From assembly GCA_963780185.1 (NCBI GenBank), contig CAWABA010000009.1, positions 96,001 to 160,000 of the forward strand: 64,000 bases of DNA, given 5' to 3'. Position numbers and translations under genes: made by a program. Within the stretch, counting starts at the first letter, position 1, and every line of letters starts with the position of its first letter. Shown one piece after another: positions 1 through 64,000 of the stretch. The DNA comes from Candidatus Bathyarchaeota archaeon (lineage in GTDB: Archaea > Thermoproteota > Bathyarchaeia > Bathyarchaeales > Bathycorpusculaceae). The notes below the pieces were generated by a model, which ran no database searches, had not been told where the DNA came from, and worked only from the letters and a program-made list of their open reading frames with translations.

Positions 1-39
1 TGATTTGAATACTTCGCGAACGTCATCTAACTTTTTCAT
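1..39 (-). CDS. 5' end of a gene running off the window edge (MKKLDDVREVFKS...)
   Basis: ATG at 39 on the minus strand, open to the edge, just downstream of sui1. Confidence 0.35.
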   Translation of the reverse strand, partial: MKKLDDVREVFKS

Positions 40-68
40 TAATTGCGCCTTTCGTCTTGACCTTGCGT

Positions 69-377
69 TTACTGTACTTCTATGTTTTCCTGTGGATAAC
101 CCAGCTTCAACAAGAAGTCGCGTATTCTGTCTCGATGATCGCCCTGCAACATAATTTGGCCGTTTTTGCTGGTTCCTCCGCACGCACAATAAGTTTTGAG
201 TTTTTGAGCGATACTTGCCAAATCAATGTTTTTGTCTTCCATGCCGTCGATTACGGTAGTGGGTCTGCCGAATTTCCGTGTTTCGAGTCTAACGCGTATT
301 CTCTGTTGCTCTTTCTCTATTTCTCCACAAACGCATAAGTCTTTAGGAAGCCCGCATGTTGTACAAACTTCAGCCAT
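69..377 (-). CDS. sui1: translation initiation factor aIF1 (SUI1 family)
   Basis: CxxCGLPxxLCVC N-terminus plus LKxxCACGG..LQGDHR; start taken at ATG 377. Confidence 0.95.
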   Translation of the reverse strand: MAEVCTTCGLPKDLCVCGEIEKEQQRIRVRLETRKFGRPTTVIDGMEDKNIDLASIAQKLKTYCACGGTSKNGQIMLQGDHRDRIRDFLLKLGYPQENIEVQ

Positions 378-436
378 GAATCTCAAAAAAGAATTACAGC
401 CTTGAAATATATAAGAGTTTCAAGAAAAAAATTTAA

Positions 437-716
437 GTTGCGACTTTTGGTTTGGTGAAAGTTGCGACTTTCCGCCTTGGGTCTTTGTGTTTTGGGTTGC
501 TTTTTTGGTTTAGGCTTGGCTTCTGCTTGAACATTGCGACTTTGGGATGGGCGGGTTGCGACTTTGTATGTTGACGCTATGTTGGACTTATTGTCGCGTA
601 TGGGCGCTGCGACTTTCTAGGCGGCAGGTTCGGGTTGCTGGGTTTTGGTCTTCCAATCGGGAAGCTCGAAGGTTTCTGTGGGTTGCATCTTTTCGGAGAG
701 ACTCAGTTGCGATTTG
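437..716. repeat. dispersed direct repeats of GTTGCGACTTT
   Basis: copies at 437, 461, 533, 555, 606; degenerate copies at 682 and 706. Confidence 0.7.
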
Positions 717-848
717 TGTTTGGCTTCTGCTTTGTTCCCATTTGAAGTTGCGGGCCCCGATGAAGGCGAAGAAAAATGAGTAAGCAGCCATCACAACCAG
801 CGGCGTGGGCGAGGGAAGGTTCATTTTGCCGATGCTTAACCTACTCAG

Positions 849-1058
849 TCACCTTAGGGTGCTATCTGCTTTCTTGCGCGGCTTATACAGAACTCCCGCA
901 ATGAACAAAACAACCCCAACGATGGGTAACACGATCACTGCTACTTGGTGTCTTGCAAAATAAAGGACAAGGCCTACAAGAATTAATATTCCGCCAATTC
1001 CAAGGAGTCGCCCCTTGTTTGTTTGATAATAATCTTTCATGTCCACCACTTTTCCCAC
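849..1058 (-). CDS. small two-TM membrane protein
   Basis: two hydrophobic helices, basic tail, GGAGG upstream. Confidence 0.7.
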   Translation of the reverse strand: MGKVVDMKDYYQTNKGRLLGIGGILILVGLVLYFARHQVAVIVLPIVGVVLFIAGVLYKPRKKADSTLR

Positions 1059-1186
1059 CTCCCCCTCTTCGCTTCCAACTTAGTTGCTTCCATTTTAGCA
1101 CGCGCTGCCTTGCTCCGATATTTACACCGGAAAAGATTACCGGTTAGTTTGGCTAAATTTCAACCTTTTGCGATAGCGACGCACTT

Positions 1187-1450
1187 TCAGGTTTTTTGAG
1201 CTTCTTTTCCGTCCACGAATAATGTGATAGGCGAGAACGGTCCAGCGCTGATTTCCAAATGATGCTTTTCGGAATTTCCCACGTTCAACTGGAACTTCTT
1301 TGGCAGTGGCTGAAAGTTTGCTTCATTAACGACTTTTTCGCCATCCACTTCTATCTTGATGTATTTTAGAAGCGCGCTCGCATTAACAATAATGGTGTGT
1401 TTTTCAGTCTCTCCTATTTCAAACTTGGCTTTTGTCATTTTTTCAAACAT
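1187..1450 (-). CDS. small beta-rich hypothetical protein (internal EKH...VDG repeat)
   Basis: last gene of the ABC operon, GAGGG before ATG. Confidence 0.75.
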   Translation of the reverse strand: MFEKMTKAKFEIGETEKHTIIVNASALLKYIKIEVDGEKVVNEANFQPLPKKFQLNVGNSEKHHLEISAGPFSPITLFVDGKEAQKT

Positions 1451-1466
1451 CCCTCTTCTAACTTTG

Positions 1467-2210
1467 CTACTTCCATTTTGTTAGTATTTCTTCCCTTCGG
1501 AAAGTGGTTGTGCTAACGTAGAACAGCGCCACATCAACCGCTAAAAGTATACCTGAGATGATAAGCAGGCCGTTTATGTCAAGGGTTATTATGCCTATCT
1601 CGCTGGTAAAATATATGCCCAGGAGTGGAAAGAACATAAAAATTCCAAAACTGTTGGCGCTGCGTACATCATTAACTCGCGATGAAACAATGACGCTGAA
1701 CAAAACACTCATAACAATGGCGACCGGCATCAAAACTATGAGCAAAGTGGCGATGTTCCAGTTTGGAAAATAATAGTAGCCAAGCGTATTGAAAGTAACC
1801 TCATCAATGCCCACCATGAAAACTACTGCAGCCGCATACATTGCTACTAAAGTTGGAATAATTGCGGAAATGGCTTTTCCAAGCAATATTTCTCCATCCG
1901 TAAGGGGCGTGGCTAGAAGCGGTTCTAGACTCTTCTCCACTTTCTCCCCCACTATACTGTAGGAGGCAATCCCCAAGGGAACGTACGCTGCTCCTATAAC
2001 TAAAAAGAAAGAAAAGGAGTTAAGCAAATTTGGAAGCACACCCGGCGCTGCGAGTCCGTGGCTCCCCCTTGCCGCTGCATACTCCAGTATCACAGGAAAC
2101 AGGACCGAGATAATAACGGGGAAAATAATAATTGAGGTCCAGACGTTTTTTACCCGCCTAAATATCTTAAAGTCCCTGGCTGCTATTAGCCATGCTTTCG
2201 ATAATCTCAT
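1467..2210 (-). CDS. ABC-2 type transporter permease
   Basis: 6 TM, IVGEKxxKSLEPLLATP motif, 4-bp overlap with the ATPase. Confidence 0.9.
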   Translation of the reverse strand: MRLSKAWLIAARDFKIFRRVKNVWTSIIIFPVIISVLFPVILEYAAARGSHGLAAPGVLPNLLNSFSFFLVIGAAYVPLGIASYSIVGEKVEKSLEPLLATPLTDGEILLGKAISAIIPTLVAMYAAAVVFMVGIDEVTFNTLGYYYFPNWNIATLLIVLMPVAIVMSVLFSVIVSSRVNDVRSANSFGIFMFFPLLGIYFTSEIGIITLDINGLLIISGILLAVDVALFYVSTTTFRREEILTKWK

Positions 2211-3130
2211 GCTTCTTTCCTCACAAGTTTTAGATAGGTATCTTCCAAAGTTGAGCCAACCACATTGATTGATCGGACATGACCGCCCGCCAACACTATG
2301 GCCTCTACAACTGACGAATTTTCTTTGTCTGGGTCTTCCACGGCAAATGTTATTGTGTCGCCGCCGGTGGACAGGTTTTTGAGCTCCAGTTTTTTCAGTG
2401 CCCCCAAAACCGCATCGTTCACTTGCTGTTCCAACCCGATAACTGTCTTCTTTCCGCCAACGGACTTTTCAAGTTCCTGCGGAGTACCAATTGCCCTAAG
2501 ACCCGTATTCATTATTGCTACCTTGTCGCAGATTCTCTGTGCCTCGTCGAGGTTGTGAGTGTTCAGGAAGATTGTCTTCTTCTCTTTTTTTAGTTGAAGA
2601 ATGAAATCTCGGACTGTTTTCGCAGCCTCAGGATCTAAATTTGCAGTAGGCTCGTCCATGAAAAGGACCTGTGGATCATGGATGAGGGCGCGGGCTATGG
2701 CGAGTTTTTGCTTCATTCCCTTGGAAAAGGTCCCAGCTAAAACGTTTCTCTTATCCCAAAGCCCTAACATCTCAAGAAAACGCTTATTGTTCTCTTTCCT
2801 TTGAGCATCGGAGCAGTCGTATATTTTTCCGTAAAAGTCCAAGTTGTCGTAAGCGGTCAGGTGTTCAGATAGCCCAACATTGTCAGGAACTAAACCGATG
2901 ATTTTGCGGATTTTAATTGAGTCTTCCTTTTTTCCTATGTCATAGCCGCCTATGTTTGCGTTCCCACTAGTTTTTGATATTAGGCAGCAAAGCATTCTGA
3001 TAGTTGTTGTTTTCCCTGCGCCATTCGGGCCGAGGAAACCGAAAACTTCGCCGTCGTTAACATGAAGGGTGAGTTTATCTACAGCAGTTAAATCTCCAAA
3101 TTTTTTGGTGAGGCTCTCAGTATCTATCAA
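2207..3130 (-). CDS. ABC transporter ATP-binding protein
   Basis: GPNGAGKTT, FSKGMKQ, LFMDEPT. Confidence 0.95.
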   Translation of the reverse strand: MIDTESLTKKFGDLTAVDKLTLHVNDGEVFGFLGPNGAGKTTTIRMLCCLISKTSGNANIGGYDIGKKEDSIKIRKIIGLVPDNVGLSEHLTAYDNLDFYGKIYDCSDAQRKENNKRFLEMLGLWDKRNVLAGTFSKGMKQKLAIARALIHDPQVLFMDEPTANLDPEAAKTVRDFILQLKKEKKTIFLNTHNLDEAQRICDKVAIMNTGLRAIGTPQELEKSVGGKKTVIGLEQQVNDAVLGALKKLELKNLSTGGDTITFAVEDPDKENSSVVEAIVLAGGHVRSINVVGSTLEDTYLKLVRKEA

Positions 3131-3252
3131 TGTGATTACCTTTCAGATGTAATGTTGCCGATTGCCTGCTATTAGAGTTGATGTTTCATAAATAATGTTG
3201 CATAGGTAACCAAATTTGTAATAGAACTTGTTAAGATGGCTGGAGCTGTTTT

Positions 3253-3286
3253 GTAACTGGCAGTGTTACATTAATTAATTATTTTC
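3253..3286 (+). promoter_or_regulatory. GTAAC-N7-GTTAC inverted repeat plus AT-rich TATA-like tract (copy A)
   Basis: 28 positions identical to 6477-6511. Confidence 0.5.
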
Positions 3287-3516
3287 TAAGGGCTTAATGG
3301 CAGATGCAGCTAAAACCTTAGTTTGAAACTTGGCGTTGCCGCTGCGAGCGGAATTAGGTCGTGGTAGAAGTTCACATTTTTGCGGAAGGGTTTGCTGAGG
3401 CTCTGGCGAATTTCATTTTTTAAGGAAGAAAAAAGAAATCGCTTCTACACATGACTATTAGTGACCAGAGCCTTCTCAGCCCGCATTCTTTTTTCTCCGT
3501 TGTTTTTTTGGGGACT

Positions 3517-3550
3517 AAAAAAGGGGAAAGGGTATTTGTTTTCCCTTTCT
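3517..3550 (-). terminator. hairpin and T-tract terminator of the large propeller gene
   Basis: AAAGGG..CCCTTT stem followed by CCCC-T6 on the minus strand. Confidence 0.6.
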
Positions 3551-3554
3551 GTTT

Positions 3555-6245
3555 TTATGGGTGTTTTCTCGTGACGAGCATTGCTAGAACTGCGCCGATT
3601 ATCACTATCACGACGATGATGGCGACGATGCCGTATTCAAGGGTGGCGTTGGATGCTAAACCTGTGGCTGGTGTTGCGGTTGGTACTGCTGTTGCATGTG
3701 GTGCGCCTGCGTAGAGGTATGTTGAGGCCGTTGAGCCGTAGTATGCATTTGTGCCTGCGAAGACTGCGTAGACGGTGTAGTTGCCGGAAATGTCTGGTGT
3801 CCATGTTAGACCCCAGTCGCCTAATGCGTTGGATGTTGTTGTGCCGATTGATCGGTAGTTGTTGTTGCTGTCTAAGACGTAGACGTTGATTGGTACGCCT
3901 GTCAGGTTGCTTGGCAGTGGCTGCTGCTCATAAGCTGCTTCCATAAGTCCAGTCATGCTGTCGTCGGAGACGCATGGCAGACCATTCGGGAAGTTCGCTG
4001 CAACTACAGGTTGCGAAGCGCCTGCAGAGATGTCTGTGATGCGTCCTGTCAGGGTTATTGGTGCATCTGTGGTTAGGCCTGTTTGGGGTGCGCTGATTGT
4101 TACTTTGGTGGGTCCTTGTGCGTATGCGTAGATTTGTCCGTCGTAACTGTTGAATGTGGTCATGACTCCGTATGCGACTGCGGTTGCTGTGTCGTCAAAG
4201 GCTAAGTTGTGCCAGAGCAGTTTGCCGGTGTTTGCGTCGAAGGCGTCCACTTGTGCTCCGTGGAACAACGGCGGGTCGTATTCATGTCCTTCACTTAGGT
4301 ATAGAACTGTGTCTGAGCCTGTTCCTGCGAGGGCTTCATCGTTGAAGACCCAGAGTGGATAGATTCCGTATGGAGATTCTGTGCCTGCTGGACCGTGAAG
4401 TTGGACGGTGCTCCAAGACCAAATGATTGCGCCGTTGGTCATGTTTACTGCCCACACGTCGCCGCCCAAGCCCCATACATACAGAACACCTGTGTTTGCA
4501 TCTGGTACTGTTGTGAGACCGAATGAGTCGTAGGGGTTCGGCATGTTGCCGTCAGCCATCGGAACATTCAAAGTGCTTTCCCATGCTTTCTTGCCAGTGT
4601 CAGCGTAGAAGCCATTCATATTGTACGAGTTGTAGTTGAGTTCGACGTAGATTCCGTCGCAGCATGTTGGAGTGTTGCTAACTCTTGTGTATGCCGGATA
4701 TAAGAAGGCGGCGTAATTCGAGTCACCAGTAACGTCTGTGCGGTTATAGATCCATTCCATGTGTCCGTCTGCCGTACTGAAGCCTGCTTCAACCTGCCAG
4801 CCTCTTTGTTCGCCTACTGAGACTGTTCCGGTTGTCATAATGATCGTGTTTGCTGACCACCAACTGCTGCTGAATCCGCCGGCTCCGAGTCCACTGACTA
4901 GTGCACCACCAAGAAGTGGATCCATTGGTTTTATCCACATGATTCCGTTCTTCCAGACGTATGCAGTGTTTAACGCGAAGCCATAGTTGAACGCGTTCTG
5001 GTAACCTAACGCTTGACTCATGTTCCAGAGTTCCAAATAAGATCCGTGTGTGGTGGCGTTTAATTGGTAGAGTGTGCTTCCGACGTACATGTTTCCGGTT
5101 GTGCTGTTTGTGAGGTAGCCGATGATGTTTCCATGTGAATCTTCACCAAACCATGTTGGAGCTGAGCCGTTAACGATGGCTACAAGGAATTGCCCTGTTA
5201 GACCGTCGAATATGTTGTATTCGGTGCCTGTGCTGTGCCAGCTAGGTGACATTCCGCCTGTTTGCGAAGCGGGCATCGTACCAGTGGTTACGATGAATGG
5301 ACCGACAACACCGTATTGGTTGATGTTTTCGAAGTCAGTAACCATTCCGCACCTTAGTACGGTGGTTGTGTTGATTACCCAATCTGTGGCTCCTGTGTAC
5401 AGGTTGATGCACATGATTCCTTGTTCGCTGCTTGTGGTTGAAGTGTACCACGTTGTGTATTCTCTTCCGTCGATTATGACTGGGGCATATTTAGGCTCGT
5501 ACTGTGAAGTTGTCCAGTAGCTGCTGAATTGCTCGCTTCCACCAAGTTCTCCGCCTGCAACTCCTCCAGCTAAGTATTCTTTGGTCCAGAGGATGTGCGA
5601 AGTTTTTGGTGCAGTCGTGTATGGGTTGTAGCTGCCTGTGGCGTTGTATTCACCTGTCGCAGCGAATGTGTTTGCTGCGTAGCCCAGCCATGCCCCCGTC
5701 AATTGGGACCATAGTTGGACGTTTTCTGCGTTGACTGGTGTTTGCCAGTAGGTTGTTGGAAACGGTGTGTCTGGTAATCCGCCTCTCGGCTCGGTTGTGA
5801 CAAGAAGTGTCATTTTTTCGCTTGTGCTTGGACCGTTGTAGTATGATGTGTAGCCAGTTTTCAAGTATGGTTGTCCTGCGTAGTCCATCCAGAAGGTGTA
5901 GTTGCCAGTGGCTGCGGGTGTGTATGTGGTCCAGGTTCCGCCAGTTAAGTCAGCCGTGAAGTTGCCCAGTTTCGTTGTTACTCCAGCGGGGGTCGTGACG
6001 TAGACACTCATGTTTGTGGCGTATTCGCTGTCATACATTGGGTTGGCTAGCCAGAAGTTGACTGTGACTTGTTGTCCGACTCCGCATGGGTTCGGGGCAA
6101 CGTTGCAGTAAGAGATGGTGGGGATGACGACTTGTCCTGCGGTCTGTGCGTGTGCGTTCGGTGCTATCATTGTTGATGCGCCCATAATGAAAATCATAAC
6201 GACAGATAGAACTATCGCTAAAAGTTTATTCTTTGTTCTCTTCAT
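3555..6245 (-). CDS. large cell-surface PQQ-like beta-propeller protein with C-terminal TM anchor
   Basis: signal peptide, AxDxxTGxxxW repeats, Thr/Pro linker, TM plus RK tail. Confidence 0.85.
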   Translation of the reverse strand: MKRTKNKLLAIVLSVVMIFIMGASTMIAPNAHAQTAGQVVIPTISYCNVAPNPCGVGQQVTVNFWLANPMYDSEYATNMSVYVTTPAGVTTKLGNFTADLTGGTWTTYTPAATGNYTFWMDYAGQPYLKTGYTSYYNGPSTSEKMTLLVTTEPRGGLPDTPFPTTYWQTPVNAENVQLWSQLTGAWLGYAANTFAATGEYNATGSYNPYTTAPKTSHILWTKEYLAGGVAGGELGGSEQFSSYWTTSQYEPKYAPVIIDGREYTTWYTSTTSSEQGIMCINLYTGATDWVINTTTVLRCGMVTDFENINQYGVVGPFIVTTGTMPASQTGGMSPSWHSTGTEYNIFDGLTGQFLVAIVNGSAPTWFGEDSHGNIIGYLTNSTTGNMYVGSTLYQLNATTHGSYLELWNMSQALGYQNAFNYGFALNTAYVWKNGIMWIKPMDPLLGGALVSGLGAGGFSSSWWSANTIIMTTGTVSVGEQRGWQVEAGFSTADGHMEWIYNRTDVTGDSNYAAFLYPAYTRVSNTPTCCDGIYVELNYNSYNMNGFYADTGKKAWESTLNVPMADGNMPNPYDSFGLTTVPDANTGVLYVWGLGGDVWAVNMTNGAIIWSWSTVQLHGPAGTESPYGIYPLWVFNDEALAGTGSDTVLYLSEGHEYDPPLFHGAQVDAFDANTGKLLWHNLAFDDTATAVAYGVMTTFNSYDGQIYAYAQGPTKVTISAPQTGLTTDAPITLTGRITDISAGASQPVVAANFPNGLPCVSDDSMTGLMEAAYEQQPLPSNLTGVPINVYVLDSNNNYRSIGTTTSNALGDWGLTWTPDISGNYTVYAVFAGTNAYYGSTASTYLYAGAPHATAVPTATPATGLASNATLEYGIVAIIVVIVIIGAVLAMLVTRKHP

Positions 6246-6476
6246 CTTACGTTCTTCCTTAATTTTCTGAGATTGAACTTCAAGCCTGAAACTCTTTGTT
6301 CAATCAGAACTCAGTTTTCAACAGTGTGCATTAATAAGCCTCACTCACTTATCGTGAGTGCAAAGAAATGTTAATCTTTCTTTTGCGTTGCGTTTAAGCT
6401 ACTACTTAATTTTGGACTATTTTTAAAGAATAAATAAGGATTGATATTTTTTTAAAAAACCTTCGCCAAAGCGGAA

Positions 6477-6511
6477 GTAACTGGGTTGGGTTACAGTAAT
6501 TATTTATTTTC
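6477..6511 (+). promoter_or_regulatory. GTAAC-N8-GTTAC inverted repeat plus TATA-like tract upstream of trmB (copy B)
   Basis: ends 26 bp before the ATG at 6538; near-duplicate of 3253-3286. Confidence 0.55.
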
Positions 6512-6537
6512 AGTTGGCTTATTGGCTGTTGATGCGT

Positions 6538-6792
6538 ATGGAAAGCGCCGTTGAAAAACTCCAGCATGTAGGCTTAACCGAGTACGAGGCAAAAGCTTAT
6601 TTGCCATTGTTAAACACGCATCTATGCACTGCCACGCAGACCTCAGAGAAATCAGGTGTACCGCGGACAAAGATTTACTCGGTTTTGGAATCGCTTAGCA
6701 ACAAAGGTTGGGTGCGCATTTACTCTGGCGTGCCGCTGCCGTTCAAGGGCTCATTACAGGGAACATTTATTTTGAACTGGAGTTTTAAGTAA
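6538..6792 (+). pseudogene. TrmB-family regulator, wHTH only (effector domain missing)
   Basis: GLTEYEAKAY..SGVPRTKIYSVLESL..KGWV; similarity appears to end after SGVPL. Confidence 0.7.
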
Positions 6793-6795
6793 ATC

Positions 6796-7095
6796 ATGCA
6801 AAAAAGCGAGAAATTAATAAAAGCCTCAATCCTAAGCGTATTTGTTTTTGTTGAATTATTTATTTTGTTGCTCGCTAGTTATAAAATTATCGACTATTTT
6901 AGGAATCTCTTCTTGAGTCTTGCAACGGTTGTTATCGCGCTGGTAATTTTTTTTGCCGTAAGTCGTTACTTTGATGTTCGCAGAAATTCATCCAAAACAA
7001 GGTCCTTAAAATTCAACTCGTGCCAGAGGTTTGGAAAATTCAAGAATATTCTGGAGGCTTTCGAGGGCGGCTGGCGTTACGCGGAAAAATGGTGA
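6796..7095 (+). CDS. small two-TM membrane protein
   Basis: two hydrophobic segments, operon-like spacing. Confidence 0.55.
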   Translation: MQKSEKLIKASILSVFVFVELFILLLASYKIIDYFRNLFLSLATVVIALVIFFAVSRYFDVRRNSSKTRSLKFNSCQRFGKFKNILEAFEGGWRYAEKW

Positions 7096-7100
7096 GGCTT

Positions 7101-7706
7101 ATGGATAAAGTTGACTTGAAGAAGGAACTCAAGGAACTCTACAATCCATCCGCTAAAGAAGTAAGCGTCGTCGATGTTCCAGACATGAATTTCCTCATGA
7201 TTGACGGCGAAGGCGCACCCACTTCACCGCCGTACATAGCGTCGATTCAAACCTTGTACCCGATAGCTTATGCACTCAAATTTATGGTCAAAAAAGGCAA
7301 AGGCGTCGATTACGGCGTGTTGCCGCTTGAGGGGCTATGGTGGGTTGATGACATGACCCAGTTCAGCGCCCAACGTAAGGACACGTGGAAGTGGATAAGC
7401 ATGATTATGCAACCCAAATACGTTACCGCAGCCGACTTTAAAGAGGCAATTGAGCAGGTACGCAAGAAAAAGAGTTTGCCCGCGCTGGATAAGGTGCGGT
7501 TTGAATGTTTCCATGAGGGCAAAGCCGCCCAAATAATGCATATCGGACCTTTCTCGGCAGAGACAGCCAACATTCAAAAAATTCATGCAGCCATCAAAGC
7601 CAGCGGGCACCAGCTAAGCGGCAAACACCAGGAAATCTACTTGAGCAACCCAGCCGCGACAGCGCCAGAAAAACTCAAAACAGTCATACGGCAACCCATG
7701 AAGTAA
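7101..7706 (+). CDS. GyrI-like small-molecule-binding protein
   Basis: PLEGLWW, QIMHIGP, GKHQEIYLS, KTVIRQP; ATG 7101 after GGTGAGG. Confidence 0.9.
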   Translation: MDKVDLKKELKELYNPSAKEVSVVDVPDMNFLMIDGEGAPTSPPYIASIQTLYPIAYALKFMVKKGKGVDYGVLPLEGLWWVDDMTQFSAQRKDTWKWISMIMQPKYVTAADFKEAIEQVRKKKSLPALDKVRFECFHEGKAAQIMHIGPFSAETANIQKIHAAIKASGHQLSGKHQEIYLSNPAATAPEKLKTVIRQPMK

Positions 7707-7720
7707 CCATTTTCGTGGCT

Positions 7721-8227
7721 CTATTTCATTGTCGATGTTTTCTTTGCCAGCTCAGCAACTTGCAGCCTAAACTTTTCCCTCATCTTAGTGAAGCGCATTG
7801 CTGCGGACGGATGGATAATTTCGATGTATTCTATGCCTTCAACCCGTGGAGTTTCCTTTGCCGATGCGCCTAAAAGCACGATGATCTTTGGTTTTATGAT
7901 GTTGATTTGTGCCGTTAAATATGGTAGGCATGCGGCGACTTCATCAGGGTAGGGTTTGCGGTTTTCTGGGGAAACATGCTTAACGATGTTGGTTATGAAG
8001 ACGTCTTCTCGTTTTAGGCCGTTTTCGGCGAGGGTTTTGGTTAAAAATTTTCCTGCTCTCCCAATGAAAGGTCTGCCTGTTTCGTCTTCGTCGGCTCCGG
8101 GGTTCTGTCCTATCAGCATTATCTTGGCGTTTAAAGGTCCTTCACCTGGGACACCATGCTTTGCTCCCTGCCAAAGCCTGCATTTTTTGCAAGCGTAAAT
8201 TTGATAACTTAACTCTTCTAACGCCAA
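7721..8227 (-). CDS. udg: uracil-DNA glycosylase, family 4-like
   Basis: CxxC, GQNPG, GRPFIGRAG, HPSA. Confidence 0.88.
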   Translation of the reverse strand: MALEELSYQIYACKKCRLWQGAKHGVPGEGPLNAKIMLIGQNPGADEDETGRPFIGRAGKFLTKTLAENGLKREDVFITNIVKHVSPENRKPYPDEVAACLPYLTAQINIIKPKIIVLLGASAKETPRVEGIEYIEIIHPSAAMRFTKMREKFRLQVAELAKKTSTMK

Positions 8228-8376
8228 ATGGGTCGCCTTGTTGTCGGCTATTCACAGTCACGCAGGCTTAAAAAATTGCTTTTTGCCTTTAGTTGAGTCC
8301 CTGTTTCTGCTATATAGGAACGAATATAAGGAGTTGTAAGACTAAGATTCCAGACGAATATTTTGAAGGACCCCAA

Positions 8377-8679
8377 ATGACCAACGAAACGTCTGTAACT
8401 GGTTCGCTTATCGGAAGCGCGACGCGTGTGCTTTTACGAGTTGCTTTCGCTTTTGAACCTTTAGCGCCAACGGGTATTACGATTTTGATTAATCAGCAGT
8501 TGCATAAGTTCAAGGAGTCAGGCGCAATCGGCGACTACAAAACCAAAACTAAACGGCTGGGGAAATTCCATTACCGAATTGAAGTCGATTTGGACGTGAC
8601 TGGGATGCAGGCGGTTCATCTTATGAGTAACCTATTTCCAAAGCAATTAAACAGGTTTAGGAGGTGGTTCCATGACTGA
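8377..8679 (+). CDS. hypothetical protein
   Basis: ORF from ATG 8377, coupled to the next ORF. Confidence 0.6.
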   Translation: MTNETSVTGSLIGSATRVLLRVAFAFEPLAPTGITILINQQLHKFKESGAIGDYKTKTKRLGKFHYRIEVDLDVTGMQAVHLMSNLFPKQLNRFRRWFHD

Positions 8680-8824
8680 AATGAACGAAAAGAAAGGTAA
8701 ACTGAAAATAACGATTGAGGTTGAGGTAAACGAGGAACTGTTGGGTTTAGCTAAGGATGCGATGGAGAAGATGCCGATGAGGATGCAGGAAATGTGGAAG
8801 ATGCACGGCGAAAAGAAAGAGTAA
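8672..8824 (+). CDS. 50-aa Met/Lys/Glu-rich small protein (not in ORF track)
   Basis: MTEMNEKKGKLKITIEVEVNEELLG...GEKKE; GGAGGTGG upstream, T-rich tract downstream. Confidence 0.65.
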   Translation: MTEMNEKKGKLKITIEVEVNEELLGLAKDAMEKMPMRMQEMWKMHGEKKE

Positions 8825-8928
8825 ACGTCGCAAGCCTCAGGATGAGTCAGGTTTCTTTTTTTCCTTATTTTTGAAAATAAAAAATTCAGCCTGTTTTTAA
8901 GGCTTGGTAACAATTAGCGAACCAAAAA

Positions 8929-9231
8929 TTACTGTTCACTTGCTGTGTCAAAGACCTGAGATATCAAATCATCCCGTATATGGTTCGTTTCAGCCTCAGC
9001 TTTCGCGGAGTTTCTTGCCTTTGATCTGTGCATGTCAACATGGGTTTCAATGGCTTCGCTCATAAGCTTGACATTTGGAATCACCACAATTTCAGCGCCA
9101 CAACTGCAGCATTTTATTACGGGCAGTTTTTCGTTAACTGATATTTTTTTGCTGACGGTGCGGATTGGCAATTTCTCTACCTCGTTTTTCTGTTCGATTA
9201 CCCTCTCCACCGTATAAAGGTTTATTTCCAA
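8929..9231 (-). CDS. hypothetical protein with CxxC...HxxxH putative Zn finger
   Basis: CCSCG and HVDMH. Confidence 0.6.
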   Translation of the reverse strand: MEINLYTVERVIEQKNEVEKLPIRTVSKKISVNEKLPVIKCCSCGAEIVVIPNVKLMSEAIETHVDMHRSKARNSAKAEAETNHIRDDLISQVFDTASEQ

Positions 9232-9420
9232 ATCGCATTATTCCCAAAGCAATACTTTTGGCGACTGAAAAATTGAATATTCACGATTTTCGCCCTCATT
9301 TTAAAATAATTTAATGGTTTTAGACTCTAAAATTTTTTAAGTATATTTTTTGCATGGGCGTTTTTTCTAGTTGAAGAAAACATTTTTTTACCTTAGACGC
9401 CAATTTTTATTGGGATTAAA

Positions 9421-9717
9421 ATGAAGTTTTTGGTTATTCAGAAGGTTAAACACCAGGTTCCTATCGAGAAATGGGCGAAGCTGCTTCCGTTACAGTTCAA
9501 ATACTTTGATAAGTTGGAAAAAGAAAAGACGCTTGAAGTGTACTATCACCTTATCGGCCAACAGGGCAGCATGTGCGTGATCAACGTTGACTCGGATGAG
9601 AAGCTTTCAAAAATCATAGGTCAAGACCCAATGTTTTTTGAAAGCGAACGCGAAATCTACCCGCTTACAACAAGGCAAACGCATGAGAAACAAATAAGAG
9701 AGCTTCTGCAGCCATAA
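9421..9717 (+). CDS. muconolactone isomerase/DUF3303-like small protein
   Basis: MKFLV N-terminus, G...INVDS.E.L, DP...EIYPL pattern. Confidence 0.6.
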   Translation: MKFLVIQKVKHQVPIEKWAKLLPLQFKYFDKLEKEKTLEVYYHLIGQQGSMCVINVDSDEKLSKIIGQDPMFFESEREIYPLTTRQTHEKQIRELLQP

Positions 9718-9735
9718 CAAGTAAGGTATCGAGTT

Positions 9736-10296
9736 ATGTCTTGTCACGGAGGTTTCAGCCTAGATGAAGCAACGAGGCGCACATGGTACAACCCAGAGGC
9801 TATACTGCAAGATTTAGGTCCAGGCATGGTTTTTGTGGATGTGGGCTGCGGCGACGGCTTCTTCAGCATTTTGGCAGCCAAGAAGGTAGGTCCAAAAGGC
9901 AAAGTTTACGCCGTAGACTCAGACGCTTCAGCCATTGCAAAACTCAACCGCAAAGCCCAAGCAGAAGGGCTAAAAAACATTAGCAGCAGAGTCGGCTCGG
10001 CTGAGGAAACATTTTTCTGCGTCGGCTGCGCTGATTTTGTTTTCTTCAGCATGGTGCTTCATGACTTCGCTGACCCAGCTAGGGTGCTGCAGAACGCCCG
10101 AAAAATGATTAAACCAAATGGGACACTGTTTGATTTAGACTGGAAAAAACAGGAGACGCCTTTTGGTCCGCCCTTCCAAATCAGGTTCAGCGAAACATAC
10201 GCTTCAAGCCTAATCCATGCTGCAGGCTTCCGAGTTAACGGCGTCAGAGCAGTTGGAAACTACCATTACGTTCTAACAGCTGAGCCCGTGCTTTAA
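9736..10296 (+). CDS. class I SAM-dependent methyltransferase
   Basis: VDVGCGDG, VLHD. Confidence 0.9.
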   Translation: MSCHGGFSLDEATRRTWYNPEAILQDLGPGMVFVDVGCGDGFFSILAAKKVGPKGKVYAVDSDASAIAKLNRKAQAEGLKNISSRVGSAEETFFCVGCADFVFFSMVLHDFADPARVLQNARKMIKPNGTLFDLDWKKQETPFGPPFQIRFSETYASSLIHAAGFRVNGVRAVGNYHYVLTAEPVL

Positions 10297-10299
10297 GAA

Positions 10300-10905
10300 T
10301 CAACTTTTTTCTGCGGCGGCGTAAAGCTCGAGGAGGTCCTGTTTGAAGAGTTCAGGCTGGTTTAGGTATGCTGAATGCGACGCATCCTTGTAAACTAAGA
10401 GTTTACCTTTAGGCAGTTTGCCAGCTAAGGTTCTCATCTCTTCCCCTGAAACAACATTGTCCTGTGAACCCCAAATTATCCTGACGGGAAACCTGAATTT
10501 TGGGTAAGATGCAACCAAATCTTCTATGAGTGCGTGTGCGGGTGAAACCAGAAGTAGCCCTTTTACGGGAAACTTTGAGGCGTACATCAAAGCTATGTAG
10601 CCGCCTAAGCTGGCGCCAACCAACACAGGCACAGCGGAGCCGAAAACGCCCTGAATTGCCTCCGACAAAACCTGGACGTTTGTCTCTGGGTTTCTGTTTT
10701 TCGGTTGGCAACTGCTTTTTAACCCGTAAGGCATGTCCAAAGCCAAAAAAGGCATATGTTTTTCAGCCAGCAGGTTCGTTGCGCCGATGCGTTGCCAAAC
10801 GTTGGCTGTGTAGGATAAGCCGTGTAGGAAAACAACTGGGACGCCGGGTACGTTATGAATTATTGCTTGGCAGTTGTGTCCAGCCAGGGTTAATGTTTTT
10901 TCCAT
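10300..10905 (-). CDS. alpha/beta hydrolase
   Basis: FLHG, GASLGG, WGSQD, SHSAY. Confidence 0.9.
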   Translation of the reverse strand: MEKTLTLAGHNCQAIIHNVPGVPVVFLHGLSYTANVWQRIGATNLLAEKHMPFLALDMPYGLKSSCQPKNRNPETNVQVLSEAIQGVFGSAVPVLVGASLGGYIALMYASKFPVKGLLLVSPAHALIEDLVASYPKFRFPVRIIWGSQDNVVSGEEMRTLAGKLPKGKLLVYKDASHSAYLNQPELFKQDLLELYAAAEKS

Positions 10906-11001
10906 AAACGAAAGTATGTTTGGTTTCTTATACGTTTGACTCCCCCGTTTGGGTCGCGAAAAGAATAATAGTCTTCAGAGTATCTTTTTGTCGGTGACAT
11001 T

Positions 11002-11478
11002 TTGACGGTTAAAGTTGGCGATAAAGCGCCTGATTTCACTTTGCCTTCACAGATAGGTGATAACGTGACGCTTTCAGAGTACATAGGCAAAAAGAACATT
11101 GTGTTGTATTTTTACCCGAAAGACGAAACCGCTGGTTGCACCGCAGAGGCTTGCAGTTTTCGGGACAGTTATGATGAGTTGGCAAGCTTGGGCGCTGAGG
11201 TTTTGGGGGTAAGCGGGCAAAGTGTTGCGTCGCACAAATCCTTTGCAACACATTACGGTTTGCCTTTTATCTTGCTCAGCGACGAGGATAACAAGGTACG
11301 CAAGCTTTACGATGTCCCATCCACCATGGGTCTCATCCCGGGAAGGGTCACCTACATAATTGACAAGAAAGGCGTGGTTAGGCACATTTTTAATTCCCAG
11401 ACTCAAACCCGACAGCACGTCGAGGAAGCCAAGGCGACGCTGAAAGAACTCGAAAAAGAACAGCAAGCCACTGGCTAG
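11002..11478 (+). CDS. bcp: peroxiredoxin, BCP/PrxQ type
   Basis: FYPKDETAGCTAEACSFRD. Confidence 0.92.
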   Translation: MTVKVGDKAPDFTLPSQIGDNVTLSEYIGKKNIVLYFYPKDETAGCTAEACSFRDSYDELASLGAEVLGVSGQSVASHKSFATHYGLPFILLSDEDNKVRKLYDVPSTMGLIPGRVTYIIDKKGVVRHIFNSQTQTRQHVEEAKATLKELEKEQQATG

Positions 11479-11486
11479 CGTAGGAC

Positions 11487-12728
11487 GTGCGCATGCTCAA
11501 TTTATATAATTCTCTTACGCGGAAAATTGAGGCTTTTCAGCCTGCAGAGGACATGCAGGTTAAGATGTACACTTGCGGTCCATCGACCTACCAGAGGGCT
11601 CACATCGGGAACTACCGCACCTTCCTCTTCGAAGACATACTGCAGCGTTACCTCGAGTACCTCGGCTACAAAGTCAAGCGGCTCATGACCTTAACCGATT
11701 TGGAAGACAAAGCCATCGCTCAAGCAAAAAAAGAAAACCTCACAGTCGAGGAAGTAACCGCAAAAAACGAAGCCGTCTTCTTCCAAGACTTCAAACTCCT
11801 AAAAATCAAAACACCCGACTACCCCGTGAGAGCTTCATCAGCCGTCGACCAAGCAGCAAAACTAATCGCCGAACTCACCGAAAAAAACTGCGTGTACTGG
11901 CACACGTATAAGGGCGCAGAAAACGCTTATTTTGACCCCCTCAAATTCGAGGGCTTCGGAAAACTAGCCCATTTGGATATGCGTAAATGGCCGAAGAAGA
12001 GGCGCCATTTCCACAAGGACACTTATCCGGGCACGCCTTGGAACATGGGTGACTTCATCGTTTGGGACGGCTGCAAAACGGGCGGTGTCTGTTATAGGAC
12101 GTCGATTGGCAGCGGCAGACCAGCATGGAACATTCAAGACGCCGCCATCGTAACCAAACATTTAGGTTTCACGGTGGACGTTGCCTGCGGAGGAATCGAC
12201 AACTTGGTACGCCACCACGACTACACCCTTGCCATCGCCGAAGCCGTCAGCGGCAAACAGTTTAGCCGATACTGGCTTCATGGAGCCCACCTGTTTGTCA
12301 ACGGCAAAAAAATGTCCAAAAGCGTCGGCAACGTCATCTACACAGACGACGTCACAAAAAAGGGCTTCACAGGAGAGCAACTCAGATTCTTCCTCATCTA
12401 TGCCCCATACAGGGAAAAACTAAACTTCACCTATGAAAAACTGGCTGAAACCAGTCGGAAACTTGGCTCCTTCAGAGACATGGTTGGGGCGGTGCAGAGG
12501 CGGCGGGAGAGCGATTCAAGTCGGGAAACAGCAGCGCTTATCGACAGTATAGTTCCCAGTTTCGAAAACGCTGTGAACAACGATTTAGGAGTAAAAGCTG
12601 CCTTCGATAGCATCTACGAAACACTCCGCAAGCTGTATGACAGCAAGGAGCAGCTAAGCGGAAAAGACTCCGAGAAACTTTTGGGTGCGCTGCGCCGGGT
12701 TGACTCTGTGTTTCAATGCCTGCTCTAA
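11487..12728 (+). CDS. cysteinyl-tRNA synthetase paralogue (catalytic and DALR domains only)
   Basis: YTCGP, HIGN, KMSKS present; WHIEC reads WNIQD; no anticodon-binding domain. Confidence 0.85.
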   Translation: MRMLNLYNSLTRKIEAFQPAEDMQVKMYTCGPSTYQRAHIGNYRTFLFEDILQRYLEYLGYKVKRLMTLTDLEDKAIAQAKKENLTVEEVTAKNEAVFFQDFKLLKIKTPDYPVRASSAVDQAAKLIAELTEKNCVYWHTYKGAENAYFDPLKFEGFGKLAHLDMRKWPKKRRHFHKDTYPGTPWNMGDFIVWDGCKTGGVCYRTSIGSGRPAWNIQDAAIVTKHLGFTVDVACGGIDNLVRHHDYTLAIAEAVSGKQFSRYWLHGAHLFVNGKKMSKSVGNVIYTDDVTKKGFTGEQLRFFLIYAPYREKLNFTYEKLAETSRKLGSFRDMVGAVQRRRESDSSRETAALIDSIVPSFENAVNNDLGVKAAFDSIYETLRKLYDSKEQLSGKDSEKLLGALRRVDSVFQCLL

Positions 12729-12735
12729 CTTTGGT

Positions 12736-12984
12736 TTAAACTAAGTCGCCGACAAGTTTGACTCTTGCCAAGTTTTCTTCCCTGTGCGGAGCCGCTTCTA
12801 GTTCCCCGGTCAAATCCTTCCCAGCCTGATGCATTCCCAAGTGGTCTCCGTCGCTCCAAAGGCCGCTCTGCGAAACATCGTAAACTTTTCCTTTGTACGC
12901 AAGGTAGGCTGGTTTGCCGTTTTTCCCGTTGCTCTCTTCTAGTTCTTGTTTGGTTACTTTTCTTGTTTCAGCCACAAAAATCAC
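12736..12984 (-). CDS. cytochrome b5-like heme/steroid-binding protein
   Basis: GKVYDVS, HxAGKDLT, APH. Confidence 0.88.
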   Translation of the reverse strand: MIFVAETRKVTKQELEESNGKNGKPAYLAYKGKVYDVSQSGLWSDGDHLGMHQAGKDLTGELEAAPHREENLARVKLVGDLV

Positions 12985-13039
12985 TTCTTACGACTTGAAA
13001 TTGAAAACAACCATTTTAATAATGTTTACGGACTAGCCC

Positions 13040-13471
13040 TCAAAATGGTGACGGCGGCAAACGGTTACTTGGCTGCACCAAAGACATCAAAGCCGCGGAG
13101 AAACCCGCTTTGCCAAAAAGGTCGGTGGCTGGAACTTTGATTTGCCCTTTTCCCTCTAAAACCCCAAAACTGAAGGTGTTAAACTGTGAGTTGTTCGAAC
13201 CGTTTGCATGGTTCGTGTTAATTAGGTTAAAGGCTCCGAAAACCAAGATGCTGACAATCACAATCAATACGACAACTGCAATTGCGATTAAGACGATTTC
13301 GAGGTTTGAAAGCAGCTTTTTCGAGGCGGGTTTCACTGAAGGCAACAAAGGAACATATGTACCCACTGGAGCAAACGTCGCTGTTTGAGCTCCGCATCTG
13401 TGGCAGAAACGTGCGTTTTCCCAAAGTTGAGCGCCGCATCTTCGACAATAAGGCACTATTTGAAACCTCAA
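13040..13471 (-). CDS. zinc-ribbon membrane protein
   Basis: CRRCG..FCHRCG followed by one TM. Confidence 0.75.
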   Translation of the reverse strand: MRFQIVPYCRRCGAQLWENARFCHRCGAQTATFAPVGTYVPLLPSVKPASKKLLSNLEIVLIAIAVVVLIVIVSILVFGAFNLINTNHANGSNNSQFNTFSFGVLEGKGQIKVPATDLFGKAGFSAALMSLVQPSNRLPPSPF

Positions 13472-13615
13472 CCATTGGTAGGGCTTGAAAAATTTAAGTC
13501 TTGTTCAGTTCGGCGGAAAATCGGATGTTGCAAAATTATAAATACAACTTTAGGCGAAGCGGGAAGCAGTCAAGAACCCTAAATGCTGTGAATGTTTGCA
13601 TGCTTGATTCACCTT

Positions 13616-14161
13616 TTAGGTTTTATCCTTTTTAGAGCCTTCATCTATACTTTTCTTGAAGAGGGCTTTATCGATGGTTCTTGCGTCCAAATTGTGTTTT
13701 GCCGCGGTTTTTCTGAGCGCAGCAAGGAATTTGATGTAGTTTTGAGGTGTGAAAAGACCCGGGGGCGGATTGCCAAGCAGACCTTTCCAGACTCTTAACT
13801 CAAAAACGCCGTATTGGCGGGGGTCAAAAAAAGTTAAAATTATGCTTGCAATAACGGGGCTGACGCCTTCTAAGGTTGTTAGGCAGCTAATTTTGTAGTT
13901 GTCGTCGCCTTGCGGCAGGTTGAAGGCTTGGCTGGATATGCGGCTGACTTTTTCTTCGGTGTTCCTAGCGACCAGTTCTTTGAGGTGGTCCAGCTTTTCG
14001 GGCTCTTCTTTGAACCTCCACTCGACAACTTGAGTCAGGTCGGCGACTGTTAGAACTTTTTGTTTTCGAAATTTGGCGCCTAACTCTCGTTCCCGCTGGG
14101 CTAGCCACCCATAAGATTTGTCGTATTTTCGGCTCCAAGTAAGGTATTCAGGCTTATCCAT
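13616..14161 (-). CDS. HhH DNA-glycosylase-like hypothetical protein
   Basis: LEGVSPVIASIIL..DP..YGVFE.RV resembles the HhH-GPD core. Confidence 0.55.
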   Translation of the reverse strand: MDKPEYLTWSRKYDKSYGWLAQRERELGAKFRKQKVLTVADLTQVVEWRFKEEPEKLDHLKELVARNTEEKVSRISSQAFNLPQGDDNYKISCLTTLEGVSPVIASIILTFFDPRQYGVFELRVWKGLLGNPPPGLFTPQNYIKFLAALRKTAAKHNLDARTIDKALFKKSIDEGSKKDKT

Positions 14162-14248
14162 AAAGTTCAGCTTTCATACCTAAGGTAACCGACACATTTC
14201 TGTATTTCCTAACTAAAACTAAAAAATATAATGTAAAATAAAGAAGGG

Positions 14249-14374
14249 TTAGTTTTGGTCTACCAGATGCGCTGTTCCATCTGGGCAGTATACTTTCTCG
14301 TCTTTGTTTACGCGCCTGTAGCGTTCACTGCACATATGCAGCATCTCGCAACCGTCGCAATCTCTACTCAGCAT
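14249..14374 (-). CDS. 41-aa Cys/His-rich microprotein (not in ORF track)
   Basis: MLSRDCDGCEMLHMCSERYRRVNKDEKVYCPDGTAHLVDQN; GGAGG upstream and CTTATAAG TATA box. Confidence 0.7.
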   Translation of the reverse strand: MLSRDCDGCEMLHMCSERYRRVNKDEKVYCPDGTAHLVDQN

Positions 14375-14434
14375 TTTTTCGCCTCCGTTGGGACTTTTCA
14401 ACATGTTGCCGTTCGCTTATAAGACTATGTAACA

Positions 14435-14452
14435 TGTATGTATATACATACA
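14435..14452. promoter_or_regulatory. perfect 18-bp palindrome TGTATGTATATACATACA
   Basis: self-complementary; 11 bp upstream of the microprotein TATA box. Confidence 0.5.
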
Positions 14453-14958
14453 AGAGCCTAGTCGCGGCGTTTATTTCGCAGGGAACATGTTTTGTAAGCA
14501 ATGCAATCCTCCGAGCAGGAGAAGGCTTTGTTGGTTTGGCAATCCAAAATAATCGTTTTGTACAAGCTTAAGCCCCCTCGCCTGAGATAGCTCTTGTTTG
14601 GGGTTGCACGCGCGAGCTTTCAGGTGCCGTTAACTTGAATTGCAAGGTGGACACGCTTGAACTTGACGATTTTAGGCTTGCTAAATCCAACATGCCGTTT
14701 CATCCCGTTTTTGGTTTTGCTCTGAAACCAGATAGACTGCCTGCGGATATAAACCGATTTGAGAAACGTTCATAATAATTGTGAAAACTTGCGCAAACGT
14801 CTAACACTATCTCCATAATACGTGCAGACAGGTTATTTTTATAGAAATAACTGCAATTTTGAATAGAACTTGGCGCCTGTGGGGGTATCCGTATTTATTG
14901 GCAATCATGATTGCCGCTTAACAAGGCTTATAGTTACTTTTGTAGAGAAATCCGAGGC

Positions 14959-17640
14959 ATGGCAAAAGCGCAGGCGAAGCAGGAAGAGGTTTTGCCCCAA
15001 GTTACTGTTCTGCCTCAAATAGACGTCGATTTAGTTTGCGGCGGCAAGGAAAAAGAGGAAAAAACATTACGCATCCTCCACGTCGACGATGACGTTTCCT
15101 TCTCAGGAGTTTCCAAAAACATTCTATCACTGCTGAGCAATTTTCAAGTTGACACCGCCGAATCAGTTGAAGAAGCACTGAGAAAAATGGGTTCCAATTC
15201 ATACGACGCCGTTGTGTCTGACTACGAAATGCCCAACAAAAACGGGTTAGAGTTTCTGACCGAGCTCAGAGCCCAAAAAATAGATGTTCCCTTCTTACTT
15301 TTAACTGGAAAAGGGAGAGAAGAAATCGCCATTGAAGCATTAAACCTCGGCGCCGACGGCTACGTGAGCAAACACGGAAACCCTGAGACAGTTTACGGCG
15401 AACTCGCCCACTACGTTCGACAGGCCGTTGAGAGAAAACAGGCGAAAACCGCTCTAAACCACAGCGAAAAACAATTAGAAGCTATAATCATGTATGCTCC
15501 GATGGGAATTTCCGTGTCATATCCACCCAACGGATTTCTTGACAATGCAAATGAGGCATTTTGCAAAATACTCGGCTATAGCAGAGATGAGTTGCGAAAA
15601 TTAACTTTCAAGGACGTCACTTATCCTGAAGACCTACCTGAAAGTTTGGCGAAAATGGCCGAGCTTCGAACTGGAAAAATTCCAGCGTTCAGATTAGAAA
15701 AAAGATACCTGAGAAAAGACGGCGGCATAATTTATGGAAGAGTCAACGTAAGCACTGTTCGAGATGCGCACAGCGCGAAACCTCTTTTCATGGTTCAACT
15801 TGAGGACATCACCGAACGCAAGAAAGCTGAGTTTGCCCTCAAAGAAAGCGAGGAAAAATACAAGACACTGTTTGAACAAGCTGGCGATTACATCTTAATC
15901 TTTGAAGTTCAACCAACAGGCGTTCCCACAATCTACGACGCTAACGAAGCCGCATTGCAAACCCATGGCTACTCCAGACAAGAAGTCATTGGCAAACCTA
16001 TCACTTTTATAGATAAAGAGGACAACGGCAAACGAGTGATGAAAGAACTAAATAGGCTTCATAATGGTGAAAAATTTGCATTCTCAACAAAACATCAATG
16101 CAAAGATGGCTCAAAAATTGATGTTGATGTTTCAATCAAGAAAATAAAAATTGGCTCGAAGTATTTTTTTGTGTCAGTTGAACGTGACATTACCGAACGC
16201 AAGAAAATGGAAGATACCTTCAGGCAGGACCGGGAAATGCTTGAGGCAATTACGGAGAACCTTGGCGTAGGCTTTGGTATTATCAGCAAAGACTATCGTG
16301 TGATGTGGGTCAACAGGTTCATAAAAAATAACGTGGGCAACGTAGAGGGAAAGCAGTGCTATTCGTCGCTTAACACCTTAGACCACATTTGCCCAGATTG
16401 TGGAGTAAGAAAAGTCTTCGAAGAGGGCGTAGAGAAGGACTCTCATGAATATACCCAAATTGGCATTGATGGCAAACCATATTATGTCGAACTTATTGCC
16501 ACCCCGCTTAAGGATAAAGATGGAAACGTAACGGCGGCGTTGGAATTTGTCGTAGACATAGCAGAGAAAAAACAACGAGAAAAAGACCTTCGCGAAAACA
16601 GAGAAGAATTCAAAGCCCTATTCAATTCCATCCCTCAAGCCGTAGCCTATTCTGACGAAAACTACTGCATCATTAGCATTAATCCAAAATTTACCGAAAC
16701 TTTCGGGTTTACGCCAGACGAAGTCTACGGCAAGAACTTAACAGACCTTCTTGTTCCTGAAAACCTAAAACAGGAAATGAACGCCTACCTCGAAAAAAGC
16801 AGCACCCACGAAATAAGTTTCCAAACAAAAAGAAAACGTAAAGACGGTTCCACGCTGCAAGTTTTCATCTCTTTAGCGTCAGTCACCGTCGGCGAGAAAC
16901 GGATAGGAACCGTGACAGTTTACACGGATATGACGGACCATGTTGCTTCAGAAGCAAAGATCGAAGCGGCATTAAAACAATCAGAAATTTTAAACGAAAA
17001 ACTCAGCGTAATCGGAAGCTTCACTCGGCACGACGTCCGAAACAAACTCATGACCATAGAGGGAAACGCTTACTTAGCCAAGAAACAGGCATGCAACAAC
17101 GAGCAAACAAATCATTACCTTGACCAGATACGCTTAGCGACTACTAGCATAAGCCGAATCCTAGATTTCGCCAAAAACTACGAATCACTAGGAAGCGAAC
17201 GACGCACCCAGATAGATGTTGGAAAAGCAATAACCCAAGCGGCATCACTTTTCAGCGGGCTCAAAGGCGCCCAACTTATTAACGAATGCGAAGGCTTCAG
17301 TATTTTAGCTGACTCGATGCTGACAACCGTGTTCCATAACTTAATCGACAACTCGCTCAAATACGGCAAAAACCTGACAAAAATAAGAATCTACCATGAG
17401 CAAGAAGAAGACGGCTCCAAAAGCATCATCTACGAAGATGACGGAGGCGGCATAAGTGAAGAAGACAAGACGCATTTGTTTAAGAAAGGTTTCGGGCAGG
17501 GCACGGGTGTTGGTCTTTACCTGATTAAAAGAACCTGCGACATTTACGGGTGGACAGTTAAAGAAACAGGTGACTTCGGCAAAGGCGTAAAATTACTATT
17601 CAGCATACCCCCAAACAATAACTCCAAAGAGAGGAAGTAA
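14959..17640 (+). CDS. REC-4xPAS sensor histidine kinase
   Basis: HVDDD/DYEMP receiver, four PAS repeats, RHDVRN H-box, N/G boxes. Confidence 0.93.
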   Translation: MAKAQAKQEEVLPQVTVLPQIDVDLVCGGKEKEEKTLRILHVDDDVSFSGVSKNILSLLSNFQVDTAESVEEALRKMGSNSYDAVVSDYEMPNKNGLEFLTELRAQKIDVPFLLLTGKGREEIAIEALNLGADGYVSKHGNPETVYGELAHYVRQAVERKQAKTALNHSEKQLEAIIMYAPMGISVSYPPNGFLDNANEAFCKILGYSRDELRKLTFKDVTYPEDLPESLAKMAELRTGKIPAFRLEKRYLRKDGGIIYGRVNVSTVRDAHSAKPLFMVQLEDITERKKAEFALKESEEKYKTLFEQAGDYILIFEVQPTGVPTIYDANEAALQTHGYSRQEVIGKPITFIDKEDNGKRVMKELNRLHNGEKFAFSTKHQCKDGSKIDVDVSIKKIKIGSKYFFVSVERDITERKKMEDTFRQDREMLEAITENLGVGFGIISKDYRVMWVNRFIKNNVGNVEGKQCYSSLNTLDHICPDCGVRKVFEEGVEKDSHEYTQIGIDGKPYYVELIATPLKDKDGNVTAALEFVVDIAEKKQREKDLRENREEFKALFNSIPQAVAYSDENYCIISINPKFTETFGFTPDEVYGKNLTDLLVPENLKQEMNAYLEKSSTHEISFQTKRKRKDGSTLQVFISLASVTVGEKRIGTVTVYTDMTDHVASEAKIEAALKQSEILNEKLSVIGSFTRHDVRNKLMTIEGNAYLAKKQACNNEQTNHYLDQIRLATTSISRILDFAKNYESLGSERRTQIDVGKAITQAASLFSGLKGAQLINECEGFSILADSMLTTVFHNLIDNSLKYGKNLTKIRIYHEQEEDGSKSIIYEDDGGGISEEDKTHLFKKGFGQGTGVGLYLIKRTCDIYGWTVKETGDFGKGVKLLFSIPPNNNSKERK

Positions 17641-17656
17641 GCGCCTAAATCCTGAA

Positions 17657-17707
17657 ATGATGATCTGGCACACGTGAAAAAGTAAGTCTTTTTTTAGACG
17701 TGGCTGA
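17657..17707 (+). ncRNA. candidate C/D box sRNA
   Basis: ATGATGA at 17657 and CTGA at 17704 spanning 51 nt; internal C'/D' weak. Confidence 0.25.
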
Positions 17708-18021
17708 CAACGCGGATGATTCTAAGAAAACCCAGTTTTTCGACTCTATTTGGCTCATCTAGCTGCGCCTATTTGGCTCCTATAGAAAACCGTAGGGGTA
17801 GCCGGTACGAAAAAAGAAAACCCGACGGGAGAGGGTCTAGTATTTGTGACCAGAAGCCATCACAAAAATGACGTATTTCGGCTCACAAAAACCCCAGTCC
17901 GCATATCAGTCCATATATCGATATGAAAAGTGGGTAATCAGGGGTGGGCTGGGTGAAAAGCCAAGAGCTAAATACATACAGGCCCCTAATTTGGGAACCA
18001 TAGTGAGGGAGCAGTTGCGCT

Positions 18022-19228
18022 GTGAAGCCGTTTAGTTTTGTTCATGCTTCAGACCTGCATTTGGGTTATGCACAGTACGGGTTAGAGGCGAGAAGGCAAG
18101 ACTTCGACAACGCATTCAGGGAGCTGGTGGATAAAACCATCGAGTTAAAAGTCGATTTCATGATCATCGCAGGCGACCTTTTCCATCAAGCAAGACCCTC
18201 AAACGTCACCTTGGAAAATACGATTCGCAGCTTCAAACGCCTCAAAGACGCAGCAATCCCGGTTTTAACAGTCGACGGCTCCCATGACTCAGCACCCAAC
18301 ACCGTCACAGGCACAATCCTCTACCCGCTGGACAGCGCCGGCTTAATCCATCATCTCCCAAGACACAGCGGCGCATGCTGGCGAAAAAAAGACTGCTGCT
18401 ACGTGTACGGCATCCCCAACTTTCACAACAAACACAAGACTGAAGAGGCGCTTCCGAAATTCATGGCGGAAAACCCAATTGCACCCGAAGGAGGCGTCTG
18501 CAACATCTTTGTTTTCCATGGCGCCCTAGACCTCCCCGCCGTCAAGCCGCCATACATCGAAGCGGAGCTTTCGCCTGACCAATTGCCCAGTGACTTCAAC
18601 TACTACGCAGCGGGACATGTCCATGAGCAATTCATCCAGAAATTCAAAGGCGGTATCCTGGCTTACAGCGGCTGCACAGAAACCGCTGATTACCGCGAAG
18701 CCAAATACCCCAAAGGCTTCATACATGTTAAAGTAAACGAGAAATGCGAAGTAGACCCTCAGCCCATCGAGCTCACGTCAAGCCGCAGATTCATCATTTT
18801 AGAGCAAGAGTACAATGGTTGGGCATCCTCCAAAATCACGGAGTCAATGGCTCAGCAGGTAAAGGAAAACGACGCTGAAGGAGCCATCATAATCCCTGTT
18901 TTGAAAGGAACACTCCCAGTTGAAGCAAGCCGATCAGAAATCGACACAGGCAAAATCCGAAACGCAGGCGAAAAAGCCCTGCTTGTCCACCCGCTCGTGC
19001 TGCTGAAGGAAACCGCGATTTCAGACGAGGTGGCACGGTCAATTTTTGAAAGCGAATTCAAAGATTTGAGAACCAAAGCGTACGATTATTTTCTTGGAGA
19101 TTTTCTCGCAGCGTTACAGCCGCGAAGAAGCTGAAAAAATCGCTCATTCCGCCCTCAACCTTATCGAGCCGCTGAGCCGAAAACAGGAAGACAAAGTTAA
19201 ACAGGCAATTGAGGAGCTGGTAAAATGA
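18022..19228 (+). CDS. mre11: Mre11 nuclease (frameshift near 19095)
   Basis: DLHLG, GDLFH, GSHD, GHVH; shifted tail ends at a TGA overlapping the rad50 ATG. Confidence 0.9.
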
Positions 19229-21313
19229 AGATTGAAGTTGTCCAGCTTGAAAACATCCGTAGCCACATCAAATCAACCGTGCCCTTCACAGGCGGCTTCA
19301 ACTGCCTAGTCGGCGGTTTAGGCTGCGGAAAATCCAGTGTCCTCTACGCGGTTGACTTTGCCCTGTTCGGCGACGCAATCGGAAGAAGCTTCGAGTATCT
19401 GCTTCGTGAAGGCGCAGACTGGGGGCGCGTCACAGTTCAGTTTAGCCAGAACGGCAGCACCTACAAGCTTACCCGCGGAATAAGACGAAAAGGAAAAAGC
19501 ATCACCCAAAACATCGAGGAACTAAAGCTCTTTGAAGATGACAAACTTGTCGCCAGCATGAAAACCGACGCGATTGCCGAGCAATTCAAATCCATAACAG
19601 GGTTAGATAAGGAGCTTTATCGAGAGATTGTTTGGTTCAGGCAGGAGCATCTTAAGGAACTGCTGGATTCAGCGCCGCGTGACAGGCAGAGGCGTCTGGA
19701 TGAACTGTTCGGCTTATCTGACTATGAGATTGCATGGAGCAGCATCGCGCAGTACCAGCGGGATTACGAAACCGAAAGGCGGGTTTACGAGAAAGACCCC
19801 GACGTCAACGGATTAGAAAAACTCAGCGGCGAATACAACAAGACAAGCGAAGAATACACGATGCTGGAAATGGAGCTTGAAACCTCAACGCAGAAGCTGG
19901 CGATTGCTAAAAAAACGTTGGACGAAGCGGATTCTAAACTTAAGCGGCTGGAGGAGAAACGGCAAGCCATCGAAGAGCTGAAACGGAAAGAGGCGAGGCT
20001 GCACTCCGACGCCGTCAACACGGGCAGCGCCTTGGCTTCACTAACCGAACGGATACAGGGCAAAAAAACAATCCTGGACAATCTGCATCAACGCCAAGTT
20101 TCCATCGACACCCAAGCTAAACTGTGTTTGGGCAAACTTGAGCAGGCAGGCTTGCCGACAGACCAACCAGCGCAGTCGCTTCATATTGTGCCTGGCGTCG
20201 TTTGATGACAAAATCAGCAGCTTACGAGCTGACCAAGAAGCAACTTCCAGAGACCTGCAAACAGACAAAAGACGAGCAGTCTCGCTGGCGCAGGAAAACA
20301 AATGTCCCCTCTGCATACAGCCTCTGGACGGCGAATACAAAACCAACCTGCTTTCGCGAATTGAAAAAGATAACATTGACCGAGAAAAAACCCTCACTCA
20401 GCTAAGAATACAAATCGATTCCATGCAGAAAACAAAAGCCTCAGCCTCAGAAGCTTACTCTACCCTTCAAACTTGCCTGACAAGAGCTGAAGAGTTAAAG
20501 AACCGTATAAGCGAGGAAGAAATTAACCTCAAAAACTTGTCCTGCGAGTTTGAGGAAAAACAGGGGCTTGAAGCGGACCTGAAGATGCAGCTTGAGCAGG
20601 TGCAGTTTGAAATCGGCAGGTTCGACTCATCCGAATTGGATACTGCACGAATGCAGCGTGAAGCGGCTTTCAGGCAATATTACCTTGTGGACTCTGAATT
20701 GCGTACCAAAGAGAGCCGCAAAAGTGACCTTTTCAGGCGCTTAGACGAAATCAAGGAGCGAATTGACGTTGCTCAGGGAAAGCTGGAGCGCATGGAGAAA
20801 AACCGAAAAACAGTGGAGGTTTTAGGCGCTATCCGCGATGCTTACCGCAGCATTCAGCCTAAGCTTCGCAGCGAATTCGTGAAGGTTCTGCGCAACTACA
20901 TCCAGCAAGTGCTCGACAGCTTAGTCGGCGCAGAAGCATCCATGCTAAACGTAGTAATCGACGACACCTACACGCCTTACGTGAAAAGCGAAGCAGGGGT
21001 TGACCGCGAAGTTTCCAACCTTTCAGGCGGCGAACGCACGCTTCTGGCTTTCGCTTACCGTTTAGGTTTGGGGCAGCTTATCATGCAGTCGCGGACGGGT
21101 CACGGCTTAAGTATGCTTGTGCTTGATGAACCGACAGAAAACTTGGGCAGCGAAGACGGAAGCATAGAGCGGCTCGCAGAAGCCATAAGCCGATTCAAGG
21201 CGATAGAGCAAATCATCGCGGTTACCCACAGTGAAGCTTTCGCAGGGAAAGCTGACCATGTGATTACTCTTGAAAAAGAAGCTGGCGTAAGCAAAATATC
21301 AATTGAACGATAA
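19225..21313 (+). CDS. rad50: Rad50 ATPase (frameshift near 20170)
   Basis: GxxGxGKSS, coiled coil, CPLC hook, LSGGE, LDEPT. Confidence 0.92.
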
Positions 21314-21569
21314 CAGATTCTTCCAGAAAATGTCTATGCCATCTATTTTCATGAAAATACTTTCAATAGTCTATTAAAAAGGCTCTTTACTACTGTTGTT
21401 CTAAAGATAAGAACACAGAGGAAGTTTTCAAAGCTTCCGACCGAGCGCTCTGATAGTTGGTAAAGGCTTATATCGAACCCATTCCATATGTTGAAAAGCG
21501 TAAAAAATAGTGTTTGAACGAGTTGGAAAAACTTCAAGCATTATCGCATAATATTAGGAGTTTAAGAAA

Positions 21570-22361
21570 ATGTCTAAAACAAAAAACTTTAAAGTTATTG
21601 CCATGATTCTGCTAACAACAACACTCTTAGTACTAGCATCAAGCGCAAGCATCTCAAACGTTAAAGCAGCAACAACGCAGACCTTGGTTCTTTACACTAC
21701 ATTAGGCGGCGCATGAGTTCAGTCGATGCAAACGGCACAGCCATGACGCCAGGGAGTCAACAGGTAATAGTCTCACCAGCGGCGACACATATACGTTCAC
21801 CGCGACGGCTGCTTCTGGCTACAAATTCATAGGCTGGGCATATGCTGACGAAACGGTCCGGTTGGGTCAACCAGTGCCTCATTCTCAAAAGTCATTTCAA
21901 ACCCTGCTCTTTAGAGGCAATCTTCATCCCGACCACTAACACAACGGCAACGACCATCAGGAAGCGGAGCAGCTAGCACTAAGCTATCTTCGCGACAGCC
22001 GGCGGTACAACTAGTCCTGCTGGATCCCTCACTGGAGCATCAGTCAGCGGCACGATAGGTCACACCACAACTATAACTGAGACAGCGGAAGCGGCTACAC
22101 ATTCCTGTGCTGGGTCGTACAATGCTCATCAAACAACTACTACACTTCAACAACACTTAATTACATGCCAACATACAAGCGGAGCAGCCGTCGAAGCAAT
22201 CTGGGTTCCAACCAGCAGCGGAATAACACTGCCATCAGCATCACCGACACCAACACCGAAAGTAGCTGAATTCTCATCTGCAATAGTCGCCATCGTAGCC
22301 GTAGCATTAGTCGCAGGCGCATTCGGAACATACGCATACACCAAGAAAAACACGAAAGTAA
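21570..22361 (+). CDS. secreted surface protein with repeated domain and PEF-CTERM-like anchor (several frameshifts, not in ORF track)
   Basis: signal peptide MSKTKNFKVIAMILL, GYKFIGW/GYTFLCW repeats, PTPTPK-VAEFS-TM-KK tail. Confidence 0.65.
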
Positions 22362-22598
22362 AACCCCACTTTCTTTTTTTATTTTTTTAAAATACTTTTT
22401 TAATTTTAAATTACTGAGAACCATTGGATTTATGCTCAACAGCTTTAGACACTTGCGAAGAGCTTTCTTGCTTCAACCCCCGCAAGATAATTTATGCGTC
22501 TATCGTCGTCAAAGTCCGTTAACGGTAATTTCCCAAGCCTTATATAACGCACTCAAGCACCCTTAAACCACCAAAAATGGTTTGGCGGCGAACACAAA

Positions 22599-23700
22599 AT
22601 GAAGTTTAACGTGGGAATCGAATCAATCAAAGCCGAAGTAAAAGACAACATTCTTGTAATTTCGTCCAAAGAACCTTTGAGAGTCCTCAGCTCCGCCGTT
22701 TTAAACGGAGGACTAATGGAAGCACAGGGAATAATTAACGTTCAAGTTCCCGAAGGCAGCGGCGAAGACAAAAATGATGTACACTGGAACGCCGAAGAAT
22801 TCTTGAAAACGCAAGTCCAAAAGCTCAAGCTTCCAAACGGCAAAGTAGTTGCGTTAATGACCGCCGCCAAAATGAAGAATGTAGCGTCAGCCACCAGAAA
22901 AACTGGCAAAACAACCCTGACCCTTTTCGTAACCGCTGGAACAACCGTCGCCGTCACAGCAGGGGAACCGGCAGCCTCAAAAAACCCGCCGAAACCCGGC
23001 ACAATAAACATTATCTTGCTGGTGGATGGAAACATGACAGACGGCTGCATGGTTGAGGCACACAAAACAATTACTGAAGCAAAAACAGTCGCGTTGCGGG
23101 AGCTGGATGTTAGAAGCCAGTTTTCAGGCGACCTTGCCACAGGAACCTTAACCGACACCGTAGCGGTGGCTTGCACCAAAAGAGGGGAACGTCATAAGTT
23201 TTGCTGGAACTTTCACTTTGATAGGGGAACTCATCGCGCAATGCGTTCGAGAATGCGTAAAGACAGCTATTTACAAACAAGAGGGGTCGTGTCAAGCAGA
23301 CCTTTGACGGAAAGACTGGCTGAAAGAGGATTGCAAATCGAAAAGCTCATGTCTCTTTTCAGCGAAAACAGGTTCCTGTTGAAAGCGCCAAACATCAGCG
23401 GTTCAAAAAGGAGTTAGAGCAAGACTTTAGCTGACAAAAAAATTGCGTCGTTGGTTTTGGCAAGCCTCAGGTTTGACGACGATTTAAAAAAAGGCTTAAT
23501 CCCTGAGCAAATGAAAATACTGTTGACCAAGCTGCTTTTGAAGAAATTGTCGTATGCGGCAATCAGGAGTTACTTGTCGGACAAATGCAAATCAGACGAA
23601 GAATCCCCAGGAAAAGAGACGAAAGAAGAGAATTTGGGTCCTTTGACCAGCTTGCGTTTTGAAGGCTATTCTTGAAAAACGCCTACTCCAAAACTGATAA
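22599..23700 (+). CDS. cbiZ: adenosylcobinamide amidohydrolase CbiZ (frameshifted, 3' end approximate)
   Basis: LSSAVLNGG, LMTAA, GTINII, TEAKT, ATGTxTD. Confidence 0.85.
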
Positions 23701-23821
23701 GCCAAACTAACCTGAAGACTTGGAGCGTTCAACTGTTCGCCTACAGCTATCCAGATTGCGCCCAAGTACAGTTAACTTTAATAATGCTGTAACTGGCTTT
23801 TTTAGCAAGGTGCAAATTTAC

Positions 23822-25085
23822 GTGGTCTCAATAAACCCCAAAGAGCTGCCATATGACACGCTCAAGCATTGGCCTCCAATGACCTACAGAGACAACAAAG
23901 CACCAACCCAGGAGGCAATCAGGGATTTTGCAGATTTCCTTAAGACAGAAAACCATTCCAAGGGACCGAAAGAACTGCAGCCGTGGATTCCATTCTGCGA
24001 TGGAAGATGCTCGTTTTGCTATTTCCCAGTTAACTGCGAAAAACAGCGACATTTCCGCCTACATTGAAGCATTGAAGATTGCGCTGCATCGCTACGCCGA
24101 AACCAGATACGTCAAATCAACAGTTTTCGAAGAGATCTACATCGGCGGCGGCAGCCCATCCATTCTTTCGGAGACCCAAATCGCGGATGTTATGAATTTT
24201 GCCGAGCGCAACTTCAAATTTACCGACAAATGCACAACCAAATTTACAGCGTGCACCTTCGGGTTGACTGACAAAAAAATTCGTCTCTTAGCTTCCCACG
24301 AAGTTGACCAATTAGACATCGGGGTTCAAACCTTTGAAGATGCCTTTAGAAAAAACCTTACACTTCGAGATGGAACCAAAGACGCTAAAGAAAAGCTGAA
24401 AGCAGTCAAGAAAAATGGTTTGCACCTCAGCATCGACTTGCTCTATAACCTCCCTGGGCAGACGATGGAGCAGTGGCGAGGGGACTTAAAGCAGGCTTTG
24501 GAGCTTGAAGTTGAAAGCGTAGACTGCTACCCGCTGGATTTGTACGCAGATACCCCGCTTGCCCGAAGAATCGCTGGTGGTGAGCTGCCTTCGCCAGGGG
24601 ACTACCAGAAAGAGCTTGAAATGTACATGGAAGCCTACGATATCTTCAAAGAAAACGGGTATTTCCCAACCTGCCATAACAGGTTCTCACGGCTAAAAGA
24701 AGACCAGGGCAAAGTGTCTTCGGAAGTGGTGGGAACTGGCGCAGGCTTCTTCATGGGGCACTTAGGCAACTACCAATACTCAGACATCGACAACGTAAAA
24801 GACTACATAGCCTCAGTTCAGCAGGGATCTTTCCCGTTGGCTTCTCTTGCAACGCTTTCAAAAGAAGACAAGATGCGCAAGGCAATGATGCTCATTTACG
24901 TTCGTGTTCGACTGGACCGCAAAGACTTCAGGGACGAGTTCGGAAAGTTCCCCGAAGAAGCATTCCCCGATGCGATAGAACGGCTCAAGCAAAAAGGCTT
25001 AATCGAGGTAACCGACGAAGAGATAAGGCTATCAGAAAAAGGCGACCCATGGCGATTCAACATAGCTTGGGAATTCTTCAAGTAA
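23822..25085 (+). CDS. HemN/HemW-like radical SAM protein (frameshift near 24045)
   Basis: IPFCDGRCSFC, YIGGGSPS, IGVQTF, DLLYNLPGQT, HemN-like C-terminus. Confidence 0.85.
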
Positions 25086-25169
25086 GGTTTTGGCCAATCG
25101 TTGTTTTGAATTTTCAATTTATAGGAGTTGCATAGAAGAGTGCCGTACCCATTTTTAGCCAGTTTCTCC

Positions 25170-26009
25170 TCAAAATTCTTTTGTGGTTTCAAAGGCTCTC
25201 ATTGCTGCGAAGAACATGATTGCGGCGAATCCGGCGAGAAACGCAAAAGAGATAAGAATCGTCTGAGGCGCAGTAGAGTAGTGAACTCCAAAAGAGTAGA
25301 AATCTGAGCCTATTCCAAAATAACGCATACCATTAATGAAGTGTGTGAGAGGATTAAGGTTGCTTACAATTTTTATCGCCGACGGCATCGAATCGATTGG
25401 ATAAAGTGCGTTGCTCGCAAAAAATAGTGGTAATGTTAAAAGAGTTATTATGGCTTGACTAACATTATGGTCCCTTACCTTCATCGCGATAGCAGTTGAA
25501 AGAAACATCAAGCCCAAAGAAAAAAGTGCGGCAAACATTAACACGCCCGCTATTGCAGTTAGGGTACCTGCAATTGTTAACCCGAAGAAAAAATAGACTC
25601 CAAGAACATACCCAAACGCGATTACAATGGCTGTTTGAATCAAAGCTTTTGTAATTCCTCCTAAAGTCACCCCTAAAAGTATCTGCGAACGAGGCATCGG
25701 CGAAACCACAATCAACTTCATCAACCCATATTGCTTGTCGAACTGCACGTTCTGCCCCGCATATAGGCAAGTGAAAAGAATAGTCATGCCTACCACTCCA
25801 GCCGCCATGAACGTCATATAGTTGGCAGAAACCACACCAGGCGGGTTAGAGCCGCTGGGAAAGAAAAGGGTGATGTTGCTTGACATCGAGATCCCGTAAA
25901 GAACTAGCCAAAGCACTGGCTGGATAAGAGCGGAAAAAAGAAGCGCCTTTGAACGGAAGAATTTCACCATGTCCCGCCAATAAATTGCAACAAATCCATT
26001 TTCCATCAA
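25170..26009 (-). CDS. ABC-2 permease (DrrB-like)
   Basis: 6 TM, SNALYP, NPLT. Confidence 0.9.
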   Translation of the reverse strand: MMENGFVAIYWRDMVKFFRSKALLFSALIQPVLWLVLYGISMSSNITLFFPSGSNPPGVVSANYMTFMAAGVVGMTILFTCLYAGQNVQFDKQYGLMKLIVVSPMPRSQILLGVTLGGITKALIQTAIVIAFGYVLGVYFFFGLTIAGTLTAIAGVLMFAALFSLGLMFLSTAIAMKVRDHNVSQAIITLLTLPLFFASNALYPIDSMPSAIKIVSNLNPLTHFINGMRYFGIGSDFYSFGVHYSTAPQTILISFAFLAGFAAIMFFAAMRAFETTKEF

Positions 26010-26012
26010 GCA

Positions 26013-27005
26013 TCAACTCCCGTGTGCAACTGAGGTTTTTGATCCAAAGCCTTCTTGGCCCTCTTCGCCCAATCCCTTTCCAGTAAAATGGACAAAGACA
26101 TCATCCAAGGTGGGCTTCATTAGATTGACGCTGCATATTTCAATCCCTTCAGTTCTCAGGATGTCAATTAGTCTCGGTGTTAAATGCGCGTTCTCTTTGA
26201 AATGAATAATCAATCCTTCAGACGAACTCGAAATTTGATTTATGCCTGGTACATCTTTAATGAGTCGGGCTGCTTTCTCGTCATTATCAGTTTGCAGATG
26301 GATTCGGTCTTGTCCCAGAGAGTTTTTCAGGCTCTCGGATGAACCGTTCGCTATTATTTTTCCTTTATCAATTATGCAGACGGCGTCGCTGTTTTGGTCC
26401 GCTTCATCCATATAATGGGTGGTTAGGAAAATCGTGACTCCCTCCGAATTGACCTTTTTTATGTATGACCAAATCCGCCTTCTTGTTTGAGTGTCTAAAC
26501 CTATTGTGGGTTCGTCAAGAAACAGAATTTGCGGTCTTGTTAGAAGCCCTCTCGCGATTTCGAGGCGACGCTTCATGCCGCCGCTGAGGTTCTTGGCAAA
26601 TTCATTCTTCTTATCAGTCAATTCGACCAATTCAATGAGTTCATCTATTCGGGGTCGTCGGACATCTTTTGGAAGCGAATATATTCTTCCATGAAAATCC
26701 ATCGTTTCCCACACTGTGAGGTCCCTATCGAGCCTTTGGTCCTGAAAAACAACTCCTATGGATTTACGAACCTTGTCCCGTTCATTTGTTACGTCAAACC
26801 CTGAGATTGTTACCCTGCCTTTCTGTATCGGCAGCAGGGTTATTAGCAAATTGATTGTAGTTGTTTTTCCCGCACCGTTTGGTCCTAAAAACGAGAATAT
26901 CTGCCCCTTTTCAACGCAGAAGCTGATGTCGTTAACAGCAACGAGTTTCCCGTAATTGTAGCAGAGTCCTTCAACCGATATTATTGGGTCTCCCATAACT
27001 ATCAC
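26013..27005 (-). CDS. ABC ATP-binding protein (DrrA-like)
   Basis: GPNGAGKTT, LSGGMKRR, DEPT. Confidence 0.93.
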   Translation of the reverse strand: MIVMGDPIISVEGLCYNYGKLVAVNDISFCVEKGQIFSFLGPNGAGKTTTINLLITLLPIQKGRVTISGFDVTNERDKVRKSIGVVFQDQRLDRDLTVWETMDFHGRIYSLPKDVRRPRIDELIELVELTDKKNEFAKNLSGGMKRRLEIARGLLTRPQILFLDEPTIGLDTQTRRRIWSYIKKVNSEGVTIFLTTHYMDEADQNSDAVCIIDKGKIIANGSSESLKNSLGQDRIHLQTDNDEKAARLIKDVPGINQISSSSEGLIIHFKENAHLTPRLIDILRTEGIEICSVNLMKPTLDDVFVHFTGKGLGEEGQEGFGSKTSVAHGS

Positions 27006-27006
27006 G

Positions 27007-28359
27007 CTATTCTATTTTTCCAACTGAATCATTGCATTGCCAAGTTTGCCTTTTGGCTTTTTTAGTTCTAAGTCCAACTACTAAACCTGCGATTATGACC
27101 ACAATCATGATTATGCCTAGAATAATCAAAAGGGAGCCACCACTGATTGTTGAAGTTGAGGGTTTGGAAGAAGCAGAGGAACTGGACAAAGGAGACTGAG
27201 AAGGCATTTGTGGCGAGGGTTGCGGAACGACAATTGAGCCAAAGGCATAGACGTTGTTGTCGTCGGAGCCCACGTAGACTACACCGTTGACAACCGAAGG
27301 AGAAGACTCCACGGCACTTTCGGTCGTGAAACTCCAAATCTTAACTCCCGTGGTAGCGTTTAAAGCATAAACATTGCCGTCCTCGGAGCCAAAGCAAACC
27401 ACGCCGTCGGCCACGAACGGAGCAGAATCTATGATGTTGCCAGTCGAGAAGTTCCACATTTTGGTCCCGCTTGCAGCGTTCAAGGCATAAAGGTTGTTGT
27501 CGTCTGAGCCGATGTAAACTACGCCGCCTGCGACGGCTGGGGAAGACTCGATTTCGGCGCCCGTCGTGTAATTCCACACTTTGCTCCCTGTAGCCGCGTC
27601 TATTGCGTAGACGTTGCCGTTGGTGGAGCCAAAATAGACCTTGCCGTCGGCAACCGCTGGCGTCGAGTAGGTGAAGCCGAAGCCACCTATCGTGTAGCTC
27701 CAAATTTTGCTGCCGGTTGAAGCGTTCAGAGCGTAGGCGTCAGCGTACGAGTTGACGTAGACTACGCCGTCGACGATTGCGGGGGCTGAGTAGACGTAGT
27801 TGCCTGTGCTGTAGTTCCAGATTTTGGCGCCGGTCGCGGCGTTTAACGCGTAAACGTTGAAATCGTTGGAGCCCACGTAGACCACACCGTTAGCAACCGA
27901 GGGAGAAGAATACACCTCAGCTCCAGTCCTGTAGCTCCAAATTTTGCTGCCGGTTGAAGCGTTCAGAGCGTAAACATAATTGTCGTCGGAGCCTATGTAA
28001 ACGACGCTGTCGGCGACCGCGGGAGAATCCTCCACTGCGTTGCCTGTCTTGTAGTTCCAGATTTTGGCGCCTGTGGCTGCGTTCAAGGCATAAATGTAGT
28101 CGTCATCCGAACCGACGTAGACCACACCATTGACAACGGCGGGAGAAAGATACTCAAGGGAATTCTCGGTTGGGAAGATCCAAAGGGTCTTATTTGTCAG
28201 CGGCACAGTCGAAGTGGAGTACCCCGCGTGAGATAGGTCATGATGGAATTGGGTGGACCAGTCCACGGGAGACTGTTGGGCATTCACTTTTGGCGCAAAG
28301 GCTGAAAACATAGTTAAACACAAGATCCCCAGAAGGATTATTGTTTTTTTGTGGTTGAT
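27007..28359 (-). CDS. surface PQQ/BamB-type 8-bladed beta-propeller with C-terminal TM
   Basis: about eight 40-aa SSPAV.GVVY.GS.D..YALNA.TG..W repeats; signal peptide; start probably near 28359. Confidence 0.88.
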   Translation of the reverse strand: MNHKKTIILLGILCLTMFSAFAPKVNAQQSPVDWSTQFHHDLSHAGYSTSTVPLTNKTLWIFPTENSLEYLSPAVVNGVVYVGSDDDYIYALNAATGAKIWNYKTGNAVEDSPAVADSVVYIGSDDNYVYALNASTGSKIWSYRTGAEVYSSPSVANGVVYVGSNDFNVYALNAATGAKIWNYSTGNYVYSAPAIVDGVVYVNSYADAYALNASTGSKIWSYTIGGFGFTYSTPAVADGKVYFGSTNGNVYAIDAATGSKVWNYTTGAEIESSPAVAGGVVYIGSDDNNLYALNAASGTKMWNFSTGNIIDSAPFVADGVVCFGSEDGNVYALNATTGVKIWSFTTESAVESSPSVVNGVVYVGSDDNNVYAFGSIVVPQPSPQMPSQSPLSSSSASSKPSTSTISGGSLLIILGIIMIVVIIAGLVVGLRTKKAKRQTWQCNDSVGKIE

Positions 28360-28378
28360 TCTTCCCTCTCCTTTCGCT

Positions 28379-28395
28379 GGTTGGATTATCCAGCC
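28379..28395. promoter_or_regulatory. palindromic operator GGTTGGATTATCCAGCC
   Basis: 3 bp downstream of minus-strand TATA AACTTATATT (28399-28408). Confidence 0.75.
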
Positions 28396-28639
28396 GTGAA
28401 TATAAGTTTTCTCCAAAAAACTCCAATGCACCCTTAACCACCCACCCCATTTTTGTGGTGCGCGCTGTTTTTCTGACCTTTCAATGCCAGCGGGTGGTGA
28501 GCTGTGGAATACTTGTTTGTGCTGTGTTGCACGTGACTAGTTGTTTTCTCGTTTTGTATGTTAATTTCCGTGGGAAATTGGGGTTAGGTTTGGGTTGGCA
28601 AGTTGGGGTGTGCCTTTTTTTCCGTAAGTTTCTTATAGC

Positions 28640-28658
28640 AGGTTGGATAATCCAACCT
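28640..28658. promoter_or_regulatory. palindromic operator AGGTTGGATAATCCAACCT
   Basis: perfect inverted repeat just downstream of CTTATA, 21 bp before the btuF ATG. Confidence 0.8.
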
Positions 28659-28679
28659 AACACAATGGGGATTAGAAGG

Positions 28680-29657
28680 ATGGTAAACAAAAATATCATT
28701 TACATCGCAACCGTGATAATAATCATCACGATAGTTTCAGGCGCCTTTCTTTACGTAAACACAAAAACGTCAAACCAAACAAACACAAAAAATAACATCT
28801 CAGTTACAGATGACGAAGGCTACACTACCAATTTAACTGCGCTTCCAGAGAGAATCATTTCGTTGGCACCTGCCTGCACGCAAATTCTTTTCGCTCTCGG
28901 CGACGGCAACAAAGTCGTGGGCGTAACCGACTATGACAACTACCCATACAATTTCTCGGCGTGGATCGCGGCTGGCAACATGACAAGCATCGGCGGCTAC
29001 TCGACCCCGAACATGGAAGCTATCGCCTCGCTTCGCCCAGACCTGATAGTGTCAGACAACATTAACGATGCGATACTGCCGAACCTTAGAAGCTTAAATT
29101 ACAAAGTAATCGTCATTAACCCAACCAGCATCGACGGCGTCTACCAAGACTTGACCATGGTGGGCAAAGCAACCGGTGCCCAAACAAAAGCCGCCAGCGT
29201 GATTGCCAACATGACTAGCACAATCAGCAACATACAAGCGAAAATAGCGGCTGCAAATATTGCTACTGAGCCGAAAGTTTACTATGAAGTCTGGTCAGAC
29301 CCGCTTATGAGTGCGGGTTCAACTACCTGGATAAATGACGTTATCAGCAAGGCTGGCGGAGTCAACATATTCGCTAACGAAACACAGCAGTACCCAACCG
29401 TTGCCTCAGAAACAATAGTTTCGCTTAACCCCGACGTAATTCTGCTGCCGACCAACATGGGAACTGGAACCCCGTTCTACGGAACTGTGCAAGACGTGAA
29501 ATCGACGCCGGGCTGGAACACAATCAACGCAGTCAAAAACGACAAAATATACGTAATCGACCAAGACCTATTCGCTGAACCAGGACCAAGAGTCGCTGAC
29601 CAAGTATATGCAGTCGCACAGTGCCTTTACCCACAACTTTTTAACTCAACAACCTAA
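28680..29657 (+). CDS. btuF: cobalamin/Fe-chelate ABC substrate-binding protein
   Basis: PERIISLAP, E.IASL.PDL, E.IVSLNPD, PGPR; N-terminal TM. Confidence 0.85.
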   Translation: MVNKNIIYIATVIIIITIVSGAFLYVNTKTSNQTNTKNNISVTDDEGYTTNLTALPERIISLAPACTQILFALGDGNKVVGVTDYDNYPYNFSAWIAAGNMTSIGGYSTPNMEAIASLRPDLIVSDNINDAILPNLRSLNYKVIVINPTSIDGVYQDLTMVGKATGAQTKAASVIANMTSTISNIQAKIAAANIATEPKVYYEVWSDPLMSAGSTTWINDVISKAGGVNIFANETQQYPTVASETIVSLNPDVILLPTNMGTGTPFYGTVQDVKSTPGWNTINAVKNDKIYVIDQDLFAEPGPRVADQVYAVAQCLYPQLFNSTT

Positions 29658-29677
29658 TTTTTTTTGTTGTGTAACTC

Positions 29678-30752
29678 ATGGATAAGCCGCAAACTGAAGG
29701 ATCGTTGGTTAAGCGTTCGTCAAGATGGAAGCTTATCTTAGCGGCGCTAATCGTGGCTTTCATCCTAACCGTAATCGTCGCGCTCAACGTCGGCTACGCA
29801 CCTATTTCTTTTTCACAAATTCTGCTGATACTGGGAAAACAAATCCCGTTTGCTCCCATCAGACTCAGCATCCATTTCACCTAAAAACAGCGCGATAATT
29901 CTGCAACTCCGTCTCCCTCGAGTGCTTGCTGGAGCCTTGGTTGGCGCTGGATTGGCGGCGGCTGGAGTGATTTATCAGGGAATCTTCAGGAACCCTATGG
30001 CTGACTCATACCTGCTTGGCGCCTCCGCGGGAGCATCAGTCGGCTACACCATTGCCGTCCTTTATGTTACATCTTCATTGTCGTTTATCGGCTTGGGGAT
30101 GACACAGGTTTTCGCGTTCATATTCGCGTTATTAACAGTCTTCGTCGTGCTAACTATTTCGCGGGTAGGTGGAAAAATCCCGACGACCACTTTGCTGCTT
30201 TCAGGTATAGTTGCAAACATTTTCCTTTTAGCGATTGAAACAGTCATGCAGCTTCGATCGGGCAAAGTGCTCAGCGGCATAGTGGCGTGGCTTGCAGGCG
30301 GATTCTCCGACACCGTTTGGACCCAATTCTACGCGGTTATGCCGATAATTCTCATAGGCATTGTGCTTACATATTTTTTCACTCGCGACCTAAACGTGCT
30401 CTCCATGGGCGAGGACACAGCGCAGCATTTGGGCGTAAACACAGAAAGAACCCGCCAAATCTTGCTTGCTATTGCCTCTTTGATAACTGCGGCTTGCGTC
30501 GCAATAAGCGGGGTAATAGGCTTCGTAGGCTTAATAATTCCTCACATGACGCGACTTGTAATTGGACCTGACCACCGCATCCTATTGCCTGCCTCCACAA
30601 TCGTCGGAGCCATTTTCCTGGTAATTTGCGATTCCGTGGCGCGGGTTGCTACAGGTGCGTCTGAGCTGCCGGTAGGCGTCATAACTGCCCTTGTAGGTAC
30701 CCCATTCTTTATTTATCTGCTTAGAAGGAGAAAAACAAGTTATTCGCTTTGA
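29678..30752 (+). CDS. btuC: FecCD/BtuC permease (frameshift near 29860)
   Basis: RLPR, FRNPMAD, IGFVGLIIPH, ELPVG. Confidence 0.9.
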
Positions 30753-30761
30753 GGATGAAGT

Positions 30762-32117
30762 ATGATGTTGTTGAATGTGAATGGTGTGGAATGCCGTTAC
30801 GGCTCAAGGAAAATCTTGGAAAACGTTAGTCTCTGCGTGAAGGAAGGCGACTTCGTGGGAATCCTCGGTCCGAACGGCTCAGGAAAAACTACACTTCTAA
30901 AAAGCATAGGGCGAACCCTCAAACCCTCCAAGGGAGCCATCTTGCTTAACGACAAGGACATTTACTCGCTCAAAAGCCTAGATGTTGCAAAGCAAATGGC
31001 AGTTGTTCCGCAGGAAAACGCCATCAGCTTTAACTTTACTGCTTTGGAAGTGGTCATGATGGGACGAAGCCCTCACCTGGCAAGGTTTGAGATGGAAACT
31101 GAAAAGGACATGGATGTCACCCGAAAAGTTATGAATTTAACGAACACTTGGCATCTGGCGAATCGACCTGTAACCGAATTAAGCGGCGGCGAACGGCAAC
31201 GCGTCATCATTGCCCGCGCCTTAGCGCAAGAGCCCAAAGTTCTGCTGCTTGATGAACCCCTGACCTACCTGGACATTATTAATCAGCTGGAAGTCATGGA
31301 TTTGATAAAGTCGCTCTGCGTTTCCCAAGGTCTTATCGTTATGGCTGTTGTCCATGACCTTAATTTGGCTGCGCGATACTGTAATTGTGCGTTGCTTCTG
31401 AAAAAGGGATGCGTGTTTGCGGCAGGTTCTTTGGATGAGGTTATGACAAGTGAAAACATAAAAAACGTCTTCCAAGTAGACGCAATAGTCAAGAAAAACC
31501 CAGTCACAAATTCTCTATACATCATTCCGCTGTCACCTCCAAAATCTTCTCCACCTCGGAACTGCGCAATCCACATTGTCAGTGGCGCCGGAACAGGAAC
31601 TGTGCTGATGAAGGTTCTCCAAGAAGAGGGGTACCGTCTCACTGCAGGCGTCCTTAACGTTTTGGACACTGATTTTGAAACAACAGAGTTTCTCAACATA
31701 CCCGTCATCAGCGAAACGCCGTTTTCACCCATAACCGAAAAAACCCGAAGCGCCAACTTTGACTTAATGACCAAAGCCAGCATGATAGTAATTACCTCGG
31801 TTCCGTTTGGCTACGGCAACCTTTCAAACCTGGAGTCGGCGTTTGAAGCTGTCAAGCTGGGTATCCAAACATACATCATCGAAGAAGAACCCATTGAAGG
31901 ACGGGACTTCACAGGCGGCAAAGCAGCCGCGCTGATGCAGCAGATGAAGAAACACGGCGCCGTTTTCATCAAGCACGCGTCGGAACTGCCTGCTCTGGTC
32001 AACGCGAAACATGACCTGATGGAGCTGCAGAAGAACGCTCAAAACGAGGTTCCGGGTCACACGAAAAAACTCGCCAAGGCAATAGTTCAGCCTGCTAATC
32101 CCAAAGAAAAGAGTTAA
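30762..32117 (+). CDS. btuD: BtuD-type ABC ATPase with C-terminal extension
   Basis: GPNGSGKTT, LSGGERQ, HDLNLA; extra domain starting IHIVSGAGTG. Confidence 0.88.
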   Translation: MMLLNVNGVECRYGSRKILENVSLCVKEGDFVGILGPNGSGKTTLLKSIGRTLKPSKGAILLNDKDIYSLKSLDVAKQMAVVPQENAISFNFTALEVVMMGRSPHLARFEMETEKDMDVTRKVMNLTNTWHLANRPVTELSGGERQRVIIARALAQEPKVLLLDEPLTYLDIINQLEVMDLIKSLCVSQGLIVMAVVHDLNLAARYCNCALLLKKGCVFAAGSLDEVMTSENIKNVFQVDAIVKKNPVTNSLYIIPLSPPKSSPPRNCAIHIVSGAGTGTVLMKVLQEEGYRLTAGVLNVLDTDFETTEFLNIPVISETPFSPITEKTRSANFDLMTKASMIVITSVPFGYGNLSNLESAFEAVKLGIQTYIIEEEPIEGRDFTGGKAAALMQQMKKHGAVFIKHASELPALVNAKHDLMELQKNAQNEVPGHTKKLAKAIVQPANPKEKS

Positions 32118-32123
32118 GGCACC

Positions 32124-32756
32124 ATGACCGAAAATGACGAAGCGAAATCGTTTGCTTTCCTCAAAGCGCGAGCTTTAGAATTAGGCGCCAAAGAAGCAAA
32201 AGTAATTCCCACAGAAAAAATCGTGATTGAAGACCGCGTTGTTTTCAAATGCAGGTTAGGATGCGAAAAATACGGAAAAACCTTAGCTTGCCCACCCTAT
32301 GCTCCCACGCCAAGTGAATTCCGCAAAATCGCCAGTGAATACCGCTACGCAATGTTCATGAAGTTTCAGTCGCATGCGGAAGGCGATTTAGAACTTATAA
32401 AGTGCCTTGCAAAAACAAATGATCCGTCCATTTCAGCGGAGATGAAGGCGAAGGTTGAAGCCTTTTGGGTGGCGTGGAAGGATGACATGAAACTTTTGTT
32501 GGAAAAAGTGTTGACGCTGGAGAAGGCAGCGGCGGAAAAAGGGTTCATTCTCGCTGTAGGTTTGGTTTCGGGTTCATGTCAGCTTTGCGAAAAATGCAAC
32601 GTTCAAGGCGGTCTGTGTGTGCATCCCGCGAAGAAAAGATATTCCGAGGAAGGTGTCGGAGTAAATGTAAAGGCGACCGCGGAAAAGGCTGGCGTAAAAT
32701 TTACTTTGCCCTTTGAGAAAAACCCCGAAACCTACGCGCTGCTCCTGATTGATTAG
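32124..32756 (+). CDS. DUF2284-like metal-binding protein
   Basis: CxxGC..YG...CPP and GSCxxCxxC...C...R.S.EG.G. Confidence 0.8.
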   Translation: MTENDEAKSFAFLKARALELGAKEAKVIPTEKIVIEDRVVFKCRLGCEKYGKTLACPPYAPTPSEFRKIASEYRYAMFMKFQSHAEGDLELIKCLAKTNDPSISAEMKAKVEAFWVAWKDDMKLLLEKVLTLEKAAAEKGFILAVGLVSGSCQLCEKCNVQGGLCVHPAKKRYSEEGVGVNVKATAEKAGVKFTLPFEKNPETYALLLID

Positions 32757-32782
32757 GCAATCTCGGAAATGAATTTTGAAAA

Positions 32783-33556
32783 CTAGAGATTTTCTGGTCC
32801 GAATGCTGGTTCATTGGCGACGGAAGCAAAAATTTGTTCGGCGAATTCTTCCTGCTCTTCGTTGCCTGTGACTGCTAGCCAGCATGACCCTTCTGCTCCG
32901 CATACTCCGCCTGAAGCAATAAGCTCGACATTAGCGCCTGTTAAAGCGGCTAAAGCATCCAGTTCGGTGAACACTTCTCCGGTAACGGGCAGCAAACGGC
33001 TTCCACCTGCTCCAGGGGCATTAAGCTTCTCAGCTAAAGCGAATAAGTCGCCGTTTATGCGTTTCTCCACGCCTACGGGTATAATGAGTTTTACTCGGCG
33101 TCCAACAACCGCGGGCAAAGCTAAACCGATGGTTCCAGCTTTCGGGTGACCGATCAAAATAGCTGCTTGTCTACGGGTTAAATCCAAGGCGTTTGCACCC
33201 TTCAAGATAACGTCGCCCTCCTTCATGGAGTCAACAACGTCCTCAATCGACTTGCCCCTCTGCCAAACTCCCTTGACTATCACTACGTCGCCTGGGAACG
33301 CGCTCACGTCGGCTAGCCGCCCCGTTCCAGTCACAGATTTTTTTGAAGGCAGGGTTATGCCGCGGAAAAAGTGTTTTCTGGAAAAATCTTTGACGCCGAG
33401 GCTGGTTAGTATCTCTTCAGCCACGTAGCCGTTAGTGGTTCCAGCCACAATCACAAGCGTCCCATTTTTGAGCGCCTTTCTGATTGCCGGATGATTAGCT
33501 AAGGTTTTGGCGATTAAACGTTTTCCCGCCGCTGGAGTAAGGAGAAATTGTTTCAT
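32783..33556 (-). CDS. conserved hypothetical protein
   Basis: KRLIAK, GTTNGY, KGANALD, PVGxEK, GGVxGAEG motifs. Confidence 0.7.
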
Positions 33557-33709
33557 ATGTTGGCTTCCTTTCTGCTTTCAGCGTTGTTATTTGAGTCGTG
33601 AATTATAATAATTGCGGTTCATTCAAAGCGGTTGCGGGTACGAAAATAAGTTAAAGAAAATAAAAAGAAAATAAGAGACACTAAGTAAAAAGATGTTCAG
33701 CTTGTAAGC

Positions 33710-33853
33710 TTAATATCTTCTCGGTGGTCTTCGTTTTGCGTAGCATTCTCGGCAATAAACTGGCCTTGTGCCGTCTGGTTTGAAAGGAACATCGCATTCT
33801 TTTCCACAGTCAGCGCAGGTTGCCTTGTGCATTTCGCGGTTGCCATATGACAT
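33710..33853 (-). CDS. CxxC-x17-CxxC domain small protein
   Basis: CADCGKECDVPFKPDGTRPVYCREC. Confidence 0.92.
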   Translation of the reverse strand: MSYGNREMHKATCADCGKECDVPFKPDGTRPVYCRECYAKRRPPRRY

Positions 33854-34112
33854 TTTACTATTTTCAACTCCTATTATGTTCGGTGTGTAAGAATTAATTC
33901 TCACACAGTAATCATTAACCTATCATTCATCCTTATAAATTAAGTGCCTTTAAGACTAAGAATACGTCGGCGACTACTCAGGTTTCTCGGCTGTTTTTCG
34001 AGTTAAATGTGGGGATTTCAGGGTTGATCTGCTGTTTAAATGCTGGATTGGGGTTTTTCTCCCTAAGTTTTGTTTCCTTTAGAGAGCATTATATTTATAC
34101 GCGTGCAAAATA

Positions 34113-34805
34113 TTGCATTGGGAGAAACAAGAAGGGAAAACTCTAACTTTGACCGTTATAGTTGACGACGCGGGCAGCGGCGACTTGCTTTTTGGCGTTG
34201 TAGTCGGCGCGTACCGGGAAGAAACCGGTGAATTCAAGTATGACCTGATAGACGTGCGATTCTACCAAGAAAATTTCCGAGAAAAAGAATACCTAAAAGA
34301 ATCCTCACGTGTCGTTTCCAAACTTGTAGGCGGCTTCAACCTTAAACCCGACGAAGCAGTCCACATTTGTCAAGGCTGCATATTCGACGTAGCCGCAGAA
34401 GACCTCCGCAAACTCTACGGGGAAGACCGCGTAAAACGAATCAGAGTCGTCGGCGAAACACAGCGACTTGTCGAAATCGCTTATTTGGATGAAATCCGCA
34501 ATTTAGGTTACGAACCGTTGGCTGAACGCGAAGAGAAAAGAGGCAAAAGCTTCTTCCACATGATGCGTTGGCTAAAAGATAACCCTGAAATGCTGCGTTA
34601 CGCCAAAACAGGATGGCCGCGCCTCAAAAATTACCATCTTTTCCAGTCTTTCCATGAGGAGCCAGTTCACACAGCGATTTGCAGCGACTGCGGCGTCGAA
34701 TGTGAAGTGCCTTTTCAGCCCCGCGAAAACCGACCTGTATACTGCAGAAAATGCTGGCCTGCCCATAGACCCCATAAAAAGAACCCGCGAAAAGCCGCGC
34801 GTTAA
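34113..34805 (+). CDS. RNase HII-like protein fused to CxxC-x17-CxxC domain
   Basis: VDDAGSG (DEAGRG-like); C-terminal CSDCG.VPF.P..RPVYCRKC. Confidence 0.7.
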   Translation: MHWEKQEGKTLTLTVIVDDAGSGDLLFGVVVGAYREETGEFKYDLIDVRFYQENFREKEYLKESSRVVSKLVGGFNLKPDEAVHICQGCIFDVAAEDLRKLYGEDRVKRIRVVGETQRLVEIAYLDEIRNLGYEPLAEREEKRGKSFFHMMRWLKDNPEMLRYAKTGWPRLKNYHLFQSFHEEPVHTAICSDCGVECEVPFQPRENRPVYCRKCWPAHRPHKKNPRKAAR

Positions 34806-34867
34806 TCCACCAGCAGCGCAAATTTATTTTAGGCACACCCTCCAATAGTCCCCTTAGCGTGCGGTTT

Positions 34868-35056
34868 ATGGATAAAGACTGGGAACGGTTGGGACGTCTC
34901 AAACCTGAAGAAAAAGTGCGGATATGCATGGATTTGACTGATGGGTGCATCCGGGTTTGTGCTGACGGCATAAGAAGCCAGTTTCCAGGCATAAGCGAGG
35001 ATGAGTTGCTTGCGAAACTGCGTGAACGCCTGCAATGGTCCAAACGAAACCGCTGA
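34868..35056 (+). CDS. small helical protein, antitoxin-like
   Basis: L.PEEKVR...L......DGIR...P..SE.EL...L pattern. Confidence 0.5.
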   Translation: MDKDWERLGRLKPEEKVRICMDLTDGCIRVCADGIRSQFPGISEDELLAKLRERLQWSKRNR

Positions 35057-35293
35057 AGTTCAACGTGCCTGTTCGATTGGCTTTCTTGAGAGTCATTCTT
35101 TGCTCCGCCTTGAGGTATGAGTTTACTTGGCTATTTTTTGTGATGGATATTGGTTGTAAATATGGGGCATCGCCTTTCTTGCGGAGCCATCGGAAAACTG
35201 CTGAGGTAAAACGCCCTGAAAATTTTGGTTTCTGAAGGGGAAAAATATAAGCAACTCCCCACAACTATGTTGGTAAAAAGGCGCGCTATTTAG

Positions 35294-36109
35294 ATGAAAT
35301 GCCAAACGTGCAATCAGGAACTCGATCTTCCTTTCCATTGCCCATTCTGCGGCGGAACATTCTGCGGTACACACCGCTTGCCAGAGAATCATGCGTGCCC
35401 CAAGATTGATTTTGCACGTTCACAACGGCAGGGACAAGTGCTGACACCTCAATCATACAACTCGTATCAGTACAGCTACAAAATGGGTCCACCACGCCAA
35501 AACCATATTACCTCAAGCCCCAAAGAAGTCAAACACATAACGGTGGCGGCGGCGCTTATCGTCGCTATCGGCTTCTCTATCGGGCTGTACGGGCAATACT
35601 TCGGAGGATTCAACTTCACTTGGACATGGATCTTAATGGCTGCCTTCGCAGCTATCATGACAGCTTCTGTCCTGACGCATGAAATGGCGCATAAAATTAT
35701 GGCTCAAAGAAACGGATTATGGGCGGAGTTTCGCCTAACAACGTGGGGCGTAGTGTTGACTTTCGTTTCAGTGTTTTTGCCTTTCCGCATGATTGCGCCT
35801 GGTGCCATGATGATTTCGGGTTCCCCAAACGGTGACGAAATAGTCAAAATTTCGCTCGCTGGACCCGTTACCAATATCGCGCTCTCAGCAGGCATCCTTG
35901 GAGCTGCCTTTGCCTTATCCCCAAGCCCCTTAGGCTCGATGCTTTTCTTCGCTGCATACATCAATGCTTTCCTAGCAACTTTCAACCTGATACCATTCGG
36001 AATTCTCGACGGCTTCAAAATCTTCAGCTTCAACAAGAAAATCTGGCTCTTAGCCTTCCTGCCAAGCGTTGCATTAGCCATCGCAACTTTCATTAAAATC
36101 TCATACTGA
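35294..36109 (+). CDS. AN1-type Zn finger fused to M50 (site-2) protease
   Basis: CxxC..C..C..FC..HRLPENHAC; HEMAH, NLIP, LDG. Confidence 0.9.
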   Translation: MKCQTCNQELDLPFHCPFCGGTFCGTHRLPENHACPKIDFARSQRQGQVLTPQSYNSYQYSYKMGPPRQNHITSSPKEVKHITVAAALIVAIGFSIGLYGQYFGGFNFTWTWILMAAFAAIMTASVLTHEMAHKIMAQRNGLWAEFRLTTWGVVLTFVSVFLPFRMIAPGAMMISGSPNGDEIVKISLAGPVTNIALSAGILGAAFALSPSPLGSMLFFAAYINAFLATFNLIPFGILDGFKIFSFNKKIWLLAFLPSVALAIATFIKISY

Positions 36110-36210
36110 TAAAAATCAACTGCGTCCCTTTCCAAAACAATAATTCTGTTTTCTTGGAGCACAGCACATATTATATTTCATGGATGCGATATTGACTATT
36201 TGCTGGAAGA

Positions 36211-36993
36211 GTGATTGCTTTGACATCGGATTCGAGTTCCTTTAAGAATCGTTATCTTTCGTCGAAATATGTTGATTTCTGGATGGCTGACAAAGGCATG
36301 GAAGCGGGTCGCAACGTTTGGCGTCAAAGATTGCTATCCTTCTTGCCTTACGAACCCGCCGACAGCTTCCGCTTGCTGGATTTGGGCACGGGAACAGGCG
36401 CTCTAAGCCTTGAACTTCTTGGCCGTTACCCGAACGTTTCGCTCACTTGCCTAGATTTCTCTGAAGCCATGCTTTCTCATGCCCGAGAGCGACTGGAAAA
36501 ATTCAAGGCAAAAGTAACCTTCGTTCAAAGCAACCTCCAAAATCCCGGTTGGTCCAAAGCCGTCGACGGAATATTTGACGCGGTGGTTTCATCTTTTGTT
36601 ACCCATACCATCCCTGACAAAATAAAAACCTTATACGCGGAGCTTTTCGGGCTAGTCAGTTCAAATGGGTGCTTCTTGTCCTGCGATGTTTTTCCTCCGC
36701 CTGGGCCCGTTCTGGAGCAGATTTACCACAAATCTCGGCTCATCGAACGCCAATATGGCATTAAAATGAGGACTGGCGTTGAGAAAACCATCCCTGAAGT
36801 GGAGCAGCAATTGAATGAGCGCCGCGAGGGCTACAAGGCTTTCTTTGCGGGTGATAACCGAATTTTGTCTATCGGTTCGCCGACGGTGGTGAATCATCTG
36901 GAGTGGCTAAAGGAAGCGGGGTTTGACGAAGTCGACTGCTTAGAGAAGCATACCCGCAACGCTATCATCGGCGGCTTCCGACATAGCCACTAA
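36211..36993 (+). CDS. class I SAM-dependent methyltransferase
   Basis: LDLGTGTG, DFSEAML. Confidence 0.88.
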   Translation: MIALTSDSSSFKNRYLSSKYVDFWMADKGMEAGRNVWRQRLLSFLPYEPADSFRLLDLGTGTGALSLELLGRYPNVSLTCLDFSEAMLSHARERLEKFKAKVTFVQSNLQNPGWSKAVDGIFDAVVSSFVTHTIPDKIKTLYAELFGLVSSNGCFLSCDVFPPPGPVLEQIYHKSRLIERQYGIKMRTGVEKTIPEVEQQLNERREGYKAFFAGDNRILSIGSPTVVNHLEWLKEAGFDEVDCLEKHTRNAIIGGFRHSH

Positions 36994-37064
36994 GGAATTC
37001 TCTTAAAAACAAAAATAAAGCCTGAAAAAAGGCAATAAACTGACGATGCAAAAAATGCGGTTTC

Positions 37065-37373
37065 TTAAATGAGTTCGATTGTTACGTGGACTTCTTCAGG
37101 TACACGGATACGCATGATTCTACGCATAACCCGTTCCTCCGAGTCAATGTCGATTAGCCGCTTGTGAATACGCATCTCCCACCTGTCCCATGTTGCGGTT
37201 CCCTCGCCTGACGGACCCTTTAGAACTGGAACGCGAAGCCGTTTGGTTGGTAGCGGAACTGGGCCGTTGATTTTCACGCCTGTCTTCAAAGCGATGCTTC
37301 TAAGTTCTCCGCATACCTCTTCAAGTTTGCTGTAGTCTGTGCTTGTAAGGCGTATTCGTGCTTTTCTTACCAT
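37065..37373 (-). CDS. rpsJ: 30S ribosomal protein uS10
   Basis: [28 protein letters not shown]. Confidence 0.97.
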
Positions 37374-37932
37374 TTTGGTCAATCAATCCATTATTTTTCT
37401 AATTAATATATGTTGATGCCACCTAAGAGACTTTAACGGCAAATAAAAACCTATCGACCCACTTTTCATCCTTGTTATCCTGCTTTTTAAACGCTCCCAA
37501 ATCGTTTAGGTTTACGGTAGACATGCATCTTTATGCCATTGAATGTTGCTTCACCATACTTTTGCCAGCCTGCCTTAACTAAAATGCTTAAAAGGCAAGT
37601 GTTGTAACTGACTTTTCAGTGCAGTGGAGACATTGCTGAAAGGGAAGGATGCACTTTATTTTTATCTGAAGTAACATATGCTTACTTGCTTGTGAGTTTT
37701 GGATGAAACATTTTATTTATTCGCGACTTAACGAGACTATGACAGGCATGATTATCTCAATCATTTCATCGTCAGTTTCTCTTGTTTGTTTTTTCATTTG
37801 CTGCAAATGTTCTTCCAAATCTCGAGTTTGGTAATTTAGTAAAGAGCACATGATTGCCATTTTGAAACTTCAACTTATTAGGATTTATGAATTATTGGTA
37901 CACAAAAGATATGCAGGTGACATCTCCACTTT

Positions 37933-37960
37933 GGTGAGAGTTCGAATCCCACCCCCCAGC
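37933..37960 (+). other. tRNA 3'-end remnant (Leu-like), possible att scar
   Basis: GTTCGAATCCCACCCCCCAGC T-loop plus acceptor strand; no 5' half upstream. Confidence 0.55.
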
Positions 37961-37980
37961 CCTTTCAATTTGAAAGGGCT
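37958..37980. terminator. perfect 11-bp inverted repeat at the TIR gene 3' end
   Basis: AGCCCTTTCAA-T-TTGAAAGGGCT. Confidence 0.55.
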
Positions 37981-37981
37981 A

Positions 37982-38731
37982 CTATTCGCTATTATAACGC
38001 CACTTTGACATATCATGCCCTAAGAACCTTACAAACCTACAATTGTTACAAACAGCTTCGAAATCGTAAGTTTCAACTTCTGATCCACAACGAGGACATA
38101 CGTAAGGCACAAGTTTTTCATAGAAGCGGCTTGAATACTCTGAGATAAATAACCTTAACTCATCATAAGGCACATCTCTGTTCCAAGAGAAGCAGGCATC
38201 TAGACTGTCGGATTTGGGATCAAATATTACCAATCCCTTACTACTTGGGCGATATCCCATTGGGTATGTGCACTCAGAGAATTCTGAGACTAGCTGCTTA
38301 GCCATTTCGCATTTTTCCCAGTATTTTTTAGCGATCTTGCCAACATTTAGGAGAGTTAATTTCAACTCTTGAAGATTTTTTTCATAGTTCCTCGTCAAAT
38401 CACAATATCGTTTATATTTTAGAGACATGGGAATCTCGCAAGCTTCAATAATAATAGGAATAACAAAGGGTGAGCCAGACTCAATTTCCGACGTACGTGC
38501 AATTTCAAGTTCTTCATTCGCCCATTTAGAACCAACAGAGTTTTTGCTAATTATAACTAAGAAATAATTGGATTCGTGAATCCCTTGAGAAATCTTGCCA
38601 ATAATAGACTCTCCTAGTTTTATCTCATAACTGTCATACCAAATTGGAATATTATCAGATTCAAGGCTTCTTACCAGATCATTAACAGCTCCCTTGTCCA
38701 AACTGGAGTAGCAAATAAACACTTTCTTCAT
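37982..38731 (-). CDS. TIR-domain protein with C-terminal Zn ribbon
   Basis: VFICYS..D, IWYD, SKWANEEL, VIPI; CPRC..CNNC; AT-rich. Confidence 0.9.
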   Translation of the reverse strand: MKKVFICYSSLDKGAVNDLVRSLESDNIPIWYDSYEIKLGESIIGKISQGIHESNYFLVIISKNSVGSKWANEELEIARTSEIESGSPFVIPIIIEACEIPMSLKYKRYCDLTRNYEKNLQELKLTLLNVGKIAKKYWEKCEMAKQLVSEFSECTYPMGYRPSSKGLVIFDPKSDSLDACFSWNRDVPYDELRLFISEYSSRFYEKLVPYVCPRCGSEVETYDFEAVCNNCRFVRFLGHDMSKWRYNSE

Positions 38732-38956
38732 CCGTGGTTCGCTTCTACTGCTAATTTATTTTTATATTGTTAAAAACTTTTTCCAAAATCGTCATTTCCA
38801 ACGTTAAAACGTGATCGTAAAGTAACAGGGTTAGTCAGAATATACAAAATTTTACAGAACTGCCCCGATCGAAACTCTGCTTGTGTCCGTATGCGTGAGT
38901 ATCGCATGCGTCGGAGTTGCGCTTGATGATGAAGGGTTTCGAATGAGATTTTGCCG

Positions 38957-40054
38957 TTACGCAGAGATTTTGTTTCCGCAATTGGCGCAGAATTGTGAGC
39001 CAGGTTCCACTTCTTTTCCGCATTCTCGGCAGTATTTTTTGCGGTTAACTGGGGCGGCTTGGGCTGGTTGAGGCGTTGTTTTCGCTGGGTTTGGAAGTTT
39101 TATGGCGTCGGGTTCGTTTAGGAATTTCGCGACTAACCCAACCAGTTCCATTCCTGAAACTGATTTTACCACTATTTCCGCATCGTGGTTTTCAAGATAT
39201 AGTATGTCGTTGACGCCTGCTTGGAGGGCGGTGAAGTTCGCGTAGACCAACTTGTTGTCTGCGCTATACCTTCCTGCTTCAACTGACACGAAATTGTCGA
39301 TGATTGGCAGTCTTCCTGCAAAGTGGCTTGGGCTGCTGCTTAGTTTGTACTTGCCGCTTTCCTGGGTGACCACTTTTTTGTCAGCTAAACCTTTGAGACC
39401 TGCTTCAACTTCGGCGGCGGTCGGCGGCGTGGAGAGGTCAAGTTGCGATTGAAATGCGTATTCGAGTGACTGCAGAGTCTTTTTGCATTTAGCGACCTTG
39501 TTGACGATTGCTGGGAGTTCAAACGCGGTGCTTTTTACCGCTGTGCCGTCTGCGATAGCTCGAAGGTTAGCCGCGCGTTCTAGATCCATGAGCGCGAACA
39601 GAGCCATTGCCTCTTCTTTGGTGAATTTTCCGAAGAAGCTGCTGCTGGCTAGTTTGCTGTGGCCCACGTTCTGGTCGATTAAGGTAAACGCGGCTTCGAC
39701 GGCTGCGGGGGACTGTATTATTACTTGGTTATTGTCATGGAGCGCTGAAATCGACGGTGCCCCTTTGGCGTCTGGGAAAGTAACTATGAACTCGAACAGT
39801 TTGCTTCCCGCAGTGTACTTCAGGCTTGCAACGTTCCGAGCTTTCGCAAGCGTGTCGAGCACTTGGCTGTATTCGCTTTTGATTTTGCCTGCGGCGTCAA
39901 CTATGCCCGCTGACTGGAGTCGCTGCGTTTTGTCTGCGGTGTTTTTTCCTCCTTTTACGTTTAGAATTGACAGGGGGCTTTTTTCTTCTGGAACCGCTTG
40001 TCCCAGACTATCCAATAGGTCTTGATCGATTGTGAAGCTTATTTTGCTGCTCAT
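38957..40054 (-). CDS. hypothetical protein with C-terminal zinc ribbon
   Basis: 365-aa ORF ending CRECG..FCANCG. Confidence 0.8.
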   Translation of the reverse strand: MSSKISFTIDQDLLDSLGQAVPEEKSPLSILNVKGGKNTADKTQRLQSAGIVDAAGKIKSEYSQVLDTLAKARNVASLKYTAGSKLFEFIVTFPDAKGAPSISALHDNNQVIIQSPAAVEAAFTLIDQNVGHSKLASSSFFGKFTKEEAMALFALMDLERAANLRAIADGTAVKSTAFELPAIVNKVAKCKKTLQSLEYAFQSQLDLSTPPTAAEVEAGLKGLADKKVVTQESGKYKLSSSPSHFAGRLPIIDNFVSVEAGRYSADNKLVYANFTALQAGVNDILYLENHDAEIVVKSVSGMELVGLVAKFLNEPDAIKLPNPAKTTPQPAQAAPVNRKKYCRECGKEVEPGSQFCANCGNKISA

Positions 40055-40083
40055 TTTTTCTCACTCATTTCCTGTTAATTTTG

Positions 40084-41844
40084 TTACTCTGAACCGCTTG
40101 GAGCTGAAGAGCTTGCTTCGGAGCTTTCTGAACCCGATGAGCCTTCAGATCCTTTCTCTGAGCCTCCTTCTCCACCTTCGTGTCCGCCTTCTTCGCCTTC
40201 CAAACCAGCTTTCTTCTTCACCCAATCTCCAGCTTGCTCTGGCGCTAACCCTTTGATTTTGTCTTTTGTGGCTTCAACTGCGAAGTCGTTTAGGTTATGC
40301 ACGTGGTCTTCTTCGTTGATGTAGTGAACAAACTTTCCAGCGTCGCTTTCGTGACCAAGCGTATGTTCTAAGCCGTGCCACATGGCGTGTTCAAGCAGTT
40401 TTTCTCCGACTTTGATGCCGCCTTTCTCGAGTCCCTGCTTGAATCCCCCCTCGGCAGCGCCTTCCGCAAACTCCGAAGTTGCCTCGTAGGCATCTGCAAC
40501 GGTTCGTCCGCCGGGCACGGTGTATTTTCCAACCCAAATTGCCCAGTCAGCGCCTTTCTTGGTGTATTCGGCGGCGTGCTCCAGCTTCTCGAAGCCTTCG
40601 GCTTTGCTGATTTCATGCTCAGCTTCCCACGAGTTGAATTCGTTCTCGTCTTTGTAGTAGTCTTTCCAGAATTTCTTGGTCTCGTCATGCAGGTGTTCCT
40701 GCTGATCGTGAAGCGCCTTGTCATCGTTTGCCGCCTTAATCTTGTCGTCGTTGATTGATTTCTGTGCGTCTTTCTGGAAATCTGACATGTATTTCTCGTT
40801 GATTTCCTGTTGTTGCTTGGCTTGGTTTATCTCGTCAATGTCTGGGGGTTCTTGCTGGGGTGGAGTTGTCGGTGGGGTGTCAGTTGTTGGTTCTGGTGCA
40901 GTTGGAGCGCTTGGCGGCGAGGTTTGGTCTGCTGGTGGGTTTCCTGAATCGCCAGAGTCCCCTGAGGAAACGCTTGTGGTTATGACTCCTGCACTTACGC
41001 TGGCAACTACTCCTGATAAGACGCTTGCTACGGCGTGGTGTGCTTCTTCAAAACCGGTGCTGAAGTCTTGGAACTGAATTATGGAGAAGTTGAGGTGTAT
41101 GTTGTGGAGTTGAGTTAAGAATAAGGCTATTGCAAAGAATGGCATGATTGACATTAGAGCGGTTGTTTTTTGACTTGTGGGGCTAATCGGTTTGGGCGTA
41201 GGGATTTTGAGGATGCGGCGCAGGAAGAACCTGTCCACTATGATTAGAACCAAGCCGATCCACCCGAGGAAGTAGCCTGCTGCATAAGAGGAAGTTAGGA
41301 CGGCATGGGTAGGAACTGCTGCAGATGCGATTGTTGGCGAAATCGTGTACAAGACTAAGCCAAAAAATGCGATGAGGAAGTTTTTTCTTTTGTAGAGATT
41401 TAGGCTTCCCCAAAACATCAGAACAACGCTTAACGCAACAATGATTGGTATGCCGGGGAAAACGTCGCTGGCTGGTGCATTGCTGATAATGTTCTGTGGT
41501 TTCACAATCATGATGCTTAAGTACTTCATCAGAGTGTCTGGGTTGTGTCCTGAAGGCAGCAAAAGCCCGACCCCAGCATCTGCCACGGGAATCAACATAA
41601 TCATCATAAAGCAAAGGCGAGCTACAATAGGGAACAAGGTTGTGACGGTTGCTTGCCAAGGTTTTATTGGAAGATGAAACTTTTTGAGGAAAGTCAACAA
41701 AGCAAGCCCGAGAATTGTCGAAAGCACCACTCCTACTGCGCCGTCAACGAAGACGCCTATTATGAAGCCCAGTGCGATTACAAGCAGGTAGGGTCTGCCG
41801 TCTTTTGTTAGAAGCCACTTAATTTTCGCGATAAGTTTCTGCAT
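40084..41844 (-). CDS. multi-TM protein with Pro linker and charged His/Glu-rich C-terminal domain
   Basis: about 7 TM, then PPT/PPQ linker and helical domain; start uncertain (41844-41901). Confidence 0.75.
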   Translation of the reverse strand: MQKLIAKIKWLLTKDGRPYLLVIALGFIIGVFVDGAVGVVLSTILGLALLTFLKKFHLPIKPWQATVTTLFPIVARLCFMMIMLIPVADAGVGLLLPSGHNPDTLMKYLSIMIVKPQNIISNAPASDVFPGIPIIVALSVVLMFWGSLNLYKRKNFLIAFFGLVLYTISPTIASAAVPTHAVLTSSYAAGYFLGWIGLVLIIVDRFFLRRILKIPTPKPISPTSQKTTALMSIMPFFAIALFLTQLHNIHLNFSIIQFQDFSTGFEEAHHAVASVLSGVVASVSAGVITTSVSSGDSGDSGNPPADQTSPPSAPTAPEPTTDTPPTTPPQQEPPDIDEINQAKQQQEINEKYMSDFQKDAQKSINDDKIKAANDDKALHDQQEHLHDETKKFWKDYYKDENEFNSWEAEHEISKAEGFEKLEHAAEYTKKGADWAIWVGKYTVPGGRTVADAYEATSEFAEGAAEGGFKQGLEKGGIKVGEKLLEHAMWHGLEHTLGHESDAGKFVHYINEEDHVHNLNDFAVEATKDKIKGLAPEQAGDWVKKKAGLEGEEGGHEGGEGGSEKGSEGSSGSESSEASSSAPSGSE

Positions 41845-42092
41845 CAATGACTGAGCTTGATTTTGGATTGGTGCACTAAGTCGCCTACTTGTTTGTTGCA
41901 CTGCCGAGATTCCCCTTGTACCCCCATAATCAAAGTTTTTACTATATAATAATTGTGACTTTGCAAACTGTATTGATAAATTAATTTTAATTGACAAATT
42001 CTATTAGTTTAGGTATTTTTGACTTACCTGTCGGCTTTTTCGGGCGTAACATCAATTATTCTGTGGCTTTCCTGTGCAAGGTTTCAGAAATT

Positions 42093-42124
42093 AAAAAAAG
42101 GAAAAAGGGGAATAGAGGTTTCAC
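42093..42124 (-). terminator. pyrimidine-rich terminator
   Basis: CCCCTTTTCCTTTTTT just after the stop codon. Confidence 0.55.
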
Positions 42125-43981
42125 TTAGCTTGTGACTGTAGTTCGTGGTCTGTTTCCGCGGCTTCTCAGCGCCAGTACCGCTCCTGCGATGATTATGACA
42201 ATTATGACGACGACTAAGCCGTAGATGTAGCCTTGAGGTATGCCGCTTGTCTTTGGTGAGGGCGTTGGCGTAGCGGTCCGAGTTGGGGTTGGAGTTGCGG
42301 TGGGTTTAGTTGTTGGAGTCGACGTTGCTTTTGGCGTTGGGGTCGGCGTAGGAGCCGAGGTTGGCGTTGGGGTGACGATTGATGGCGCGGTGGTGGGCGC
42401 CGTTGTTGGTGCTGGGGTTGGAGTAGGCGTTGGAGTGGGTGTCGGAGTTGGAGTTGGCGTTGCAGTTGGAGTTGGTGTGGGTGTTGGAGTTGGGGTTGCG
42501 AAAGGCGAGGTTTGCAATGCCAGCACTTGTCCAGAGATGCTTCCTGACGGCACAGCAGTCGACACGAAATTAACGTTAGATGTCACTTGGCTCACGGTCA
42601 CGGAAACTCCTGTTTGCTGCTGGGAGGTGTATCCCGTTTCTGTGACGTTGACCGTGTAGGTTCCTGTGCCAAGACCAGCTGAAATGACGTAGTTGCCGTT
42701 GCTGTCGGTTGTAGCAGATCCAGAGCCGCCTGTACCCTGCGCTGAAACAGATGCGCCGACTACGGGTCCGCCGCTTGAGCTTGTCACCTGCCCGCTTATG
42801 GTTCCTGACGGCGCCACCGTTAACTGGAAGTTTATGTTGGCTGTTGTTTGTCCTGCGGTGACGCTTACGCTGCCTGGATATGGGACAAATGAGGTTCCGT
42901 AGATTGCTTCGACCGTGTAGGTTCCTGTTGCTAAGTTAGTGTTGACTTGGTAGTTTCCAGACGAGTCAGTCGATGCAAAGCCAAAGCCGCCTGTCGAAGA
43001 GGAGACTAAGATGGCTACGCCTGAAATGGGCTGTCCATTTGCCAAGTTGGTGACGGTTCCCGAAATGATTCCTGAAGGGCTAAGTGCAATATTGGCTGTT
43101 GTGGTTGCGCCAGCTGTCACAGAGATTCCTGTCTGCGTGTTTGATAGGAAGCCTGTAGGGGACAATACTGTCACGTTGTATGTTCCCGTGGGCAGATTTG
43201 CGTTCAAGGTGTATTGTCCAACGGAATCTGTTGTTCCGAAAGCAGCAAAGTTTCCCGAAGCATCTACTGCTTCAACACTTATGCCTTGCAGAGTTGCGCC
43301 TGAATTCGCATTAGTAACTGTTCCAGTTATCACGCCTGACGAAGCGAGAGCAAAATTCACGTTGCTCGTCATTGTCCCTGCAGTCACGGCGACATTGCTC
43401 AGAGTGGTGTACAGGTACCCTGGTGCATATTCTACTGTAACATTGTATGTCCCGGTGGCAAGGTTTTGAATGATCTGGTAGTTCCCGTTGGCGTCGGTAA
43501 ACGCAAACTCGCCACTAATGCTCGTTCCCGTTGCATTGTAAGCATTAACTATTACGTTTGGCAAAGGCACGCCCGCCGAATCGGTAACCTGTCCAGAAAT
43601 GCCTCCTGAAACACTCAGGTAGACAATGACGTTTGCAGTTTGGGCTCCCGACGTCACAGCTACGTTGTCCGTTTGTCCATCAATATAGCCGGGTGCGGAC
43701 GCTGTCACGGAGTAGTTGCCTGTGCCGAGGTAGGTGGAGATAAGGTAGTTTCCCGAAGAGTCTGCGACTGCACCTCCTGACCCGCCATCGCCCGAAGCAG
43801 AGACAAGAGCGCCTGGAACAGGAACGTACGTCTGTGCTAAAGCGTCTTTGTAGGGTTGACTGTTGTTCGATGATTGAAATGCGTAGACTGAAGCACCTAT
43901 TAGCATCCCCAAGAGAACCATGGTCATCAACAGTTTCGCGATTGCCTTGTTTTTTGGCATGGAAAAGTCTGTTTTTTTCAT
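42125..43981 (-). CDS. surface protein with five carboxypeptidase-regulatory-like repeats, PT linker and TM anchor
   Basis: G.ISG.VT...TD..G.Y...L.TGTY.V repeats; (PT)n; TM plus basic tail. Confidence 0.88.
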
Positions 43982-44151
43982 TTTTAACACCAGAAAAATT
44001 TTTGCCCTTCTAGGCTCTTTTGGAAGGTAACTAATATAGAATTGTGATTGCAAAAAGAAGCCTCAAATTCTTTAGCTAAGAAAAACGGCGGAATGGCGAT
44101 TTTGACTGCTTACGTTTCCGAGGTTTTGGTGCGGCTTTCGCAACGGGGCTT

Positions 44152-44379
44152 TTAGAAAAACGTCTTTTTCTTGACGAAGGTTACGAGGAGGTAACCTATG
44201 TAGATGATGCTGAAGCCGATTAGACCGATTTCAGCGAAGCGGATTATGGGGTGGACTTCGCCGAGGATGAAGTATCCTTGTGTTGAGATGTCGTAGAAAG
44301 TCCAGCACATCATCAAAACGGCGCTGAACAGCGATGAAATGCCAACAACGTGGAAAACATCTTTCAAAGCAGCGAACAA
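44152..44379 (-). CDS. small two-TM membrane protein
   Basis: hydrophobic helices, basic tail. Confidence 0.6.
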   Translation of the reverse strand: MFAALKDVFHVVGISSLFSAVLMMCWTFYDISTQGYFILGEVHPIIRFAEIGLIGFSIIYIGYLLVTFVKKKTFF

Positions 44380-44607
44380 GCCAAGTCCACCCGCCGTTTC
44401 TTTCTAAGGCGCATCAAAGGCTCTGAGCAATAGAGCTCTCTCTCACCCTGGGAAATTGAATTCAAATCCCTCTCCTCCCTCTTCCGCTTTTTGAATGCAT
44501 CGTATGGTACTTAATCTTTACTGAATAACACTGGAAAATCGAAAAATCCATGTCGAGATTCAGGCAGAAAACAAGGTTGGAAAAACCTGCGTTGACAACT
44601 TTTCCGT

Positions 44608-44832
44608 TTATAGCTGGGTGGTTTCGCTGACTTTTTTGGCGATTGCCTCGACCTGTTCAGGCGTAAACCGTTCCTCTTGGCATGACGGGCACCTGAGAGC
44701 TTTCACGTTATGCAAAACAACGCCGTCTACTTCAAAGTCGAATTCTACCTCAACATATTCGACGCAGCACACGGGGCAAAGCAACGCGCCAGCCTTGGTG
44801 CCTGCCGCTTTATTGCGTGAATTTTTTTCCAA
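44608..44832 (-). CDS. YgiT/MqsA-type zinc finger small protein
   Basis: CPVC...NVKALRCPSCQEE.FT.E. Confidence 0.7.
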   Translation of the reverse strand: MEKNSRNKAAGTKAGALLCPVCCVEYVEVEFDFEVDGVVLHNVKALRCPSCQEERFTPEQVEAIAKKVSETTQL

Positions 44833-45292
44833 GCTCTTCTGCCCAAGCCTCTACCTTAGCCATGTCCGTATTGTCTAACATGGTTTTTCTGAAGTATCTG
44901 ATGCGTCCGCCGAAAGCTTCTGTCGAGACGGGATTGATGTTTGGGTATTTGGTGAGGGTTTTTTCGACGAATTTGGCTTTTGCGTTTTCGTAGCTTCCCG
45001 GTGTACCTGCCCATGAAGAGGAAACAAAAAAAGCCACCTGTTTGCCGCTGAGGTCGTTTTTTAGAAACTTTAGTGTTTTGCTGTAGACTCTGCCGCCTCT
45101 GACGCCTCCGCCGACAATTACGCTTTGGTATTGTGCTAAGTCAAGGGGTTTTTGTTCTTTAAGGTCAACCAAATCAACTTCCAGCTGGTATTTGGAGCGC
45201 AAAACATCCGCGATTTTCCGTGCAGACTCTTCAGTCGCGCCGATTTTAGTCTCATAAGCGATAAGGGTTTTGCCGCGGGTTTCAGAAGCCAT
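44810..45292 (-). CDS. flavodoxin-domain protein (HemG-like)
   Basis: LIAYETKIGATEE.A.KIA, VAFF, FGG, WAEEL. Confidence 0.85.
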   Translation of the reverse strand: MASETRGKTLIAYETKIGATEESARKIADVLRSKYQLEVDLVDLKEQKPLDLAQYQSVIVGGGVRGGRVYSKTLKFLKNDLSGKQVAFFVSSSWAGTPGSYENAKAKFVEKTLTKYPNINPVSTEAFGGRIRYFRKTMLDNTDMAKVEAWAEELGKKFTQ

Positions 45293-45642
45293 TAAACGCC
45301 ACTGCCATGTGACTCTTCAGGTGGCGCGATTCTGGCACCGCAGTTGTTGCAGAAGACTGCTCCAGTTGGGTTCTTCGAATTGCATTTGGGGCAGGTGACG
45401 GTTGGCTGAGAAGGGTTTCCCCCAAGGTCTTCCCTCGCCTTCTTGATGGCTGCATGGGTTTCTTTGGCTGCAAGAGTAAACGCTCTTTCAAGTTCTACCC
45501 CTACACTGTAAAAAGCATCTGTCAACTGGTCGGCCGGATAAACCACTTTGGCGGCTTTACCTTTCAGGGTTTTAGTGCCACATTTCGCACAGAAATTTGC
45601 GTCATCAGCGATTTTTTCGCCGCACTTAGTACAATAAGACAA
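45292..45642 (-). CDS. double zinc-ribbon protein
   Basis: four CxxC pairs at the two termini. Confidence 0.85.
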   Translation of the reverse strand: MSYCTKCGEKIADDANFCAKCGTKTLKGKAAKVVYPADQLTDAFYSVGVELERAFTLAAKETHAAIKKAREDLGGNPSQPTVTCPKCNSKNPTGAVFCNNCGARIAPPEESHGSGV

Positions 45643-45935
45643 ACATTTTCACCGCTGATTAGCATGTTAGACTCCAAATTTAAGCCTTTATCAAAACAAA
45701 ACACGTGCCTGTGTAGTGAGTGAAAAATAAACTTAAATTCCGATAGCGGGCTATACTATGAACAAGACAAAGTTGGCTTCAAATGACTCAAAGCAAGAAA
45801 CCCTATGAGATACTTCTCAGAAATATCAAAGCTGATGACAAAATTCTCAGGGGATTAAATAACAGCGCTGTCAAAACCAAAAATTGATTGGTGCCTTAGT
45901 CCGAAAACAAAGAAAGAAAAAAAAAGAATAATTAC

Positions 45936-47297
45936 CTATTCTACGAGTTTTTGTTTGGCTTCTCCGATCAGCTTTACGGTTTGCAGTCGCCATGGCTCAA
46001 AGCCTTGCGGTGTCGCTGGGTAACTGTTGTAGTGCGCACCTAAGCCCCGCATCATCACGACGGTTGAGCGCAGTTTGGTTAGGAATCCGACGCGTCGTAT
46101 GCCTCTGAAGACCCGTTTGGCGGTTTCGGTGATGTTTAGGTGGAAGTCGTCTCCCATGCCTGCTCTAAGCACGTCGTCTTCAGTCATGAGTTTCTCGTTC
46201 ATGCCGTAGTTGAGGTCTTCGTCGCTGCATGACAAGAGGAACATTTTGAAGATGTCCAGAGTTCCCTGTTTTTTGCCGTAGGTTTCAATGTATTTCTTGT
46301 TGTAGCCCCAGAGCGCCTCTTTTGTCGGTTCACCTTTGCCGAGGGCTTCAACGATTTGTTTTCCCGCTAAGTGGCCGCTGAGCATTGAGGGTCCGATGCC
46401 GCCGCCGTGAATTGGGTTAACCAATGAAGCAGCGTCTCCGACTAATACGACACCGTTAGAAACCATGTTGTCCAAAGGTCTGCGGACAGGGTCAAACCAT
46501 GCTCCGCCGGTTAAAACCGTGGAACCCTTAAAAATTGGCTTCTTAAAGGCTGTTTCATAGAGTTGCTGTTTGGGATTAGGATAGTTTTCGCGCATGCAGG
46601 TGCCTATGCCAACGTTTACTCGTGCGCCGCCTTTGGGGAAAATCCAGATGTAACCGCCAGGGGATGCTTTTTGGTTGAGGTAAATTTCGCAAAAAGTCGT
46701 GTTGGCTGTTTCCTGTTTAAGTTGGCGGATTTCGCGGTAGCAGGCTTCGACATCTTCGTTTGCTATGTAGCGGTCTATGCCCATCTCGGCTGGGAGTTGC
46801 TTGCGTACCATGCCAAAGTAACCCGTAGCATCAACCACAACTTTGCTGCGTAACTCCAGTGTTTTGTCTGCCTTCATGTTTTTGGCGGTTAAACCTACCA
46901 CTGCGCCCTTCTCAATTATGGGTGAGCGGAAGTTTAGGTTATCTTCAAGAACTGCGCCTTTGTCTGTTGCCTTTTTGAGTAGCCATTGCCCAAAAAGCCG
47001 TCTGTTCAACAGGTAACCGACGAAGTCTTTGTCAGCAATGGTGAAAACCGTACTTTCGTCGGGTGAGTAGATTTTGATTCCGTCGATTTTTGCCTCCAAC
47101 TCACCGCCTGTGGGTTTTTCCAAGCCCAAAAATTTAAGGTGATGCTCGCCCAAGGCGTCGCCGCAGATTTTTTCTCCTATTTGGTCCCGCGGCTTCTTTT
47201 CGATTATGCATACTTTTAAGCCTGATTCAGCGATGGTTTTTGCTGCTAAGCAGCCTGCTGTTCCAGCGCCTACTACTATTGCGTCGTATTTTTCCAT
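45936..47297 (-). CDS. digeranylgeranylglycerophospholipid reductase (GGR family)
   Basis: GAGTAG, KICGD, PGGYIWIFPK, GDAA..VNP..GGGI. Confidence 0.9.
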   Translation of the reverse strand: MEKYDAIVVGAGTAGCLAAKTIAESGLKVCIIEKKPRDQIGEKICGDALGEHHLKFLGLEKPTGGELEAKIDGIKIYSPDESTVFTIADKDFVGYLLNRRLFGQWLLKKATDKGAVLEDNLNFRSPIIEKGAVVGLTAKNMKADKTLELRSKVVVDATGYFGMVRKQLPAEMGIDRYIANEDVEACYREIRQLKQETANTTFCEIYLNQKASPGGYIWIFPKGGARVNVGIGTCMRENYPNPKQQLYETAFKKPIFKGSTVLTGGAWFDPVRRPLDNMVSNGVVLVGDAASLVNPIHGGGIGPSMLSGHLAGKQIVEALGKGEPTKEALWGYNKKYIETYGKKQGTLDIFKMFLLSCSDEDLNYGMNEKLMTEDDVLRAGMGDDFHLNITETAKRVFRGIRRVGFLTKLRSTVVMMRGLGAHYNSYPATPQGFEPWRLQTVKLIGEAKQKLVE

Positions 47298-47389
47298 GTT
47301 TTTCTCTCCAAACGCTTCGCTGTATTTTGTATACCATGTTGTATATGTAAACCTTAATAAAGTGTGAAGTGAGCTAAACCACACCGAGT

Positions 47390-47834
47390 GTGGAACAAAT
47401 GAGTACTCCCTTAACTCTAAGCGCGGAATTCCGCAAAATCGTTGAAGCCCGAATGAACCAAGTCCTCAAAGGCGTAGAAGTCACATTCAACCAAATAATC
47501 GAAACCCAAAAAATAACTCCCGCCGAACTCAAAGAAGAAATCGACAGCCTGCAAGAAACCTTCAACCTGCTTTTCCAAAAATGGAGCCTCGAAATACTCT
47601 ACACACTGCTGCTTAAGGATGTCAGCGGCTTTGGAGAAATCAAAAAGAATTTTGAGGGTGAATTCGCGGACGCTTTCGGACAAGCTAAAAATGCTGTCAG
47701 CGCACGGCTACATAACCCGAAATGTTTCGGCTGGTCCGCCGCTGCGAGTGGATTATGCGTTGACGGGTAAGGGAAAGAACACTGTGCTTCTGGCTTTGCC
47801 GCTTCTTTACTATTCAAGCAGCATCCGAAGTTAA
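47390..47834 (+). CDS. HxlR-type winged-helix regulator (frameshift near 47645)
   Basis: KWSLEIL, NSRTLSDKLK, PPLRVDYALT.KG. Confidence 0.85.
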
Positions 47835-48347
47835 GGCTTAGACTGCTTCTTTTCAATCTCTTTGTTGGCTTGCGGCAGGCTCGTGGTTTCCTTCACAGTT
47901 TCAAAAACCATGCATGTCAGCGTCTTCTCTAAACCCTTAATCAGCCGCAACTTATCAACAACGAATCTGCCGACTGCATCCACGTTTTCCGCGCGAAGCT
48001 TCACCAGCAAATCCCAGTCGCCAGTGATTATGTGGACTTCTTGGACTTCGGGGAACCGCGCAATTTCTTCGGCTACGGCTCTTTGGGAAACTGGGGCGCC
48101 GTTGGTTTTTGTGGTGTAGGAGACTGAGGCTAAGATGAATGCGGATGTGCCTAGGTTCAGTTTTTCTGGGTTAGAGGATGGCTCTGTACTGTTTTATTAT
48201 GCCTTGTTCTTCCATGCGTTTTATTTTTGCGAAGACGGTGGTGATGGGGGTGTTGATTTTTTTGGCGATTTGGTTTGCTGTTAGTTTGCTGTTTTCTTGT
48301 ATGAGTTGGAGTATGGCTACGTCTTTTTCGTCGAGTTTTGAGCTCAT
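47831..48347 (-). CDS. Lrp/AsnC-family regulator (one frameshift near 48175, not in ORF track)
   Basis: translated by hand: LDEKDVAILQLIQENSK..IKRMEEQGII..EVHIITGDWDLLVK. Confidence 0.88.
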
Positions 48348-48467
48348 ATGTAAATATTACAAGTGCTTACTATAAAATATTGTGTTTTATTGTAATTTAT
48401 CCATGTTTTATTATAAAAAATTTATTATCTGCGTTCGCACAATGTAGCTTCAACAAACGAAGAGGAA

Positions 48468-49450
48468 TTGAACAAAATGAAAGGCACACAGAACACAATC
48501 CAAATGCCAAAAACCCTAGACCAACTAACACCCAGCGAACTGGAAAGAAAAGCCTGCATAGGCAAAGTAATGACTTACACACTCAATAGCCTAACCTCAA
48601 CATTCGTAGGCGAAGGCTTCCAGTGGCTTCTTCCTGTGGCTCTGAGCCAAAGCACCGACCCGCTCTGGCCTGACCCAGGCGCATCAATCGAGAAAAGAAT
48701 CGAAGTAGACATCTACGGAAAACCCGTACGCACAACCGCAAGCATGATCATCCACAAACTCGTCGCCGCCTCAACAGCCTACCCGAAACTCTTCATACTT
48801 TCACCTAACATACGCATCGAAAAAGCTGAACGCGCAAAAACAGGCAAACACATCTACGAGTTCACGCAACTCGACTTCGAAGCCCGAGACGCCACCTCAA
48901 AAGAAATCCTCACCCTTGTAGAAGGCGCAATCTGCAAACTTGTCAAAGACCTAAAGAAAGACATGAAAGGCGAATTAACCACGCTGTGCCGATGCGACAC
49001 GCTCAAAGCGCCGAAGGCTCCATTCAAAGTCTACGACCGCGTAGAACTTGAGGCAAAGTACGGTGCAGACGGTTGGGAAGCAGGCATATCTGCAGACATC
49101 AAAAGAACCAGTTTGGGTTACAAACATTCCGACGGGAATTCTACGATTTCGAAGACTTCAAGACTGGCAAATGGGACAACTATGACTTGTTCCTGCCGCA
49201 GTTCGGCGAGGTACTTTCAGGCGCCAAACGAGAATGGGAATACAGCAAAATCTCAAAGAAAATCGAGCGCGACCAAGTCAAAAAGGAAAACTACGCGTTG
49301 ATTCTGAAGATGGCTAAAGAAGGCCGGCTTAAACCCACTGCTGGCGGCGGAATAGGCCTCGAACGTTTAGTCGGCTGGATTGCAGGCGTCAAACATGTCG
49401 CTGAATGTCAACCGTTCCCGAGGATTCCTGGAACTGTAAATGAACTCTGA
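48468..49450 (+). CDS. asnA: archaeal asparagine synthetase A, AsnRS-like (indels near 49100-49130)
   Basis: TDPLWPDP, SMIIHK, SPNIRIE, EFTQLDFE, GGGIGLERL. Confidence 0.9.
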
Positions 49451-49583
49451 TTCTATGTAAAGAAACGGATTGGCGAACGATACAATCCTCAACTTTTCTT
49501 TTAATTGCGAAAAGTTTATCTTTACTTATGCAACCATCAGAAAGGAAAACGTTTAATCATAAAATGTTGGAGATTGAAAGGAA

Positions 49584-51488
49584 ATGGCAATAATGAATCC
49601 TTACCTTGAAGCGCTTCAGCCAAAACTCAGCGACTCAGACTTCAAGAAACTAAGCAGCATGGATAACCCGAACGTTCACGAGTTCATAGCTAAAGAAGCC
49701 GACCTTTGCCAGCCTAAAGACATTTTCATCTGCAGCGACTCCGCCGAAGACATCGCCCACGTCCGCAAACAAGCAATATCCACAGGAGAAGAACAAGCAA
49801 TCTTAACCATGCCCGGACACACCGTGCATTTTGACGGCGAATACGACCAGGGACGAGACCGCCAAGCCACCAAGTACCTTGTACCCAAAGGAATCGTCCT
49901 AAGCAAAGCCCTCAACCAAATGGACCGCCAAGAAGGATTAGCCGAAGTCAGGTCTATTCTGCGTGATTCCATGCAGGGCAGAACAATGATTGTCCGCTTC
50001 ATATCGCTGGGACCTCAAGATTCAATCTTCACAATTCTCGGTTTACAATGTACCGACTCATGGTACGTTGCCCACTCAGAAAGCCTGCTTTACCGTTCTG
50101 GATATGACCAGTTCTTGAAGGCGGGGCCAAAAAGCGATTTCCTACGTGTCGTTCACTCCGCGGGAAAACTGAACGGCGACATGATAAGTGTTGACCACGA
50201 CAAGAAATGCGTCTACATCGACCACATGGACAACACCATCTACAGCGTAAACACCCAGTACGCAGGCAACTCTGTCGGCTTCAAAAAGCTGGCTTTCCGT
50301 TTAGCTATCCGCAAGGCAAGCAGCGAAGGCTGGTTGGCAGAACACATGTTGCTCATGGGCGTGTTCGGTCCCGGCGGACGCAAAACTTACTTTGCAGGAG
50401 CGTTCCCCAGTGCCTGCGGAAAAACATCCACCGCCATGCTTTCTGGAGAGACAATTCTCGGCGACGACATCGCTTACATAAGGGACATAGATGCTGTGGC
50501 GCACGCAGTTAACGTTGAGTCAGGCATTTTCGGCATCATACAGGACGTAAACCCGAAGGACGACGCCTTAATCTACAAGTTACTTACCAACCCAGGCGAA
50601 ATCATCTTTTCAAACGTGCTCGTTAAGGACGGCAAACCTTACTGGCTAGGCATGGGGCAAGAGCTTCCTAAAGACGGCTGCAACTACACGGGCGCATGGT
50701 TTGACGGCAAAAAAGATGAATCAGGCAACGATATTCCGCCAGCCAACAAAAACGCGCGTTACACGTTGGCGCTTAAAGCGTTGGAGAACTGTGACCCTGA
50801 ACTTCATAACCCGATGGGTATTGAAGTCGGCGGCATAATGTATGGTGGACGTGACTACAAGGCTTACGTGCCTGTTCAGCAAAGCTTCAGCTGGCAACAC
50901 GGCATCATCGCCTACGGCGCCTCCCTTGAAACAGTCACCACGTTTGCCACAGTCGGCAAAGAAGGCGTTCCCGAAATCAACATGATGAGCCTACAGGACT
51001 TCATCTCGATCCCGCTTGGAAAAAACGTTCATAACAACTTGGATTTCGGACACAAACTAAAGAAGCAGCCGATAATCTTCGGAGTCAACTATTTCCTCAA
51101 AGAAGTCGGAAACGGCAAGTACCTCAACGGCACACAGGACAAGCATGTTTGGATAAAATGGATGGAGCAAAGAGTCCACAACGAAGTCGGCGCCATAGAA
51201 ACTCCCACTGGCTACATCCCCAAATACGAGGATCTGCATCGGCTATTCAAACAGGTGCTAAACAAAAACTACCCCAAAGAAGACTACATCAAACAATTCA
51301 CCATCCGCGTCCCCGAAAACCTCGCCAAGATCGAACGTGTCTCACGGTTCTACCAAGAAAACGTCACAGACACCCCGCTGGAGCTGTTCGGCATCCTGTA
51401 TCTGCAACGTCAACGCCTACTTGAAGCCAAAGAAAAATACGGCGACTACATTTCCCCCGAAAACTTTGAGACACAAAAAGCAAAGTAG
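49584..51488 (+). CDS. pckG: GTP-dependent phosphoenolpyruvate carboxykinase
   Basis: YAGNSVGFKK, WLAEHM, AFPSACGKT, GDDIAY. Confidence 0.95.
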   Translation: MAIMNPYLEALQPKLSDSDFKKLSSMDNPNVHEFIAKEADLCQPKDIFICSDSAEDIAHVRKQAISTGEEQAILTMPGHTVHFDGEYDQGRDRQATKYLVPKGIVLSKALNQMDRQEGLAEVRSILRDSMQGRTMIVRFISLGPQDSIFTILGLQCTDSWYVAHSESLLYRSGYDQFLKAGPKSDFLRVVHSAGKLNGDMISVDHDKKCVYIDHMDNTIYSVNTQYAGNSVGFKKLAFRLAIRKASSEGWLAEHMLLMGVFGPGGRKTYFAGAFPSACGKTSTAMLSGETILGDDIAYIRDIDAVAHAVNVESGIFGIIQDVNPKDDALIYKLLTNPGEIIFSNVLVKDGKPYWLGMGQELPKDGCNYTGAWFDGKKDESGNDIPPANKNARYTLALKALENCDPELHNPMGIEVGGIMYGGRDYKAYVPVQQSFSWQHGIIAYGASLETVTTFATVGKEGVPEINMMSLQDFISIPLGKNVHNNLDFGHKLKKQPIIFGVNYFLKEVGNGKYLNGTQDKHVWIKWMEQRVHNEVGAIETPTGYIPKYEDLHRLFKQVLNKNYPKEDYIKQFTIRVPENLAKIERVSRFYQENVTDTPLELFGILYLQRQRLLEAKEKYGDYISPENFETQKAK

Positions 51489-51644
51489 GCTGGATGCATT
51501 GCGGAAGCCACTGTCTTTTTTCCCTCTTTTGGGTAAAATCTTAAAAGTATCCTCTATACTGACTAGAAATTCATAACCGTTAATTAAGAAAAACACGGAA
51601 AAAGAAACACAGACAAAAGAAAACCAAACTAAGAGTGGAGTAAA

Positions 51645-51893
51645 ATGATGATGAAAAAGCTGGACAAAAAAAGTTTCCCCTACACCATAAACCTGGTTGC
51701 CATTGAGGGAGACGGTGCGTTCGCATGCCCCAAATGCGGAACAATGATTTCGCCTGACGACGAATCCGAAGCTAACTACAAAATCATGGACACCAAAGTC
51801 ATGAACGATGAACTTGCAGAGTTAGTCATCTCGTGCGGCAAATGCGGGAGCACCATAAGAATCACTGGTTTTCAAGCAGGCATCGACGCTTAA
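51645..51893 (+). CDS. small zinc-ribbon protein
   Basis: CPKCG...CGKCG. Confidence 0.8.
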   Translation: MMMKKLDKKSFPYTINLVAIEGDGAFACPKCGTMISPDDESEANYKIMDTKVMNDELAELVISCGKCGSTIRITGFQAGIDA

Positions 51894-52054
51894 AATCGGC
51901 GAAATTGGCAAGTTCATTTGTGTCTGCCAAGTTCACGAAATCTGCCTAATCCAATTTTAACGAAAATTTTAATTTACAATCATTTGTTTGTTAAGTTTTG
52001 TTTTGAGCAAATGGTTTATTTCGGCTTTATGCATTACTCGAATTGTTGGTTTGA

Positions 52055-52658
52055 ATGCTTATTGAGACGTTCACGGTTGGCGGCTTGTCGACAAACTGCT
52101 ATGTCGTTGGCTCCCACGAGACCAAAGACGCAATCATAATTGACCCTGGAATAGACCTTATTTTTGAAGCCGACCAAATCATCGATTACATAGATGAAGC
52201 GGGTTTGAAGATAAAGCTGATAGTGAACACGCATGGGCACTCAGACCACATAAACGGCGACGCCATATTCCAAGAAAAATACAACGTACCCATCTGCATC
52301 CACCGTTTAGACGCGGATTGCCTCGCGGTGTTGGAGAACATAAATTTTCCCGCAACCGTCCTGCTGGATGACGGCAGCTATAATCGAGTTCGGCAACGAA
52401 TCCCTGAAAGTTATCCATACGCCTGGGCATACTCCAGGCAGCATCTGCCTTCTGGGGGACCGATTGGTTTTCACTGGCGACACCTTGTTTGCAGGCGGAA
52501 TCGGCAGAACCGATTTTCCAGGCGGCTCCGACAGCGACATGCAGGAGTCTCTTCAAAAACTGCAGCGTCTACCCGAGAACCTGCTAATTTACCCCGGACA
52601 TGGACCAACATCGATGATTGGCGAAGAAAAAAGGGTCAACCCATTCCTAACAGGCTAA
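52055..52658 (+). CDS. MBL-fold metallo-hydrolase, glyoxalase II-like (frameshift near 52375)
   Basis: THGHSDH, TPGHTPGS, GDTLF, YPGHG. Confidence 0.9.
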
Positions 52659-52676
52659 CTTTTCGGCGAAAATTAA

Positions 52677-53405
52677 TTATTTTGCGTTCGCAACCAAGAT
52701 GAGTCTGTTAGAGTCGGGGCTAAACTGTTGCCCTTCATAGTCTCCATAAACCTGTTTAACCGCAAAACCCGCTTTCTCCAATAAATCCCGCAAGCGCTCA
52801 AGCTTGTACAAACGGGCAACATGTCTGAAAGACCGAGTTTTCCCGTCAGCTTTGTTACAAATCACCCACAAATCCCGAAGTTTTTCGCCGTTTTCGTCAA
52901 CGGTTCGTTTTTGTGAAGAAAGAAACCTGGGTATTCCCTGCGTTTGGAATTGGCTGTGTGTTTGGTTGCGTATTTTTTGATTAGTCGTTCCCGATTGAAG
53001 ACGTCAACAATGACTGTGCTGTCCTGTTTGAGCGTTTCATGAAGTTCCCTTAGGCTTTGAATGTCATCCTCCTCGGTGGGCAAATATCCAAAACTCGTAT
53101 CCATGCTTACCGCGGCAACGAAAACCCCCGGCTTAAACGGTAAACGTCGCATATCAGCCCTTACCAGTTGCATGCTGCTTAGTCGGGTTTTTGCTATTTT
53201 GAGAAGCTTTCGCGAGATGTCCAAGCCCACAATGTCGTAGCCTTCTTTGCTGAGTGGAATCATGTGCCTTCCTGTTCCGCAGGCAAAATCCAAAACCAGC
53301 CCCTGTCGGCTTTAGCGTGTTTTTTATGAATTGCACTTGCCTTTGCGTTGGGTTTTGGTCAGCTATCTCCGCCCAGTAAACACCCATCTCGTCAAAAACG
53401 TTCAT
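52677..53405 (-). CDS. class I SAM methyltransferase (two frameshifts)
   Basis: DFACGTGRH, ADMR, TSFGY across three frames. Confidence 0.8.
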
Positions 53406-53647
53406 ACAATCATTTTTCGTCTTGGTTATACAAAGAAATGGTTTGTCATTCTTATATTGTAATATAATGTTTACCGATTTTATTGGACTTTGTTCCTGCT
53501 GCTCGCCATGCTGAATCCTCTAGAGTTAAGTATGGGCGTCTATTTTGGTTTAAAAAACCGGTTGCCGAGACTTTAGTTCTCGAATATAAGAAATGTAGGT
53601 AGTTCTGCGTTTGCAAAAGCTCTTAAGAGTTTGCGTATTATTGCTAA

Positions 53648-55409
53648 TTGAGTGTTATGGCAAAGACGAAAGCTGACTTAAGCGTGTTCTTGATAGCTCT
53701 TCTGATTAGCTGCTTAGCTTTTGTCGTCATTGCGCATTTTGGCACAGCTCAAAGCGGTAGCAATGAAATAAGCAGAGTTAAAGGTAACGCAAACGGAATT
53801 ACTTTTTCAGACGACATCTCAATAAATCTGACAGCCACGCCACAAGACGGCGATGTTCTCATAGCAGTAGTAGGCGCAGGATGTAATGATTCCATAATTG
53901 GCGTTAGTAACATAACAGAGGGCGGAGTGAGTTGGACGCCAATAGATAGTTATGACATTCCAAGCTCAGAGGTTATGAGGCCACACTATCCACTTGAGTC
54001 ATATACATGTGAAATATGGATAGGAATAGTGAACTCAGGGGCTAACTCAAGTCTAACCGTCAACCTAACAAACGTAGCAACATATGGAGCAACATGCGAT
54101 GTTTGTGAATACAATAACGTTAACACTACCGCACCACTTGACCAATATGGAAACTCTGCCATCGAAGATTATGGTACCAGTCTTCCAACTGGATTTACCC
54201 CACCTACAACTCAAAGCAACGAACTATGGATAGGCGCGATATGGACAGATGGCGGTCAACAGTTTAACGCTGGAAATGGGTTTGTATTGATGGATGGTAC
54301 AGCAAACAGCTATGGCAATTCTCTTTCTTTAATTGATGAAATTGTTAACGAAACTGGGGTAGCTTCAAGTAATACAACAATTTCTCCATTATCCTATCCG
54401 AGTAACTACGTTGGAATCATAGCAACTTCAGAGGAGTCCTTGGACACTACACCAACCCCAACACCAACAGCTTCTCCAACCCCTTCATCAAGTCCAACAA
54501 CTACGCCTACTCCTTCGTCCACGCCAACCCCAACTCCAACGCCGGTACCAACTTCAACTCCAAAACCCTCTCCGACGCCGGCATCCGCGTCAACTGCAAC
54601 TCCAACACCTGCACCAACGTTCACCTCAATATTCACCCCATTGCCGTCTCCAACTAAGACAGCTACGCCTACATCTTCACCTTCTCCAACCTCCACCTCT
54701 TTGGTATCGTCCTCATTCTTGGTGGGAAAACACGCTAACACTGGATATAATTGCAGTTGTATTGTTGGTGGGCGTTTTTGTGCCTGCCATTTATTATGGA
54801 CGCTTTAAACCTAGGCGGCTCAACCTCTGCAGCAAATTGGTCGCTAAAGGGTAATGGTCTGGTTCAGAAAAATGATTTGCCTCAAGCTGTAAAATATTTT
54901 GCGAGGGCAAGCATCGTAGGTTTCAAAGCGAAATCTTACAGTGCTGCTTCCATAGCATTAGAACGTTACATTGAAGCTGCAAAATCTTTAGTCATTAAAT
55001 CCGTTTTGAGAGGCGCCAAAACTAAAACCTTTGAAGGCGTTAGCAAATTGCAACGTGAAATAGCAATGATTACTTCGGGTAAGAACATGGAATCCTCGCT
55101 TTTGGGCTCAAGCCTTGAACTGCGTCAATGGTCTCGATTTGCTTGTTAGCCAAGGCGCGTGAAGATAACTTGAATTTTATGGTTGATGAAGCCTTGAAGA
55201 ATCCTAAGTGGAACATGCTTTTCTTGAGGCAGTTAACGGTTCAGATGACGATTTCGATAGCGGATTTAGCTGCGAAAGTTAGGATACAGCGTAGAGGCAG
55301 CGTTCAGGCTTCTATCAAAATGCATCAATTTAAAGAAGATCGAAGGCTACTTTACCAGTTGACAACAAAAAATATGTTTCAAAAGAATATGTGCAAAAAC
55401 AACTATTAG
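53648..55409 (+). CDS. membrane protein: secreted domain, PT linker, TM and cytoplasmic helical domain (several frameshifts)
   Basis: signal peptide, (PT/S)n, shifted-frame [21 protein letters not shown], then helical ORF pieces. Confidence 0.6.
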
Positions 55410-55506
55410 CACATCTAAAGATAGCGTTGCATCGATGATTATCGCCGTCTTAATTTTTCGAGCCGCTTAAATATCCTTACAGCTTACTCTCTACTCCGCT
55501 GGAGAC

Positions 55507-56202
55507 ATGGCTTTGAGTGAAAAGCAGGATTGGCAGCATCTTTACATGCTTCTGAAGCTTGCGGAGATGGGGGCTTACCGTCGAACCGCCAAAATCTCAA
55601 CCGAATACTTAGCGGGGAAACTTGGGTTTAGTCAGCAGACTGCGTCTCGCTACCTCATCGAGCTTGAACGTAAAGGCTGGATTTCACGCAACATTACTCC
55701 TGAAGGCAGCTTAATTCGGATTGAAGAGGCAGGCGCAAAAGAGGTGCAGAAGCTTTATTCCAGCCTCAAGTTTCTGGTTGAAAAATCCTATCCGCCGTCG
55801 GTAACTTTGGAGGGAACCGTCTTCACGGGGCTAGGCGAAGGCGCATACTACATCTCCAAAGAGCATTATCGGGAACAGTTCGCTAAAAAGCTGGGTTTTG
55901 ACCCGTACCCCGGCACCCTTAACCTTAAGCTGACAGCGGACTACGACATCAAAACCCGCATGGAGCTGGAGGCGTACCCAGCCGTCGAAGTCACAGGTTT
56001 CAAGAACGAAGACCGCTCCTTCGGCTTGGTAAAATGTTACCCCGCAGTGATAGACAACAAAGTAAAAGGCGCCCTTGTAACTGCGCTGCGAAGCCACTAC
56101 GATGTCTCAGTGCTGGAAATCATCGCGCCCGTCTGCCTAAGAAAACAGTTAAACCTCAAAGACGGAAACAAAGTAAAAATCGAAATCACAACCGCCCCGT
56201 AA
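55507..56202 (+). CDS. rbkR: wHTH plus CTP-dependent riboflavin kinase
   Basis: SQQTASR HTH; GLGEGAYY, PYPGTLN, LEIIAP. Confidence 0.92.
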   Translation: MALSEKQDWQHLYMLLKLAEMGAYRRTAKISTEYLAGKLGFSQQTASRYLIELERKGWISRNITPEGSLIRIEEAGAKEVQKLYSSLKFLVEKSYPPSVTLEGTVFTGLGEGAYYISKEHYREQFAKKLGFDPYPGTLNLKLTADYDIKTRMELEAYPAVEVTGFKNEDRSFGLVKCYPAVIDNKVKGALVTALRSHYDVSVLEIIAPVCLRKQLNLKDGNKVKIEITTAP

Positions 56203-56255
56203 CCTAAAACGGGTACAGCGGATGCTTATACTTAACGGAGTATTCCTGCAGCGGT

Positions 56256-56830
56256 TTACGCGCTAGTCGCAATCCAGTAGCCGACTAGCAAACCAAAGCC
56301 TAAGCCGCCGAGATGTGCCAAATCATTTACTCCAGCGCTTAATCCGCTGATAAGCAGCAGGAAAAAAGCGTAGATAAGTGCTCCCACGATGGATTGCCGA
56401 ACGGAACGCCTGTCATAAATGACGCATGCGCCGAAAAGCGCGAAGATTGCGCCTGAAGCCCCAACGGAGAAGGTCAAAAATCCGGTCCAAACGCCAGCGA
56501 CAAAACGTTGCCTACGAAGCCGCCGACAAAGTAGATTCCGAGGTATTCAGGCAGCGAAAACATTTCTTCTGATCGCAAGCCGAAGATGAAGAGGAAAAGC
56601 ATGTTGCCGACAAGGTGCGGTATCGAGGCGTGGATGAACATGGATGTGAAAAGCTGGAAGTACCAGCCGTGCAGAACCTCGATGTTCCATTGGTACAGAG
56701 GAGGGATGCCGGCGAGGTTCGTGGTCAGAGCGTTGCCGCCGACTATCGAAGTGTAAACGTACATTGCCACGTTAAGGGCTATGAGAATAATTGTCGGCTT
56801 GTACTTCTCGCTGTTCATCGGCAAAACCAA
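56256..56830 (-). CDS. rhomboid intramembrane protease (frameshift near 56475)
   Basis: SMFIH..HL.GN, GASGA, AHLGG; 3' end may extend to about 56204. Confidence 0.88.
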
Positions 56831-56832
56831 AC

Positions 56833-57294
56833 TTAAGTTTTAAGCTTGTTGATTATTTCCTGCTTAATCTTGCTTGAACTATCTAAAGTATTCTGCCCAA
56901 ACTTGCCGATCCGCACGACTTTAACTTTTGAACCGTGGGTTTTCACGTAATCCAGCACTTTCCTTGCCATGTCTTGCTGGTCGTATCCCAACGCAATCAC
57001 GTCTGGCTTAATGTCCTCTATGACTTCGCCGAGGTCAAATTCCTCATAGCCAAGCACCGCCCTATCCACCACCTTCAAAGACTCAACCAGCAGACAACGC
57101 TCAGTCTCAGACATAATCGGCTTCCTGCCCTTGGTTTTCTCAACCGTGCTGTCCCTTGCAACAACAACAATTAGCTCGGCGCCTTCTCCGCCTGCCTTCT
57201 TGGCTTCCTCTAAAAACTTCACGTGCCCCAGATGCAGCAGGTCAAACACGCCTGAAGCTAAGACAACTTTTTTCTTTCCTGATTGGTTGGCCAT
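56833..57294 (-). CDS. ribL: archaeal FAD synthetase
   Basis: GVFDLLHLGH, VVARD, ALGYDQ, SSSKIK. Confidence 0.9.
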   Translation of the reverse strand: MANQSGKKKVVLASGVFDLLHLGHVKFLEEAKKAGGEGAELIVVVARDSTVEKTKGRKPIMSETERCLLVESLKVVDRAVLGYEEFDLGEVIEDIKPDVIALGYDQQDMARKVLDYVKTHGSKVKVVRIGKFGQNTLDSSSKIKQEIINKLKT

Positions 57295-57545
57295 TCGAAT
57301 TTCACAGCGCCTAACAACCTTAACGCGTCAAGGAGCCCTTCACAGTAAGCTACCGAGGTTAAGCTTGTTTCAAATTTTCCCTGAGCCTTATAATACTTTG
57401 CGTCCTCCAAATAGTCAGCTGCCCAACGCAGAACCTTCGCAGCATCAGCCTCCGAAACCGTGACGGCATCCTTTGTCTGCACCAGCTCTTTGAGCACTTT
57501 TTCCGCTGAGCCGATGTATTTTGCCGCAAGCGTCTCCGCACTCAT
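57258..57545 (-). CDS. DUF357 protein
   Basis: YLEDAKYY, AYCEGLLDALR. Confidence 0.88.
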   Translation of the reverse strand: MSAETLAAKYIGSAEKVLKELVQTKDAVTVSEADAAKVLRWAADYLEDAKYYKAQGKFETSLTSVAYCEGLLDALRLLGAVKFEWPTNQERKKLS

Positions 57546-58339
57546 TTGGCAAGCCTCCGAAACTCCGCTGGCGCACCTGCAAACGCGATTAAGGCTTCAA
57601 CTTCCATAAAATGCATGTCGCCTGGAAAAATCAAGCTGAAAGGCGGCTCACCGAAATCAAAACCAACAATGTCCCTGAGGAAATCCGCCTTCAACGTTGG
57701 GTTCTTGCTTCCTGCCCGAGCCACCCCCACCGCAACAGTATCCGGCGTCGCAGCGCCCTGTTTCTTCTTATTTTCAACTTCCGAAAGCAACGCGACGGCT
57801 TGGCTGATGCTTAGGAACTGCTTTTCAGGAGCTTTCAAATCAAGCAGGCAAAGCGTGTGCAAACCAACCTTTTTGTTTTGGGCTATCACGTCGTAGGGTG
57901 TCGCGGAGAAATTCTCTGGGAAAGGAACCGTGACGGTTTTTCCAAACTTGTAATTATGAAGCCCCGACAGGCTAACAATCGCCGAGATTATTGATGCGCC
58001 ATGCACAATGCGGGTTTTTACTCCTTGTTTTTCCGCGTCGATTCTGAGGGTGACGTGGGTTGTGGCGATGAAGGGGTCGCCTGGGACAAGAAAAACGGTT
58101 TTGCCTTTTTGGGCGGCTTGCAGAATCGCCTTTCCGCTTTCTTCTTCGAGTTCGCGTCTTGAAACCAATTGAACCCGTTTGCCGCATAAGGCTTCGAAAC
58201 GTTGTAGGCTGAAGTCTGGCATGAGGCTCGTGTAGGTTTCCATGAAAACGGTGTCTGCGCTTTTGGTTTCTTCTAAGCCGTCTACGCTGATGCCTTTTTC
58301 ATCGTTTAACCCTAAGCCTACGAAGACAAGTTCCTTCAC
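57542..58339 (-). CDS. dph5: diphthine synthase
   Basis: GLGL, ETYTS, GDPFIATTH, YKFGKTVT, LHTLCLLD. Confidence 0.95.
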   Translation of the reverse strand: MKELVFVGLGLNDEKGISVDGLEETKSADTVFMETYTSLMPDFSLQRFEALCGKRVQLVSRRELEEESGKAILQAAQKGKTVFLVPGDPFIATTHVTLRIDAEKQGVKTRIVHGASIISAIVSLSGLHNYKFGKTVTVPFPENFSATPYDVIAQNKKVGLHTLCLLDLKAPEKQFLSISQAVALLSEVENKKKQGAATPDTVAVGVARAGSKNPTLKADFLRDIVGFDFGEPPFSLIFPGDMHFMEVEALIAFAGAPAEFRRLAK

Positions 58340-58380
58340 TTTAAGCCCCGCTAAGCTAACAGGGGTTTAAAACTTAAACG

Positions 58381-58563
58381 TTATTTCTCTTTTATGTCGC
58401 CGCTGTCAACCAGCTTCTTGTAGTAGACGCGGCATGCCTCCATTGAGATTCCTTGCCGCTGGCAGAACACAGAAAGAACCTCCTCTGCAGACTCGCCACG
58501 TTTCCTTTCCTTCACCATTTCCTTCAACAAATCGAAATTATGCTTATCTTCTTTATCGCTCAT
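58381..58563 (-). CDS. small hypothetical protein
   Basis: 60-aa charged helical ORF, co-oriented with dph5. Confidence 0.6.
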   Translation of the reverse strand: MSDKEDKHNFDLLKEMVKERKRGESAEEVLSVFCQRQGISMEACRVYYKKLVDSGDIKEK

Positions 58564-58790
58564 GAGCCAAAAAACCTTCCTAGTTATTCTTCCTTCGCCG
58601 ACCCAAAAAAACTTTTGCGTGCTGCCGCAACCAGCTAAGCCCGGTTTTCAAGGTGATGCTTCTGCTGTTTGACTTCCCAATCTTATCCCCTACTTGTTCC
58701 GTTGATATAAGCCTAACCAAACATTTATATGATTTACGTCAAAGAGAAACCCATGCATTTCAGCCCCTGATGACTGAAGGATGAAACCCA

Positions 58791-59927
58791 ATGAAGCCTC
58801 TGGAAAACTTGGTCAGCGACCACATAAAAAACCTTAAGCCATGCGTACACGGCGGCGAGGTTTTGGATGCGGCAGGCAAAAGCGGGCTGAAACGAGAGGA
58901 AATTCTGGATTTCAGTTCAAGCGTGAACCCTCTGGGTCCATCTAAAAAAGCGCTTGAGGCAGCAAAGAAGGCTTTCAGCGAAATTCCAGCTTACCCCGAC
59001 TCAAACTCCACTGTGCTTCGGCAGGCAATCGCAAGTCACTTCAGCGGAATTGGCAAAAACAACGTTGTCGTCGGGAACGGCTCCACAGAACTCATGTACC
59101 TGTTCGCCGAGGCTTTCCTCAAAAAAGGGGAAGTCGCCCTAATTCCAGCCCCGACGTTCGGCGAATACGAAAGTGCAGTCAGAAAACAGGTGAAACGGCG
59201 AAATTCGTCAAGCTTAACAGAAACTTCAACGTTAGCGCAGAAGTTTTCTTCCGCGAAATGGTTGGCGCCAAAATCGTTTTCTTATGCAACCCCAACAACC
59301 CCACAAGCCTTCTTATCCCGAACGAAACCCTTACAGCCATTATTGAGCGTGCAATGGCTCAGGACACGCTTGTTTTTCTCGACGAAGACTTTTTAGAGTT
59401 CGTAGAAGACGAAAACGCCCTATCATTGATAGGCAAAATCAAACGTTACCCCAACCTGTTCATCCTGCGGTCTTTCACGAAGATTTTCGGGTTAACAGGT
59501 TTGCGTGTCGGTTACGGCATCGCCAGCGAAGAAATCATCGGTGTGCTTTCATGCGCCAAGATTCCTTGGAACGTTAACTGTTTAGCTCAGGCAGCAGCCG
59601 TCGCGGCGCTTCAAAGATGAGGAGCACCTGCGGGTGACTCGTGAGCTTATCAAAAAAGAAAAAGTGCAGCTTTTAGCGGAGCTGGAAAAATTCGGCGGTT
59701 TCAAGATTTACCCGGCTGACGCGAACTTTTTCTTCATCGACATCCGCAAGACGGGTTTAACCGCGACTGAACTCTCAGCCAAGTTGCTTTCGCAGGGCAT
59801 TTTGATTCGGGACTGCACGTCTTTCCATGGACTCGACAATTACTACATTCGTGTGGCAGTCAAGACGCATTCTGAGAATGAACATTTACTTGAAGCTTTA
59901 AAGCGGACAGTGAAGAATCAGCAATGA
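58791..59927 (+). CDS. cobD: threonine-phosphate decarboxylase CobD-type PLP enzyme (two frameshifts)
   Basis: HGG, DFSSSVNP, CNPNNPT, RSFTKIFGLTGLRVGY, IRDC; adjacent to cbiB. Confidence 0.82.
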
Positions 59928-59937
59928 CCAGGTTTGA

Positions 59938-60924
59938 TTGCTAAGCATGTTTTCCTTTGACCTATCCCTTTTTGTGGATTCCGCCCTGATTTTCATCCTG
60001 GCTTTTTTGATTGACATAGTATTCGGGGAGTACCCCGACAGGATTCACCCAACCATCGGCATAGGCAAAATCATCAGCTACCTAAAACCGAAGCTGAAAA
60101 ACCCAAACCCCAAAATTGAAAAAGCAAACGGCGTCCTACTCGCCATAACCGTCATGCTTATCGCCGCGTTGCCTGTTTTTCTGGTGCTTTTCTGGCTCAG
60201 GCAATCCTTCGGTATCTACGGTCAAATAGCCTACATAATCGTGGGCGCAGTTCTGTTCAAAGCAACGTTCGCAATCCGAGGCATGGGACAATACACTAAG
60301 CCGATTGCGGCGGCGCTTGAAGAAGAACGATTTGGCGGAAGCCCGACGTTGGCTGCCATACATCGTTCGCAGAGACCCAAACACCCTAAACGAGAAACAG
60401 ATCACTTCCGCCGCAGTTGAATCCATCGCGGAAAGCACCACCGACGGAATAACCGCGCCGTTCTTCTTCTTTGCAATCTTCGGCGTCCCAGGCGCCTTCG
60501 CTTACCGCGTCATCAACACGTTGGATTCGATGGTGGGCTACAAAAACCCGGAAAACATCAACATCGGATGGTTCAGCGCAAACTTGGACACCATAACCAA
60601 CTACATCCCTGCCAGGTTAACGGCTTACCTGATGGTTGCCGCCTCCTACCTGCTCGGCGAGAACTGGCGCGAATCATGGCGCATCCTTAAGCGCGACAAA
60701 TCTAAAACCGTCAGCGTAAACGCAGGCTGGACCATCTCAGCCATGGCTGGCGCATTGGATACGCAGCTTGAGAAATCTGGGCATTACGCTCTCGGCGACG
60801 ACCATGGCATCACGCCACAACACATCGACAGGGCGCTGCGGGTAATGACGTGACTGCCGTCCTGTTCGGCGTGGTCGTAGTCATGCCAATTTTAGCCCTG
60901 AGAATTTATATAACTGGAATTTAG
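59938..60924 (+). CDS. cbiB: adenosylcobinamide-phosphate synthase CbiB (frameshifts)
   Basis: HP..IG, AVESIAE, INTLDSMVGY, PARLTA, NAGW. Confidence 0.9.
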
Positions 60925-61054
60925 TGGAAAGATAGAAACAAAATCGGCTGGATATTGAGGTATTTTTACAACATATGTTGTGATAATGCAACAATAGGTA
61001 AACCTGACGTTGTTGGGGCAAAACATATTATGAAATTAACACTAACTTAGCATT

Positions 61055-61204
61055 ATGCTTCGTGAAGATTGCCCGTGCCCCAAGAAGAAATGCGTCAGGC
61101 GGGGAAAATGTGAGGAATGCACTCAACATCACTCTGCAAAAGGCAAGTTGCCTTATTGCAAAAGACCTAAGAGTTCGCTTTTCGGTTTCTTAAAAAAGAA
61201 ATAG
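61055..61204 (+). CDS. 49-aa Cys-rich microprotein (not in ORF track)
   Basis: MLREDCPCPKKKCVRRGKCEECTQHHSAKGKLPYC... Confidence 0.7.
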   Translation: MLREDCPCPKKKCVRRGKCEECTQHHSAKGKLPYCKRPKSSLFGFLKKK

Positions 61205-61308
61205 CCATGCAGCGGACAGGCTGCTGGTTTTTTGTGGGTTTTTCAAGTTTTAGTTGCATAGTTTTTATTCTGGCTTCGCATCTGTTTACTGGGATTTAAG
61301 AGGGAACT

Positions 61309-62490
61309 TTGGGTTTGAATGGGAAGCCGCTGGTCAGCATAATAGGTGCTGGCATGTCAAAGTTCGGCAAGCATGATGGCTTACTTGCAAGAGAACTGTT
61401 TGCGGAAGCAGCCAAAGAAGCGTTCAGCCGCTGCCCCAAACTTGACCCCAAAGCCGATATCAAAGCCCTGTTCATCGGGCACATGGGCGAAGCTTACGAG
61501 CATCAAGGTCACATGGGCGCAATCGCCGCGGATTGGGCTGGAATCACAGGAGTCGCAGCCACCCGTACAGAGTCCGCTTGCGCTTCTTCAGGCGCCGCTT
61601 TGCGTTCAGGAATCTACGCTGCGATGTCTGGGCTTGCCGACGTAGTTATCGTGGGCGGCGTCGAAAAAATGACTCATCGCACCACCTCCGAGGTAACTGA
61701 GTATTTGGCTATGGCTTCCGATTTTCCGTTTGAACAGTGGCACGGCATCACTTTTCCAGGCTTGTACGCGATGATGGCGACTGCCCATATGCACCAATAC
61801 GGAACCACTGAAGAGCAAATCGCGAAGGTAGCAGTCAAAAACCATCATAATGGAAGCCTAAACCCCAAAGCCCACATGCAAAAGGAAATCACCCTGCAAG
61901 CCGCCATGTCGTCACGCTACGTCGCTTGGCCGCTTAAACTCTTCGATTGCTCCCTGATTACAGACGGCGCAAGCTGCATAATCTTAACCCGACCTGAACT
62001 CGCCGGCAAATACACCGACATGCCCGTGCAAATCATCGGCAGCGGACAGGCAACCGACACAATCGGTCTGTACCAACGCCAAAGCCTAACGTCGCTAAAC
62101 GCCACCAAATTGGCGGCGAAGACAGCTTACGAAATGGCTAAGGTAAAGCCCGAAGACATCGAGTTGGCTGAAGTTCACGATTGCTTCACTATAGCAGAGC
62201 TTATGGCATACGAGGACCTCGGCTTCTGTCTTCTTGGAAAAAGCGGCAAAATGGTGGACGACGGCGAAACCGACCTCGGTGGGCGAATCTCAGTTAACAC
62301 AAGCGGAGGCTTAAAAGCCAAAGGTCACCCAGTCGGTGCTACGGGAACCGCGCAAGCCTACGAAATCTACCTGCAACTCACGGGTCAAGCTGGAAAACGC
62401 CAAGTGAAAGATGCCAAGGTAGGGTTAACTCAAAACGTCGGCGGGTCAGGCGCGACGGCGGCTGTTCACATTTACAGGAGAGATCGATAG
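61309..62490 (+). CDS. acetyl-CoA C-acyltransferase (archaeal/SCP-x type thiolase)
   Basis: ESACASS, EVHDCF, GHPVGATG. Confidence 0.93.
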   Translation: MGLNGKPLVSIIGAGMSKFGKHDGLLARELFAEAAKEAFSRCPKLDPKADIKALFIGHMGEAYEHQGHMGAIAADWAGITGVAATRTESACASSGAALRSGIYAAMSGLADVVIVGGVEKMTHRTTSEVTEYLAMASDFPFEQWHGITFPGLYAMMATAHMHQYGTTEEQIAKVAVKNHHNGSLNPKAHMQKEITLQAAMSSRYVAWPLKLFDCSLITDGASCIILTRPELAGKYTDMPVQIIGSGQATDTIGLYQRQSLTSLNATKLAAKTAYEMAKVKPEDIELAEVHDCFTIAELMAYEDLGFCLLGKSGKMVDDGETDLGGRISVNTSGGLKAKGHPVGATGTAQAYEIYLQLTGQAGKRQVKDAKVGLTQNVGGSGATAAVHIYRRDR

Positions 62491-62895
62491 ATGAGCGTGC
62501 AAGAGCCCTTCTCAATCGATCAGTTCTACAAGTTCCTGCAGCAGCAAAAGTTGATGGCTGCAAAATGCCTCAACTGCGGAAAAATCCATTTACCACCCAG
62601 ACCGCTTTGCGACAACTGCCTCTCACAGGAATTTGAATGGATCAACATCTCGGGAAAAGGCAAATTGCTTACCTACACGGTCATAAACGTGGCGCCCGAA
62701 CAATTCCATGCGTTGACCCCCTATGCGGTTGGCATTGTCCAGCTTGAAAACGGCTTAAAGATTCCTGGCATGATTAACGGCGTGACTCAGGAACAGTTGA
62801 AGATAGGTATGGAGTTAACGTTGGATTTCGGCACGTGTAGCACAACGCAGGATTGGCCGCAATGGCCAAGGTACTGCTTTAAGCCTACAGTTTAA
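62491..62895 (+). CDS. DUF35 Zn-ribbon/OB-fold thiolase partner
   Basis: CxxCG..PPR..CxxC, G.L.TYT, PYA.G.V.L. Confidence 0.92.
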   Translation: MSVQEPFSIDQFYKFLQQQKLMAAKCLNCGKIHLPPRPLCDNCLSQEFEWINISGKGKLLTYTVINVAPEQFHALTPYAVGIVQLENGLKIPGMINGVTQEQLKIGMELTLDFGTCSTTQDWPQWPRYCFKPTV

Positions 62896-62909
62896 GCTGC
62901 CTATTTTTT

Positions 62910-63509
62910 TTAGAAGTAGCTTTTGCGTTTTATCCAAGCCCAAACGACAATCACGAACACTGGCAGCAGGGTAAGGAAAACCAGCAGGTAATTCAAGTTG
63001 GGACTCAAACTGTAAGGGAACACGAGGCTTACCAGCAGATCCCTGACGAAGAATTCCCATACCGCAATGTATGAGATGGCTGCGGTGATGACGAGGGCTA
63101 AAAACTCGATTTTGCGGGTGTTGTAGATTTCAAGAATATCGATGTGTGCGCGGTGCGATTCGGCTAAAACGCCGATGTGGTCATTTAGTTCCTCGATTGC
63201 ATCTTTTATCAAGAAATCCAATCTGGGACTTGTGTCGATAATCATTTCGCTGATGTAACCCCATTCATGGGACAGATCCAAGACCGCCAGTTTTTCCCTC
63301 TGAAGCTGCTTGTAATCCTCCCAAAGCTCGCGTTCATTTTCAGTTTCTTTGCTCAGGGTAGGCTCAACCCTTGCGGTTGTTTGCTTTAGGGTATCAAAGA
63401 AACAAGTGATTCTGTCCTTTGTAACCTTGTTGTCCACTTGAAGCTTGTCTAATTCGGCTTTGATTTTGTCAAAGTCCACATGAACGCTGTACTCGCTTTC
63501 TGTCATCAC
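62910..63509 (-). CDS. membrane protein with helical N-terminus and two C-terminal TMs
   Basis: CorA-like topology but no GMN motif. Confidence 0.6.
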   Translation of the reverse strand: MMTESEYSVHVDFDKIKAELDKLQVDNKVTKDRITCFFDTLKQTTARVEPTLSKETENERELWEDYKQLQREKLAVLDLSHEWGYISEMIIDTSPRLDFLIKDAIEELNDHIGVLAESHRAHIDILEIYNTRKIEFLALVITAAISYIAVWEFFVRDLLVSLVFPYSLSPNLNYLLVFLTLLPVFVIVVWAWIKRKSYF

Positions 63510-63717
63510 AATTCAACTTACCCAGAACTAGCTGCACTAATTACTGTCAGCATATGACTAAAACGAAAACGTGAATAAAAATCATACTGAGCAGCCAAAT
63601 GCTGGAGGCGCCAGTTTTTGGTTTTTGTCGAAGCCATTTTCTGCTGCTGACTAAATGGGGTTCTTTTTCCGCGTGTTCTTGAAAGGTTTAAATAAAAAAT
63701 GGTTTATAATTCTGGGC

Positions 63718-64000
63718 ATGAGCTCCAAGAAAAACGTCAAAGTTAAGACTTACAACCCTCAGAAGCAAGCGAAAAACCGAAAACTCACCTACATCACGGT
63801 TTTGGGAGTCGTTTTGATTGCCATCATAGCCGTCTTGGTGGTTACACAGTCAGGGTTGCTTAAAGCTGGTTCGCCGCAGAGCACTCCTACGCCGACTCCA
63901 ACTGCTTCTTCGTCTCCGACTTCTTCAGGCAATCCGTATCCATCTGTGACTCCGCTTACTTCGCCAGTAGGGGAATTCAGCGCCAGCGGCACCAAAATCC
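63718..64000 (+). CDS. partial membrane-anchored protein with PT/S linker (runs off the window)
   Basis: [25 protein letters not shown]..; open to the edge. Confidence 0.7.
   Translation, partial: MSSKKNVKVKTYNPQKQAKNRKLTYITVLGVVLIAIIAVLVVTQSGLLKAGSPQSTPTPTPTASSSPTSSGNPYPSVTPLTSPVGEFSASGTKI

Follow-up and report, generated by a model that had tools for sequence, protein, structure and literature searches.

The window analyzed here, a 64,000-nucleotide stretch of a Bathyarchaeia genome, carries a gene for a CysRS paralogue flanked by a peroxiredoxin gene and a cytochrome b5-like gene. The features are listed below, with residue changes numbered as in E. coli and counts given as rows of the family alignment.

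11002..11478, + strand: bcp, encoding a PrxQ-type peroxiredoxin, the upstream neighbor (PF00578, 9.7e-40; NF006960, 3.7e-31, under its cut-off)
11487..12728 (413 aa, GTG start) or from 11493 (411 aa, ATG start), + strand: the CysRS paralogue (PF01406, 7.2e-72; TIGR00435, 294.3 bits)
11574..11612, + strand: CGPS, with Cys28 kept, and the HIGN signature (Cys28, His37 and Asn40 each in 214/215 rows)
11985..12020, + strand: basic loop KWPKKRRHFHKD specific to the family, in the CP domain opposite E. coli LQAGARV (Q164-A167)
12114..12140, + strand: GRPAWNIQD, with W205 kept and H206N, E208Q and C209D (W, N, Q and D each in 215/215 rows)
12210..12227, + strand: RHHDYT, with H234 and H235 kept and P233R, E236D, N237Y and E238T (R 210, H-H 213, D 212 and Y 213 of 215 rows)
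12309..12323, + strand: KMSKS loop (K 212, M 213, S 210 and K 213 of 215 rows)
12736..12984, − strand: gene for a cytochrome b5-like heme/steroid-binding domain protein, the convergent neighbor (PF00173, 5.5e-10)

The sequence-only reading of this locus had proposed a class I CysRS-type enzyme of 413 aa, and an open reading frame of that type with CGP, HIGN and KMSKS was indeed found. The proposed length follows from the GTG at 11487; however, the ATG at 11493 is the likelier start because a 411-aa product is found in most relatives and an AGGA lies 8 nt upstream. The end of bcp is 8 nt from the GTG, which is the spacing originally noted, or 14 nt from the ATG, and the paralogue and the cytochrome b5-like gene converge, as described, with a 7-nt gap between them. 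In the window, bcp and the paralogue are probably co-transcribed.

The AF2 model of the paralogue (mean pLDDT 91) had CysRS 8qhp as its best Foldseek match (TM 0.89), and the protein has the catalytic core of a class I aminoacyl-tRNA synthetase, a Rossmann fold with HIGH-type and KMSKS motifs. In the 411-aa numbering, CGPS occupies residues 28-31, HIGN 37-40, GRPAWNIQD 208-216, RHHDYT 240-245 and KMSKS 273-277, with the last KMSKS residue being S in 196 and R in 14 of the 215 family rows. HIGN is no peculiarity of the paralogue, since the genome's canonical CysRS has it as well. That genome (G000) carries both a canonical cysS (C5:15285-16676, 506.9 bits) and a SepRS gene (C5:12419-13969, 486.7 bits) on contig C5, as well as two tRNA-Cys(GCA) genes, which bears out the earlier description of the window gene as a paralogue. 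It is about 37% identical to the CysRS of its own genome and scores below the TIGR00435 cut-off of 340 bits. In every genome checked, canonical cysS and/or SepRS was present beside the paralogue; in Methanofastidiosum-like genomes (5/5 examined) the family protein is the only CysRS-like gene, beside SepRS. A strict link to SepRS was ruled out: SepRS is present in G000, G272 and those five Methanofastidiosum-like genomes, but was not found in G269, G270 or G271, all of which carry the paralogue.

The protein has a rebuilt metal pocket. The Zn ligands of E. coli CysRS, which we take to be C28, C209, H234 and E238, were reportedly assigned by Newberry et al. in 2002. When the window protein was aligned to E. 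coli K-12 CysS, C28, W205 and H234 were the same, and H206, E208, C209, P233, E236, N237 and E238 were changed as listed above. The active site had been called rewired from the letters alone, and the alignment of 215 relatives upholds this: Asp replaces Cys209 in every row, and Glu238 is lost as a conserved residue, with position 238 variable (T 161, N 26, I 13, V 7, A 5). The W-N-x-Q-D and R-H-H-D-Y signature as a whole is retained in 210-215 of the 215, so that the conservation of WNIQD, suggested as a check, was confirmed for its W, N, Q and D. Because the changes are near-invariant in 215 relatives, they are a family signature and not errors, which contradicts the alternative that the substitutions reflect faulty reads. 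At the same time, the pocket residues Cys28, Gly29, Thr68, Trp205 and His234 are all retained in the family, and near-invariance extends to HIGN, KMSKS, Thr68-Asp69 and the adenylate pocket as a whole. The canonical enzymes (TIGR00435; PF01406; PDB 8qhp, 1li5, 1u0b) share the fold and these residues with the family but differ from it in the fixed changes at positions 206, 208, 209, 233, 236 and 237 and in their conserved Glu238. Three full-length CysRS-like representatives, too, have Asp at position 209.

The second difference from canonical CysRS lies in the parts that would contact tRNA. The paralogue ends near the equivalent of E. coli residue 400, at the point where a C-terminal anticodon domain would be expected to begin; it covers positions 1-396 of the 466 in TIGR00435 and has 4 residues beyond E. 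coli 400, compared with 58-62 in canonical enzymes. The absence of an anticodon domain was thus confirmed. As for the companion claim that the protein stops after the DALR helices, the C-terminal helices are seen in the AF2 model (H314-407), though no DALR family scored on the paralogue in the Pfam search. In the CP domain, W-P-K-K stands opposite E. coli Q164-A167, and P167, D176 and Y178 of the basic-loop region are invariant (alignment A1). Judged from this alignment, the CysRS acceptor-stem motif (QAGA) is shown to be replaced by an invariant basic loop in the family. The family proteins are also basic overall, with a median pI of 9.03 (n=210, 95% above 8) versus 5.96 for canonical enzymes (n=104). 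[quoted passage not shown]

In a tree with CysRS sequences, built without MshC, the family is monophyletic: its 50 leaves group together with a support of 1.0. The genome scan yielded 557 relatives, and thousands of metagenomic proteins match. They are distributed patchily over Bathyarchaeia, further anaerobic archaea and bacteria of four phyla, and the carriers are anaerobes of peat, sediment and the subsurface. The phylum samples gave 12/401, 9/301, 13/251, 18/301 and 16/133 genomes with the gene. The family is spread by horizontal transfer among anaerobes and is under purifying selection. The paralogue is accessory and dispensable, and it is often lost or broken: it occurs in 30/41 genomes of the genus and 12/201 of the class, 4 of the 30 genus copies are damaged, and one further genus genome has a 177-aa remnant. 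In contrast, canonical cysS is a near-universal housekeeping gene (40/41 of the genus). Across the same 41 genomes, identity is 61-83% for the paralogue versus 70-93% for canonical cysS. Fusion proteins were considered as a functional clue and discarded, the 10 longer relatives all being at most 36% identical and mostly canonical CysRS fused to a PALP domain; one longer relative is fused to a GT2 domain. Literature searches found no published description of the family.

The sequence-only reading had also coupled the enzyme to the adjacent peroxiredoxin, and this part was not upheld. Of 80 loci, 42 have bcp immediately upstream (−1) in the same orientation, all of them of the Bathyarchaeia synteny type, and 39 have the cytochrome b5-like gene immediately downstream (+1) in the opposite orientation. 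Outside the window's clade, bcp is not the neighbor. Obligate coupling is excluded by independent loss of the two genes. Within the genus, G102 retains bcp and has lost the paralogue, 6 loci have the paralogue without bcp, and G255 and G239 lack both. A cytochrome b5-like copy (58-70% identical) is found in 5/11 genus genomes without a paralogue match, one of which (G261) is the genome with the 177-aa remnant. The bcp pairing is thus local synteny only. A broader redox association fared little better. In the first 80 loci, peroxiredoxin, thioredoxin, FMN reductase, nitroreductase, SOD, disulfide reductase, MsrB and OsmC genes were noted post hoc as neighbors. The retest used a seed set fixed beforehand and 53 new loci in 27 synteny groups (60 loci minus 5 that nearly duplicated loci of the first set and 2 that lacked the motif pair), and redox genes made up 5/300 near genes versus 4/568 far genes, or 5/27 versus 4/27 by synteny group, with a base rate of 13/3190 ORFs in G000. 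The redox neighbors in the retest were concentrated in Desulfobacterota-type loci. The post hoc signal was not clearly replicated, and the link between a redox-gene neighborhood and the paralogue is weak at best. The suggestion of a redox metabolite accordingly has weak support from the neighbors.

A different association was seen in other lineages, where exporter genes adjoin the family. By Pfam, 12 loci that otherwise have different flanks (9 synteny groups) carry MatE immediately upstream (−1), in the orientation of the family gene. Spirochaete-type loci have an ABC ATPase at +1 (9 loci) and an ABC-2 permease at +2 (7 of 9) on the same strand, joined by an 8-nt gap or a 4-nt overlap, while the same ABC pair is convergent in Methanoperedens-type loci (5). 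Hadarchaeum has an ABC-2 permease at −2, and CNNM/CorC is at −1 in 4 loci. Together, the MatE, ABC-2 and CNNM families account for 29/515 genes within two positions versus 6/1331 at four or more (14/3190 ORFs in G000), a count that amounts to about five independent associations given that the families were chosen after being sighted beside the gene and that related loci are not independent. This exporter adjacency is a new observation. In the window's own clade there is no exporter within 13 kb of the paralogue, which counts against a ligase-export role there; the nearest ABC-2-like ORF in the window is at 25170-26009. The neighborhood survey found no universal protein partner gene across lineages, and the 91 loci surveyed contained no tRNA-Cys near the family gene, with 11 tRNA calls in 10 of them.

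What, then, might the enzyme do? With the ATP chemistry kept and both the metal pocket and the acceptor loop rebuilt, its job is probably something other than ordinary protein synthesis. An amino-acid ligase had been proposed, and a ligase role outside housekeeping is the best reading because the protein is a paralogue with a conserved, remodeled pocket and no anticodon domain, and is accessory. Our preferred, though tentative, proposal, to which we give somewhat less than an even chance, is that the paralogue does not serve as the cell's CysRS but is an ATP-dependent accessory ligase, which holds a metal at a Cys/Asp/His site and uses an anionic acceptor of a non-standard kind. According to this proposal, a horizontally spread offshoot of CysRS would have become an adenylate-forming, ATP-dependent ligase. 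It would bind its metal through Cys, Asp and His, activate cysteine, a similar thiol or a small polar amino acid as the aminoacyl-AMP, and then hand the amino acid to an anionic acceptor other than a tRNA-Cys read by its anticodon. As in the case of MshC, the acceptor would most likely be a small molecule, a glycolipid or a precursor of the envelope, and in several lineages a co-operonic MatE, ABC-2 or CNNM exporter may handle the product or the acceptor. A thiol amino acid appears plausible as the donor because Cys28, Gly29, Thr68, Trp205 and His234 are kept, Asp is able to bind Zn, and Asp209 recurs in the full-length representatives. Against the proposal stand the Methanofastidiosum-like genomes, whose sole CysRS-like gene belongs to the family. 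A more specific version has a tRNA-independent ligase joining cysteine or another small amino acid, held at the Cys/Asp/His metal site, to an anionic precursor of the membrane or envelope, after which the MatE/MurJ-like or ABC-2 transporter of the operon flips or exports the product; in that full form it seems unlikely. An example of such an acceptor would be a glucosaminyl-inositol-type lipid head group, as for MshC.

MshC is a precedent for the ligase proposal. It is the cysteine:GlcN-Ins ligase of mycothiol synthesis, working in a system with mshA, mshB and mshD on the acceptor GlcN-Ins, and its metal site is Cys/Cys/His. Like the paralogue it is derived from CysRS, is about 410 aa long (chains of 413-414 aa) and has no anticodon domain, and its fold is similar (TIGR03447; PDB 3c8z, 8hfm; TM 0.83). 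However, the paralogue scores 165.8 bits against the TIGR03447 cut-off of 485.1 and matches MshC more weakly than CysRS (4e-34 versus 4e-60). The family metal site is changed. Members were found in archaea and in bacteria that are anaerobes, and none is shown in Actinobacteria. The neighbor lists showed no glycosyltransferase or deacetylase recurring beside the family gene. MshC is described as a tRNA-independent ligase in PMC9437257.

The strongest competitor to the ligase proposal is an anticodon-blind enzyme that aminoacylates or modifies RNA, using the basic CP loop to read just an acceptor stem or some other site on an RNA and placing cysteine or a related amino acid on a special RNA; we regard it as possible but on balance unlikely. 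Two models exist for such an enzyme, GluQRS with tRNA-Asp and CysRS* with selC* tRNA-Cys. GluQRS (YadB) is a truncated GluRS paralogue that glutamylates the queuosine of tRNA-Asp; it belongs to a different synthetase family but is likewise a class I paralogue without an anticodon domain that acts on RNA. It is named in Table 1 of PMC9437257. CysRS* of Desulfobacterales, encoded behind selB* and selC* tRNA-Cys(UCA) (Mukai et al., Nucleic Acids Res 2017; PMC5389517), is a second CysRS copy whose anticodon-binding domain is missing and whose CP1 motif is altered at 164-167; our family shows both of these changes. Its published motif is P-T-V-S, compared with W-P-K-K here, and the main text of PMC5389517 reports no Zn-site change for it, whereas the family pocket is changed; on this comparison, made with the published description, the family is probably distinct from CysRS*. 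None of the 91 family loci contains a selC* tRNA-Cys(UCA), and no selB was seen by eye among the listed neighbors. The basic charge of the family, conservation that is high for an accessory enzyme and the absence of a universal protein partner all suit an RNA acceptor, but there is no linked tRNA, and the MatE and ABC-2 operons have no obvious tie to RNA charging. A dedicated second tRNA-Cys was rejected, since the second type of G000 was found, at a threshold of 97%, in just one other genome, which makes 2/41 genus genomes versus 30/41 for the paralogue. A basic protein with a rebuilt acceptor-stem loop suits an RNA acceptor equally well, and because most cysteine-recognizing residues are kept and Asp209 occurs in CysRS-like representatives, the protein could still be a cysteine enzyme acting on tRNA.

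That it is simply a back-up CysRS making Cys-tRNA-Cys is improbable. The retained pocket residues and the shared Asp209 agree with this idea, as do the Methanofastidiosum-like genomes that have no other CysRS-like gene and the report that an engineered CysRS without its anticodon domain has some activity in vivo (PMC5389517). Peroxiredoxin, MsrB, SOD and OsmC stress genes also adjoin the gene in some lineages, but that signal replicated weakly. Moreover, the score lies below the cysS cut-off, the acceptor-stem motif is replaced, canonical cysS and/or SepRS is alongside in all genomes checked, and the gene is often lost or broken. Such an enzyme might tolerate oxidants better, a carboxylate replacing one Zn-binding thiolate, and might be used under stress or with imported cysteine. 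That the protein is catalytically reduced and, with no ligase turnover, senses or sequesters ATP, a metal or a thiol is very improbable: position 238, presumably a Zn-ligand site, is no longer conserved and the gene is accessory, but without catalysis the near-invariance of the adenylate pocket would be difficult to account for.

MshC, GluQRS, CysRS* and EpmA are examples of truncated synthetase paralogues, and each has turned out to perform an unexpected chemistry (thiol cofactor, RNA or protein modification, recoding). The proteins studied here form a large, widespread and undescribed family whose metal pocket and acceptor loop are both fixed and both different, and the exporter operons provide a concrete handle for experiments. 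If the envelope-ligase reading is true, anaerobic archaea and bacteria would have, in this family, a new system for envelope modification or for a low-molecular-weight thiol. The identity of the substrate would add a new metabolite or envelope modification in poorly known archaea such as Bathyarchaeia, or would reveal an anticodon-independent RNA-charging enzyme.

The CysRS paralogue is flanked by a peroxiredoxin gene (bcp) and a cytochrome b5-like gene, at these window positions:

11002-11478, plus strand: PrxQ/BCP-type peroxiredoxin (bcp), upstream (PF00578, 9.7e-40)
11487-12728, plus strand: CysRS paralogue, 413-aa open frame starting at GTG
12736-12984, minus strand: cytochrome b5-like protein of 82 aa, downstream and convergent (PF00173, 5.5e-10)

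Because relatives are mostly 411 aa long and an AGGA lies 8 nt 5' of the ATG at 11493, a 411-aa product is likelier. The Pfam CysRS catalytic domain (PF01406, 7.2e-72) spans residues 17-322. The protein scored 294.3 bits against the NCBIfam cysS profile (curated cut-off 340), covering positions 1-396 of 466, and 165.8 bits against the profile of the mycothiol ligase MshC (cut-off 485). By sequence search the closest solved structures were CysRS enzymes (8qhp, 4.1e-60; E. coli 1li5, 2e-50), with MshC at 4e-34. An AlphaFold2 model computed from 21 family members was confident (pLDDT 91.0, pTM 0.91) and superposed best on CysRS 8qhp (TM 0.89), followed by MshC 8hfn (TM 0.83). The paralogue ends near E. 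coli residue 400, 58-62 residues short of canonical enzymes. This length corresponds to the anticodon-binding domain, which the sequence-only reading had correctly described as missing.

Numbered after E. coli K-12 CysS, the window protein is unchanged at Cys28, Gly29, Thr68, Trp205, His234, His235, HIGN and KMSKS, and is substituted at H206N, E208Q, C209D, P233R, E236D, N237Y and E238T. The earlier claim that CGP, HIGN and KMSKS are kept and that residues 209 and 238 are changed therefore stands, but HIGN is no peculiarity, as the canonical CysRS of the source genome also has it. In the E. coli structure, Cys28, Cys209, His234 and Glu238 are the ligands of the zinc through which cysteine is selected. 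Over an alignment of 215 family rows, the rewired motif proved to be conserved, with Trp205, Asn206, Gln208 and Asp209 present in every row (215/215 each). Cys28 was found in 214 rows, Arg233 in 210, His234-His235 in 213, Asp236 in 212 and Tyr237 in 213; three rows, all labelled Methanofastidiosum or Thermococci, have Met at 233. Position 238 is variable (Thr 161, Asn 26, Ile 13, Val 7, Ala 5). Judged from this alignment, the altered pocket is a family trait and no accident. Even with its fourth position open, the site could coordinate zinc through Cys, Asp and His and bind a thiolate. Three full-length CysRS-like proteins of 458-462 aa (P0173, P0232, P0247) read WHIEDT, with Asp replacing Cys209, and retain both His234 and Glu238 as well as the C-terminal domain; functional CysRS enzymes may accept Asp as a ligand. 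The proposed non-cysteine substrate is thus not established.

A word-indexed protein search with the paralogue scored 8000 proteins, of which 4354 passed E<=1e-10; the 120 top matches are 387-438 aa long and 69-100% identical to the window protein. An exhaustive search of 50%-identity representatives added members of ~400-424 aa at 40-54% identity. NCBI names the relatives only "class I tRNA ligase family protein" and JGI "cysteinyl-tRNA synthetase". A full-text literature search found no published description of the family. Excerpted review text names only MshC and CysRS*, the second CysRS of Desulfobacterales, as CysRS paralogues (PMC9437257), and the excerpted text of a 2022 survey of cysteine-encoding systems makes no mention of the family (PMC8762117).

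We built a FastTree phylogeny (173 sequences, 396 columns) from representatives of 380-620 aa, the locus paralogues and three MetRS outgroup sequences, leaving out shorter fragments and multi-domain proteins. The family forms a single clade of 50 leaves (support 1.0, stem 0.35) in which archaea and bacteria are intermixed; four of its leaves miss the strict motif expression, two having Met at 233 and two being divergent. The closest sequence outside the clade, placed there with weak support (0.42), is P0150, a truncated CysRS-like protein of 405 aa. It reads AEPAWNVQC and NHHENT, has the family W-N-x-Q but retains Cys209, and may be an evolutionary intermediate. Four CysRS-like proteins of ~410 aa (P0130, P0136, P0140, P0160) lack the C-terminal domain and have the canonical GRPGW[HS]IEC and HH[ED]NE pocket intact, indicating that the anticodon domain was lost more than once. 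Separately, P0271-P0279 and P0134 are mostly canonical CysRS fused to a cysteine-synthase-type PALP domain (PF00291), the two with source names being labelled Nanoarchaeota and Woesearchaeota; P0277 is fused to a family-2 glycosyltransferase.

Scanning one genome per species identified 557 encoded relatives. The best 80 are mostly from Bathyarchaeia, the other labels being Methanoperedens, Methanocella(les), Hadarchaeum, Methanofastidiosum and Thermococci among archaea and Deltaproteobacteria/Syntrophobacteraceae, Nitrospirae/Dissulfurispiraceae and Spirochaetaceae among bacteria. Surveys of genome samples from several taxa gave the following counts.

Genomes carrying the paralogue, by sampled taxon
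Genus of the source genome: 30/41 (23/30 of the high-quality ones)
Class of the source genome: 12/201, one frameshifted
Phylum of Syntrophobacteraceae-labelled G269: 12/401
Phylum of Dissulfurispiraceae-labelled G270: 13/251
Phylum of Spirochaetaceae-labelled G271: 18/301
Phylum of Methanoperedens G272: 9/301
Phylum of Methanofastidiosum-labelled G273: 16/133

Canonical cysS is present in 40 of the 41 genus genomes, the single miss being a genome 56% complete. Four of the 30 genus copies of the paralogue are damaged (a frameshift in G175, in-frame stops in G258 and G253, and residues 1-196 only in G252), and G261 retains a 177-aa remnant. Intact genus copies are 61-83% identical to the window protein; canonical cysS from the same genomes gave 70-93%. 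Together with the mixed tree, these patchy counts, damaged copies and identities point to an accessory gene that is under purifying selection where retained and has been transferred and repeatedly lost. Two loci labelled Methanocella sp. (L062) and Sulfotelmatobacter sp. (L069) have Bathyarchaeia-type gene order around the paralogue and group within Bathyarchaeia in the tree; mis-binning of the two contigs is a more probable cause than transfer.

The paralogue had also been read as coupled to the peroxiredoxin. Among the best 80 of the 557 relatives, bcp occupies the -1 position on the same strand in 42 loci, all of the wider Bathyarchaeia synteny, and the 8-14 nt spacing suggests co-transcription in the window. 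However, bcp is absent beside the paralogue in six loci of this synteny (L035, L057, L059, L065, L069, L072). Where genus genomes lack the paralogue, the rest of the locus is conserved: bcp directly adjoins the cytochrome b5 gene in G102, both bcp and paralogue are missing from G255 and G239, and the block from the hydrolase through the paralogue is missing from G127. The two genes have thus been gained or lost separately, and the coupling does not hold. The cytochrome b5-like gene persists, at 58-70% identity, in 5 of the 11 genus genomes without a paralogue match, one being G261 with its remnant. Upstream of bcp (9736-10905) lie a SAM methyltransferase (PF13847, 1.8e-21) and a divergent alpha/beta hydrolase (PF00561, 4.6e-16), which accompany 45-48 of the same 80 loci.

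On the acceptor side, the E. coli segment L-Q-A-G-A-R-V (Q164-A167) lies opposite K-W-P-K-K-x-R-R in the alignment, part of a loop that is invariant in the family, KWPKKRRHFHKD (window 11985-12020). [quoted passage not shown] The median pI of the family is 9.03 (n=210; 95% >8); that of canonical CysRS is 5.96 (n=104; 21% >8), or 5.79 when only the first 400 residues are counted (n=94). The rebuilt CP loop and basic pI make it probable that the acceptor is anionic and is something other than tRNA-Cys in the form that a normal CysRS recognizes. An anticodon-blind enzyme with an RNA acceptor would be our second choice, conceivable but on balance doubtful. No tRNA gene is consistently found near the paralogue: ARAGORN made 11 calls in 10 of 91 loci, none of them tRNA-Cys. 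One of these calls, a "tRNA-Pyl(cta)" at L074:2330-2431 with a 6-nt intron, comes from a Bathyarchaeia contig and is probably false. Two tRNA-Cys(GCA) genes occur in the source genome; each has the G1:C72 pair and U73. The second (contig C5:36880-36955) has lower GC and differs from the first in the acceptor, D and anticodon stems. It was rejected as a dedicated partner, occurring at >=97% only in G264 besides the source genome among the 41 genus genomes, versus 30 with the paralogue.

As the sequence-only reading supposed, the gene is a true paralogue. The source genome (2.75 Mb, 93% complete) encodes canonical cysS (C5:15285-16676, minus strand, 506.9 bits) adjoining SepRS (C5:12419-13969, minus strand, 486.7 bits, above the cut-off), and the first tRNA-Cys(GCA) clusters with them (C5:12419-16917, outside the window). 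Direct and indirect routes to Cys-tRNA therefore share one cluster, giving two standard routes without the paralogue. SepRS also co-occurs with the paralogue in G272 and in 5/5 Methanofastidiosum-like genomes, and was not found in the three paralogue-bearing bacterial genomes tested (G269, G270, G271). In the five Methanofastidiosum-like genomes (G273, G1535, G1533, G1540, G1543) the TIGR00435 profile found no canonical cysS; its sole match was the paralogue (300-313 bits, below cut-off), and SepRS was clear (517-525 bits). The paralogue may have a residual CysRS role there, which speaks for a back-up CysRS, a reading we rank third and consider improbable. A non-catalytic binder is the least credible, as the near-invariance of HIGN, KMSKS and Thr68-Asp69 favors real adenylate chemistry.

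To compare neighbors across lineages, genes within three positions of the paralogue were clustered for 133 loci: the 80 best relatives and 53 new loci from the phylum surveys (60 fetched; 5 that nearly duplicated loci already in the first set and 2 lacking the motif pair were dropped). Only two families recurred in at least three synteny groups, the peroxiredoxin (3 groups) and a MatE transporter (PF01554, 1.3e-51). In 12 loci with otherwise differing flanks (9 groups), MatE is the gene immediately upstream, on the same strand, with gaps of 3, 12 and 43 nt in the three loci checked (L093, L139, L170). Spirochaete-type loci have, on the same strand, an ABC ATPase as the next gene (+1, 9 loci) and, in 7 of the 9, an ABC-2 permease after it (+2), with an 8-nt gap or 4-nt overlap. 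This pair is convergent with the paralogue in 5 Methanoperedens-type loci, the permease is at -2 in Hadarchaeum, and in 4 Desulfobacterota-type loci the -1 gene encodes a CNNM/CorC transporter. Together, MatE, ABC and CNNM families account for 29/515 genes within two positions versus 6/1331 at four or more (14/3190 ORFs in the source genome). These families were picked after being seen near the paralogue, and kin loci are not independent; by our count there are some five separate associations. None of them is in the clade of the window.

The redox neighborhood signal is weak. It seemed striking in the first 80 loci, which included thioredoxin, FMN reductase, nitroreductase, SOD, two disulfide reductases, MsrB and OsmC; with this seed set fixed, the 53 new loci gave 5/300 near genes versus 4/568 far genes (source genome, 13/3190 ORFs). 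Bathyarchaeum-type loci (L012-L016, L084-L103) have a Y-family DNA polymerase (PF00817, 2.3e-53) 3' of the paralogue on the same strand and MsrB (PF01641) 2-3 genes upstream; Desulfobacterota-type loci have an OsmC-hydrolase fusion 2 genes upstream.

Architecture, fixed substitutions, paralogy, accessory distribution, basic charge, the altered CP loop and the exporter operons are all observed directly; catalysis, metal, donor and acceptor are inferences. Of the readings considered, we tentatively favor an MshC-like enzyme. It would work without tRNA, and its anionic acceptor would be a small molecule, a lipid or an envelope precursor handled by the exporters.
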